DNA from: Promethearchaeota archaeon
GTDB taxonomy: Archaea > Asgardarchaeota > Lokiarchaeia > Sigyniarchaeales > SOKP01
Reading direction: 5' to 3'
NCBI GenBank assembly: GCA_011364925.1
Contig: RDOA01000030.1
Span: forward strand, 1 to 41,244
Length of the DNA: 41,244 nucleotides
Shown here: positions 1-41,244 of the stretch, in pieces
How positions within the stretch are numbered: the first letter of the stretch is position 1
How the letters are laid out: every line of letters starts with the position of its first letter
The notes under the pieces: model-generated
The model's input: the letters and a program-made list of their open reading frames with translations, nothing else
Databases searched by the model: none
Told to the model about the DNA's origin: nothing
Program-made: the position numbers and the translations under genes

Positions 1-1100
1 GTACGACTGGAGTTCCTAAACCTGCTATTATCACTCATTACAACGCCGTCACTAATGCGAAACAAAACGTTATGTGGATGCCGGATGCAGAACATCCTAT
101 GGCATGCGTCGGTATTTTACCGATGTTCCACGCTTTTGGGATGACGATTGTTCAAAATGTGGTGATAGAAGGAGGGGATTTTAATATACTCTACGCGAAA
201 CGAGAACTCGATTTAAAAGAAGTCCTAGATATGATTACAGAAGTCGGACCCTCTGGAGGGGTCATATTACCAGGAGTGGAAAATCTTTTTATTGGTCTCA
301 CTCGTTATTTAAAAGAGAATCCCGACCCTAAACTTAAATCTATGTTCCGTTTATGCGTTAGCGGAGCAGGTCCATTACATAAACCTGTTAAGGATGCGTT
401 TGAAGCTGTAACTGGTGGAACTTTGGTAGAAGCGTATGGTCTTACTGAATGTACAACAGCAGTCAGTGCAGGACCCTTTAATGGAACAGATACACCTGGA
501 ACAATAGGATTACCTTATCCTGGTGTTGATTGGGCAATTTTTGATTCTGAAGATTTTAATAAAGGTCCAATAAAAGGATTTGGAATAGAAAATACCGGAG
601 AGATATGTGTTTGCGGTCCACAAGTGATGAAAGGTTATTTGAATAGACCTGAAGCAACTGTAGAAACTTTAAAGGAGTGGGACGGGAGAACTTGGTGTCT
701 AACGGGTGATATTGGCTATATGGATGAATATGGGCAAATGGTCATTAGAGATCGAAAGAAACAAATGATCAAGTATAAAGGATATTCAGTCTTTCCGAAG
801 GAAGTCGAAGAACTTTTAGGTTCTCATCCCGATGTAATGGAAGTTGCGGTCGCTGGCTTGCCCGATCTTGAAACAGGAGAAATGGTTAAAGCTTGGGTTC
901 AATTAAAGGACGAATCAGTAGGAAAGATTACATCTGAAGAATTGATTGCTTGGAGCAAAGAAAATATAACTCATTATAAGTGTCCTAAGCAGATTGATAT
1001 AATTGAAGAAATCCCCAAATCCATGGTAGGTAAAGTCCAGAGAAGAGAATTACAAATCAACGATCCAATTTGGAAAGAGAAATTCGGAAGCAATAAATAA
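1..1100 (+). CDS. Long-chain acyl-CoA synthetase / AMP-binding enzyme (5' truncated by window edge)
   Basis: Frame is open from base 3 (TTGVPKPAIITH, end of the AMP-binding P-loop). Also has YGLTE, TGDIG, DRKKQMIKYKG and PKSMVGKV adenylation-domain motifs. Confidence 0.92.
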   Translation, partial: TTGVPKPAIITHYNAVTNAKQNVMWMPDAEHPMACVGILPMFHAFGMTIVQNVVIEGGDFNILYAKRELDLKEVLDMITEVGPSGGVILPGVENLFIGLTRYLKENPDPKLKSMFRLCVSGAGPLHKPVKDAFEAVTGGTLVEAYGLTECTTAVSAGPFNGTDTPGTIGLPYPGVDWAIFDSEDFNKGPIKGFGIENTGEICVCGPQVMKGYLNRPEATVETLKEWDGRTWCLTGDIGYMDEYGQMVIRDRKKQMIKYKGYSVFPKEVEELLGSHPDVMEVAVAGLPDLETGEMVKAWVQLKDESVGKITSEELIAWSKENITHYKCPKQIDIIEEIPKSMVGKVQRRELQINDPIWKEKFGSNK

Positions 1101-1208
1101 ATTTTACTTTCATTTTTTTAATTCTACTCGTCATTTAAGTTATAAGAAGCAAGTATTTATTCAATTATAATCAAACCAATTTAGTATACAAATAATCTGT
1201 GAGAGTAG

Positions 1209-1676
1209 ATGAAAGATAAATTTCAACTCATAGGTAAGAAAATTCAAGAATTTTCATTACCAAATACGAAAGGAGAAACAATAAATATTAGATCTTTTGA
1301 AGGAAAGAAAAATGTAATCGTCATATTGTTTCGGAGTATCAACTGACCTTACTGTAGATGGCATGCAGCACATTTAAGGAAAGATTATGAAAAATTCGGA
1401 GAAATGGAAACCGTCCTTTATCCAATTTTAGCAGATTCTGAAAATAATGCGAAAAAATTAGAACAAAAATATGCTCGTAAATATCCGATATTCTACGACC
1501 CAACAAAGAAGGTGCCAAAAATGCTGAATCAAGAGGTAAAATTATTAAAACTCGGGAGGATGCCGGGACTTTTGATTATAGATAAAGAAGGGATTATTCA
1601 ATATGCTTATTACGGAGACAGTATGAGTGATATTCCTGAGAATGAAATACTTTTCGAGGTATTAAAAAAAATATAA
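1209..1676 (+). CDS. Peroxiredoxin-like (AhpC/TSA family) selenoprotein, UxxC; in-frame TGA at 1344-1346 read as Sec
   Basis: ATG 1209 is in frame with track ORF 1404..1676. Read-through gives MKDKFQLIGKKIQEFSLPNTKGETINIRSFEGKKNVIVILFRSIN-U-PYCRWH..., 155 aa, with TGA at the first Cys position of the CxxC-equivalent motif. Confidence 0.85.
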
Positions 1677-1683
1677 ATAAAGC

Positions 1684-1754
1684 ATTTGGAGAAAGTAGAA
1701 TCGAAAACCAAAATGACATTTTACTTTTAAAAGGTTAGCCACACCTTTCCAAAT
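1684..1754 (+). promoter_or_regulatory. Structured 3'-UTR element (three-way junction with tandem GA/K-loop), candidate atypical SECIS
   Basis: ATTTGGA/TCCAAAT closing helix; 11-bp helix 1691-1701/1718-1728 capped by CGA...AUGAC; AAGGT/ACCTT hairpin. Lies directly after the selenoprotein stop codon. Confidence 0.45.
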
Positions 1755-2002
1755 CAATATAAATTTGTTTATGAAATTTGGGTATTTATATGAGTTTTTA
1801 ATTTTTTTTTCTCTTTTTTTATTAGAATTTTTCAATTATTCTTTACATCCAATATAGATATTTTGATAGAAGCAAGCTGGTTCTACAAGAGTTTAATAAA
1901 TGTTTGAGAGTTCATTAAAAGTTTTGCATGGCAAACTACATATATATTTTTATCATATTATAATTTAATAAAGAAACAATTGAAAAAAAAGGTTAAAACA
2001 AA

Positions 2003-2071
2003 ATGAATGGAAAAGGAAAGGAATTGATGGTAAAGAACGCGGGATTTGTCCCTAAATATCCCATTTATTAA
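2003..2071 (+). CDS. Putative 22-aa micro-ORF MNGKGKELMVKNAGFVPKYPIY
   Basis: ATG preceded by AAAGGTT and an A-rich spacer, followed by T-rich sequence; lies in an otherwise empty intergenic region. Confidence 0.35.
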   Translation: MNGKGKELMVKNAGFVPKYPIY

Positions 2072-2190
2072 TCAAATTCAATTTTATTTAATTTTTATAT
2101 TCACGCTCACAAAATTAACAGAATTTCCTGAAAAGAAAAATAATAATAAAAAACATAGTAAACCAAAAAAACAATATGGAGGTGGAAAGG

Positions 2191-2259
2191 ATGAATAAAG
2201 CGAATAGAAAGCAAGAACCTCGTTTCTCATGTTATTTTTCTAGATATACCAGTTTTTAA
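2191..2259 (+). CDS. Putative 22-aa micro-ORF MNKANRKQEPRFSCYFSRYTSF
   Basis: Strong SD GGAGGTG 6 nt before the ATG; long oligo-T tract right after the stop. Confidence 0.5.
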   Translation: MNKANRKQEPRFSCYFSRYTSF

Positions 2260-2431
2260 TTTTTTTCTCTTTTTATTTTTAATTTTTCTATTTCTTAAAA
2301 TTGTTTACTCCTTATCTTTTAGTTCTTTATAGTCTTATTAATTACGTCTTTTTTGGTGTTTTCCGTGATTTTAAGACAAAATTCAAATTTAGTCCAAGAT
2401 CCCATTTGTAGTTTACAAGTGAAAACTACTA

Positions 2432-3160
2432 ATGGATTTTTTCAAATTTATACATATAATGCAGATCACGGGTAGGTATGTAGATTTAGAGAATTTTTAT
2501 ATTAATGTTCTATTTAATGACGGGGAATGTCTTGAGGGATTTAAGGCCGCTTTTGGATTTGCTGCCTTAGTTTATAACGGAGAAACTGGAGGTTATATTC
2601 TATTTGATACAGGTAGCAATGGAGATGTTTTACTTCATAATCTTAATCAGTTAGACATAGCTGTTTCCGAAATCGCAAAAGTGGTAATATCACACAATCA
2701 TCCAGATCATACCAATGGTTTAGAGAGTATCTATAGCAAAAATAGCAACCTAGAAATCTTTGTTCCTGTAGAAAATCAAATTACATACAACAGAAAATAT
2801 CCTCTATCTAAGGTGTTTGGTGTAAGCGAAGAAATGGAGATAGAGAAGAATGTGTTTCTTTCGGGACAATTAGGGAATTACCTAAAAGAACAGGCAATGT
2901 TATTAAAAACGCGAGAAAATAAAGGAATCTTGCTCGTAGGGTGTTGTCATCCTGGCTTGATTGAAATCTTCAATGCTTTTTCGAATCGAGGAAAAATTGA
3001 AGCCATTATCGGAGGCTTTCACAATACCAGAATCTTTTCGCCTTTAGAATCGTTAAATTTCATTGGAGCTTGTCATTGTACCAAATATAGTGACATTTTA
3101 AAGGTAAAATATCCTGGAAAGTTTCACGAGATTAAAGTAGGCGAAGGACTCTTTTTTTAA
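2432..3160 (+). CDS. MBL-fold metallo-hydrolase (start may be ATG 2459)
   Basis: ILFDTG, ISHNHPDHTNG, GCCHPG, IIGGFH and ACHCT motifs. Confidence 0.88.
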   Translation: MDFFKFIHIMQITGRYVDLENFYINVLFNDGECLEGFKAAFGFAALVYNGETGGYILFDTGSNGDVLLHNLNQLDIAVSEIAKVVISHNHPDHTNGLESIYSKNSNLEIFVPVENQITYNRKYPLSKVFGVSEEMEIEKNVFLSGQLGNYLKEQAMLLKTRENKGILLVGCCHPGLIEIFNAFSNRGKIEAIIGGFHNTRIFSPLESLNFIGACHCTKYSDILKVKYPGKFHEIKVGEGLFF

Positions 3161-3184
3161 TTTAAATCTTTTTTTTTAATTATT

Positions 3185-3997
3185 TTATTCTTTAATAAAA
3201 TTGTATTTTTTCCCATATCTTTTAAAAAGTTTAGTTCCTCCTCCCTCCTGTAAGATTTTTATTGTAGACTCGGAATCAAGCATTTTCATTCCTCCAACAA
3301 TATTCACACCTTTATCAAATAAAATGTCGGGGAGAAAACTTACACTAGGTCCGAGTATAACAATTGCATTGGCTCTGTTCTTAAAAAGTGATAAGATGTG
3401 TTCTAAAGTATCGTTGATTAATGTCGTACCTGTGCAAAATAAAATATCCGTTTCCATTTCGCTTTCTTTTAACTCTTCAACATCTTTTATTATTGGGATA
3501 TTACGATAAGACGAGTTAATCAAGGGATTATTATCAATTATTCTAATTAGCCTTGTTTTGGTTAATACGCTTTTGATCATGGGTTTCATGAAACCAATAA
3601 AAATTGTTCTTGTCTGTTTGTTAATTTTTAAAAAATCTATTAAATTCTCTTTAACTTCTTTATAAGGGTTTCTTATTTCCAAAATATGCTGAGATGCAGC
3701 GTTTAACGATGCGATACCAATAATTTTTTCTAAACTAGGTCCATTATAAGACCAACTCATTAACTCTTTAAAAGATTTATCAGTTAACTTTCCTGCAAAT
3801 TCAATTTTAGTACAATATGTTGATTGGATAATATTTGGTAATGTAGATGCTAAGCCTAAAAACGGATCATATGCGTAACTAATTAATTCTACTCCAGTAT
3901 ATCCTAGTCCTATTACCACTCTGTTTACTTTTGGAGGTAAAATTTTGTGATATTTGTAAATCTGTTCTACGAGGTTTACTGTTTTTTCTAAAATCAT
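3185..3997 (-). CDS. DUF364 / Rossmann-like putative metal-binding protein
   Basis: VVIGLGYTGV, IGIASLNA, TGTTLINDTLE, LGPS and GGM motifs typical of DUF364. Confidence 0.8.
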   Translation of the reverse strand: MILEKTVNLVEQIYKYHKILPPKVNRVVIGLGYTGVELISYAYDPFLGLASTLPNIIQSTYCTKIEFAGKLTDKSFKELMSWSYNGPSLEKIIGIASLNAASQHILEIRNPYKEVKENLIDFLKINKQTRTIFIGFMKPMIKSVLTKTRLIRIIDNNPLINSSYRNIPIIKDVEELKESEMETDILFCTGTTLINDTLEHILSLFKNRANAIVILGPSVSFLPDILFDKGVNIVGGMKMLDSESTIKILQEGGGTKLFKRYGKKYNFIKE

Positions 3998-4170
3998 CGT
4001 TTACTTAAGTGATATGTTTTTTATGCTTGTGCTGAAATTCATAAGTCATTCTAGATTAATTAATTATCAGTAATTTAGAAAACTTTCTTGCCATGCACGA
4101 AACATTAAAAAAATATGGTAAATATCCTATCCAAGTTAATTAAAATAATTCAAAAACGAGAGTGTAAAGA

Positions 4171-4551
4171 ATGGAATACATAATAATTGAAAACGAGAAG
4201 CTTGGTCAAATTAAGGCAAAGTTGCTTATTGAAAAAAATCCAGAGACATGTAAAGCAATATGGGAAAAGCTACCATTCGACTTAAATCTAGCAAGGTGGG
4301 GAGAGGAACTTTATGGAGAAATACCTGTTGATATCGGTAAAGAAAATGGACAAGTTGATTGTGAAGTTGGAGATGTAGGGTATTGGCCGGATGGAAATGG
4401 TTTTTGTATATTTTTTGGTCCTACACCAGCAAGTAAAAGTGAAAAACCAAGAGCTGCATCTCCTGTTAACATATTTGCTAGAATTGAGGGTGACGCAAAA
4501 GTCTTCAATCAATTTCCTTCATTCAAAGGTTCTGTAAGGAAAGGAGTTTAA
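4171..4551 (+). CDS. Cyclophilin-like fold protein (DUF369 type)
   Basis: NPETCKAIWEKLP, WGEELY, GDVGYWPDGNGFCIFFGPTP, ASPVN. Confidence 0.88.
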   Translation: MEYIIIENEKLGQIKAKLLIEKNPETCKAIWEKLPFDLNLARWGEELYGEIPVDIGKENGQVDCEVGDVGYWPDGNGFCIFFGPTPASKSEKPRAASPVNIFARIEGDAKVFNQFPSFKGSVRKGV

Positions 4552-4666
4552 CATCTTAAGCAACTTGTTTAGTTGGATACTATAAATAAGAAAAACTTAA
4601 TTAGCTTACATCTCTCTCCTATAAAAGCTAATTTTAGAATTTAATTTTTGATGTGAATCCTTCTTA

Positions 4667-5899
4667 ATGACTCAAGAGGAAAAATTCGACAAACGCCTTT
4701 TAATCATTTTCATGATTCAATTTACGGAAGTCTTAGGATTCAGCAGCGTAATGCCTTTAATACCGATTTTAGGGATAGATTTGGGTTTAACCACGTTTCA
4801 AGTGGGATTAATTTTAAGTATTTTTAGCTTATGCCAACTATTCGCAAGTCCAATTACAGGTAAAATTAGTGACAGGTTCGGAAGAAAGCCGTTGTTATTG
4901 TTCAGTCAAATGAGCACTCTTATAGGATTTATTCTTCTTGGATTTGCTAATAATGTCTGGATACTAATTGCCGCTCGTCTTGTAGACGGTCTTTTAGGAA
5001 GTAATATGACGGTTACTCAAGCATATATTAGTGACGTAACGACTCATAATCAAAGAACTAAAACTTACGGTTATTCAAGCGCAGTTTTTGGTGCAGGATT
5101 AATTTTTGGCCCTATGATTGGAGGAGTGTTATTAATAATCAGCTTTTCGGCTCCCTTTTTCTTTGCAGCTGGCGTGTGCCTTCTTTCTATTATTTTAGTA
5201 ATACTTTTTCTACCAGAGTCAATACCAGAAAAAAAAAGTAAGTTTAGCTTGAAGTTTAGAGAGATATTACCTATTAATGAAACTAAAAGCTTTTTCAAAT
5301 CAGCAGAAACTCGAGGCATTTTAATAGTTTTCTTCCTTTATAGCTTCGGATTCTTTCTGTTTATTTCGACATTTGCTCTTTTTACTACAGAGCAGCTTAC
5401 TATAACACCCCAACAAATTACTTTTTATATGTCCTGGCTCGGTATTCTTAGAGTACTATTTCAAAGCGTTCTGATTACCCCAATATTAAAGAAAGTGAGT
5501 GAAAACACAACGCTGTTTTCAGGTATCGTAGCATTAGCATTCACGATGCTATTTCTTATTTTCGTATCAAATTACTGGATCGCATTCATTCCAATTTCCT
5601 TTTTAGCCTTTGGAACCGGGGTAACTCGTCCTATTCTAACCAGTAAATTGACAAAAGTAGGTAAAAGGGAAGATGTTGGTAGTTTACTTGGCGTGAATAA
5701 TGCGTTAAATAGTATCGCTCAAATTATAACCCCAATTCTTGGTGGAGCAATCTTAGAACTTTTCCCCCCTCAAATACTCCCTCTCTTATCAGCAATCATA
5801 TTCTCTGTTATATTTATTTTATGGCGCTGGGCATTTGTTAAACCTTTTCAAGAACAAAAAGAATCATTAATAAAATCAAAAGAACCTATTATCGCCTAA
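4667..5899 (+). CDS. MFS transporter (TetA/DHA1-like)
   Basis: About 12 hydrophobic segments; motif A GKISDRFGRKP; GPMIGG; LPES. Confidence 0.93.
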   Translation: MTQEEKFDKRLLIIFMIQFTEVLGFSSVMPLIPILGIDLGLTTFQVGLILSIFSLCQLFASPITGKISDRFGRKPLLLFSQMSTLIGFILLGFANNVWILIAARLVDGLLGSNMTVTQAYISDVTTHNQRTKTYGYSSAVFGAGLIFGPMIGGVLLIISFSAPFFFAAGVCLLSIILVILFLPESIPEKKSKFSLKFREILPINETKSFFKSAETRGILIVFFLYSFGFFLFISTFALFTTEQLTITPQQITFYMSWLGILRVLFQSVLITPILKKVSENTTLFSGIVALAFTMLFLIFVSNYWIAFIPISFLAFGTGVTRPILTSKLTKVGKREDVGSLLGVNNALNSIAQIITPILGGAILELFPPQILPLLSAIIFSVIFILWRWAFVKPFQEQKESLIKSKEPIIA

Positions 5900-6016
5900 G
5901 AATTTTAAATGTTTTTCTCCTCCTATAGAATTTTTATCGAGAAAAATATTCCAAAAATTGAAATAAAACAAAAAAAAATGTATTATTAATTTATATCTCG
6001 TTACATAAAACTATGA

Positions 6017-6232
6017 TTAAAAACCAGTTCCAAGCATTACATTAGTTGCTTTTATAATTGCTACAACATCTTTTCCTTCTTTTAACTTTAACCTTTCAGC
6101 GGATGCCTTTGTAATTATGGATGCTATTTCCATGTCTCCTGGTAATTGAATAACAACTTCAGAATTAACAGCACCATGAGTTACTTTTTTTACTTTACCT
6201 CTTAATACATTTCTAGCACTTATTTCTGGCAT
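6017..6232 (-). CDS. Molbindin / Mop (TOBE) molybdate-tungstate binding protein
   Basis: ISARNVLRGKV...SIITKASAERLKL..G..V.AIIKATNVML is the Mop consensus. Confidence 0.93.
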   Translation of the reverse strand: MPEISARNVLRGKVKKVTHGAVNSEVVIQLPGDMEIASIITKASAERLKLKEGKDVVAIIKATNVMLGTGF

Positions 6233-6444
6233 GAGATTTGATAAGTTAACAAAGTATATATTTATGGTGGTAAAACTTCTAATGTAAAACTCTTTTCGTA
6301 GAAATAATAATTAAAGAAATATTCCACACTTGAAAACAATAAGACTGAGAAACAACCTAATTTTATAAAAGAATATCAAATTCTTTTTAAAACACGAAAC
6401 TAATATTTTTCTTAATTAAAGACTAAAACGAATTAGATATTGGA

Positions 6445-7581
6445 ATGATAAAAGAATCAAAAATTTTAGATATTGCCTCTGAAAATGGAACACCCTTAAT
6501 TATTATTGATCATAACCAAATAAAAAAGAATTTTGAAATTTTCCGCAAAAATCTTCCTCGTGTGAAACCTTATTATGCGATTAAAGCCAATCCTGAACCT
6601 GAAATAGTAAAAACGTTATATAAAATGGGAGCTGGATTTGATATCGCATCTTGGGAAGAGTTTGAAATAGTTTACAATGCAATTGAAGGAATGGAGAATG
6701 AAAAAGATAGGTTTATGAACGACAAAACAATTTACGCTAACCCTGTAAAGAGAATTGATTCATTAAAGAAATTAGCTGATTACTCCTTACGAATGACCTT
6801 TGATAATTATATTGAAATAGAGAAAATTGCTCAGTACTGTAGAAATTCTCGCTTGGTTTTGAGAGTGGATGTACCTAATTTAAGATCAATCGTAGAGTTA
6901 TCTACTAAATTCGGAGCTAATCAAGAAATTTGTATGGATCTCATAAATTACGCAAAAAAATACGGTTTATATGTAGAAGGATTAAGCTTTCATGTAGGGA
7001 GTCAGTGTATTAATATTGATAACTATGCTCAAGCATTTAAAATTAATCGTAATATTTTCAAACAAGCAGAGGAAATTGGTATAAAATTAAAACTATTAGA
7101 TATAGGAGGCGGTTTTCCAGCCCCATATGAAGAAGATGTACCATCATTTGAAAGCGTTGCCGAAGTAATTAATGAAAATATAACTCATTACTTTGATGAT
7201 CCTGATATAGAAATTATTGCTGAACCTGGACGTTTTTTAGTAGCAACAGCAGCAGTAACAGTTGTAGAGATTAATGGTAAAGCTTTACGGGACAATAAAA
7301 TATTTTACTATGTTAATGATGGAGTATATAATACCTTTTCTGGAACGATTTTCGATCATATTCAATACCATTTTAAAGCATTCAAAACTGGTGAGTTAAA
7401 GGAGAGCGCTATAGTAGGACCTACATGCGATGCTCTAGATAAAATTTCCCTTAATGAACACTTACCAGATTTGAATATAGGTGATTTAATTTATTCTGAA
7501 AAAACGGGTGCTTATACTAATGCTTCTGCTACACATTTTAATGGTTTTCCTCCCGCCAAAATTGTCCACATTAATATTTAA
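6445..7581 (+). CDS. Fold-type III PLP ornithine/lysine decarboxylase (ODC-like)
   Basis: PYYAIKAN (PLP Lys), KFGA, SFHVGSQ, LDIGGGF, AEPGRF, GPTCDALD, GAYT, FNGF. Confidence 0.92.
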   Translation: MIKESKILDIASENGTPLIIIDHNQIKKNFEIFRKNLPRVKPYYAIKANPEPEIVKTLYKMGAGFDIASWEEFEIVYNAIEGMENEKDRFMNDKTIYANPVKRIDSLKKLADYSLRMTFDNYIEIEKIAQYCRNSRLVLRVDVPNLRSIVELSTKFGANQEICMDLINYAKKYGLYVEGLSFHVGSQCINIDNYAQAFKINRNIFKQAEEIGIKLKLLDIGGGFPAPYEEDVPSFESVAEVINENITHYFDDPDIEIIAEPGRFLVATAAVTVVEINGKALRDNKIFYYVNDGVYNTFSGTIFDHIQYHFKAFKTGELKESAIVGPTCDALDKISLNEHLPDLNIGDLIYSEKTGAYTNASATHFNGFPPAKIVHINI

Positions 7582-7655
7582 TCAATCTTTAAGATTTTAG
7601 CTTACAGATTAAATATATTATTGTTTTTTTTAATAATATTGGTATATATACATTT

Positions 7656-7681
7656 GATCGTGAAACTCAGCTTTCACGATC
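7656..7681. repeat. Perfect 10-bp inverted repeat (operator or RNA hairpin)
   Basis: GATCGTGAAA-ctcagc-TTTCACGATC in the intergenic region. Confidence 0.7.
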
Positions 7682-7765
7682 TTAGATGTTAGAGAAATTT
7701 TAAGAAGATTTTAAATTCTTTTTTATCTTGTTTGTTTAATAGAAATTAAGAAGTGAAATAATCAA

Positions 7766-8263
7766 TTGAGGAAAAAAATTGGCTTAGTCTTAGCGCTTGT
7801 TAGTTTTACATTATTTTCAACGGTCTTATTAATTTATATGTGGCCTTTCCCAGATTCTGGATGGGACTATTATACTGAGCCAAGTATATTTTCAGCTATG
7901 GAAGAAGTTGATGTTAATGGTATAATATATTCTTTAGAGCCCTATATGTGGCGTGATTTCATGCCAAGTTCACCTCCAGATGGCAAACCTTTAATTGTTA
8001 TTGTAAGAATACGCGCACTAGGGGTAGATATTTTTCCTTCCTTAACGAAAATTGAGCGATTGTGGTTAATTGACGGGTTAAATGTCATTTCAGCATTACC
8101 TACAGAAGAATTATCAGTAAATGGTAATGTGTTAGAAATGGTATTTCGAAATGGACCAAAATGGGGACCGGGTATAACTGTGGATGTTATTGTAAAACTT
8201 AATGATAATAATTTTCCTTTTTGTGTTAAGGCTGTTAATCAAACAATTCAACGAACAGATTAA
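7766..8263 (+). CDS. Hypothetical protein with N-terminal signal/anchor
   Basis: 165-aa ORF with basic N-terminus then a hydrophobic helix; conserved-looking YMWRDFMP and GPKWGPG..VDV. Confidence 0.75.
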   Translation: MRKKIGLVLALVSFTLFSTVLLIYMWPFPDSGWDYYTEPSIFSAMEEVDVNGIIYSLEPYMWRDFMPSSPPDGKPLIVIVRIRALGVDIFPSLTKIERLWLIDGLNVISALPTEELSVNGNVLEMVFRNGPKWGPGITVDVIVKLNDNNFPFCVKAVNQTIQRTD

Positions 8264-8290
8264 TTACATTTAAATAGGCTCTAGCTTATC

Positions 8291-8848
8291 ATGAACTTTA
8301 GATTAGCCACCATTGAAGATATCCCAGGTATCATTAAAGTAAGTATAGACACATGGAGAACCACTTATCGAGAGATTCTTCCTACTGATTTTTTGAACAA
8401 CTTATCTTACGAAGACGGTATATCAAAATGGCAACAAAGATTTACTGAACCAGAGAGATACATCTTTTTTTATATTGCAGAAACAGACTCCAAAGAAGTT
8501 ATAGGATTCGCTTTAGGTAGTTTAGAACAGAGTGATCCTACTCCTAATATTCCCGATATTAATAAGTATATTGGAGAATTGAAGGCCATTTATGTGCTTA
8601 AGGAAAACCAGCGAAGAGGAATTGGTGTAAGGTTGGTGAAGTTAATAGCAGAAAAATTAGTTGAACAAGATATCAACAGTATGGTCGTTTGGGTCTTAAA
8701 GGATAATCCCAATTGGAAGTTTTATGAGATTTTAGGAGGTAAATATCTAGGTCAAGGAATACAGAAGATAGGAGAATCTGATTATATTAAAATTGCTTTC
8801 GGTTGGGAGGATATCAGTAAAATTCTTACATATAAAAGATCAATATAG
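8291..8848 (+). CDS. GNAT family N-acetyltransferase
   Basis: FRLATIEDI, ELKAIYVLKENQRRGIG (motif A), VWVLKDN..KFYE.LGG. Confidence 0.93.
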   Translation: MNFRLATIEDIPGIIKVSIDTWRTTYREILPTDFLNNLSYEDGISKWQQRFTEPERYIFFYIAETDSKEVIGFALGSLEQSDPTPNIPDINKYIGELKAIYVLKENQRRGIGVRLVKLIAEKLVEQDINSMVVWVLKDNPNWKFYEILGGKYLGQGIQKIGESDYIKIAFGWEDISKILTYKRSI

Positions 8849-8895
8849 GAGAGCAGATTGCAAAAATTTTAAACTAAAATAGGCTCTAGTTTATT

Positions 8896-9441
8896 ATGAT
8901 CTTCAGATCTGCTACTATAGAGGATATTCCAGCGATTGTTAAAATTAATTTAGACACATGGAAAACCGCTTACAAATCAATTTTTCCTTCTCAATTTTTA
9001 CAGAATTTATCGTATAAAGAAAAGGAATTAAGATGGCGAGAAAGGTTTAATAATCCTGAAAAATGTGAGTTCATTTATCTCGCCGAAACAGATTCGAAAA
9101 AGATCATTGGATTTTCTATGGGTAGCTTACAACAAACGGATTTTACGCTTAAAATTCCAGGCATTAGTAGATATGTCGGCGAATTAATGTCTATTTACAT
9201 TCTTCAGGAATACCAACGAAGACATATCGGAACAAAATTAGTGAATATGGTTGTAGAACGATTACTTGAAAGCGAGATAAATAGTATGATTGTTTGGGTG
9301 TTAAGAGAAAGTTCAAATTGTAAGTTTTATGAAACACTAGGAGGGAGGTATGTTGGACAAAAGTTTCTTGAATACGGGGGAGTCAACTACGCCACAAATG
9401 CTTATGGATGGGATGATCTCAGTAAAATCTTTTCCAAGTAA
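8896..9441 (+). CDS. GNAT family N-acetyltransferase (tandem paralog)
   Basis: Same motifs (QRRHIG, VWVL, KFYETLGG); collinear with the upstream gene. Confidence 0.93.
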   Translation: MIFRSATIEDIPAIVKINLDTWKTAYKSIFPSQFLQNLSYKEKELRWRERFNNPEKCEFIYLAETDSKKIIGFSMGSLQQTDFTLKIPGISRYVGELMSIYILQEYQRRHIGTKLVNMVVERLLESEINSMIVWVLRESSNCKFYETLGGRYVGQKFLEYGGVNYATNAYGWDDLSKIFSK

Positions 9442-9446
9442 ACTAA

Positions 9447-9983
9447 TTACACTAATTTTGCAGGTTTTCTTTCCCATAATTTTATAGATTCGTAAATATT
9501 AACAGAAGTGCTAAAAATTAAGAACAACAGTAAAAGTATACCCCCTGGATTGGTGATGAATGTGTCACCGTGTGTACCCGCAAAAAAAATATATCCTACA
9601 AACCCCAGAATATTGATGACTAAATACAAAGAAAATCGGGGGATCATAAAGGTCCCTATATGAAAATAGAATCCTAATACACCCTTTTTTATATCTTCCT
9701 TCACATAATATTTTCCATCTATATGGCTTTTTGAAATAATACCCGCATTTAACAATTTATCTACTTGATAAGAAACAGTTCCAGGAGACGATATCTTTAA
9801 TGACTTTTGAATCTCCCTTACTCCAGCACCGTTATGAGTCAATAAATACCAATAAATTTGGAGTGTCTTGCCTTGCAAAACTTTTTCCTTTTCCATCTTT
9901 AAATTTTTTGCTTCAACTTCTTGATCCGACTGTACCACTAGTTTCCTATGTTCATTATTTAGACCTATTCTTCTAGGATTCAT
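9447..9983 (-). CDS. Winged-HTH regulator with C-terminal transmembrane helices
   Basis: LQGKTLQIYWYLL..GVREIQKSLKISSPGTVSYQVDKLLNAGII followed by two hydrophobic segments; overlaps the upstream gene by ATGA. Confidence 0.85.
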   Translation of the reverse strand: MNPRRIGLNNEHRKLVVQSDQEVEAKNLKMEKEKVLQGKTLQIYWYLLTHNGAGVREIQKSLKISSPGTVSYQVDKLLNAGIISKSHIDGKYYVKEDIKKGVLGFYFHIGTFMIPRFSLYLVINILGFVGYIFFAGTHGDTFITNPGGILLLLFLIFSTSVNIYESIKLWERKPAKLV

Positions 9984-11908
9984 AGTAAGTCAAGTTCCTC
10001 ATGTGTTTTTTTGATTCTTTTGCGATTTTTAATAATAATTAGAATCGCAATTCCAACAAACGGGATACTAATAAATAGAACAATTGGAAAGTAGTTTAAA
10101 GGTGGTGGAATGCTTTTTATAACAATAACACTTGCACTGCCTATCTTCCCGGTTATATCCTGAGCATAAAAAGTTATGTTTATCTCTCCTTGAGGTAATC
10201 TATCCCAAAAATAGTGACTAAATGTTCCTGACACTTCAGAAATATCTTCAGGTATAGCACCCCTTATAGGCGAGAAAATATTCTCGCCATTGAGTTCAAT
10301 CCAAAATAGTTCAAAATTAGGCTCTACAATTGAAAATTTATAACTAGGAGGATTAAATCTATATTTTTCATTTTGTAGGGGGCTGATTATGGTAATTTTT
10401 GGGCTATATGTATCCTTGATAACTGAAACCTCCACATATTCTTCTTTACCCAAAGTATTATTCATGAAAAATCTAATATTCACTACACCATCTTTTTGTT
10501 TATCCCATTCTGCTTGATTGATTACTCCTGTCGAACCTGAAAATGTAATGTTAACGATTCCGCCATCCAAAGTATACCAAGTAGAATCTAAATTTGAATC
10601 AAAAGTTGATATATCGAAATTAGGGGATATACTCCCATAAAAGCTAAATTGACTTGGGAAATTGATTGTGATATTGCTAATAACGCATTTTACGGTAACT
10701 GTTCTACCCCAGAAAACTTCTCCCGAAATGTATACGTTGTTAGAAGAATCTACTGCTACTCCGTTAGCCTCATCCCCAGTCAATGTACGATACCATTGGA
10801 AACCCCCTGAGCTATTATACTTCAATAAAAGCATATTACTATTTTCCACACCGAAACTTTCTGTTCCTCCTACAAGGTACAAAAAGTCAGATGAGTCTAC
10901 TGCTACTCCACTTGCCCAATCACGGTCACTTCCCCCCCATGTGCGAGACCATTGCAATTCCCCAGAACTATTATATTTCACTAGAGCAACATCACTCTCC
11001 CCCATTCCGAAACTCTCTGTGTTTCCTGCAAGATACACATTGTCAAACGAGTCTACTGCTATTCCATCAGCGCTTTCCCGTTCACTCCCTCCCCATGTGC
11101 GAGACCAGAGTTCCGCCCCAGAACTGTTAAATTTCACCAAAAGCATATTGATATTAAATACAGGAGATGTAATTCTACTTCCCGTAAGATACACATTATC
11201 AGAAGAATCTATAGCCACTCCATTACATTCACTATCAACATAATCTGGACCCCATGTGAGGTTCCATTGCTTTATACCAAAACTGTCATATTTTTCCAAG
11301 AAAATTTTAAAACCCTTTTGAGTATTTACGGTTCCAGCAATATATACATTATCAGAAGAGTCCACTCCCAGTTTCCCATTATATTTATATATGGTGCGAT
11401 TCCATAGTTGCACCCCAGAGCTGTCAAATTTCACTAAAATTATGTTTTCAGGTAGATTTCCCGCAACGTACACATTATCAGTGGAATCCACAGCTAACGC
11501 AGCATCTCCCCAGAGTGGACTTACCGATGTGTAATTCCATAGTTGTACCCCGGAACTATCATATTTCACCAAAAAAAGCTTGTGTATATTATCTATGAAT
11601 AAATGACCACTTTTTCCTATAGTATACACATTATCAGACGAATCTTTAGCCACTCGTAATCCCGCCATGTCTCCTGATTTGTCCCATAAACGCATCCATT
11701 GTATTGTTTCGGAACTACTGGCAGAAGAATGTATCAGAATGTTTTGATTATCCTTAGCATATTGTTCATTAAAGACGGATGTGGTATTTTGTAATTTTGG
11801 GCTAAAACACCAAATTAAAATAATTAGAATAATGAAGATTTTTAACTTTTTCATCTTCAGGCTTGATTTAATTCTTAATTTCATTCTAGTTTCTCCAAAA
11901 TTGTACAT
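9980..11908 (-). CDS. Cell-surface beta-propeller (SBBP-type repeats) protein with Ig-like domains and C-terminal TM anchor
   Basis: Signal-like N-terminus; repeats LVKYDSSG..LW.RTWGG..GVAVDSSDNVY.AG; two PxITIxSP/WY.L.G-type Ig-like modules; C-terminal hydrophobic helix plus basic tail. Confidence 0.88.
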   Translation of the reverse strand: MYNFGETRMKLRIKSSLKMKKLKIFIILIILIWCFSPKLQNTTSVFNEQYAKDNQNILIHSSASSSETIQWMRLWDKSGDMAGLRVAKDSSDNVYTIGKSGHLFIDNIHKLFLVKYDSSGVQLWNYTSVSPLWGDAALAVDSTDNVYVAGNLPENIILVKFDSSGVQLWNRTIYKYNGKLGVDSSDNVYIAGTVNTQKGFKIFLEKYDSFGIKQWNLTWGPDYVDSECNGVAIDSSDNVYLTGSRITSPVFNINMLLVKFNSSGAELWSRTWGGSERESADGIAVDSFDNVYLAGNTESFGMGESDVALVKYNSSGELQWSRTWGGSDRDWASGVAVDSSDFLYLVGGTESFGVENSNMLLLKYNSSGGFQWYRTLTGDEANGVAVDSSNNVYISGEVFWGRTVTVKCVISNITINFPSQFSFYGSISPNFDISTFDSNLDSTWYTLDGGIVNITFSGSTGVINQAEWDKQKDGVVNIRFFMNNTLGKEEYVEVSVIKDTYSPKITIISPLQNEKYRFNPPSYKFSIVEPNFELFWIELNGENIFSPIRGAIPEDISEVSGTFSHYFWDRLPQGEINITFYAQDITGKIGSASVIVIKSIPPPLNYFPIVLFISIPFVGIAILIIIKNRKRIKKTHEELDLL

Positions 11909-11972
11909 TAGTTTAATAATTATTAAATAATTATTTACTGAACTAGATTAAATACCTATTTTTCGTACTGAA

Positions 11973-11990
11973 TGTTCGAATCTCGGTACA
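11973..11990. promoter_or_regulatory. Degenerate TGTWC-N8-GWACA palindrome (candidate operator)
   Basis: TGTTCGAATCTCGGTACA upstream of the SBBP-wHTH gene pair; 11/18 match (reverse strand) to the site at 25900. Confidence 0.4.
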
Positions 11991-12230
11991 ATTCTAAATT
12001 TCCGGATTACATCTATAATACATTTCTTTTTTCAGCAGAATTTAAATCCCTTAGAATTAGAAGCTCTTTAATAATTCTTTTAAGACTAGCAAAATTAAAA
12101 CTGCATTTTATTAATGAAAATTGATATTATAATTACAATAATAGAAATTTAAGTTGAAGAAATGTTATGAAGTTTTTAGTAAAAATGCAATCATAACTAC
12201 TTCTTTAAAATAAAAAATAGGTCGAAATTT

Positions 12231-13187
12231 ATGACTGTTCAAGTAACGAAAATGATCTTTCATGGGATTTTAAACGCTCTTTTCTATATCGCTTTGCCGT
12301 TAATTCTCTTTGAAGTACTCGAAATATACGGATTGATGACTTTTACTCAACAATTTAAAATAACTATTATAATTTTTGGAATAATTGGAACAGTTTTTGC
12401 CATGTTGCGGCACGCATTTCCAAAGGATACCTCAGCAAATCGCTTAATGGCTTTTGGATCTACGATATACTCTGGACTCTATCTGTTCTACTTTTTCGGG
12501 GGTTTTACGCCAGGAGTTCAATTAGGAATGTATTCTATAAATATACCTCCACTTGAGGTAGAGCTAGGTTTACAAACAATAGCTTGGATGTTGTTAGGAG
12601 CATCTGGAATTAGAGCCTTACAATACTTGATCGAAGCAATAGAACTACGAAAAGGAAAGGAATATCGTGCGAAAGTTAGACTAAGCAAACTGTTTAAAGT
12701 GTTGGGAACAATAATGAGCCTTGTTATACTTGGCTATCTTGGAAGTATTGTTTATAGCGGAATGAACCTAGGATTTAGTTTTCACCCCACATTTGTTCCA
12801 GATTATGATAATGGGGGAACACCTCAGTTTACTGATGATACATTAAGTGTTAATATTACTTTTGATCTCGATAACCAAGGTTTTTACGCGATTTACAACG
12901 CTGAGGTAGGAGCAGAACTTACAGTACAGGCTAGTACAAATACGTCTGCGCTCCCATTAGGGCTCAAAGTTGGAGGAGGATCGAAAGTATTCCCAACTTT
13001 TCACGCCTTCACAAATAATCTGAATAACACAGTAACAGTTGTAATGGATAATACTTATATGTTTGAATTAGCAACTACAGATGCAACTTTTCAGCTGAAA
13101 TTCTCGTTCAATACGATATTCGCAACAATTCTCATTGATTTGAATATAACAATACCAGATATCCCTTGGACACATTTTTACCCATAA
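12231..13187 (+). CDS. Hypothetical membrane protein
   Basis: About 5 hydrophobic helices followed by a beta-rich soluble C-terminal domain. Confidence 0.8.
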   Translation: MTVQVTKMIFHGILNALFYIALPLILFEVLEIYGLMTFTQQFKITIIIFGIIGTVFAMLRHAFPKDTSANRLMAFGSTIYSGLYLFYFFGGFTPGVQLGMYSINIPPLEVELGLQTIAWMLLGASGIRALQYLIEAIELRKGKEYRAKVRLSKLFKVLGTIMSLVILGYLGSIVYSGMNLGFSFHPTFVPDYDNGGTPQFTDDTLSVNITFDLDNQGFYAIYNAEVGAELTVQASTNTSALPLGLKVGGGSKVFPTFHAFTNNLNNTVTVVMDNTYMFELATTDATFQLKFSFNTIFATILIDLNITIPDIPWTHFYP

Positions 13188-13285
13188 ACAAAAATTCTCT
13201 TTTTCTTTTTTTTATATTTGAATTTTCTTAATATAACCTTTTTATAGTCATTCACTTTAAATTTTAAATTATTTTATTAAACAAT

Positions 13286-13798
13286 ATGAACGACGAAGAA
13301 CCCCCAAGACCAAGTGGATTATCAGAGAATTCTATCGCACCAATATTTGATACAAAAGACATTTACGGAAAAGAAATGAACTTAGAGAACTTACTTGAAG
13401 AATATAACGGAGTTTTGATAGATTTTTTTCGAGGTAACTGGTGAAGCCACTGTAAAAAACATCTATATCTTCTTACAGAAAACATTAAAGAATTCGAGAG
13501 CAGAAATATTAAATTAATATCAATAGCTAGCGATAGTGAACGACTTCTGAGGAAATTTAAGGAAGAGAACAATTTTGCGATTGATATGATTTCAGATAGA
13601 GGGGCAAAAATCGCAAAGGATTACGATGTGTATTGGTTTGCTCCTGGTGGAGGAGGAACTATACCTATAAAACAAGCTGTACCGAGCAAATTTTTGATAA
13701 ACAAGGAAAGAAAAATTGTGTGGACGTACATCGGAAAGGATAAAACAGATAGACCCTCAATAGAAATGTTGACGACTATAATTGACGAAAAATTATAA
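13286..13798 (+). CDS. Peroxiredoxin-like (AhpC/TSA family) selenoprotein, WUxxC; in-frame TGA at 13442-13444 read as Sec
   Basis: ATG 13286 is in frame with track ORF 13586..13798. Read-through gives ...APIFDTKDIYGKEMNL...LIDFFRGNW-U-SHCKKHL..., 170 aa; FxRGxWCxxC is the family motif. Confidence 0.9.
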
Positions 13799-13799
13799 C

Positions 13800-13863
13800 C
13801 CCCTATGGATGAGTCGTGTATAAAAATTATGGATACATGAGGACAACCTTGCCCTGGTAGGGG
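13800..13863 (+). promoter_or_regulatory. Eukaryote-like SECIS element
   Basis: CCCCTA/TAGGGG basal helix; AUGAG (13809-13813) opposite GGAC (13841-13844) giving tandem G.A; 8-bp helix UCGUGUAU/AUACAUGA; loop starts AAAAA. Confidence 0.8.
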
Positions 13864-14027
13864 ACTCTTATTTTTTTAAAAGGATATGTATAATTTAGTA
13901 AGTATAAAATCACTTATACAATAATGTCAAATCACGCGCTCAATAAGTATTTATTCAAGTTTATATCCAATAAATTATAAATAAAATTTTTTCTGAAAAA
14001 GGAACTCTTCAAGGAGGTTAAACTAAA

Positions 14028-15320
14028 ATGGTGCAAAAAAAACCAGCTTGGTATGAAGCAACTATTATAAAAGACATGATGGGCTTAATGGGTGGCAGAG
14101 CTTTGAGAGGTGGCATGTCACATTTCATCTCATCTAGAATATATCAAGGTAAAGCTTCCCTGCTTCGGGTAGCTCATTTATTAGAGGCAACAATTGATAA
14201 AGAAGATCGACGAGCATTAATAATAACAGATTTATTTACCCAAAAATATGCAAAATACGTTACAGAGTATCTTGAAATGATAGGAATGGAGTATAGGATT
14301 TGGACTGGTGTCGAACCTGAAGTACCCATCTCTACTATCTATGAAGGTGCTAAAATATGCGAAGAATTCAAACCCCAAGTCTTGATTGCGATAGGCGGGG
14401 GTAGCGTAATGGACACCACGAAGATGGTTATGGTTAAGTATGAGAAACCAGAAGTAAACATTTTCATGATTTTACCGTACTTTGGTTCTATTGGATTGCG
14501 AAAAAAAATGAAATATTTTATTGCAATACCTACGACATCGGGAACTGGTTCTGAAGTAACCCAAATTGCAGTTATTACTGATACTGATCGAGATCCTCCA
14601 AAAAAACTAGAAATCCTAAGCGATGAATTCTGTGCAGATATTACTATCTTATTCACCGATTTTGTCAAGGATATGCCTCCCTTTTTGACCATGGCTACAG
14701 GTTTGGATGCTTTCTCACATGCAATTGGAGCTTTTGTATCAAATTGGGGCAGTCCCTTTGCTGATGCAATGAATTCAACTGCAATCAAAGAAGTTATCAA
14801 ATATTTACCACGTGCTTATAAGTATGGCGCCAAAGATATAGAAGCACGAGAACACATGCAAATGGCAGCGTTAATGGCAGGGATAGGATTTGGAAACACG
14901 ACGCCGGGAATTGATCACGCACTAGGACATAGTTTAGGTAAGATCTTTAACGTACACCACGGTCTCAGCGTTGGATTGTTTACAATTTATTCGATTATGT
15001 TTCAAGCACAAGTAACCGATAGATGGAAGTTATTACTACCAATTTTCGACATTCAAGAGGACAGCAAGAGCAGAGAAGAACTCTTCAAAGAATTTAGTCA
15101 AGCTATAAAGGATTTTATTACATCGCTTGATGCACCAGTTTGTGTAAAAGATATGAAAAATCCTGAGATTACTAAAGAAGAATACTTTGAGAAACTTGAT
15201 CTATTAACTGAATACGCTGACGACGACGCTGTAGCTCTAACATCCTTCAGAACAATGAGTAAAAAACTTTTTAGAACAATTTTTGAATATGCGTGGGATG
15301 GTAAAGATATAGATTTTTAA
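14028..15320 (+). CDS. Iron-containing alcohol dehydrogenase
   Basis: AIGGGSVMD, IPTTSGTGSE, GLDAFSHA, HALGH and HHG metal ligands. Confidence 0.93.
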   Translation: MVQKKPAWYEATIIKDMMGLMGGRALRGGMSHFISSRIYQGKASLLRVAHLLEATIDKEDRRALIITDLFTQKYAKYVTEYLEMIGMEYRIWTGVEPEVPISTIYEGAKICEEFKPQVLIAIGGGSVMDTTKMVMVKYEKPEVNIFMILPYFGSIGLRKKMKYFIAIPTTSGTGSEVTQIAVITDTDRDPPKKLEILSDEFCADITILFTDFVKDMPPFLTMATGLDAFSHAIGAFVSNWGSPFADAMNSTAIKEVIKYLPRAYKYGAKDIEAREHMQMAALMAGIGFGNTTPGIDHALGHSLGKIFNVHHGLSVGLFTIYSIMFQAQVTDRWKLLLPIFDIQEDSKSREELFKEFSQAIKDFITSLDAPVCVKDMKNPEITKEEYFEKLDLLTEYADDDAVALTSFRTMSKKLFRTIFEYAWDGKDIDF

Positions 15321-15342
15321 TCGAATGATATGAGGGAAAAAA

Positions 15343-17217
15343 ATGAGTGAAAATTTAATAGGTTATAATGGAAAAATAGCGTACGTTAATTTAACTGAGG
15401 AAAAAGTGGAAATAAAGGAGTTGAGTCCTGACATTGCAAAAGGCTATCTTGGCGGTACGGGACTTAGCGCAAAATTAACGTACGATCTACTGAAAAATAA
15501 TGATTATGAAATGTTAAAAAGCGATCCTTATGCTGAGATAAATCCTTTAATATTTGCTACCGGTCCAGTGACAGGTACAACGAGACCATCCTCGGGAAGG
15601 TATTCTGTAACCGCAATCTCTCCTCTTACGGGAATTTGGGGAGAAGGTACTTCTGGAGGGTACTTCCCTATTTCCTTACGAAATAGTGGATTCGACGCAA
15701 TAGTCATTACTGGGAAAGCAAAAAACCCTACCTATCTCTACATTCACGATGAAACTATAGAATTTAAAGATGCAAGTTCCATTTGGGGGAAAGATACGTA
15801 CGAAAGCCAATCAATATTGAAAAGCCAGCTTAATAACGATAAAATTCGGATCGCTACAATTGGTATTGCTGGTGAAAATCTCGTCAAATACGCAGGAATC
15901 TTTAACGATGAAGGTCGTGCTATAGGGCGCTCAGGTATGGGTGCTATAATGGGCTCAAAAAATCTGAAAGCAATTGCGATTCATGGAACAAAAAGAGTTC
16001 AAATCGCTGATCCCACTGTTGGTAAAGAACTACTAAAGGAAGAAGAGGATATGTTTCGAAACGACCTTCTCAAAACATTAGTCCCATTTCTTTTCACATT
16101 ATATGGAACCAACTGTTATCTAGACATGGGAATGGCACTTGGAGATGCCCCCGGCTATTATTTTACGAGAAACGAATTTTTTGCTGATAAACTTACGGGA
16201 AAAACCTTACGAGAAGAATACCCTGTTTTAGATTATGGTTGTGCTGGATGTACTATGAGATGTGGTAAAACAACCATTATAGAAAACGACGGAAAAGAAA
16301 TTAAAGTTGATGGACCAGAATACGAATCAGTAACAGCTCTTGGACCTTTAGTAGGTGTATTTGACTCTAAAAGTGTGATTCTTTCCAATCACATGTGTAA
16401 TGTTTATGGTTTTGATACTATTTCAGGAGGAGTCTCTATCGCATTCTTAATTTACTTGGTAGAAAATAACTTAGGAATAGAGCAAATAAGCAAATTCTTA
16501 GAAGATATCAATATTGGTGATATTAAATGGGGAAACGGGGATCTAGTGTTGAAATTGATCGAAAAAATTGCTAAAAGAGAAGGAATTGGCAATATTCTTG
16601 CTGATGGCGTAAGGGTTATGGCTAAGGAATTCGGAGTTGATCCCGAATTAGCTGCCCATGTGAAAGGTTTAGAAATTCCAATGCACGATCCCAGAGCTTT
16701 TGCGGGGCAAGCGTTAAGTTATATGACATGCTATATGGGAGCGAATCATGTTAAATGCGATTGGTATGGTGCCGAGTTGATGCTCTTTAAATTTCCTAAA
16801 ATTCGAGTTAAACCCGGCGATAGGGTTTCAATAAAGGGTAGAGAAAAAGGCGTAGCTAGTTTACAAGATCTACGAGCGATAGACGATTCAGCGACTAATT
16901 GCAACTTTTTAAACCCACCCCTCGATCACATTATTCAGTATGTTAACGCTGCTACTGGTTTCGATTACAACAAGAAATCGCTGATGCTTGTAGGTGAACG
17001 TATCAACAATTTAAAAAGATTGATTAGTTGTAAACTCGGAATTACAAGAGAAGACGATAAATTACCTAAACACAATTTAGCAGAATTGAATTCTGGTAAA
17101 ACAGAAGGCGTAAAATTAGACATGGAAGGGAGTTTAGAAACTTATTATAAGGTTAGAGGTTGGGATTGGGAGACTGGTTGGCCAACAAAGGAAAAACTCG
17201 AAGAACTTAATATTTAA
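15343..17217 (+). CDS. aor: Tungsten-containing aldehyde:ferredoxin oxidoreductase family protein
   Basis: YLGG.GL, SPLTG, GRSGMGAIMGSKNLKA, CxxCxxxC, PEYE, GFDTIS, HVKGLE.P.HDPR. Confidence 0.92.
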   Translation: MSENLIGYNGKIAYVNLTEEKVEIKELSPDIAKGYLGGTGLSAKLTYDLLKNNDYEMLKSDPYAEINPLIFATGPVTGTTRPSSGRYSVTAISPLTGIWGEGTSGGYFPISLRNSGFDAIVITGKAKNPTYLYIHDETIEFKDASSIWGKDTYESQSILKSQLNNDKIRIATIGIAGENLVKYAGIFNDEGRAIGRSGMGAIMGSKNLKAIAIHGTKRVQIADPTVGKELLKEEEDMFRNDLLKTLVPFLFTLYGTNCYLDMGMALGDAPGYYFTRNEFFADKLTGKTLREEYPVLDYGCAGCTMRCGKTTIIENDGKEIKVDGPEYESVTALGPLVGVFDSKSVILSNHMCNVYGFDTISGGVSIAFLIYLVENNLGIEQISKFLEDINIGDIKWGNGDLVLKLIEKIAKREGIGNILADGVRVMAKEFGVDPELAAHVKGLEIPMHDPRAFAGQALSYMTCYMGANHVKCDWYGAELMLFKFPKIRVKPGDRVSIKGREKGVASLQDLRAIDDSATNCNFLNPPLDHIIQYVNAATGFDYNKKSLMLVGERINNLKRLISCKLGITREDDKLPKHNLAELNSGKTEGVKLDMEGSLETYYKVRGWDWETGWPTKEKLEELNI

Positions 17218-17271
17218 TTATAATATTTTTAATTTTCTATTTCATTCAACAAAGTAATCATAAGAGCATAA

Positions 17272-18378
17272 TTAACACTCAATTTTGCAGATTAGTTCTT
17301 CTTTATATCCAATAATAATCTTTGTAAGTCCAGACAAAATGTTATCTAATTCATCATCACCAGTATCAACTCTTAAGCATTTAAAACTCTTAATCTTTTC
17401 TTCAGTTCCGATAATTATGATGTTGTTCTTCCCAATTTTTTTTAACACTTTGGCTGTGAATTGTTTGTTTCCTCGACCAAAAACGAAGCCTTGGCCTCCT
17501 ATTGGACTTACTATGATTTTTGCTTTAGGATATTCATTTAATAGGTCAAGAATATCGTTTTCGTTCACATCCTTTCCAACTAAAAATTTACTGTAAAGAG
17601 CGTCTACGCCAAGTAGAGATTTCTCTAAATTTAATTTATCCGTTATTGATTTTACGGTTGTTCCTGGTCCCAAAAGGTATAGCGTGTCATTTTCAAAGGT
17701 TTCAACAATTTGCTGCGCTATTTCTGCTTTATTTTCTTGCTCACTCCTCCCAATTTTAGAGCTACTCTTAGAACTTTGAGTAAGATCTAGGACTTTAGGG
17801 ACGAGTAAATAACCATATAGCTTCGAAACTAATCGACCGCCTCTGTATGCCTCTTCGTCAATATCTAATATCTCTTTTTCTTGGGTTTCTGTGGATTTTT
17901 CTACGAATTTATCTACAATTTGAGCAGCCGCTTTTGGATTCAGCGCAAACACAGAGCTAAACATTTTGACTCCAGACGGAATAGCTACAACTGGGATATT
18001 CAAGTCAATCGAATCATAGATGTCCCTCGCTGTTCCATCGCCACCGCAAAAAGCAAGCAGTTCAATATTTTTTTCTACCATTAATTTTGCGATTCTTTTT
18101 GTATCCTCAGCAGTCGTATGTGGTTGAACGTGACCTATAACTTCGTATTTCAACCCTTTACCTTCTACTAACGCCTCTCCCATTTTTTCAGGTGCAACTA
18201 GTAAAAGAATTTCATCCTTAGAATTCAAGTGTTTTAAAAATACTTCGATTCTCTTTGGGACAACAGGTGTGGCACCCAATTTAATAGCTTCCTTAACGAT
18301 CTCTCCATCTGTTCCTTTTAATCCTACACTACCGCCCATACCCGCGATTGGATTTACTATAAATCCAATTTTCTTCAT
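17272..18378 (-). CDS. ATP-NAD kinase-like family protein (archaeal/AcoX type)
   Basis: IVNPIAGMGG.VGLKGTDG, GGDGTARD, PSGVKM.S.VF, GGQGFVFGRGN. Confidence 0.88.
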   Translation of the reverse strand: MKKIGFIVNPIAGMGGSVGLKGTDGEIVKEAIKLGATPVVPKRIEVFLKHLNSKDEILLLVAPEKMGEALVEGKGLKYEVIGHVQPHTTAEDTKRIAKLMVEKNIELLAFCGGDGTARDIYDSIDLNIPVVAIPSGVKMFSSVFALNPKAAAQIVDKFVEKSTETQEKEILDIDEEAYRGGRLVSKLYGYLLVPKVLDLTQSSKSSSKIGRSEQENKAEIAQQIVETFENDTLYLLGPGTTVKSITDKLNLEKSLLGVDALYSKFLVGKDVNENDILDLLNEYPKAKIIVSPIGGQGFVFGRGNKQFTAKVLKKIGKNNIIIIGTEEKIKSFKCLRVDTGDDELDNILSGLTKIIIGYKEELICKIEC

Positions 18379-18532
18379 TATGGTCTTATCTCATTTTAAC
18401 TTTACAATAATTAAAATAAAAAAAGGATGATTATTTAGATTTAACTTAAAGATTTATCGAAAGAGCAAGATAGCAAATAATACTTTTTGCCAGTAAAACA
18501 TATTTAAAAAATAAAATTAATCTCCTTGGAAT

Positions 18533-19159
18533 ATGGAATATTGGGAAAGGCGTTTCATTAAGGGAGGAAAAATATGGGGAGATAGACCGAGTAATACTGC
18601 ATTTTATGCTCTTGACCTGTTTAAAAGACATAATCTTAACAAAATTTTGGTACCAGGTGCAGGTTACGGTCGAAATGCGAAATTGTTTACGGATGCGAAC
18701 TTAGATGTAGTTGGTATTGAGGTTTCTAAATCCGCAATTAATATAGCGAAAAAATTCGACCCAAAAACAAGATTTTTTCACGGATCAGTATTAGACATGC
18801 CTTTTAAAGACGAAAAGTACGACGGAATTTACTGTTTTAATGTCTTGCATTTATTTCTAAAAAACGCTCGTATTCTGTTCTTAAGTAAATGTTATAACCA
18901 ACTAAAGAATGACGGATTTGCCTTTTTTGTGGTATTTTCCGATAAAGAGAGAAGTTTTGGAAAGGGGAAACAGGTTGAAAAAAATACTTTTGAAAGTAAA
19001 CCCGGAAGACCAGTTCACTACTTCAGTGAATCTGATTTAAGGAAACACTTTAGGAAATTTTCTGTTATAGAAACGGGAACTATAGAAGACACAGAAAATC
19101 ACGGCGAGTTAGGTTTGCATACGCACATTTTAAGATATATATATGTAGAGAAGAAATAA
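18533..19159 (+). CDS. Class I SAM-dependent methyltransferase
   Basis: ILVPGAGYGRN, GIEVS, GSVLDMPF, YDGIYC. Confidence 0.9.
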   Translation: MEYWERRFIKGGKIWGDRPSNTAFYALDLFKRHNLNKILVPGAGYGRNAKLFTDANLDVVGIEVSKSAINIAKKFDPKTRFFHGSVLDMPFKDEKYDGIYCFNVLHLFLKNARILFLSKCYNQLKNDGFAFFVVFSDKERSFGKGKQVEKNTFESKPGRPVHYFSESDLRKHFRKFSVIETGTIEDTENHGELGLHTHILRYIYVEKK

Positions 19160-19411
19160 AAAAATCTCTTTTTATTTCGGTTGGTTAATGAGATTTATCG
19201 ATTTTAAAATCTTTAAAACAATAAGGAATATATAGGGCACAATCCTATCGTTAATCTTCCACCATCATTTCTTGAAAGATTTCATTCTTCTTTAAGATTT
19301 ATTCCTTTTTAATTTAAAGTAATGCGCAAATTCCTCGTTATCCTTTCCATATTTCTCTATGATTTTTCTTCTAAAGGTCTCTATATCTAATCTATTTTTC
19401 ACTTTTTCTCA

Positions 19412-19726
19412 TCAACATCCAACATCTTGCTGTAATTCAATAATAGTATCAGGAAATAGATTGAATTTTATATCCTCTCTTATAGGATTGAATTTTCTAT
19501 AAAAACCCTGTTCGTCAGGAGCATAGGGGGATAAACCGACATCATCATAAATTGTTTCTTCCTCCAAGTTTACAAATAATTGAAGATAATTATGGATATA
19601 ACCATCATATAGAGGAAAAATTGTATTCTCTGAGCTTTGCAGTTCTATTTTATCAACTAAAGCTAACGCATCAATAAAATTTGCGTCGTCCTTAATGTCA
19701 AATTTGAATTCCTTTCCACTTTGCAA
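19412..19726 (-). CDS. Hypothetical protein, possibly beta-grasp (MoaD/SAMP-like), ending in GC; true start probably near 19768
   Basis: Frame stays open upstream (VKKLKFKISIPVKG) up to a GAGGTGA SD; C-terminus is DVGC. Confidence 0.65.
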   Translation of the reverse strand: MQSGKEFKFDIKDDANFIDALALVDKIELQSSENTIFPLYDGYIHNYLQLFVNLEEETIYDDVGLSPYAPDEQGFYRKFNPIREDIKFNLFPDTIIELQQDVGC

Positions 19727-19818
19727 ACCTTTTACTGGAATTGATATTTTAAATTTTAGTTTTTTAACTCATCTCACCTCACAGGAATGTAATGGATACA
19801 CATCTCTAAAAAAATAAA

Positions 19819-20682
19819 TTAAATTTTTTTACCCATTTTCTTTCGAGCTTTTTTAACATCGCTATCGGCAAATGAATGTACAAGCTTGGGGAACAATCGC
19901 ATTAATCTCCAATAAATTTTTGATTTTCCCGCGTGAATATAGAGTTTTTCTTTCAATACTCCCTTTAGGATAATTTCGGCGACATCATCAGGTTGCATAA
20001 GTCCAGCTCTTTCAGCTATAATATTCAGCTCTTCAGGTCTCGTCTTTGCTTCTTCATGCAGGCCAAATGTATCAGTATCGGGGGGATACACTATAGAAAC
20101 TTTAATGTTATATGCCTTGTATTCGTTTCTCAAGACTTCACTTAATCCTACGATAGCAAATTTTGTAGGAGTGTAGGCTGCATAACCCATTATGCCAATG
20201 TATCCCGCGATAGAAGACATATTAACGAAATGACCTCTCTTTTGTTCCATATAATAAGGTAAGACTGTTAAAATAGCGTTTAATTGACCATAAAAATTTG
20301 TGTCCATATGTAATTTGTAATCTTCGAGTGTTAACTTATCTGTATAATTTGGATAAGAGATGCCTACAATGTTAAATAAGTAATCTGGAACGCCAAACTT
20401 TTTAATGTGTTCGTTAAACAGCTTTTTAACTTGTTCGGCGTTTGTCATATCGCAAGAGATCACTTCTACTGATTGATTATCATCTACTCTCAAACTTTTA
20501 ATCTCTTCTGAAGCTTCATTTAATGGCTCTATAGTCCTTGCGACTATACACACATTCCCACCAAGTTGTACGAACAATTTTGCCGTAGCCTCTCCAATCC
20601 CTTTTGAACCACCGCTAACTATTGCCCATTTTCCTTTAAATGGTTGCTTTTTTATTAGTTTATCTTTAGACATTAGAATCAA
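19819..20682 (-). CDS. SDR oxidoreductase, 3-ketodihydrosphingosine reductase (KDSR)-like subfamily
   Basis: SGGSKGIG, YTPTK catalytic motif, VYPPDTDTFGLHEE...PEE. Confidence 0.85.
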   Translation of the reverse strand: MILMSKDKLIKKQPFKGKWAIVSGGSKGIGEATAKLFVQLGGNVCIVARTIEPLNEASEEIKSLRVDDNQSVEVISCDMTNAEQVKKLFNEHIKKFGVPDYLFNIVGISYPNYTDKLTLEDYKLHMDTNFYGQLNAILTVLPYYMEQKRGHFVNMSSIAGYIGIMGYAAYTPTKFAIVGLSEVLRNEYKAYNIKVSIVYPPDTDTFGLHEEAKTRPEELNIIAERAGLMQPDDVAEIILKGVLKEKLYIHAGKSKIYWRLMRLFPKLVHSFADSDVKKARKKMGKKI

Positions 20683-20697
20683 TTCTTTGCTATATTT

Positions 20698-21102
20698 TTA
20701 GAAATTAAAATATCCATAAATTAAATTTAGTACGCCCATAATTAAAACAATCGCAACAATCGCTATACTCATATATGCATCCATATTTTTAGTTTTGAAC
20801 AATCCATTTTGTAAGTTAAAGGCTAAATCTATTAGTCCTAAAAACATCAGTCCTCCTCCAGCTACAATCGTAAAAAATATCCCAAATCGTTCCCCTATTA
20901 TAAGTCCTACAGCTGCAACTAGTAGACATACTGTGACTAACCCTAAATCGGGAAGAGGAAAAGATCTCTCGTGTTTTAAATACCAATCTTCTTTTTCGGG
21001 ATTTTTGTTTTCAATCATAAAAAAATATATCCAGAAAGCAGCTATTCCCACGGCTAGAATTATTTGGAGTATTGCTAATACAATTTCAATCATTTTTATC
21101 AC
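20698..21102 (-). CDS. Small 4-TM membrane protein
   Basis: Four hydrophobic segments; HERSFPLPD loop. Confidence 0.8.
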   Translation of the reverse strand: MIKMIEIVLAILQIILAVGIAAFWIYFFMIENKNPEKEDWYLKHERSFPLPDLGLVTVCLLVAAVGLIIGERFGIFFTIVAGGGLMFLGLIDLAFNLQNGLFKTKNMDAYMSIAIVAIVLIMGVLNLIYGYFNF

Positions 21103-21206
21103 TTTTTAAAATCAAATTTTTTCTAAAGTTATAATTAATTATCGATTTTCTTTTTTATATAAATTTTTAACTTAGTTTAAAATCAAAAACAGTAAAAAAA
21201 TAGATT

Positions 21207-22025
21207 TTAAATATCTGACTTTAAATAGTTTGCTGGAACGCCTACTTCTGCAATTCCACCATCTACGGGGATATTATGCCCAGTTATAAAGTCTGATAAA
21301 GGAGAAGCTAAAAATACACTTATATTTGCGACATCTTGAACTGTTCCTATTCTATTTAAAGGTGTTTTAACATGTCCGTCATCCATTGTGGCTTTCATCA
21401 CGTCTTCAGAATTATTATATATCCCTGTTACATGATAACCTGGTGAAATCGCATTAACAGTTATATTTGGAGCTAAACTTTGCGCAAGCATTTTCACCAT
21501 CGCAATTACTCCCACTTTACTCAAAGTATATGCTGATAATTTGAGATCAACAACCACTCCAGCGATAGACGCGGTATGAATTACCTTTCCAGATAATGGT
21601 TCGTTTTCAAACTTTTGAGCTTTCATTTTTTTGCATACATATTTGGAGACTAACCATTGACCTCGTAGATTAACACTCATTATTCTATCGAACATATCCT
21701 CTTTAATTCTTAGTAAATCGGGTCCATATAGATCGCCAATCCCAGCATTATTATTTAGAACATAAATATTATCTAATTCTTTAAAAGCCATCTTTGCCAT
21801 ATTTTGTACTTGTTCCGAATTTGAAACATCACATACAATAGGGATAACTTCTTGCTTATATTCTTCTTTAATTTTCTTACAAGTTTCATTTAAAAGTTCT
21901 TCATTTATATCAACTAAGATTAAATCTGCTCCTCTTTTTGCGTATTCAATTGCGATACCCCTCCCAAAACCAGAGGCACCCCCAGTAATAAGAGCACCCT
22001 TTCCATCAAGAAACCTTTCAACCAT
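21207..22025 (-). CDS. SDR oxidoreductase (FabG-like)
   Basis: TGGASGFG, NNAG, YTLSK, VNAISPG, ITGHNIPVDGG. Confidence 0.93.
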   Translation of the reverse strand: MVERFLDGKGALITGGASGFGRGIAIEYAKRGADLILVDINEELLNETCKKIKEEYKQEVIPIVCDVSNSEQVQNMAKMAFKELDNIYVLNNNAGIGDLYGPDLLRIKEDMFDRIMSVNLRGQWLVSKYVCKKMKAQKFENEPLSGKVIHTASIAGVVVDLKLSAYTLSKVGVIAMVKMLAQSLAPNITVNAISPGYHVTGIYNNSEDVMKATMDDGHVKTPLNRIGTVQDVANISVFLASPLSDFITGHNIPVDGGIAEVGVPANYLKSDI

Positions 22026-22166
22026 ATTATGTCACTATATTTTTCATATTGTTATTTTTTATATCGTCGCATTCTTTTTTAAATTTTTAATTTAAGCAGC
22101 GATATACAAAAATAGAAGGAAAAAAAAAAGAAAATCTTTAGATAAATTATTGTTACATTAAATTTG

Positions 22167-23168
22167 CTACAAGTTCTTTAATCTCGGATCTAAGGCGTCT
22201 CGCAGTCCATCTCCGAGCAACATAAACCCTAACACGGTTAACACGATCATAAATCCGGGCCATAACGCTGCCCAAGGAGCGTCGTATAAGTGATATCGTC
22301 CGATTGCGATATCGTTTCCCCATTCAATTAAATGGGCGTCGCCGTACCCGAGAAAGCTTAGACCAGCTAAACTGAGGATGATACCTCCAATATCAAATGT
22401 GAACGAGATCAGGACCGGCTGGAACGTGTTGGGGAGGATGTGCCGAAAGATCAACCGCCAATGGCCTGCTCCGGATACCCTCGCGGCTTCAACGTAGGGC
22501 AGTTCTTTAGCTTGCAATACGCTCCCTCTTATCAATCGAGAGTAGCCCGCAACTCCTAAAATCCCGTAAGCCAGCATAAAAAACTCCATCCTCGGGCCAA
22601 AAATGGAAATCATCACTAAGATCAAGATAATACCCGGAAACGCTAAGAAAATGTCCATGATTCTCATGAGAATCCCATCGACCCAGCCACCAAAATACCC
22701 CGAAACGATCCCAATGATCACTCCGAAAAACACCGCAAATAAAAGCGCGGGAAGTGCGATGGTAAGCGAGGACCTCGCTCCCCAAATTAACCTTCCTAAT
22801 ACGTCGCGCCCGTAATCAGTCGTACCAGCGGGATGTGCGCCACTTGGAGCCTGCCACGCGTTCCAGAAAAACGAGGTTAAATCGTAAAACGAGTATTGAG
22901 CGATCCATGGCGCAAACACGGCGAACGTGACAATAATAAAGATGAGACCAATTCCAAACATCGTTAACGCGGATCTCAATCGACGAATGAACTTTCTCTT
23001 ACTTCTGAGCATTTCGAAATCTTGTCTGCGCTTGATTAAGTCCTCTGGGATATACCCTGGGACAAAAAGGAATTTAAAGTTCTTCCCGAGCCACGAAAAA
23101 ATGGTACCAAAATAGCCCTTCTTTTCTCTTTCTTCTTCGTAGGTTTCTACTACATGTTCTTCAATCAT
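22167..23168 (-). CDS. oppC: Oligopeptide/dipeptide ABC transporter permease (OppC/DppC)
   Basis: HPAGTTDYGRDV, GARSSL, YVEAARVSGA...RHILPN, LGDGLRDALDPR. Confidence 0.93.
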   Translation of the reverse strand: MIEEHVVETYEEEREKKGYFGTIFSWLGKNFKFLFVPGYIPEDLIKRRQDFEMLRSKRKFIRRLRSALTMFGIGLIFIIVTFAVFAPWIAQYSFYDLTSFFWNAWQAPSGAHPAGTTDYGRDVLGRLIWGARSSLTIALPALLFAVFFGVIIGIVSGYFGGWVDGILMRIMDIFLAFPGIILILVMISIFGPRMEFFMLAYGILGVAGYSRLIRGSVLQAKELPYVEAARVSGAGHWRLIFRHILPNTFQPVLISFTFDIGGIILSLAGLSFLGYGDAHLIEWGNDIAIGRYHLYDAPWAALWPGFMIVLTVLGFMLLGDGLRDALDPRLKNL

Positions 23169-23192
23169 TTTTTTATTTCACTCCTCCTCACA

Positions 23193-24245
23193 TTAAAATC
23201 TAATTCGCGGATCAAGCAATCCGTAAATAACGTCCATTAAGAGATTGACCACGACAAAGATGAGCGCCGTTAAAAACACAGTGGCGTTAATGACGTAATA
23301 ATCGTAGCGTCGAATGGCGTTAATGATCAGATTTCCCATACCCTTTAGGTTGAACGTCGTTTCCGTTAAAACCGCGCCTCCTAATAGACCTCCGAAGTTA
23401 AGCCCAATAATCGTTACCGTCGGGATTAACGCGTTTTTCAGCGCGTGGGAATGGACTACGTCCTTTTCGTTGCATCCCTTCGCTCGCGCGGTTCTAATAT
23501 AATCTTGTTGTAACACTTCTAACATGCTTGAGCGCGTTTGTCTCGTGATCGAAGCTAAGGTAATGAACGCTAAGGCAATTACCGGCAATATTAAGTGGTG
23601 TAAATAGTCGATAAATAAATAGAGTTGTCCCGACATCAACGAATCAATCAATCTAAACCCAGTGATCATCGGCGGGTCGGGGTAACCTGGTGTTTTATAT
23701 CCGGTTGCAGGAAATATCTTTACATCTACTCCAAAAGTAGCGTAGATCCAATTTGGGAGCATGTAGGTCAAAGAATATTGCATAAGCATGCCCAGCCAGA
23801 ACACCGGAATCGAAACCCCCACCAAAGCAAACCCTCTAACGATGGTATCTTGAGCTTTATTTCTATGTTTTGCGGTTAACACTCCTGCTCTTATCCCTAT
23901 TAAGGACGCAATCAAGATCGCGAATATCGTCAGCTCCATGGTGCGCGGAAAGCGCTCCCAGATTAATTCCCAAACGGGTTGCCCTTTCGAAATGTTGGAC
24001 GATAACCCCCAATTTCCCGTTAATAAATCTCCAATATATCTGAAATATTGAATGATCATTGGTTGATCCAAACCTAAATAGCGCCGAATAGCTTCTTGCT
24101 GTTCAACTGTAGCGTGTATAGGCAAGTAAGCAGAGGTCGGATCACCTGGCATCAACCTTGAAAGGATAAAAACTACGGTTATAGCTCCGAATAACACCGG
24201 AATCATTATTAAGACTCTTCGAATTACGTATTTTAGCAAACTCAT
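23193..24245 (-). CDS. oppB: Oligopeptide/dipeptide ABC transporter permease (OppB/DppB)
   Basis: MPGDP, LGLDQP, DYIRTARAKG, HALKNALIP, LLDPRI. Confidence 0.93.
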   Translation of the reverse strand: MSLLKYVIRRVLIMIPVLFGAITVVFILSRLMPGDPTSAYLPIHATVEQQEAIRRYLGLDQPMIIQYFRYIGDLLTGNWGLSSNISKGQPVWELIWERFPRTMELTIFAILIASLIGIRAGVLTAKHRNKAQDTIVRGFALVGVSIPVFWLGMLMQYSLTYMLPNWIYATFGVDVKIFPATGYKTPGYPDPPMITGFRLIDSLMSGQLYLFIDYLHHLILPVIALAFITLASITRQTRSSMLEVLQQDYIRTARAKGCNEKDVVHSHALKNALIPTVTIIGLNFGGLLGGAVLTETTFNLKGMGNLIINAIRRYDYYVINATVFLTALIFVVVNLLMDVIYGLLDPRIRF

Positions 24246-24287
24246 TTTTTAATTAGTCACCTTTTAATAGATTTTCTCTCAATTATG

Positions 24288-24362
24288 TCATAAAATGAGA
24301 TCGCATGTAAACTAATAAACATAATCATAAAATGAGATCGTAACTATCCTAATAAATATAAT
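24288..24362. repeat. Imperfect 37-bp tandem repeat with identical 16-bp core TCATAAAATGAGATCG
   Basis: Core at 24288-24303 and 24325-24340; each is followed by CTAATAAA(C/T)ATAAT at the same offset. Confidence 0.8.
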
Positions 24363-24364
24363 TT

Positions 24365-24382
24365 TGTTCAGACTTCTGAACG
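24365..24382. promoter_or_regulatory. 18-bp palindrome TGTTCAGACTTCTGAACG (candidate operator)
   Basis: Inverted repeat upstream of the wHTH gene; near-identical to 25900-25917. Confidence 0.6.
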
Positions 24383-24454
24383 GAGTAAATTCGCGATTAT
24401 TTTAAAAATATTTAAAAATAGAATATGGATAAACTAGATTAGTAGAAGAAAAAT

Positions 24455-25225
24455 TTGATTATGACACCAAAAAAATACCAATATGATGTGTTAAATAGTA
24501 ATTCAAAAGTCAAACTTAAAAATAAGACGATATATCTCGTAATCTACTTACTTAAAAGGATTTCTTATTACATTACTTTAGTTTATGGCGCTTTAGCAAT
24601 TCTATTTCTATTTTCTTTTTTCTTCCCTGGAGTTAATGAGTTTGAAATTGTGGTATTTTTCCTATACTTTTCTCTTGTAATGTTTATAATCTATGGAGCA
24701 ATAATATATTCTATCCATCTACTTCAGAAATCTTACATAAAGGCATTCAAGGATGAATCTTCAGAATTGAAGATCAATCCTGATTTAGCTAACAATTTAT
24801 TACAAGGAAAAACTCTTCAAGTGTATTGGTATATCTTTACTCACGACCAAGCGGGAATAAGAGAGATACAGAAAGCGTTGAATTTTACATCATCTGGAAC
24901 AGTATCTTATCAAATCACAAAACTATTGAACGCAGGTATAATTACAAAAGACGAATCAGAAGGAAAATATGCGATAAACAAGGAGATAAAAATTGGAATA
25001 TTAAAATTCTTCATTCGAATAGGGAATAGGATGATACCTCGAATATCTTTATACTTAATAGTCTATGCTCTAGGCTTTACGGTGTTTTTATTGCTTATGT
25101 TTCTAAGTGACTACATTTTTATTTGGAATCCTGTAAATATTTTATTGTTAGTATTGTTGTTCGCCGGTATAATTATTTTTTGTGTGGAGTCATATCGGAT
25201 TTGGAAGTTAAATCCTACAAAATAA
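24455..25225 (+). CDS. Membrane-embedded winged-HTH regulator (paralog of 9447..9983)
   Basis: LQGKTLQVYWYI..GIREIQKALNFTSSGTVSYQITKLLNAGII flanked by two N-terminal and two C-terminal TM segments. Confidence 0.85.
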   Translation: MIMTPKKYQYDVLNSNSKVKLKNKTIYLVIYLLKRISYYITLVYGALAILFLFSFFFPGVNEFEIVVFFLYFSLVMFIIYGAIIYSIHLLQKSYIKAFKDESSELKINPDLANNLLQGKTLQVYWYIFTHDQAGIREIQKALNFTSSGTVSYQITKLLNAGIITKDESEGKYAINKEIKIGILKFFIRIGNRMIPRISLYLIVYALGFTVFLLLMFLSDYIFIWNPVNILLLVLLFAGIIIFCVESYRIWKLNPTK

Positions 25226-25273
25226 CCGATTAAGTTGTCGTATAGTTTACAAAAAGTCCAGGAACCTCTCTTT

Positions 25274-25804
25274 TTAAAGAAAGGTTTCTTTCATTTCTAC
25301 GGAATAAAAGGGGGGATAATAATACGTTATCACTTCGACATCCTTAAATAAGATTTCAAATACAAAATATAGCACAAATATGAACAGAACAACAGCTAGA
25401 ATTAAACTAATTCTTCGTAATCTTTTATTAAAAGATCTGTCAGTAGTGATAGATAAGAAACCAACTATTATAAGAAGGAAACCAATATTTAAAAGAATTT
25501 TTGCGAAATTAGCAATTATTAAACTAATCCATTGGATGAAATCTTGATTATACTCTAACTGTGCTTTAAACTTATAATATGAATCAGAACTGATTATACC
25601 TTCTTGATAACTCAAGTAGTATCTTTGAATGACAAGATCAATCCAATTATGATAGATATCGTTTAGAGTCTTAGCAGTAACAACTACAATTACTAAAATT
25701 ATCACGATAATAACGCCAGTCTTAATCTGTCTAATCTTTTTATTATAAATTTCTAGATATCTATGTTCGTTTATTCTTGTATTATACAATTGATTCATTC
25801 GCAT
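25274..25804 (-). CDS. Hypothetical membrane protein (about 3 TM)
   Basis: 176-aa ORF with GGAGGT SD and three hydrophobic segments. Confidence 0.75.
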   Translation of the reverse strand: MRMNQLYNTRINEHRYLEIYNKKIRQIKTGVIIVIILVIVVVTAKTLNDIYHNWIDLVIQRYYLSYQEGIISSDSYYKFKAQLEYNQDFIQWISLIIANFAKILLNIGFLLIIVGFLSITTDRSFNKRLRRISLILAVVLFIFVLYFVFEILFKDVEVITYYYPPFYSVEMKETFL

Positions 25805-25899
25805 GACCTCCTAAATTTTAAGATTTTGACCTAGGGTAAATAATTTTAATTTATACTTTCTACTCAAAAAGATCAGTTCTAACTTTAAAAATGTTTTTC

Positions 25900-25917
25900 T
25901 GTTCAGATTACTGAACA
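25900..25917. promoter_or_regulatory. 18-bp palindrome TGTTCAGATTACTGAACA (candidate operator)
   Basis: Perfect 7-bp arms TGTTCAG/CTGAACA in a divergent intergenic region. Confidence 0.6.
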
Positions 25918-26017
25918 AATCGAGAATTCAATGGTCAAACAACAAAGTAATTTGAAAAAACTAGACGCAAATATTTATTTATATAGCTCATTTTAAGATT
26001 TAATATAGAAAACTCAA

Positions 26018-27610
26018 GTGATTAATAAAATGGTAGATAAGATTATCCCCTTTCTCATCAATGTGGGGGACGTAATTCCGGCACGCTCAAAAGCTACTCT
26101 ATTAGATGAGATGGCTATGGCATTAAATGAGTGTATTAATGTTTATGGAAAAAGTCTGAGGAAATTAGGTAAAGTTAATAGAATTTCTATGTGTTTCTGG
26201 CCCGTTCGTTTAGTTCCTCTAAATGAAACTCGCGCTTGTGTTTGTAGTTATTTATTGAACAAGCAAGAAAAGTTAGCTGTAGGGAAATTCTCACAAACAC
26301 CCCCCAATCCAGATAATATTGTTCAGGGTGCAGATCCCACATCTTTTTTGAGTTCTCTGTCCTCTTACAATAGCACATATCTCAAGAAACCTAAAAATTA
26401 TAAAAGAGGTACTGTTATTCAAGAAGCCTTATTTAGCGCAAGCGAAGTTGATTACTTTAAAAACTTTTTCTTAAATCAGTACAATATTGGTGCATTCAGC
26501 GAGCCGTATTTCCTTTTAGAAGGTGGTCCTATTCCAAAAAGTATAAACCAAGCGAAAATAGCCCCAGAAGTGTTTGAATTTATCTCTCAGAAAGATGTTG
26601 GGCTATTGGATAGTTATGGACAAACGATAATTAAACTATGCGATAAATTTATCCAAAAGGGTAGTCAAGAAACTGACCGGTTGAGAAGTCGAAAAGTAGA
26701 TACTAGCGAAGAAGAAAAGCAATTAGCTCAGATAACAAAAGAATTAGAGGCAGAAAAGGCTCGAAAAATAGAAGAATCTCCTGAGGAATTGGTGAAGAGT
26801 GGAAAGTATAAAATGAGTGATAAAACGGGTGACCTCTATGACAATTTAAATACCACGAAAAACTCCGTTGATAGGTTGAAAAACGCAGTTAATAAGAACG
26901 ACCTTTTTGAAGCAGAGGGGGCGCTTAATGATGTAAACATCAAATATACGGATTTAGGAAATACTATTAGTAGATACCAAACTGAATTAGCTCAAATCAG
27001 AAAGAATGTACAACGAGAACTAAGTGACTTTGAAAAGACAAAGCAACAAAAAATAAGAGATCTCGAAAGGAAAAAATCTGAAGTAGAGAGCAAAATCCAA
27101 GCAAAGCATAGTGAAATAAGCAGTAACTTGAGCTCTGCTGAAGATATGGTAGCAAAAATCAAGGAGGAAAAACAATCCTGTTTGGATAATATCGAGAGAA
27201 TTAAAGATGTCGAAATGACTGCTGTACAAAGCTTCTTCAAAACCTATTCTCTTGAAATCAAAACGAAAGATGTTGTTGTAGGTGTGCCTATGTTCATTTT
27301 CTACTTCATTGATCCAAACACTCGTAGGACAACGGAACGAGCTCCAGTATTTCCTATATTAATTGAAAGCGGTAGAATCCACAGAACAAAAGTAACTGAT
27401 GCCTTCAGAACAAAATTAAGAGATTTGATGAACAAGGACAATGCGATGATAAATTTAGTTGAAAAAGGTGGAGAAACAGGTAACTTAATGGAGATTAAAA
27501 ATCTAGACACAAAACTTGAAGAAGCGATTAATGATTTACGTATTCGAAAGATCTTAGGCAAAAAAGAAGCTGAAAGAGACAAAGAAATTATCTATAGTTT
27601 AGTGTGGTAA
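26018..27610 (+). CDS. Hypothetical protein with long central coiled coil
   Basis: 530 aa; K/E/Q-rich heptad-like region about aa 215-405 between globular-looking termini. Confidence 0.85.
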   Translation: MINKMVDKIIPFLINVGDVIPARSKATLLDEMAMALNECINVYGKSLRKLGKVNRISMCFWPVRLVPLNETRACVCSYLLNKQEKLAVGKFSQTPPNPDNIVQGADPTSFLSSLSSYNSTYLKKPKNYKRGTVIQEALFSASEVDYFKNFFLNQYNIGAFSEPYFLLEGGPIPKSINQAKIAPEVFEFISQKDVGLLDSYGQTIIKLCDKFIQKGSQETDRLRSRKVDTSEEEKQLAQITKELEAEKARKIEESPEELVKSGKYKMSDKTGDLYDNLNTTKNSVDRLKNAVNKNDLFEAEGALNDVNIKYTDLGNTISRYQTELAQIRKNVQRELSDFEKTKQQKIRDLERKKSEVESKIQAKHSEISSNLSSAEDMVAKIKEEKQSCLDNIERIKDVEMTAVQSFFKTYSLEIKTKDVVVGVPMFIFYFIDPNTRRTTERAPVFPILIESGRIHRTKVTDAFRTKLRDLMNKDNAMINLVEKGGETGNLMEIKNLDTKLEEAINDLRIRKILGKKEAERDKEIIYSLVW

Positions 27611-27647
27611 AGAAATTTTTATTTCTTTTTATTACTTTTTATTTATT

Positions 27648-27827
27648 TTAAGTTCTAACATAATTCATTTTTTGACCGCAACATTCAGGAATTGGTTGAT
27701 ATCCACAATCTTCTGACTTACAGCAACATAACATGTAGTCATCCTTAACAATCATCGATTGTTCGCAACACACCGGCACATCTGTTTCATTACCGCATAC
27801 TTCACATACTAATTTTGCTATAATCAT
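27648..27827 (-). CDS. Small Cys-rich metal-binding protein (desulforedoxin-like tandem motifs)
   Basis: GGAG SD before ATG 27827; 59 aa with 10 Cys: CEVC..CCEQSM..CCC....C..CCGQKM. Confidence 0.75.
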   Translation of the reverse strand: MIIAKLVCEVCGNETDVPVCCEQSMIVKDDYMLCCCKSEDCGYQPIPECCGQKMNYVRT

Positions 27828-28044
27828 CAACTCCAATTTAAAAATTCTATTATTTATGAATAAAATCAAGGAAAGAAAAAAGCTTGTTTTATGTATTATA
27901 AAAATCTTTTATATCTATTTTTTAAAAATAAAGTTTCTGTATTAGAAAGTTTGTGAAATATTAAGTCTATGCTATTTATTAAATTTCATTTAAAAATTTT
28001 CAATAATTATGAATCTTACTCACTAAATTAAATGGAGATTTATT

Positions 28045-29289
28045 GTGGTAGAAAGACTAAATTTAGATAATTCTAATCGAATCTATGAAGAAGCATTGGA
28101 TTTAATCCCTGGAGCTATATTAGGCATAAGGCGACCCTATAATTTTGTTGTTGGGGAGTATCCTATTTTTTTTGAGAGCGCAAAGGGAGGGAAAGTTATC
28201 GATGTTGATGGTAACGAATACTTGGATATGCTATGTGCCTATGGTCCTATTATCATTGGACATAGGGAAGAAGAAATAGATAACGCTGTCATTGAGCAAA
28301 TTAAAAACAAGGGATTTTGTATGTCCCTTACTCAACAGATTCAAAATAAATTAGCTAAAAAATTGAGAGAATTGATTCCTTGTTGCGAGAAGATGGTCTT
28401 TGTTAAAACTGGTTCTGATGCTACAACGGTTGGAATTCGCGTTGCTCGCGGCTACACAAAACGGACGAAAGTATTACGGTGTGGGTATCATGGGTGGCAT
28501 TCTTGGTGTGTTGAGAATAAAGGGGGTATTCCTGAAAAACTCTACGAAGATGTCTATGAGTTTGAATACAATAATCTTGAAAAAGTAACTGAAATGATGC
28601 GAGAATTTGGCAACGAAGTAGCTGCTATAATTATTACTCCTATTAATCATCCAGGAGCTCACGAAGTAGAGATGCCGAAACCTGGGTTTCTGGAAGGGCT
28701 CCGAAAATTAGCTGATACTTATGGTTCTGTGTTGATTTTTGACGAAATTCGCACAGGTTTCAGAGTTAATCTTGGAGGCGCTCAAAAAGAGTTAGGTGTT
28801 ATTCCTGACTTGGGTGCTTTCGGTAAAGCTATGGCTAACGGGTATTCTATAAGTTTTCTTGGAGGAAAAAAGGAAATTATGGACATTTTAGTTGAGGAAG
28901 TATTTCTAAGTTCAACATTCTTTCCAAATAGTTTACCACAAGTAGCTGCACTTAAAACCATCGAAATCATGGAACGGGAAGATGTTTTAGGAAGTATTCG
29001 CGCAAAAGGTAGTCAGTTTGCTAAAAGTGTTATCGATATTATTAAGGATAGCGGGGTCCCTTGCACCTTTTCAGGTGGACCTTGGATGCCATATATAACA
29101 TTTGACGCTGATCCCAACTTTTTATATAGAGAACTGAGAGAGGAATTTTATAGACAACTAATTCGACGGAAAATTTTCCTTCAGCCGTATCATCACGGTT
29201 ACATCTGCTATAGACACACAGAAGAAGATTTAGAAAATGCAATAAATATGATTAGTGAATCTCTAAAGGAATGTAAAAAATTAATGTAG
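28045..29289 (+). CDS. kat: Class III aminotransferase, 3-aminobutyryl-CoA aminotransferase-like
   Basis: GIRRPYNFVVGEYPIFF, YLDMLCAYGPIIIG, KNKGFC, FDEIRTGFR, FGKAMANG; resembles recalled Cloacimonas Kat; adjacent to kce. Confidence 0.8.
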   Translation: MVERLNLDNSNRIYEEALDLIPGAILGIRRPYNFVVGEYPIFFESAKGGKVIDVDGNEYLDMLCAYGPIIIGHREEEIDNAVIEQIKNKGFCMSLTQQIQNKLAKKLRELIPCCEKMVFVKTGSDATTVGIRVARGYTKRTKVLRCGYHGWHSWCVENKGGIPEKLYEDVYEFEYNNLEKVTEMMREFGNEVAAIIITPINHPGAHEVEMPKPGFLEGLRKLADTYGSVLIFDEIRTGFRVNLGGAQKELGVIPDLGAFGKAMANGYSISFLGGKKEIMDILVEEVFLSSTFFPNSLPQVAALKTIEIMEREDVLGSIRAKGSQFAKSVIDIIKDSGVPCTFSGGPWMPYITFDADPNFLYRELREEFYRQLIRRKIFLQPYHHGYICYRHTEEDLENAINMISESLKECKKLM

Positions 29290-29300
29290 AACTATTATTT

Positions 29301-30140
29301 TTGATTGTTGTCATGGGAAAATTAATTATAACCGCTGCAATATGTGGCGCTGAAGTAACGAAAGAACATAATCCTAATGTGCCTTACACAGTTAGAGAGA
29401 TAGGTATTGAAGCAGAAAAAGCGTTTCTAGCTGGTGCTAGCATTATTCATCTACATGTGAGGGAGGATAATGGAAAGCCTACTCAAGAATTAAAGAGATT
29501 TCAAGCATGCGTAAACGAAATCAAAAAGAGGTCTCCTGATCTTATCGTTCTCCCTTCGACAGGAGGTGCCATCGGGATGAGTAATGAAGAGAGATTACAG
29601 CCATTATTTATAAATCCAACTCCCGAAATGGCTACATTGGATATGGGAACCATGAATTTTGGTGGTGATGATATTTTTGTTAATACAGAAAATACCATTA
29701 TATCTTTCGCAAAAGAGATGAATTCACGGGGAATTAAACCAGAACTTGAGTGTTTTGATAAAGGGATGATCGATATGACGCTAAGATTGCAAAAAAAAAG
29801 GTATCTTAAAGAACCTATGCACTTTAACTTCATGATGGGAGTTGTAGGAGGAATGGCTGCGACTCCACAGAATTTACTTTTCTTAGTAAACAGCATTCCA
29901 AAGGGATCAACATTCTGCGTAGGTGGTATTGGTAAACACGAGTTTCCAATGGTTTCAATGTCAATAGCTCTTGGAGGACACGCTCGAGTAGGTTTTGAAG
30001 ATAATATATACCTTTCAAAAGGATTTTTAGCTAAATCGAATAGCGAACTTGTAGAAAAAGTCGTAAAGATTTCACAAGAATTTGGAAGAGATATTGCTTC
30101 CCCCTATGAAGCAAGATTTATTTTAGGATTAAAGAGTTGA
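29301..30140 (+). CDS. kce: 3-keto-5-aminohexanoate cleavage enzyme (BKACE family); start probably ATG 29313
   Basis: KLIITAAICGAEVTKEHNPNVPYT, IIHLHVR, STGGA, PEMATL, HARVGFEDN. Confidence 0.92.
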   Translation: MIVVMGKLIITAAICGAEVTKEHNPNVPYTVREIGIEAEKAFLAGASIIHLHVREDNGKPTQELKRFQACVNEIKKRSPDLIVLPSTGGAIGMSNEERLQPLFINPTPEMATLDMGTMNFGGDDIFVNTENTIISFAKEMNSRGIKPELECFDKGMIDMTLRLQKKRYLKEPMHFNFMMGVVGGMAATPQNLLFLVNSIPKGSTFCVGGIGKHEFPMVSMSIALGGHARVGFEDNIYLSKGFLAKSNSELVEKVVKISQEFGRDIASPYEARFILGLKS

Positions 30141-30167
30141 AAAACAAAAGTTAAAGGAAGTAAAATT

Positions 30168-30875
30168 ATGTATAAAGAATTAGCCAAATATTACGATTTA
30201 ATTTATCATTGGAAGGATTACGAGGCTGAAGCTAACGCAGTTAAAGAATTGATTGAAAAATACAATAGATCTGACGGAAAAGATCTCCTTGATGTAGGGT
30301 GCGGCACGGGAGCGCATTTAAAATACTTTAGAAAAGATTTTTCTTGTATGGGCATCGATATCAACAACGAAATGGTAGAGGTCGCTAAAGGTAAATTCAA
30401 TAATGTAGTTTTTAAACAAGGCGATATGATAGACTTCAATTTGGAAAAGGTATTCGATGTAGTCCTATGTTTATTTAGCTCAATTGGGTATGTAAAAACT
30501 TATTCTAATTTAGAAAAAACCTTCTTAAACTTCGCAAACCATCTAAAAAAAGGTGGAGTTCTAATTGTAGAACCATGGTTTACAAAATCTACGTTCTGGG
30601 CTGGTAAGCCAGGAATGACAACTTACGATGGTGATGATGTTAAAATTGCAAGACTCAATACTACAAAAGTACAAGGAGATTTGTCAATAATGGAAATGCA
30701 TTACCTAATTGCCGAGTGGGAAGAAAATATTAAGCATTTTGTTGATATCCATGAATTAGGGTTGTTTGAAACTGACAAAACTCTTGAACTTATGGCTAAA
30801 GCTAGCCTAATATCTGAATTTCTCAGAGATGGATTGATGAAAGATAGAGGTTTGTTTATTGGAGTAAAGATGTAA
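30168..30875 (+). CDS. Class I SAM-dependent methyltransferase
   Basis: YYDLIY..KDY..E, LLDVGCGTG, CLFSSIGY, LIVEPW. Confidence 0.92.
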   Translation: MYKELAKYYDLIYHWKDYEAEANAVKELIEKYNRSDGKDLLDVGCGTGAHLKYFRKDFSCMGIDINNEMVEVAKGKFNNVVFKQGDMIDFNLEKVFDVVLCLFSSIGYVKTYSNLEKTFLNFANHLKKGGVLIVEPWFTKSTFWAGKPGMTTYDGDDVKIARLNTTKVQGDLSIMEMHYLIAEWEENIKHFVDIHELGLFETDKTLELMAKASLISEFLRDGLMKDRGLFIGVKM

Positions 30876-30950
30876 ATAGCAAGACAATTTTTTTTTCAAA
30901 TATTCTTTTTTGATAAATCTTTAAATAGTTGAACATCATTTCATAAATTC

Positions 30951-32504
30951 ATGACTGGCAAAAATAAATATGGTTTAATTGTCGTTGGTGGTGGCATCAC
31001 TGGGTTAAGTAGTGCTCTAACATGGGCGCTAAACCACGATGTTAAAGAAGAACCCGTTTTGTTAATTGAGAAAGAGCCTAAAACTGGAGGGTATGTTACT
31101 TCTTATGAACGAGAAGGATTTTTATTCGACACATGCCAAATGATTCCAAATATTTCGGATATTCTTAGCTATCTAGGCATCGAGATTGAATTGAAAAAGT
31201 TCAAAGGATATTATATGAGAATCTTCTTGGTAAATCCCGAAACAGATGAAATTAAAGTTCTTGAGCTTCCTTCAGGTGTAGACACATTCAAAAAGCAATT
31301 AATGGCGTTATATCCTAATAATGCAGCGGAGATCGAGAAGTTCTTAGATTACTCTCGAGAGATGTATCTTGAGCTTTTTGATTTGAAGCTGGAACCGACT
31401 GCTAAAGAAATCATGAAAACGCTGAAGAATTGTCCTAAAATTGTTGCTAACTCGTCGAAAACGTTCAAAAAGTATTTTGAGAAGTTCAACATTACAGAAC
31501 CAGATGTTGAAGAAATTTTCAATGTTTTTGCTGAATTTAGCGCGCTTCCCGCGGAACAAGTAGCTGCAATAGTTCCTATTTCTGCCATGAATTCCTTGTT
31601 AGATGGGGCTTTTAGGCCCAAAGATGGATTTGTTGAATTTTCCAAGAAAATTGAGAAGAAATATCAAGATTTAGGTGGAGAATTGCTATTAAAAACTGAG
31701 GTTGAGAAAATTCTGGTGGATGATGGAGAGGTAGAAGGCGTTCAACTAAAAGACGGTGAGAAACTATATTCAGATTATATAATTACTACAGTAGATCCTA
31801 TGGTAGCAATGAAATCGATGGTAGGATTAGATAAAATTAGAGCACTCGATAAAAAATTCGCTAAAAAAGTAGAGGAAGTAAAAATGTCTACATCTTCCAT
31901 GAACCTCAGCATCGGTTTAGACGATGAAATAGATTTAGATGCATTGGGTATGGATTGCGGATATAACGTAATAACTACTGGGGGAGACACATATGATCGC
32001 TTATTTGATGCATATGAAGAGGGAGAAATAGGTTTTACTGACAAACGATTCCACTTAGGGGTCGTATGTCCTTCCCTAACCACAGGAGGAAAGCCAAACT
32101 TAACTGTTAGAATTTCACCAATGGCTTTAGCTGATTGGTTGGAGTTAAGGAAAAACGATCCAGAAAAATATAAAGAACGGAAACAAAATTGGGCTGATTT
32201 TTTCATTGATAAAATTGAGAAATACTTAATCCCTGATTTGAGGAAACACATTAAAGTCGTAGATATTTCCACACCTGCTACATACGCACGCTATTCCGGT
32301 TCTCCCACGGGATCAGTTTACGACATGGCTCCTTATCCAGATAATTTTGGTAGAACGAGATTAAAAATGAGAACTCCAATTAAGGGATTATTTCAACCAA
32401 AATTCGTTCATGGCGTATTCGGATGTTTGCTCGCTGGGATGCAAGCGAACGATATGATTCTTGACAGAAAAATTATGGATGGAAACGCGAGATATAAACC
32501 TTAA
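30951..32504 (+). CDS. FAD-dependent oxidoreductase, phytoene desaturase/retinol saturase superfamily
   Basis: VVGGGITGL, EKEPKTGGY...REGFLFD, STPATYARYSGSPTGSVY, TPIKGLF. Confidence 0.85.
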   Translation: MTGKNKYGLIVVGGGITGLSSALTWALNHDVKEEPVLLIEKEPKTGGYVTSYEREGFLFDTCQMIPNISDILSYLGIEIELKKFKGYYMRIFLVNPETDEIKVLELPSGVDTFKKQLMALYPNNAAEIEKFLDYSREMYLELFDLKLEPTAKEIMKTLKNCPKIVANSSKTFKKYFEKFNITEPDVEEIFNVFAEFSALPAEQVAAIVPISAMNSLLDGAFRPKDGFVEFSKKIEKKYQDLGGELLLKTEVEKILVDDGEVEGVQLKDGEKLYSDYIITTVDPMVAMKSMVGLDKIRALDKKFAKKVEEVKMSTSSMNLSIGLDDEIDLDALGMDCGYNVITTGGDTYDRLFDAYEEGEIGFTDKRFHLGVVCPSLTTGGKPNLTVRISPMALADWLELRKNDPEKYKERKQNWADFFIDKIEKYLIPDLRKHIKVVDISTPATYARYSGSPTGSVYDMAPYPDNFGRTRLKMRTPIKGLFQPKFVHGVFGCLLAGMQANDMILDRKIMDGNARYKP

Positions 32505-32528
32505 TCCTATTTTTTTTTATTCTATTTT

Positions 32529-33359
32529 TTAACCGATAATAGCATAAGCGTTACTCAGCACGATTGCTCTATCTGTCTTTACTTGGATGATGTATTTTCC
32601 GTTAACTTTCCATCCCTCAGTAGTTAAAGATTCACCGGGATACACTACATTTGTAAATCGAACTTTGAATTCTTTAAAGCGTGAAATGTCTCCGTCGCAT
32701 ACGCTATATAAAATTGCTCTTGTAGCAAACCCATAAGTGCATAATCCGTGTAAAATTGGTTTTTCTTGACCTCCAAAACGAGCAGCCTTAGGGTCTATAT
32801 GCAGAGGATTTAAATCCCCGCTTAGGCGATATAATGCGGCTTGATTTTCTGCTGTTTTATAGGTAACACTAAAGTCTGGTGACCTGTCCTCTGGCGGAGT
32901 TATTGGTTCTGTTTTAGGTCCACGTTCTCCTCCAAATCCTCCAGCTCCTAAGTAAAAAAATGAGGATTCAATTTCGAATAATGGGGATCTATCGTTTGAA
33001 AGACCTGTAGTTTTTACATTAATTACTGCTGCTTTTATTTTATCATAAATACTTGTAACTTCGCTAAAACAAATAACCTCTCCTTGTGGGTTAAATGGTT
33101 TATATAATCGGACTAATTCTTCTCCGTGAATAAATTTAGGAAAGCTTATGTTACCCAAATGAGGGAAGACACTATACCTAAGAACCGTTGCATAACTTGG
33201 AAATACTTTAAGACCCCCTGAAGCCCCTTCGTAAATGAACGAAAGCTCTGAGGTTTGAGCCCCAATTCCTAATGCGTAAAGAATAACATCCTTACTGTTA
33301 TATTTTAATATTTTTTCTGGATTTTTTTTTCCCACGACACTAAAATCTAATCCCGACAT
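32529..33359 (-). CDS. MaoC-family (R)-enoyl-CoA hydratase 2-like double hot-dog protein
   Basis: DVILYALGIGA, IHGEE, hydratase-2 motif LYRLSGDLNPLHIDP...PILHGLCTYG. Confidence 0.92.
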   Translation of the reverse strand: MSGLDFSVVGKKNPEKILKYNSKDVILYALGIGAQTSELSFIYEGASGGLKVFPSYATVLRYSVFPHLGNISFPKFIHGEELVRLYKPFNPQGEVICFSEVTSIYDKIKAAVINVKTTGLSNDRSPLFEIESSFFYLGAGGFGGERGPKTEPITPPEDRSPDFSVTYKTAENQAALYRLSGDLNPLHIDPKAARFGGQEKPILHGLCTYGFATRAILYSVCDGDISRFKEFKVRFTNVVYPGESLTTEGWKVNGKYIIQVKTDRAIVLSNAYAIIG

Positions 33360-33423
33360 TTTATATCAGTATAATATTTGGTTTACGAGTTTAAAAATGT
33401 TCTCAATCTCAATTAGAATCCAA

Positions 33424-34926
33424 TTAAATCCTTACTAGAATATCATGAGTGTTCATATAATCCTTTAAGTCTTTAATTTTCAAAAGATTATAATGGAATA
33501 ATGAAGCTGCTAGAACTGCTTCAGCTCCGTTATTGATAGCTTCAATGAAATGGTCTTTATTACCAGCCCCACCAGACGCAATTACGGGTACAGAAACTCT
33601 ATCTGTTATAGCTCGAATCAGGTCAAGATCATATCCTTGACTTGTTCCGTCTCTATCCATACTTGTTACTAACAGCTCTCCCGCTCCTTTTTCAACAACT
33701 AATTTTGCCCATTCTAACACATCGAGACCAGTGGGTTTAGTACCACTATGTGAATATACTTCCCACGATTGACCCTTTTTCTTTGCGTCAATTGCGACGA
33801 CGATGCACTGAGCTCCGAATTTATTCGCTCCTTTAGTTATTAAATTTGGATCTTCTATCGCCGCTGAATTTATACTCACTTTTTCAGCTCCAGCTTTGAT
33901 TATTGCTGTCATGTCCTCGATTGTTTTAATTCCTCCACCAACTGTAAGTGGAATGTATACTTCTTCGGCAACGGAACGAATCGTATTGAGCATACTTTTT
34001 CGTCCTTCTAATGTAGCCGATATGTCTAAAAAAACTAACTCATCTGCGCCACTCTCGTTGTAATATTGAGCAAGTTCAACTGGGTCTCCACTATCTCGTA
34101 ATTCTTTGAACTTTATCCCTTTAACAACTCTTCCATTTTTCACATCAAGACAAGGGATAATCCGTCGTACTAAATGAGAACCATGAAGCTTATCTAGGAA
34201 CGAGCTTAATGTTTCAATTGCAATACTTCCATCATATAATGCTTTCCCTACTATTACTCCATCTGAAAAATTTAGCGCATCTTCTACATCTTTTATGTTT
34301 GATATTCCACCAGACGCAATAATTCTAGTGTTGATATTCTTTTTCTCCCTCAATTCCAAATAAAGCTCTGTATTTAAACCAGAAGAGGTACCATCTCTCA
34401 TTATGTCAGTAACAATGAAATCGCGTATTCCTACGTTTTCCAGTTTAGAAAGCGCGTCAAAAACGTTTAGATTTGTATCATACTGCCATCCTTTAGTACG
34501 AACTGTTTTATTGGAGGAATCTAAAGCAATTGCAATTTTCCTTCCATACTTTTTCGATAAATCTTCCAAAAGGTTATTATCCTCAAAAGCAACAGTACCT
34601 AGTATTATTCGGTCGGCTCCCTGAATTAACAACTCATCTATCACATCAACGCTTCGGATGCCACCACCAATCTGTAACTTGATTCCGGCTTTTTTTGACA
34701 AATTAAGTAAGTTTAAAATTTTAGAATAGCTAGCATTGTTCCGATAATCTCCTGTCAATGCTCCGTCTAGGTTGATAATGTGAACCCACAAAGCACCAGC
34801 TTCTATGAAGTGTCCTAAAATAGCTACTGGATCGTCAGAATATGTGGTTTGTTTTAAATAGTCCCCCTGAATAAGTCTAACAACTCGTCCTTCCCTTATA
34901 TCAATAGCAGGTATTACAGTTTTCAT
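33424..34926 (-). CDS. hisAF: Fused HisA-HisF (ProFAR isomerase plus IGP synthase cyclase subunit)
   Basis: N-half has VIPAIDIREGRVVRLIQG (HisA); C-half has RRIIPCLDVKNGRVVKG, DELVFLDISA, LVTSMDRDGT, VLAASLFH (HisF); single 500-aa ORF. Confidence 0.93.
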   Translation of the reverse strand: MKTVIPAIDIREGRVVRLIQGDYLKQTTYSDDPVAILGHFIEAGALWVHIINLDGALTGDYRNNASYSKILNLLNLSKKAGIKLQIGGGIRSVDVIDELLIQGADRIILGTVAFEDNNLLEDLSKKYGRKIAIALDSSNKTVRTKGWQYDTNLNVFDALSKLENVGIRDFIVTDIMRDGTSSGLNTELYLELREKKNINTRIIASGGISNIKDVEDALNFSDGVIVGKALYDGSIAIETLSSFLDKLHGSHLVRRIIPCLDVKNGRVVKGIKFKELRDSGDPVELAQYYNESGADELVFLDISATLEGRKSMLNTIRSVAEEVYIPLTVGGGIKTIEDMTAIIKAGAEKVSINSAAIEDPNLITKGANKFGAQCIVVAIDAKKKGQSWEVYSHSGTKPTGLDVLEWAKLVVEKGAGELLVTSMDRDGTSQGYDLDLIRAITDRVSVPVIASGGAGNKDHFIEAINNGAEAVLAASLFHYNLLKIKDLKDYMNTHDILVRI

Positions 34927-34931
34927 ATTTC

Positions 34932-35558
34932 TTACACCTTATCTTTTAGCGATTCAACCCAATATTTCAAGATACTTTCTCCTAATGTTTTACTTTTCTC
35001 TGGGTGGAACTGGATTGCTAAGATCGTTCCGTACTTAAAAATAACTCCAAATTTAATCCCATGTAAGGTAAATGCAATCATAGAAGTTTTATCAGCCGCG
35101 TCACAGTAGTATGTGTGGTTAAAGTAAGCAAATCCCGAAAAGTATGGCTCTTTTATAGAAATGACGCGGTTCCAACCTGTGTGTGGCACTCGAATCATAC
35201 CAGTAAAGCTCAATTTTTTCACGCTTCCCGGAATAATTCCTAATCCCTCAAAACCTGGGCTTTCTTCTGATTTGCTAAATAATAGTTGTAAACCTAAACA
35301 GATTCCTAAAGTTGGAGTTTTAGGAATAATCTGTTTTAACAGTTCAAAAAGATCTTTTTTCCTTAGTTCTTGAACTGCGTCTCCAAAAGCGCCTACACCT
35401 GGTAAAACAATCCCTAATGCTCCTTTGATTTTATGTTTTTCATTAGAGATTATCACATCAGGGTAAAACCGTTGTAAAGACCGTTGAACAGAACGTAAAT
35501 TCCCACTTCCATAATCGATTATTGTGATCATTAGTAAATCCTTTAACTGATCGAACAA
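34932..35558 (-). CDS. hisH: IGP synthase glutaminase subunit (start probably ATG 35531)
   Basis: IIDYGSGNLRSV, LPGVGAFG, GICLGLQ, PHTGWN, QFHPEKS. Confidence 0.95.
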   Translation of the reverse strand: MFDQLKDLLMITIIDYGSGNLRSVQRSLQRFYPDVIISNEKHKIKGALGIVLPGVGAFGDAVQELRKKDLFELLKQIIPKTPTLGICLGLQLLFSKSEESPGFEGLGIIPGSVKKLSFTGMIRVPHTGWNRVISIKEPYFSGFAYFNHTYYCDAADKTSMIAFTLHGIKFGVIFKYGTILAIQFHPEKSKTLGESILKYWVESLKDKV

Positions 35559-35570
35559 ATATTTAATTTC

Positions 35571-36215
35571 TTATAATGTTCCCTTAGTAGATGGAACACT
35601 GTTTCGTCGTTTAGGGTTAAACCTAGATGCCATATCCAGAGAAGAGCCAAGAGCCTTAAAAACAGACTCTGCTATGTGATGATCGTCTTTTCCAGAAAGT
35701 ACCTTAACATGAAGTGTTATACCGGCGTGGACTGCAAATGTTTGTAAAAAATGTTCTACTAAGGTAAGTGGTATTAACTCGTCTTGAACTTTCCCTAAAT
35801 ATGTACCAGTCCAAGGGATATCGATACTTGAATATGGTCGGTTTGAAAAATCAACAACTACTAAGGCAAGGGCGTCATCCATCGGTACATACGAAAAACC
35901 AATGCGAGTTATTCCAGTTTTATCTCCAATTGCTTGTTTGAAAGCCGCACCTAGTACTATTCCCACATCTTCTATGGTATGATGAGTATCAACATGTAAA
36001 TCCCCTTGAGCCTTTACTTCAATATCAAATGTCCCATGAACAGCGATATGATCTAACATATGGTCCAAAAATCCAACACCCGTATTTATATTAGAATTTC
36101 CAGAACCATCGATATTCAACAAAACTCTAACATTTGTTTCTTTAGTTGTTCTTTCTTGAGTAGACTTGCGATCCATTTTAATTTCCACCTTTGAAAAATA
36201 ATTTGATTTTATCAA
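35571..36215 (-). CDS. hisB: Imidazoleglycerol-phosphate dehydratase (start probably ATG 36176)
   Basis: RTTKET, FLDHML, DTHHTIED, DDHHIAE, PSTKGTL; no phosphatase domain. Confidence 0.95.
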   Translation of the reverse strand: MIKSNYFSKVEIKMDRKSTQERTTKETNVRVLLNIDGSGNSNINTGVGFLDHMLDHIAVHGTFDIEVKAQGDLHVDTHHTIEDVGIVLGAAFKQAIGDKTGITRIGFSYVPMDDALALVVVDFSNRPYSSIDIPWTGTYLGKVQDELIPLTLVEHFLQTFAVHAGITLHVKVLSGKDDHHIAESVFKALGSSLDMASRFNPKRRNSVPSTKGTL

Positions 36216-37302
36216 TAACTTTTTCCATATTTTCTTGTAGACCGATGCTAATCCTTAGATTATTAACCATATCCTGTGATGAATAATAACGTACAAGAAT
36301 CCCTTTCGAATATAAATATTCGTAAAGGCTTTTTGCTACTTCTGGAGTTTCAAATGTGAGTAAAATATAGCAAGCTTCACTCCGATGAATCCAGAATGCT
36401 TTATTTTGATTTTGAATTAATTTAAGTTGATTAATAAACCATTCTCTTGTTTTTTTAATTTCAATTATTCGTTTCTCCACTAAATGACTTGATAAGGCTG
36501 CTATCGCCGCTTTTTGTCCAGCAATATTAACATTGTAAGGCTGTTTGATCGACACTAAGACTTTTCGGATATCGTTTGGTATTATCCCGTACCCCACGCG
36601 TAGCCCACCTAAACCATAAGCCTTGCTAAATGTTCGAAGAACAACAATATTATCGTATTGAGGGATCCAATTAGCTAAACTCTGATAATTTGAGAATTCT
36701 ATGTACGCTTCGTCAACAATCAATAATATTGGGAGAGAAACTAAGGACTCAACAAACTTTTCAGATAAAACTGTTCCATCAGGGTTATTTGGACGAGCGA
36801 TAAAAACTATTTTTGCATGTTTGGCTGCATCTAAAAATTTAGCCTCGTCGAGGATATAGCGAGCAAAAGATTCATCTTTAACTAGCTGCATGGGAACGGT
36901 TACGTGCTTAATTCCGTAGACTTGAGATAAAAACGAAATCATACCAAAAGTGGGAGAAACGGAGAGTATTGAATCATAGGGATTTGCGTAAGCTTTAATG
37001 AGCAATTCAATCAACTCGTCAGATCCAGAACCTACAATAATGTTGTTGGCAATCAAATTCTCTTTAATTGCTATACTCTGAATTAAGATTGAACATAAGG
37101 GATCTGGATAGAAATTAATTCTCTTGAGAGAACTTAACGCATTCAATACTTCTGGCAATGGTTCATAAGGGTTTTCATTTCCGTCAAGTTTAATAATATT
37201 CGAAGTAGGAATCTGTAATTCTTCGGCAATTGCTTCTAAAGGTTTCACTCCGCTATAACTTTTGATTGAAGCTAAACGGTCTACGATTTTAATTTTCGTC
37301 AT
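36178..37302 (-). CDS. hisC: Histidinol-phosphate aminotransferase
   Basis: KLDGNENP, YPDP, GSDELI, PNNPDG, DEAYIEF, RTFSKAYGLGGLRVGY. Confidence 0.95.
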   Translation of the reverse strand: MTKIKIVDRLASIKSYSGVKPLEAIAEELQIPTSNIIKLDGNENPYEPLPEVLNALSSLKRINFYPDPLCSILIQSIAIKENLIANNIIVGSGSDELIELLIKAYANPYDSILSVSPTFGMISFLSQVYGIKHVTVPMQLVKDESFARYILDEAKFLDAAKHAKIVFIARPNNPDGTVLSEKFVESLVSLPILLIVDEAYIEFSNYQSLANWIPQYDNIVVLRTFSKAYGLGGLRVGYGIIPNDIRKVLVSIKQPYNVNIAGQKAAIAALSSHLVEKRIIEIKKTREWFINQLKLIQNQNKAFWIHRSEACYILLTFETPEVAKSLYEYLYSKGILVRYYSSQDMVNNLRISIGLQENMEKVIDKIKLFFKGGN

Positions 37303-38624
37303 TTAGCTCTCCTCCTTGCAGCCTCTGAATGAGCTTGAAGTTCTTCATTACAAGCTAATATTTCAGCTAATGGTGCAATCGATTTTACCGTCTTCCTGTC
37401 CAGTGATATAAGACTTGTGATTTTGATGAAATCTAAAACTGAAAGTGGTGATGAAAATTTTGCCGCACCACCTGTTGGCATTACATGACTTGGTCCAGCG
37501 ATATAATCCCCCAATACTTCGCAAGAAGATTCACCTAAGAAAATGCCCCCTGAATTTTTAATAAGCGGTAATAATTGTTTGGGATTCTTAGTTACAATAG
37601 ACAAGTGTTCTGGTGCGAAATTGTTAATCACAGATATCGCTCTCTCAGTGTTAGGAACTACTATAATACCTCCATTATTTTTTATCGCGTGTTCTGCGAT
37701 TTTGGAACGAGGTAAATCGAGAATTTGTTCCTCTATTGATGTCTTGACCTTATTTGCAAGATCTTGGCTTGTTGTCATTATTATCGGAATTGCTAAATAA
37801 TCGTGTTCAGCTTGAGCAAGCAAATCAGAAGCAATCAATTCTGGATTTGCAGACTCGTCAGCGAAAATTACAGCTTCTGTTGGACCGGCTATACCGTCAA
37901 TTCCAACGATGCCAAAAACCTCTCGCTTAGCTAAAGTCACGAAAATATTCCCTGGACCAATGATTTTATTAACTCTTGGAACTGATTCGGTACCATATGC
38001 AAGTGCCGCAATTGCTTGGACACCACCAATTTGTAAAACCCTGATTTTAGCATGCAGAGCGCGCATTATATTACACGTTGCTAAAATTATAGAAGAAATT
38101 GGAGGTGGACTTACTATCACTATTTCTTCAACTCCCGCAACAATCGCGGGAGAAACACTGTGGATGACGGTTGATGGAAGAGGAGCAGATCCTCCCGGTA
38201 TGTAAAAACCCACTCGCCGAATAGGATTAATAATTTGACCTAAAGATCCTCCTAATTCTTCTGTGGTCCAAGACGACAAAGGTTGCTTTCTGTGAAATGC
38301 TATTATTCTATCTCTAGCACTGATTAATGCTTCCTTTACCTCATCATCTATAGACTTCAAGGCAGATTCCAATAACTCCGATTTGACTTCAATGTTGTCG
38401 CCAATATTGAATTTATCTAGTTTCCAAGTCCATTCAATAAGAGCACGATCTCCTTTTTCAATAACATCGTTAATAATTTTCCTGACAACTTCTAGAGGAG
38501 TTAAAAGTTCTCCAAATAGTTCAACAATCCGTTTGTTTATTTGAGGTGGAAGAGATACATCTACGATTGGTTTGCGTATCAGTATAGATTTCTCAGCTTC
38601 TTCGACAGTGTAGATTGGAATCAT
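37299..38624 (-). CDS. hisD: Histidinol dehydrogenase
   Basis: YIPGG, GPGNIFV, AGPTE, LLAQAEHD, APEHL, GDYIAGPSHVMPT. Confidence 0.96.
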   Translation of the reverse strand: MIPIYTVEEAEKSILIRKPIVDVSLPPQINKRIVELFGELLTPLEVVRKIINDVIEKGDRALIEWTWKLDKFNIGDNIEVKSELLESALKSIDDEVKEALISARDRIIAFHRKQPLSSWTTEELGGSLGQIINPIRRVGFYIPGGSAPLPSTVIHSVSPAIVAGVEEIVIVSPPPISSIILATCNIMRALHAKIRVLQIGGVQAIAALAYGTESVPRVNKIIGPGNIFVTLAKREVFGIVGIDGIAGPTEAVIFADESANPELIASDLLAQAEHDYLAIPIIMTTSQDLANKVKTSIEEQILDLPRSKIAEHAIKNNGGIIVVPNTERAISVINNFAPEHLSIVTKNPKQLLPLIKNSGGIFLGESSCEVLGDYIAGPSHVMPTGGAAKFSSPLSVLDFIKITSLISLDRKTVKSIAPLAEILACNEELQAHSEAARRRAK

Positions 38625-39634
38625 TGATTTCCCTCTAACTTCTTTAATAATTTTTTATATCGCAATGGTTCTTCTTCGAAGATGAATAAAGTAGGACTCA
38701 CGACAACCCCACTTCCGCCAATTTCTCTCAGTGCTCTTATAGTTTTAGTCAATTTTCTTTTTTCAACAATAATATGAATCGCAAACCAAGATCCGCCTTC
38801 TGAAGAAATGATTGGAGAGATAGTGGGACCTTGAAGCCCCATTAAATTTTCTTTCGTAGCCATTTTTTCTGCAATACTTTCTGGAGTGTCTCCTCGCATA
38901 TTTATAAATACTGATATGTAATTTTTTGCTCTTAGAGTAGCTTCAAAGTATTCTAAAAATGTTCGACAGGTTTCTAATGCGTGTTGATTTTCTCTTAAGA
39001 TCTTTCGGTTTGCTATAAAGCAGGCTTGTGATTGAAGAATACAACCCCCTTGAATTCTTTTAAGCCTATTATCTTTTAGTGTTTGGCCTGTCGAGACTAA
39101 ATCGACAATAATATCTGAATATCCCAACGTAGGAGCGACTTCTAACGTACCTTCAGCCCGAAATAACTCAAAATCTAACCCGCGCTTATTGAAAAACTCT
39201 TTTGTTAATGAGGGGAATTTAGAGGCAACGCGTAAAGTTTGATTGCGTTGTTTTAACTCTTCTATTGAATTTTCAACCCAATTTTCCGGTATTGATACTT
39301 CAAGAGTACAACTTCCGAAACCTAAATCCTCGTGAACAATTAGAATTTTATTTGGTTCTTGCAGTGTAAACTCAGATAATATATCCAAACCAACTATACC
39401 ATAGGCTAAATTCCCGTTAAAAACTCCGTTGATTATATCCTTTTGCCGTTGAAATACTACTTGAATATCTGGGAATCCTTCTAACCATCCTATATATTGC
39501 TGTCGATTTCTTCTAAGTTTGAATCCACAAGAATCAAGAAAGTCTTGAGTTTCGGAAGTCATACGACCTTTTGAGGGAATTCCAATTCGTAGCATATTCG
39601 AATTAAAATTCTCCTTTACATTTTTAGTTTCCAT
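38621..39634 (-). CDS. hisG: ATP phosphoribosyltransferase, long form
   Basis: IGIPSKGRM, GTLEVAP, IVDLVSTGQTLKDNRL, C-terminal GLQGPTISP regulatory domain. Confidence 0.95.
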   Translation of the reverse strand: METKNVKENFNSNMLRIGIPSKGRMTSETQDFLDSCGFKLRRNRQQYIGWLEGFPDIQVVFQRQKDIINGVFNGNLAYGIVGLDILSEFTLQEPNKILIVHEDLGFGSCTLEVSIPENWVENSIEELKQRNQTLRVASKFPSLTKEFFNKRGLDFELFRAEGTLEVAPTLGYSDIIVDLVSTGQTLKDNRLKRIQGGCILQSQACFIANRKILRENQHALETCRTFLEYFEATLRAKNYISVFINMRGDTPESIAEKMATKENLMGLQGPTISPIISSEGGSWFAIHIIVEKRKLTKTIRALREIGGSGVVVSPTLFIFEEEPLRYKKLLKKLEGNQ

Positions 39635-40544
39635 TTTTTCTTCTCCTCCCTAATTCATTTAAAATATCTTGAAGTTTTACCCCTTCTTTAACCATTAAAA
39701 CTAAAATAAAATAGGTTAAGTCGGCGATTTCCCAAACAAGATTATCCTTATCAGTAAAATTTATTACTTCCAAGCTTTCTTCCCTGATTTTTGAAAGCAA
39801 CAATTTATTGTCTTCAGCAAGCTTCTTAGTATATGAATTTGATACTATCGAGTTCTGAATTCTATCGACAAGTATATCATAGAGAACGCTTAAGGAAAAT
39901 TCTCTATCTTGAAAACATGAATACGTTCCTCTGTGGCAAGCGTATCCACATTGCTCAACTTTGAACAAAAGAGCGTCGTTATCGCAATCAAAAAGAATCT
40001 TTTTTACTTCCTGATAATTTCCCGACTCCTCTCCCTTTATCCATAACTTATTTCTTGATCTACTGAAATATATCGCTTTCCGAGTGCTTATCGTCTGCTT
40101 CAAAGATGCTTTAGAAGAATAAGCAAGCATTAGCACTGTATTGTTTTGATCTTGCACTACAGTTGGAATTAGTCCTAATCCTTTATCAAAATCGAGAAGA
40201 TTGAGCAAGCGATCGTCTATGAAAGAATATTTCATTTTTGGATCAAAATGAATAACTTCATAAAAATTAGGCAAGGAGTGAGTAATAATTCTGTAACCAT
40301 TTTTGTTTAACAGGTTTTTCAACTCGCACTGGTCCTCATCAATATCAAATCTAAGATCTAAATTCCAAAATAGTTCATTCAATTCTTTCCTATTTAAGTC
40401 TAGCTTTTCGAAATCCTGCTTATTGATTTTAATTACTAAAGTACAAAAGACATCCCAATTCCGCTTTGTAAAGATTTCTTTAATAAACTGAGTAATTCCT
40501 CCAACCTGTTCAAGATCTTTCATTTCCACTTTTAATATTAACAT
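39624..40544 (-). CDS. hisIE: Bifunctional PR-AMP cyclohydrolase / PR-ATP pyrophosphatase with ~115-aa N-terminal extension
   Basis: GLIPTVVQD, FSRSRNKLWIKGEESG, DCDNDALL, CHRGTYSCF (HisI); SYT..L, KIREE, EIADL (HisE). Confidence 0.93.
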   Translation of the reverse strand: MLILKVEMKDLEQVGGITQFIKEIFTKRNWDVFCTLVIKINKQDFEKLDLNRKELNELFWNLDLRFDIDEDQCELKNLLNKNGYRIITHSLPNFYEVIHFDPKMKYSFIDDRLLNLLDFDKGLGLIPTVVQDQNNTVLMLAYSSKASLKQTISTRKAIYFSRSRNKLWIKGEESGNYQEVKKILFDCDNDALLFKVEQCGYACHRGTYSCFQDREFSLSVLYDILVDRIQNSIVSNSYTKKLAEDNKLLLSKIREESLEVINFTDKDNLVWEIADLTYFILVLMVKEGVKLQDILNELGRRRKNGN

Positions 40545-40633
40545 AATTCACCCCCAAAACTGAATAAGATTTCAGTTCGATTTAATTCCAATGAATTATC
40601 GAATATAAGTACTACCTTAATTCATCGGAATTA
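40542..40633 (-). promoter_or_regulatory. Candidate his translational attenuator (alternative helices, anti-SD)
   Basis: 16-bp helix 40633-40618/40598-40583 versus 10-bp helix 40599-40590/40552-40543 covering the SD and AU of the hisIE start; 7-bp hairpin 40558-40577. Confidence 0.65.
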
Positions 40634-40744
40634 TTCATGATGCTGATGATGATGAAAATGTGAAAATTGTTGAGAACAATTTAGTATTTCATCCGATCGA
40701 ATAACTATAGTGTTATTTGACCCATCAACTACAACTAAACTCAA
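40631..40744 (-). CDS. His operon leader peptide, 37 aa, MSLVVVDGSNNTIVIRSDEILNCSQQFSHFHHHQHHE
   Basis: SD GAAAGGAG (40760-40753) 8 nt before TTG; six CAT His codons within 8 codons near the stop; ends 86 nt before hisIE on the same strand. Confidence 0.78.
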   Translation of the reverse strand: MSLVVVDGSNNTIVIRSDEILNCSQQFSHFHHHQHHE

Positions 40745-41014
40745 TAGATTTACTCCTTTCTTTATTAGAAATCCCATATCAATTACCTATTGAGTTCTTA
40801 TTCTATAGATAAAAATGTATTTTATTGACTACTATATGCACCGTAAACTAAAAAAGTTAACTATGATGGAATGATTTCATATAACTGAAATTTAGTCTGG
40901 TTAGACCTTTTTTAGTTGGACTAACTATTTTAAAAAATTTATAATTCTAACGATTCTTAAGTTAGATCAGATTCTTTTATAAAAAATCCTATAGAAATAG
41001 ATGGAGTATATCCA

Positions 41015-41244
41015 ATGGTAAAAGGAAATAAGTATGGAACTCATCGAGTTATTGAACCTAAGGGAGCACTTCCTCAACCCGCACATAAAATTTCAAACGA
41101 CATGACCCTCTTTGATAATGAAATTCTAATAGATGTTAATTACTTAAACATCGATTCTGCAAGCTTTACTCAATTAATGGAAGAAGCAGACGGAGATGTA
41201 GAAAAAATCAAGACTAAAATCTTGGAAATAGTCCAAAAGCGGGG
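41015..41244 (+). CDS. kdd: L-erythro-3,5-diaminohexanoate dehydrogenase (3' truncated by window edge)
   Basis: MVKGNKYGTHRVIEPKGALPQPAHKISNDMTLFDNEILIDVNYLNIDSASFTQ matches the recalled Kdd N-terminus; GGAG SD; kat and kce are in the same window. Confidence 0.88.
   Translation, partial: MVKGNKYGTHRVIEPKGALPQPAHKISNDMTLFDNEILIDVNYLNIDSASFTQLMEEADGDVEKIKTKILEIVQKR

Follow-up and report, generated by a model that had tools for sequence, protein, structure and literature searches.

Rediscovery of a Lokiarchaeal PrxL selenoprotein gene and its lokiSECIS element in a Promethearchaeota genome

The window analysed here, a stretch of 41,244 nucleotides from a Promethearchaeota archaeon, carries at 13286-13863 a known Lokiarchaeal PrxL selenoprotein gene together with the lokiSECIS that follows it. 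The locus is a rediscovery of something already known, because every testable defining feature of the published PrxL protein and of the published lokiSECIS is present in it; the match to PrxL.1 and PrxL.2 was made by their published description. Taking all the evidence together, it is very probable that a Lokiarchaeial (Promethearchaeota) genome here encodes a selenoprotein of PrxL type, into which selenocysteine (Sec) is inserted under the direction of a SECIS element. The family was described in Lokiarchaeota in two versions, PrxL.2, whose redox box begins with its one Sec, and PrxL.1, where both box positions are Sec, neither of them having any other Cys (Mariotti et al. 2016, PMC4989117). 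Later on, Huang et al. 2024 (PMC11227280) reported Prx-like selenoproteins from 43% of the Asgard genomes that use Sec, the accompanying elements being mostly of the type I eSECIS-like kind. The gene in the window is laid out as follows:

13286..13798, forward strand: PrxL (Prx-like, thioredoxin-fold) selenoprotein gene, 170 codons plus TAA, assigned from the frame, Pfam, AF2 and dN/dS
13442..13444, forward strand: UGA codon 53, first redox-box position, predicted to be read as selenocysteine from its conservation, its Cys pairing and an independent contig
13451..13453, forward strand: TGT codon 56, resolving Cys of the U-x-x-C box, from the translation

At the level of the reading frame, translation table 11 yields two ORFs in the same frame, one of 52 aa (13286..13444) and another, ATG-started, of 70 aa (13586..13798). 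The original prediction mentioned only a 70-aa fragment, which is indeed there, with the 52-aa ORF upstream of it. Once the TGA at 13442-13444 is read through, both are joined in a single 170-codon frame that stops at the TAA at 13796-13798. This TGA is the only one in frame between 13286 and 13798, it falls in the motif FFRGNW-U53-SH-C56, and C56 is the sole Cys of the 170-aa translation. Pfam searches match this translation to AhpC-TSA (4.4e-22, 78.8 bits) and Redoxin (9.6e-16, 58.3 bits) over residues 17-160, that is, on both sides of the TGA, so that the full-length protein of AhpC/TSA fold proposed to result from read-through is borne out by the frame as well as by the domain match. The gene had been called hidden, which holds for gene callers, since they split the frame, but not for the literature, where the family was published in 2016. 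An annotation correction is therefore due, the gene being split or truncated in the track of this genome. In the public databases its relatives appear as 'partial redoxin' entries of 93-120 aa or carry W at the Sec position; the W seen in many full-length family members (P0002-P0032) is there because these were called under a table in which TGA means Trp.

An in-frame TGA might also be a nonsense mutation or an assembly error, in which case the locus would be either a pseudogene or a pair of small ORFs with no relation to each other, followed by a hairpin that is a mere terminator. The splitting of the frame by gene callers is in line with such a reading; the behaviour of the codon among relatives and in independent DNA speaks against it. 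In a search of 40 relatives, 16 congeneric genomes yielded orthologues with identities of 70-91%, each of which has TGA at codon 53; a paralogue group with two TGAs came up beside them. A wider scan, with one genome per species, extended the family to 79 loci, almost all of them labelled Promethearchaeota or Promethearchaeia. The motif is readable in 77 of the 79, and codon 53 is TGA in all 77 (64 UxxC, 13 UxxU and 0 CxxC), the codon 56 of the 13 UxxU species being a TGA for a second Sec. Close homologues thus conserve the TGA well beyond the genus. When compared with seven orthologues, dN/dS ranges from 0.02 to 0.19 for codons 1-52 and, where computable, from 0.02 to 0.05 for codons 54-170, while dS is above 1 or saturated and codon 53 is still TGA. 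Purifying selection acts on both halves of the gene, which is not what a pseudogene would display. Regarding a possible assembly error, a contig from an independent sediment metagenome, assembled in another study, is identical over 13357-13534, TGA included, and a second metagenome contig has 48 differences in 662 aligned positions (13239-13900) with none listed at codon 53. In these assembled contigs codon 53 is therefore TGA and not TGT or TGC. Among the orthologues, the closest one (91%) lies in a MAG labelled as a Nanopelagicaceae bacterium (L085), a contig that is probably mis-binned or mislabelled. An orthologue of 89% identity comes from a MAG named 'bin41' (L086), the isolate name under which a 2026 review lists the largest archaeal selenoproteome (PMC13188914).

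A different question is whether the UGA is read through without Sec, by insertion of Trp, of Cys or by a suppressor tRNA, either locally or by a genome-wide reassignment of TGA. The W displayed by many database entries of the family, called as they were under the TGA=Trp table, could be taken in its favour. Against it, TGA ends 474 of the 3073 long ORFs of the source genome (15%), and reading it as sense merely raises the ORF cover from 84.6% to 86.5%; apart from such codons, TGA functions there as a regular stop. The adjoining W52 is encoded by TGG. Furthermore, distant homologues display the box R-G-x-W-C-x-x-C, with Cys at both positions in 136 domain alignments among the best 150 representatives. 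The requested alignment with Cys homologues consequently places a Cys opposite U53, also the first Cys of ResA, which reads as a classical Sec/Cys pair. Together with the full Sec machinery and the SECIS present in the genome, these data make a read-through without Sec highly improbable.

The source genome (3.9 Mb, 112 contigs, 33% G+C, 100% complete by markers) holds the genes expected for Sec synthesis and decoding. SepSecS is present with 377 bits, and there are two SelD genes, each of them with one in-frame TGA. A kinase of the PSTK/KTI12 family matches Pfam KTI12 with 126 bits and TIGR03574 with 169 bits (cut-off 290.5), and an EFSec-like GTPase (228 bits) adjoins tRNA-Sec and SepSecS. 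Both PSTK and EFSec are the best matches of the genome yet stay below the NCBIfam equivalog cut-offs, the models being built on Methanococcales and bacteria. The remaining component was less straightforward to locate:

G000:C64:6532-6682 (= L003:1128-1278), forward strand: tRNA-Sec gene with two inserts, between EFSec and SepSecS, recognised by ARAGORN after in-silico splicing

The Rfam tRNA-Sec model run over the genome returned ordinary tRNAs only, ARAGORN on the raw genome gave 12 tRNAs in all and no tRNA-Sec, and a strict tRNA-Sec pattern search produced one match, which was spurious. The gene was located by a scan for GC-rich islands on the EFSec/SepSecS contig followed by manual splicing of two introns: past position 37 the anticodon loop is interrupted by an insert of 28 nt, and the T loop by one of 30 nt. 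ARAGORN recognises the spliced sequence as a tRNA-SeC(tca) of 93 nt; its acceptor stem has 9 bp and its T stem 4 bp, the variable arm is long and the discriminator base is G. The gene encodes CCA. The published Loki tRNA-Sec, also linked to EFSec, has a 31-nt T-loop intron (PMC4989117) and no other, whereas the gene of the source genome has the anticodon-loop insert as well. Since tRNA-Sec, PSTK, SepSecS, EFSec and SelD are all found, as the original prediction had asked, the source organism would qualify as Sec-decoding.

The second half of the argument concerns the RNA element that begins 1 nt past the TAA and whose parts are the following:

13799..13863, forward strand: lokiSECIS (eukaryote-like, type I), whole element; model R1, with the same element in 79/79 orthologous loci
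13800-13805 CCCCU(A) with 13858-13863 (U)AGGGG, forward strand: helix I, by direct sequence reading
13809..13812, forward strand: AUGA, 5' half of the tandem G.A quartet of the SECIS core, invariant in 19 and in 84 aligned elements
13813..13841, forward strand: upper helix and loop, with 8 bp, 13814-13821 UCGUGUAU / 13833-13840 AUACAUGA, plus the non-Watson-Crick G13813.G13841
13822-13832, forward strand: 11-nt apical loop AAAAAUUAUGG, by direct sequence reading
13842..13843, forward strand: GA, 3' half of the quartet, then the invariant C13844; GAC is invariant in the relatives' alignment A3
13846..13858, forward strand: side hairpin ACC-UUGCCCU-GGU, flanked by the GA and by the 3' strand of helix I; a weak one of 3 bp in the window copy
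13871..13877, forward strand: T7 run, from the sequence

The stem-loop with AUGA, GA and an A-rich loop that had been proposed to abut the stop codon is read there without difficulty, and its 8-bp upper helix is the one that RNAalifold also draws. The window copy is not an ideal SECIS: the core-adjacent pair is a G.G, the loop has the A-run and the terminal G but ends in GG where AG is usual, the base before the terminal G being a G, and the side hairpin has no more than 3 bp, an alternative pairing of CCUUGC with GUAGGG being in competition with it. The T7 run is likely an archaeal transcription stop just past the SECIS, judging from its sequence, and T-rich runs also follow the SECIS in the orthologues. 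Unconstrained RNA folding does not single out the element (z = -0.67), its minimum-energy structure pairing the AUGA, and a promoter/terminator scan of bacterial type, applied here to an archaeal host, reports a terminator-like hairpin with a T-run that overlaps the 3' part of the element. The unremarkable fold energy and this hairpin both count in favour of a mere terminator behind a broken gene. A terminator would need neither the AUGA nor the A-run nor the GAC, all of which the hairpin keeps, nor would it need to co-vary as this one does; when this is added to the conservation of the TGA in 77 species, with dS above 1 and dN/dS at or below 0.19 on both sides, and to the identical contig from another study, a pseudogene or an artefact becomes extremely unlikely.

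The evidence for co-variation was obtained from the 3'UTRs of the orthologues. Common to them are the AUGA, a stem of 9 positions, an A-rich loop of 11 nt whose last base is G, and the GAC. The 8 bp of the window copy are recovered by RNAalifold, with compensatory changes in 6 of them. In a set of 19 elements made up of relatives only, the window's sequence being left out, 91% of the cells pair and double changes are seen in 9/9 pairs, a result reached in 0/500 shuffles and with no slid register coming close. The core-adjacent position is unpaired in 9/19 and in 42/84 relatives, and it behaves as a fourth non-Watson-Crick pair of the G.A quartet. A covariance model built from these 19 elements (R1), again without the window's sequence, gives on the 41-kb window a single match at 13795-13870, with 64.4 bits and an E value of 2.6e-12, so that the check with an Asgard SECIS model that had been suggested comes out positive and the window element exceeds chance. 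In addition, R1 matches 79/79 orthologous loci directly past the stop, and the alignment of 84 elements, fitted as it is to R1, contains 214 double-change cells. In the same genome, R1 also matches after two HdrA-VhuD tandems, one containing 3 and the other 6 in-frame TGAs; therefore, the same signal serves recognised selenoprotein genes of the source genome. Further matches follow another HdrA fragment and two small ORFs. One short ORF of zinc-ribbon type (CLNC..CHVC; L049:1343-1576, G000:C24) ends in K-TGA-TAA with a lokiSECIS of 63.9 bits 27 nt downstream, which could represent either a C-terminal Sec or an orphan SECIS. Another lokiSECIS (57.7 bits; L050, G000:C41:11683-11758, reverse strand) directly follows a membrane ORF of 61 aa that has a single helix and the motif GGG-U-PNIC.

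The searches with Rfam at gathering scores over the whole window, and with the Rfam SECIS models at E up to 10 over 13760-13900, returned no match; the hits of snoU43 (15 bits) and the PutA thermometer on the element were discarded as chance level. Regarding the side hairpin and helix I, a one-base register shift in ungapped MAFFT alignments blocks the count by columns and a per-sequence test was chosen instead. A side hairpin of at least 4 bp is possible in 94% of the 84 elements as compared with 55% of shuffles, and it appears in the constrained folds of the relatives as well as in the SECIS copies that follow the HdrA-VhuD genes of the source genome. At loci L153, L156, L160, L161 and L163, R1 has two matches on the same strand, about 650-730 nt apart, an arrangement that suggests tandem PrxL-type selenoprotein genes with one SECIS each. 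The UxxU forms of the family cluster in a more divergent group that includes these same five loci.

From these elements, the following sequence of events can be proposed. The mRNA would extend from the ATG (13286), past the TAA (13796) and the SECIS, to a probable end at the T-run at 13871-13877. When the ribosome reaches UGA-53, the kink-turn SECIS lying about 365 nt downstream would send EFSec and Sec-tRNA(Sec) to the A site. EFSec may be recruited directly or by an adaptor other than SBP2, which is not known in Asgard archaea (PMC4989117, PMC11227280). Sec would then be inserted and translation would go on to give a cytoplasmic thioredoxin-fold protein of 170 aa, in which U53 is expected immediately before helix 54-65 and C56 one turn later. 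This U53/C56 pair would cycle between the selenolate/thiol and the selenenylsulfide in the manner of a thiol-disulfide oxidoreductase of CxxC type, the nucleophilic attack being made by Sec. The suspicion that this is a true Sec protein is accordingly upheld by the conserved TGA, the Cys of distant homologues, the covarying SECIS and the machinery, while the insertion event is what these features would predict.

The AF2 model is a confident one (pLDDT 91.4); its fold is thioredoxin-like, and U53 immediately precedes helix 54-65. Its best structural matches are archaeal BCP/PrxQ proteins and the ResA of B. subtilis (TM 0.68-0.84). In the sequence alignments W-U-S-H-C lies over the W-C-P-H-C of a ResA variant, U53 corresponding to the first Cys of WCxxC; when BCP is taken as reference, U53 falls on the Thr of T-x-x-C and C56 on the peroxidatic Cys of BCP/PrxQ. 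The catalytic Pro, Thr and Arg of peroxiredoxins correspond to R49, U53 and Q130 (alignment to 2ywn and 2cx3), and the P-x-x-x-T/S-x-x-C motif plus Arg of typical peroxiredoxins is not found in the protein. A V-P133-S that is invariant in the PrxL family would occupy the cis-Pro position of ResA-like proteins. Because of the fold, the W-U-S-H-C/W-C-P-H-C alignment and the replaced Prx triad, the protein is best regarded as a probable relative of the CxxC-type thiol-disulfide oxidoreductases with Sec as nucleophile, and not as a typical peroxiredoxin. The term 'peroxiredoxin-like' of the original prediction is thus adequate for a Prx-like CxxC subclass and inadequate for a true peroxiredoxin. 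The best NCBIfam match is NF040769, at 51.7 bits against a cut-off of 120 bits.

Sec is a good peroxide reductant, and a genuine Sec protein of this fold might instead be a peroxidase, that is, a true peroxiredoxin that reduces peroxides through a selenenic-acid intermediate. The closeness to BCP/PrxQ (TM 0.84 with Bcp4) and the alignment of C56 with the peroxidatic Cys point in this direction. This possibility is rather unlikely in view of the replacement of the Prx Pro, Thr and Arg, of a W-C-x-x-C box and a V-P133-S that fit the TlpA/ResA class, and of the 2026 review that files the family as 'Prx-like thiol:disulfide oxidoreductase, UxxC/UxxU' (PMC13188914). A thiol-disulfide oxidoreductase, presumably acting on disulfides, is the function that fold and motif would favour. 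A more speculative proposal goes further: the PrxL clade would be made up of obligate selenoproteins, a reading drawn from the lack of any Cys form in 77 species and the repeated switching between UxxC and UxxU, and its SECIS would be a kink-junction in which the conserved ACC..GGU side hairpin replaces the canonical helix and docks an Asgard SECIS-binding factor. This proposal is doubtful as a whole; if true, an obligate-Sec clade would imply a chemistry that sulfur cannot replace.

The window contains a second Prx-like Sec gene:

1209-1676, forward strand: second Prx-like Sec gene, FRSIN-U46-PYC, 23% identical to the PrxL at 13286-13798
1675-1763, forward strand: three-way 3'UTR element after the second gene, from model R2, 47.3 bits

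Its single TGA is kept in 23 of 40 relatives and in 10 of 11 genera, and some of the orthologues have U-P-Y-A and hence no resolving Cys. The lokiSECIS model R1 has no match at any of the orthologue loci of this second gene. The element that follows it comprises an outer helix (GAUUUGG/CCAAAUC), a long hairpin whose apical loop has an A-run plus UGA, and a short hairpin with a conserved UAGCCA loop. R2, a model built from nine relatives, gave no match elsewhere in the genome among the 150 of 2439 candidates scored. In 16 elements, aligned by fitting to the model, 97.5% of the cells are paired and 15/20 pairs have double changes, whereas MAFFT and RNAalifold on the same 3'UTRs recover the outer helix only, a model-based alignment being required for the rest. 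The element at 1675-1763 is therefore a candidate for a second SECIS form. In two relatives, a single contig carries both of these Prx-like Sec genes, at a distance of about 9-10 kb (G013:C93, L023/L060; G014:C229, L025/L059); the spacing is 12 kb in the window, and the neighbourhood is therefore conserved. This second gene and its element are more interesting for study than the PrxL locus, which opens no new question. The PrxL locus constitutes one more well-supported copy of the Asgard selenoproteome and comes with figures for its family, Sec in 77/77 species and SECIS in 79/79 loci.

When the locus is set against the systems already known, the PrxL.2 and PrxL.1 proteins of Lokiarchaeota come first. 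They share with it the AhpC/TSA fold, the Lokiarchaeial host, the lokiSECIS directly past the stop, the UxxC (PrxL.2-like) or UxxU (PrxL.1-like) box in place of T-x-x-C, and the absence of Cys outside the box, and the comparison by description reveals no difference of substance. The published lokiSECIS is likewise reproduced, in agreement with the expectation that Lokiarchaeia employ eukaryote-like SECIS elements in the 3'UTR (PMC4989117): the window copy adjoins the stop codon near the end of the CDS and has the AUGA and GA(C) flanks, a stem of 9 positions (8 standard pairs plus the G.G) and an 11-nt loop that starts with AAAAA and ends in G. It differs in the core-adjacent G.G and in the loop end, GG and not AG; the ACC..GGU side hairpin goes unmentioned in the main text of PMC4989117 and PMC11227280. 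With eukaryotic SECIS elements it has in common the 3'UTR location, the AUGA..GA kink-turn core and the unpaired A's of the apical loop, but its upper helix is shorter, as originally remarked and as published as a hallmark of lokiSECIS (PMC4989117), and no Rfam SECIS model matches it; by analogy, the element would work like a eukaryotic SECIS while standing outside the Rfam SECIS families. The ResA/TlpA-type CxxC oxidoreductases and BCP/PrxQ (PDB 1st9, 3c71, 2ywn, 3hjp) have the same fold and a W-C-x-x-C that aligns with W-U-S-H-C, whereas the window protein has Sec for the first Cys, no signal or anchor seen and no Prx Pro/Thr/Arg triad. Finally, SelL, the UxxU diselenide protein of aquatic animals, resembles PrxL in its Prx-like fold and in the UxxU of the PrxL copies of 13/77 species; the window copy is UxxC, unlike SelL, and its score against the 'SelL-related redox protein' family NF040769 lies far under the cut-off, which places it outside that family.

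Follow-up and report, generated by a model that had tools for sequence, protein, structure and literature searches.

A conserved His-codon leader ORF upstream of a Lokiarchaeial his operon as a probable ribosome-stalling histidine sensor

Leader-peptide attenuation is a textbook form of bacterial gene regulation. Does the his operon of an archaeon begin with a leader of this kind, and how would a ribosome that translates it control the genes downstream? The question is raised by a contig of 41,244 nucleotides (C39; this whole stretch is called the window here), on which a short open reading frame (ORF) ending in a cluster of His codons precedes hisIE. The host genome is 3.9 Mb in size and 100% complete. 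The initial annotation had placed it among the archaea, with the proviso that a bacterial contig would remove the novelty for archaea. Three lines of evidence confirm that the contig belongs to a Lokiarchaeon (Promethearchaeota). The nearest hisG relatives share 77-80% identity and the kdd/his synteny, and lie on contigs that are almost all titled Promethearchaeota, Promethearchaeia, Hermodarchaeota or uncultured archaeon. The taxon-assigned matches among the top 120 proteins are all archaeal and nearly all Asgard. Finally, the genome encodes aCPSF1 (TIGR03675 above cut-off).

The his operon is located on the minus strand in the order hisIE-G-D-C-B-H-AF, with kdd divergent. Its first gene, hisIE (39624..40544, minus strand), is recognized by NF002747 above cut-off over residues 114-303 and carries an extra N-terminal segment of 110 aa. 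It is followed by hisG, hisD, hisC, hisB, hisH and a fused hisA-hisF (33424..39634, minus strand), all assigned with NCBIfam. An upstream element at 40835..40862 (minus strand), conserved in L055-L058, L069 and L070, is a candidate leader promoter and possibly also serves the divergent kdd.

Each of the sequence elements initially described for the leader was found at its place. Six CAT codons lie within eight codons at 40637..40660 (minus strand), a cluster that is conserved in homologues; the leader TAA occupies 40633-40631 and is separated by 86 nt from the hisIE ATG at 40544. The start codon had to be revised. The proposed start, TTG 40744, is present together with GAAAGGAG at 40760-40753, 8 nt upstream, but relatives conserve the start at ATG 40777 instead. 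TTG 40744 was rejected on the grounds that the frame is open to ATG 40777 and that both the relatives and public gene calls favour the latter. At the position of 40777 the relatives harbor an ATG or a TTG, in most cases with a GTGA-type Shine-Dalgarno (SD) motif 6-9 nt upstream; L066-L068 are too diverged for their start position to be fixed firmly. The 48-aa form is the one called in public annotations of near-identical contigs. The SD-like motif before TTG 40744 is restricted to the closest group, and TTG 40744 itself sits in an arm of a conserved helix (P1, below). The leader ORF thus comprises 48 codons from an ATG start (40631..40777, minus strand), as indicated by the open frame, by homologues of 36-54 codons and by the public gene calls. 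The His run in this ORF is not a product of chance. Among the 3,927 intergenic ORFs of 8-80 codons that lie upstream of a gene in the whole genome, the leader is the only one with at least four His per ten codons: 11 ORFs have three, none has four or five, and the leader has six.

We performed a homologue search with the HisIE N-terminal segment as query. This search retrieved 15 genomes from two genera and two metagenome contigs, one of which duplicates a genome, leaving 16 distinct loci. The initial annotation had asked for a His-codon leader upstream of related his operons, and one was seen throughout: a His-ended leader ORF stands before hisIE in 16 of the 16 distinct loci having this hisIE type. 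These leaders have 36-54 codons, with 4-7 His codons in the last 13, and all 16 carry a His pair at codons -7/-6 or -6/-5. The distance from leader stop to hisIE ATG is 75-87 nt in every locus and 85-87 nt in 13 of them. The 16 clusters contain 69 CAT vs 3 CAC codons. Gaps within the ORF in alignment A1 measure 6, 9, 12 and 42 nt, all multiples of three, and the two alternative frames over the same span contain 61 and 128 stops, the in-frame count of zero holding by definition. Three additional close contigs show the same leader pattern. Another four genomes carry His leaders unlike these in sequence. The one in G067 stands before hisIE and has eight His; those in G061, G063 and G055 stand before hisC and have 4-7. 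G055, a single-contig genome of 6.0 Mb, belongs to another family. About 20 relatives carry a His leader upstream of his genes. No His ORF was found in a sister clade of about ten genomes from the same genus, which has a short 5' region and a HisIE with a different and longer N-terminus. Likewise, inspection around the 14 loci of a second, distant hisG type and at the Thermoflexus hisG loci revealed no His leader. The strongest sign of a sensor is that the His leader tracks his genes across differing gene orders.

An alternative that involves no sensing is that the ORF is incidental, or that its 48-aa product is a His-tailed (metal-binding) mini-protein. The peptide is indeed long for a leader, its middle is partly conserved and gene callers call the ORF; it is nonetheless always located before the first his gene, whichever gene that is, and with unrelated peptides. 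Its length varies from 36 to 54 aa and a 14-codon deletion is tolerated, its His codons are nearly all CAT and are tied into helices, and the peptide has no Pfam match. We thus regard a mini-protein or an incidental ORF as highly improbable. Leaving the output aside, we estimate at roughly 0.9 the probability that the leader acts as a ribosome-stalling histidine sensor. The comparison of sequences argues for a real, conserved His-sensing leader in Lokiarchaeia, which very probably switches the his genes on when histidine is short.

A consensus fold was computed with RNAalifold from 13 leaders, whose kinship inflates covariation tests. It comprises four helices in which 96.8% of cells are paired, and double changes occur at 7 pairs located in P2, P4 and P5; none of 500 shuffles gave as high a covariation count and no slid register equals it, a comparison that kinship inflates as well. 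P1, with 98% of its cells paired in the 13 sequences, encloses the SD and AUG of the leader itself. Its 5' arm lies at 40787..40796 (minus strand), and its 3' arm at 40738..40747 (minus strand), defined by the alignment fold, contains TTG 40744. P1 is almost invariant in the 13 sequences, without compensatory change. P2 is a hairpin within the leader ORF (40696..40721, minus strand; 95% paired) with compensatory change in 3 of its 9 pairs. Segment A (40687..40694, minus strand) is predicted to pair with the first His codons when the RNA is ribosome-free, forming P3. In 17 of 17 leaders, the His codons at -7/-6 are predicted to pair with a segment 45-62 nt upstream (P 0.45-1.0); the shifting register of P3 between leaders hides it from the alignment.

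P4 is formed by segments C and D, which correspond to segments 1 and 2 of the initial annotation. Segment C (40618..40633, minus strand), the 5' arm, starts at the leader stop and can self-fold. Segment D (40583..40599, minus strand) is the 3' arm; in this lineage, its 5' half could alternatively pair with the SD of hisIE and the spacer. The 16-bp helix expected between them (40633-40618 : 40598-40583) is present with one G-U pair and forms part of the MFE structure (z = -3.05); beginning at the stop codon, it is both conserved and covarying, and the C:D duplex energy ranges from -8 to -20 kcal/mol in 16 leaders. P5 is a hairpin (40557..40578, minus strand) that abuts the hisIE SD and is 100% paired in 13 sequences, with one compensatory pair in 3 sequences. 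Its 7-bp stem at 40577-40571 : 40564-40558, noted earlier, is present and conserved, and in several leaders P5 pairs into the first G or Gs of the SD. The SD is a conserved G run at 40548..40555 (minus strand), a role that we assume from the archaeal anti-SD. Base pairing does not by itself account for the invariance of both P1 arms and of the 5' half of D. C and D were also considered as palindromic DNA operators, and this was rejected, D being non-palindromic in the homologues.

The leader ORF, the constant spacing between His cluster and stop codon, and helices P1-P5 are all shown by sequence comparison, and we infer the later steps of a possible mechanism. The logic first proposed for this locus, in which a stall allows the helix between segments 1 and 2 to form and turns expression on, fits a conserved P4 that starts at the stop codon. 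A ribosome would load at the leader AUG during transcription, before P1 closes, and would melt P3; P1 would then limit the reloading of ribosomes. With scarce His-tRNA, the ribosome would stall 2-9 codons before the stop and leave C free, P4 would form as D emerges, and the hisIE SD next to P5 would be usable (ON). With plentiful histidine, a ribosome on the stop codon would mask C during synthesis of D, P5 and the SD. The SD, spacer and AUG would then be covered by D and the P4 loop, folding onto them along with P5, and C would self-fold after release of the ribosome, trapping a metastable OFF fold. The untranslated hisIE RNA might finally be cut or terminated by aCPSF1 (polarity). Counting against this chain, P4 and P5 form in ribosome-free RNA as they do in the stalled state, so that the OFF state would have to be kinetically trapped or else locked in by an irreversible step. 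The chain as a whole, in which the sensor acts by blocking hisIE initiation with possible polar termination thereafter, has in our estimate slightly less than an even chance of being correct, more than any other output considered here. Hungry-codon frameshifting with read-through into hisIE was also considered, and is excluded since the shifted frames from the His cluster meet stops before hisIE.

The block of hisIE initiation had originally been attributed to a 10-bp anti-SD helix. This helix can form here, 40599-40590 pairing with 40553-40544/40543, and also in the near-identical contigs L093/L094, but it is not a conserved switch. Here its columns pair at 10 of 10 positions. In 12 homologues they pair at 4-7 of 10, and none of the 12 retains the central C-G. 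The D:RBS duplex energy is -8.6 kcal/mol here vs -2.8 to -8.4 kcal/mol elsewhere, and is stronger than that of shuffles only in this genome (p about 0.04). Being lineage-specific, the 10-bp D:RBS helix was rejected as a conserved switch. A D:SD helix of at least 5 bp exists in 14 of 14 close leaders, with a chance of ~0.5 for each, and reaches 10, 9 and 8 bp in three of them. Its core, shifted in register and found with about six spacer variants, is anchored at a UUC that does not vary in D and at the 3' border of the SD; outside the present lineage the core spans 5-9 bp, mostly 5-6, and is no better than in shuffles.

Folding with segment 1 masked, which had been suggested as a check, gave a result that depends on the length of coding sequence included. 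With a coding tail of 25 nt, masking C made the RBS costlier to open in 12-13 of the 16 leaders (mean +1.4 kcal/mol), whereas with a 60-nt coding tail the effect was gone (7 up, 5 down). The RBS block by the freed segment was no larger than that by its own shuffles (mean z -0.25), and equilibrium folding of whole leaders with ribosome masks yielded no consistent RBS switch. A search for conserved alternative stems of at least 5 bp returned only weak ones and no strong mutually exclusive helix: the P1 3' arm can pair with the P5 3' arm (-1.9 kcal/mol), and C can form a self-hairpin. Most leaders permit this self-folding of C, and matched changes occur in L059, L061, L067 and L068; the self-fold could hold the OFF state after departure of the ribosome. 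The OFF fold of this leader is 7.8 kcal/mol less stable than the ON fold, with a findpath barrier of 14.7, and the OFF-to-ON barriers computed across leaders range from 6 to 15 kcal/mol. From these models, a weak translational switch at hisIE is possible.

The same sensor might act through an output that is invisible to nested folding, such as a protein binding to D or P1, a pseudoknot, mRNA decay or reinitiation. The excess invariance of the P1 arms and of the 5' half of D would be consistent with such an output, as would the lack of a strong conserved mutually exclusive helix and the ambiguous folding logic of the L073 leader; we consider it unlikely.

Another output of the same sensor could be premature transcription termination or cleavage by aCPSF1/FttA. 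The ribosome on the stop codon would prevent P4 and expose a U-rich single strand of ~45 nt before P5 and UUUU, whereas a stalled ribosome would let P4 hide this strand. Irreversible termination would explain the weight given to a transient ribosome position and the shut-off of reloading by P1. aCPSF1 works with U4 tracts, as the Lokiarchaeal protein does in Methanococcus (PMC8716108), and the host encodes it. In addition, U8 comes directly after a hairpin in the His leader of G055, and U-rich tracts are present in L077/L078. Efficient binding of aCPSF1, however, needs two U4 tracts (PMC8716108), and between leader stop and hisIE AUG there are 0-3 per leader, with one here and none in 3 of 16 leaders. 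A bacterial-type scan revealed no terminator-like site, and it is the SD, not a U run, that P5 is linked to. The longest U run is 4 here and 3-7 in homologues. The initial annotation had argued for translational control from the lack of a GC-rich hairpin with a U-tract. No such intrinsic terminator (G+C hairpin and U run) was indeed found before hisIE, but its absence says little in archaea, because aCPSF1 works there with U4 tracts (PMC8716108). Termination or cleavage by aCPSF1 as the primary output of the histidine sensor is thus a possible, if tentative, reading.

The leader resembles enterobacterial hisL (Rfam His_leader) in being a short ORF with tandem His codons directly before a his operon, in having its control codons in a helix, and in its stop-adjacent helix, which a terminating ribosome could block (mechanism per PMC9413887). 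It differs from hisL in its archaeal host, its 36-54 codons and its helix order; the His codons pair upstream here, and the predicted untranslated default is the stalled-state fold. No match to Rfam His_leader was obtained with cmscan to E = 5, and none to the T-box (histidine T-box riboswitch) with cmscan. The leader likely acts like the bacterial His leader-peptide attenuators, yet stands outside the hisL family because it has no Rfam match, no intrinsic terminator and a different helix order. Comparative genomics has identified candidate His attenuators in the Bacillus cereus group, Eubacteriales and Erysipelotrichales (PMC9413887). These are likewise independently arisen His leaders, with 3-5 His codons, but unlike the leader described here they have terminator and antiterminator hairpins (PMC9413887). 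Some bacterial leader-peptide attenuators use an RBS sequestrator instead of a terminator (PMC9413887). In those and in the mycobacterial polycysteine uORFs (10.1101/834739), an amino-acid-rich uORF controls the next RBS, as the His leader may do; its sequestering helix, unlike theirs, is short and not conserved in register. A general feature of attenuators is a conserved helix over the stop or control codons, and here P4, which covaries, and P3, predicted in 17 of 17 leaders, occupy these positions.

Two amino-acid-codon-dependent leaders have been proposed in archaea, namely the Met-Trp minigene at Methanothermobacter thermautotrophicus trpY and the Rfam leuA-Halobacteria motif. They concern other amino acids and other lineages than the His leader, and may weaken a claim that the latter is the first in archaea. 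In the literature searched, outside which most subscription papers fall, no characterised leader-peptide attenuation in archaea or Asgard was found. Ribo-seq of Haloferax has reported uORFs without such a mechanism (PMC7261190). If true, the proposed sensor would be a leader-peptide attenuation system in archaeal relatives of eukaryotes. A conserved His sensor in Lokiarchaeia would imply a coupling of transcription and translation that is tight enough for control and, since the Asgards are the closest prokaryotic relatives of eukaryotes, would bear on the origin of uORF control. The compact element of ~250 nt offers a handle on the question whether an archaeal ribosome, once stalled, acts on initiation or on termination by aCPSF1. 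The comparisons suggest that Lokiarchaeia probably make broad use of stalling on amino-acid-specific leader ORFs (His, Trp, Leu-rich) through an RNA architecture of their own, with a His output that would be archaeal (metastable RBS fold and/or aCPSF1 cleavage) rather than a bacterial terminator.

Several other short ORFs were observed. In the host genome, an ORF of 16 codons with three Trp in the last six codons lies 160 nt before a 466-aa gene (G000:C34:3768-3818, minus strand) and, by its sequence, appears to be a second leader peptide. A Leu-rich ORF is located 120 nt before a 966-aa gene (G000:C56:2188-2289, plus strand). In the His leaders that precede hisC (L071:7191-7520; L077:2935-3230; L078:2784-3085), the His codons pair with the sequence directly after the stop. 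A second short ORF, with a strong SD and the motif G-E-Y-x-H, ends at or overlaps the hisC start in these three loci, a design that could represent a two-uORF relay. The L073 leader (L073:5964-6300) has eight consecutive His codons of mixed CAT/CAC usage; its post-stop segment could form 10 bp with the spacer and AUG of hisIE, and the sign of such a switch is ambiguous. In two loci that begin with hisG (L099:7915-8001; L100:3380-3479; one contig titled Heimdallarchaeota), a conserved ORF of 9 codons, one or two of them His, precedes the SD together with a hairpin and U runs, and this is possibly a third kind of His leader. In L098:6400-6814 and L101:6467-6884, a PHP gene precedes hisIE and open frames in the gap hold four scattered His codons.

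The HisIE N-terminal segment (window 40215-40544, minus strand) matches no Pfam family above cut-off and gave no BLASTP alignment with the HisA-like domain of L071. The N-terminus is ~200 aa in relatives and is a complete HisA-like domain in L071, and the segment may be a decayed HisA barrel. The hisG of this operon is 77-80% identical to that of the leaderless clade (window 38621-40800 vs L002-L012), whereas some leader-bearing genomes have a hisG only ~56% identical to this one and a hisIE 70-73% identical. This split in identity suggests that the operon is a mosaic and that the leader-hisIE module has been exchanged. Both hisG types occur on separate contigs in several genomes (G098, G100, G115, G123, G047). 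Finally, L039, titled Candidatus Nanopelagicaceae bacterium, holds a Lokiarchaeial kdd/his locus that is apparently the same DNA as in G011, and is probably a mislabelled record.
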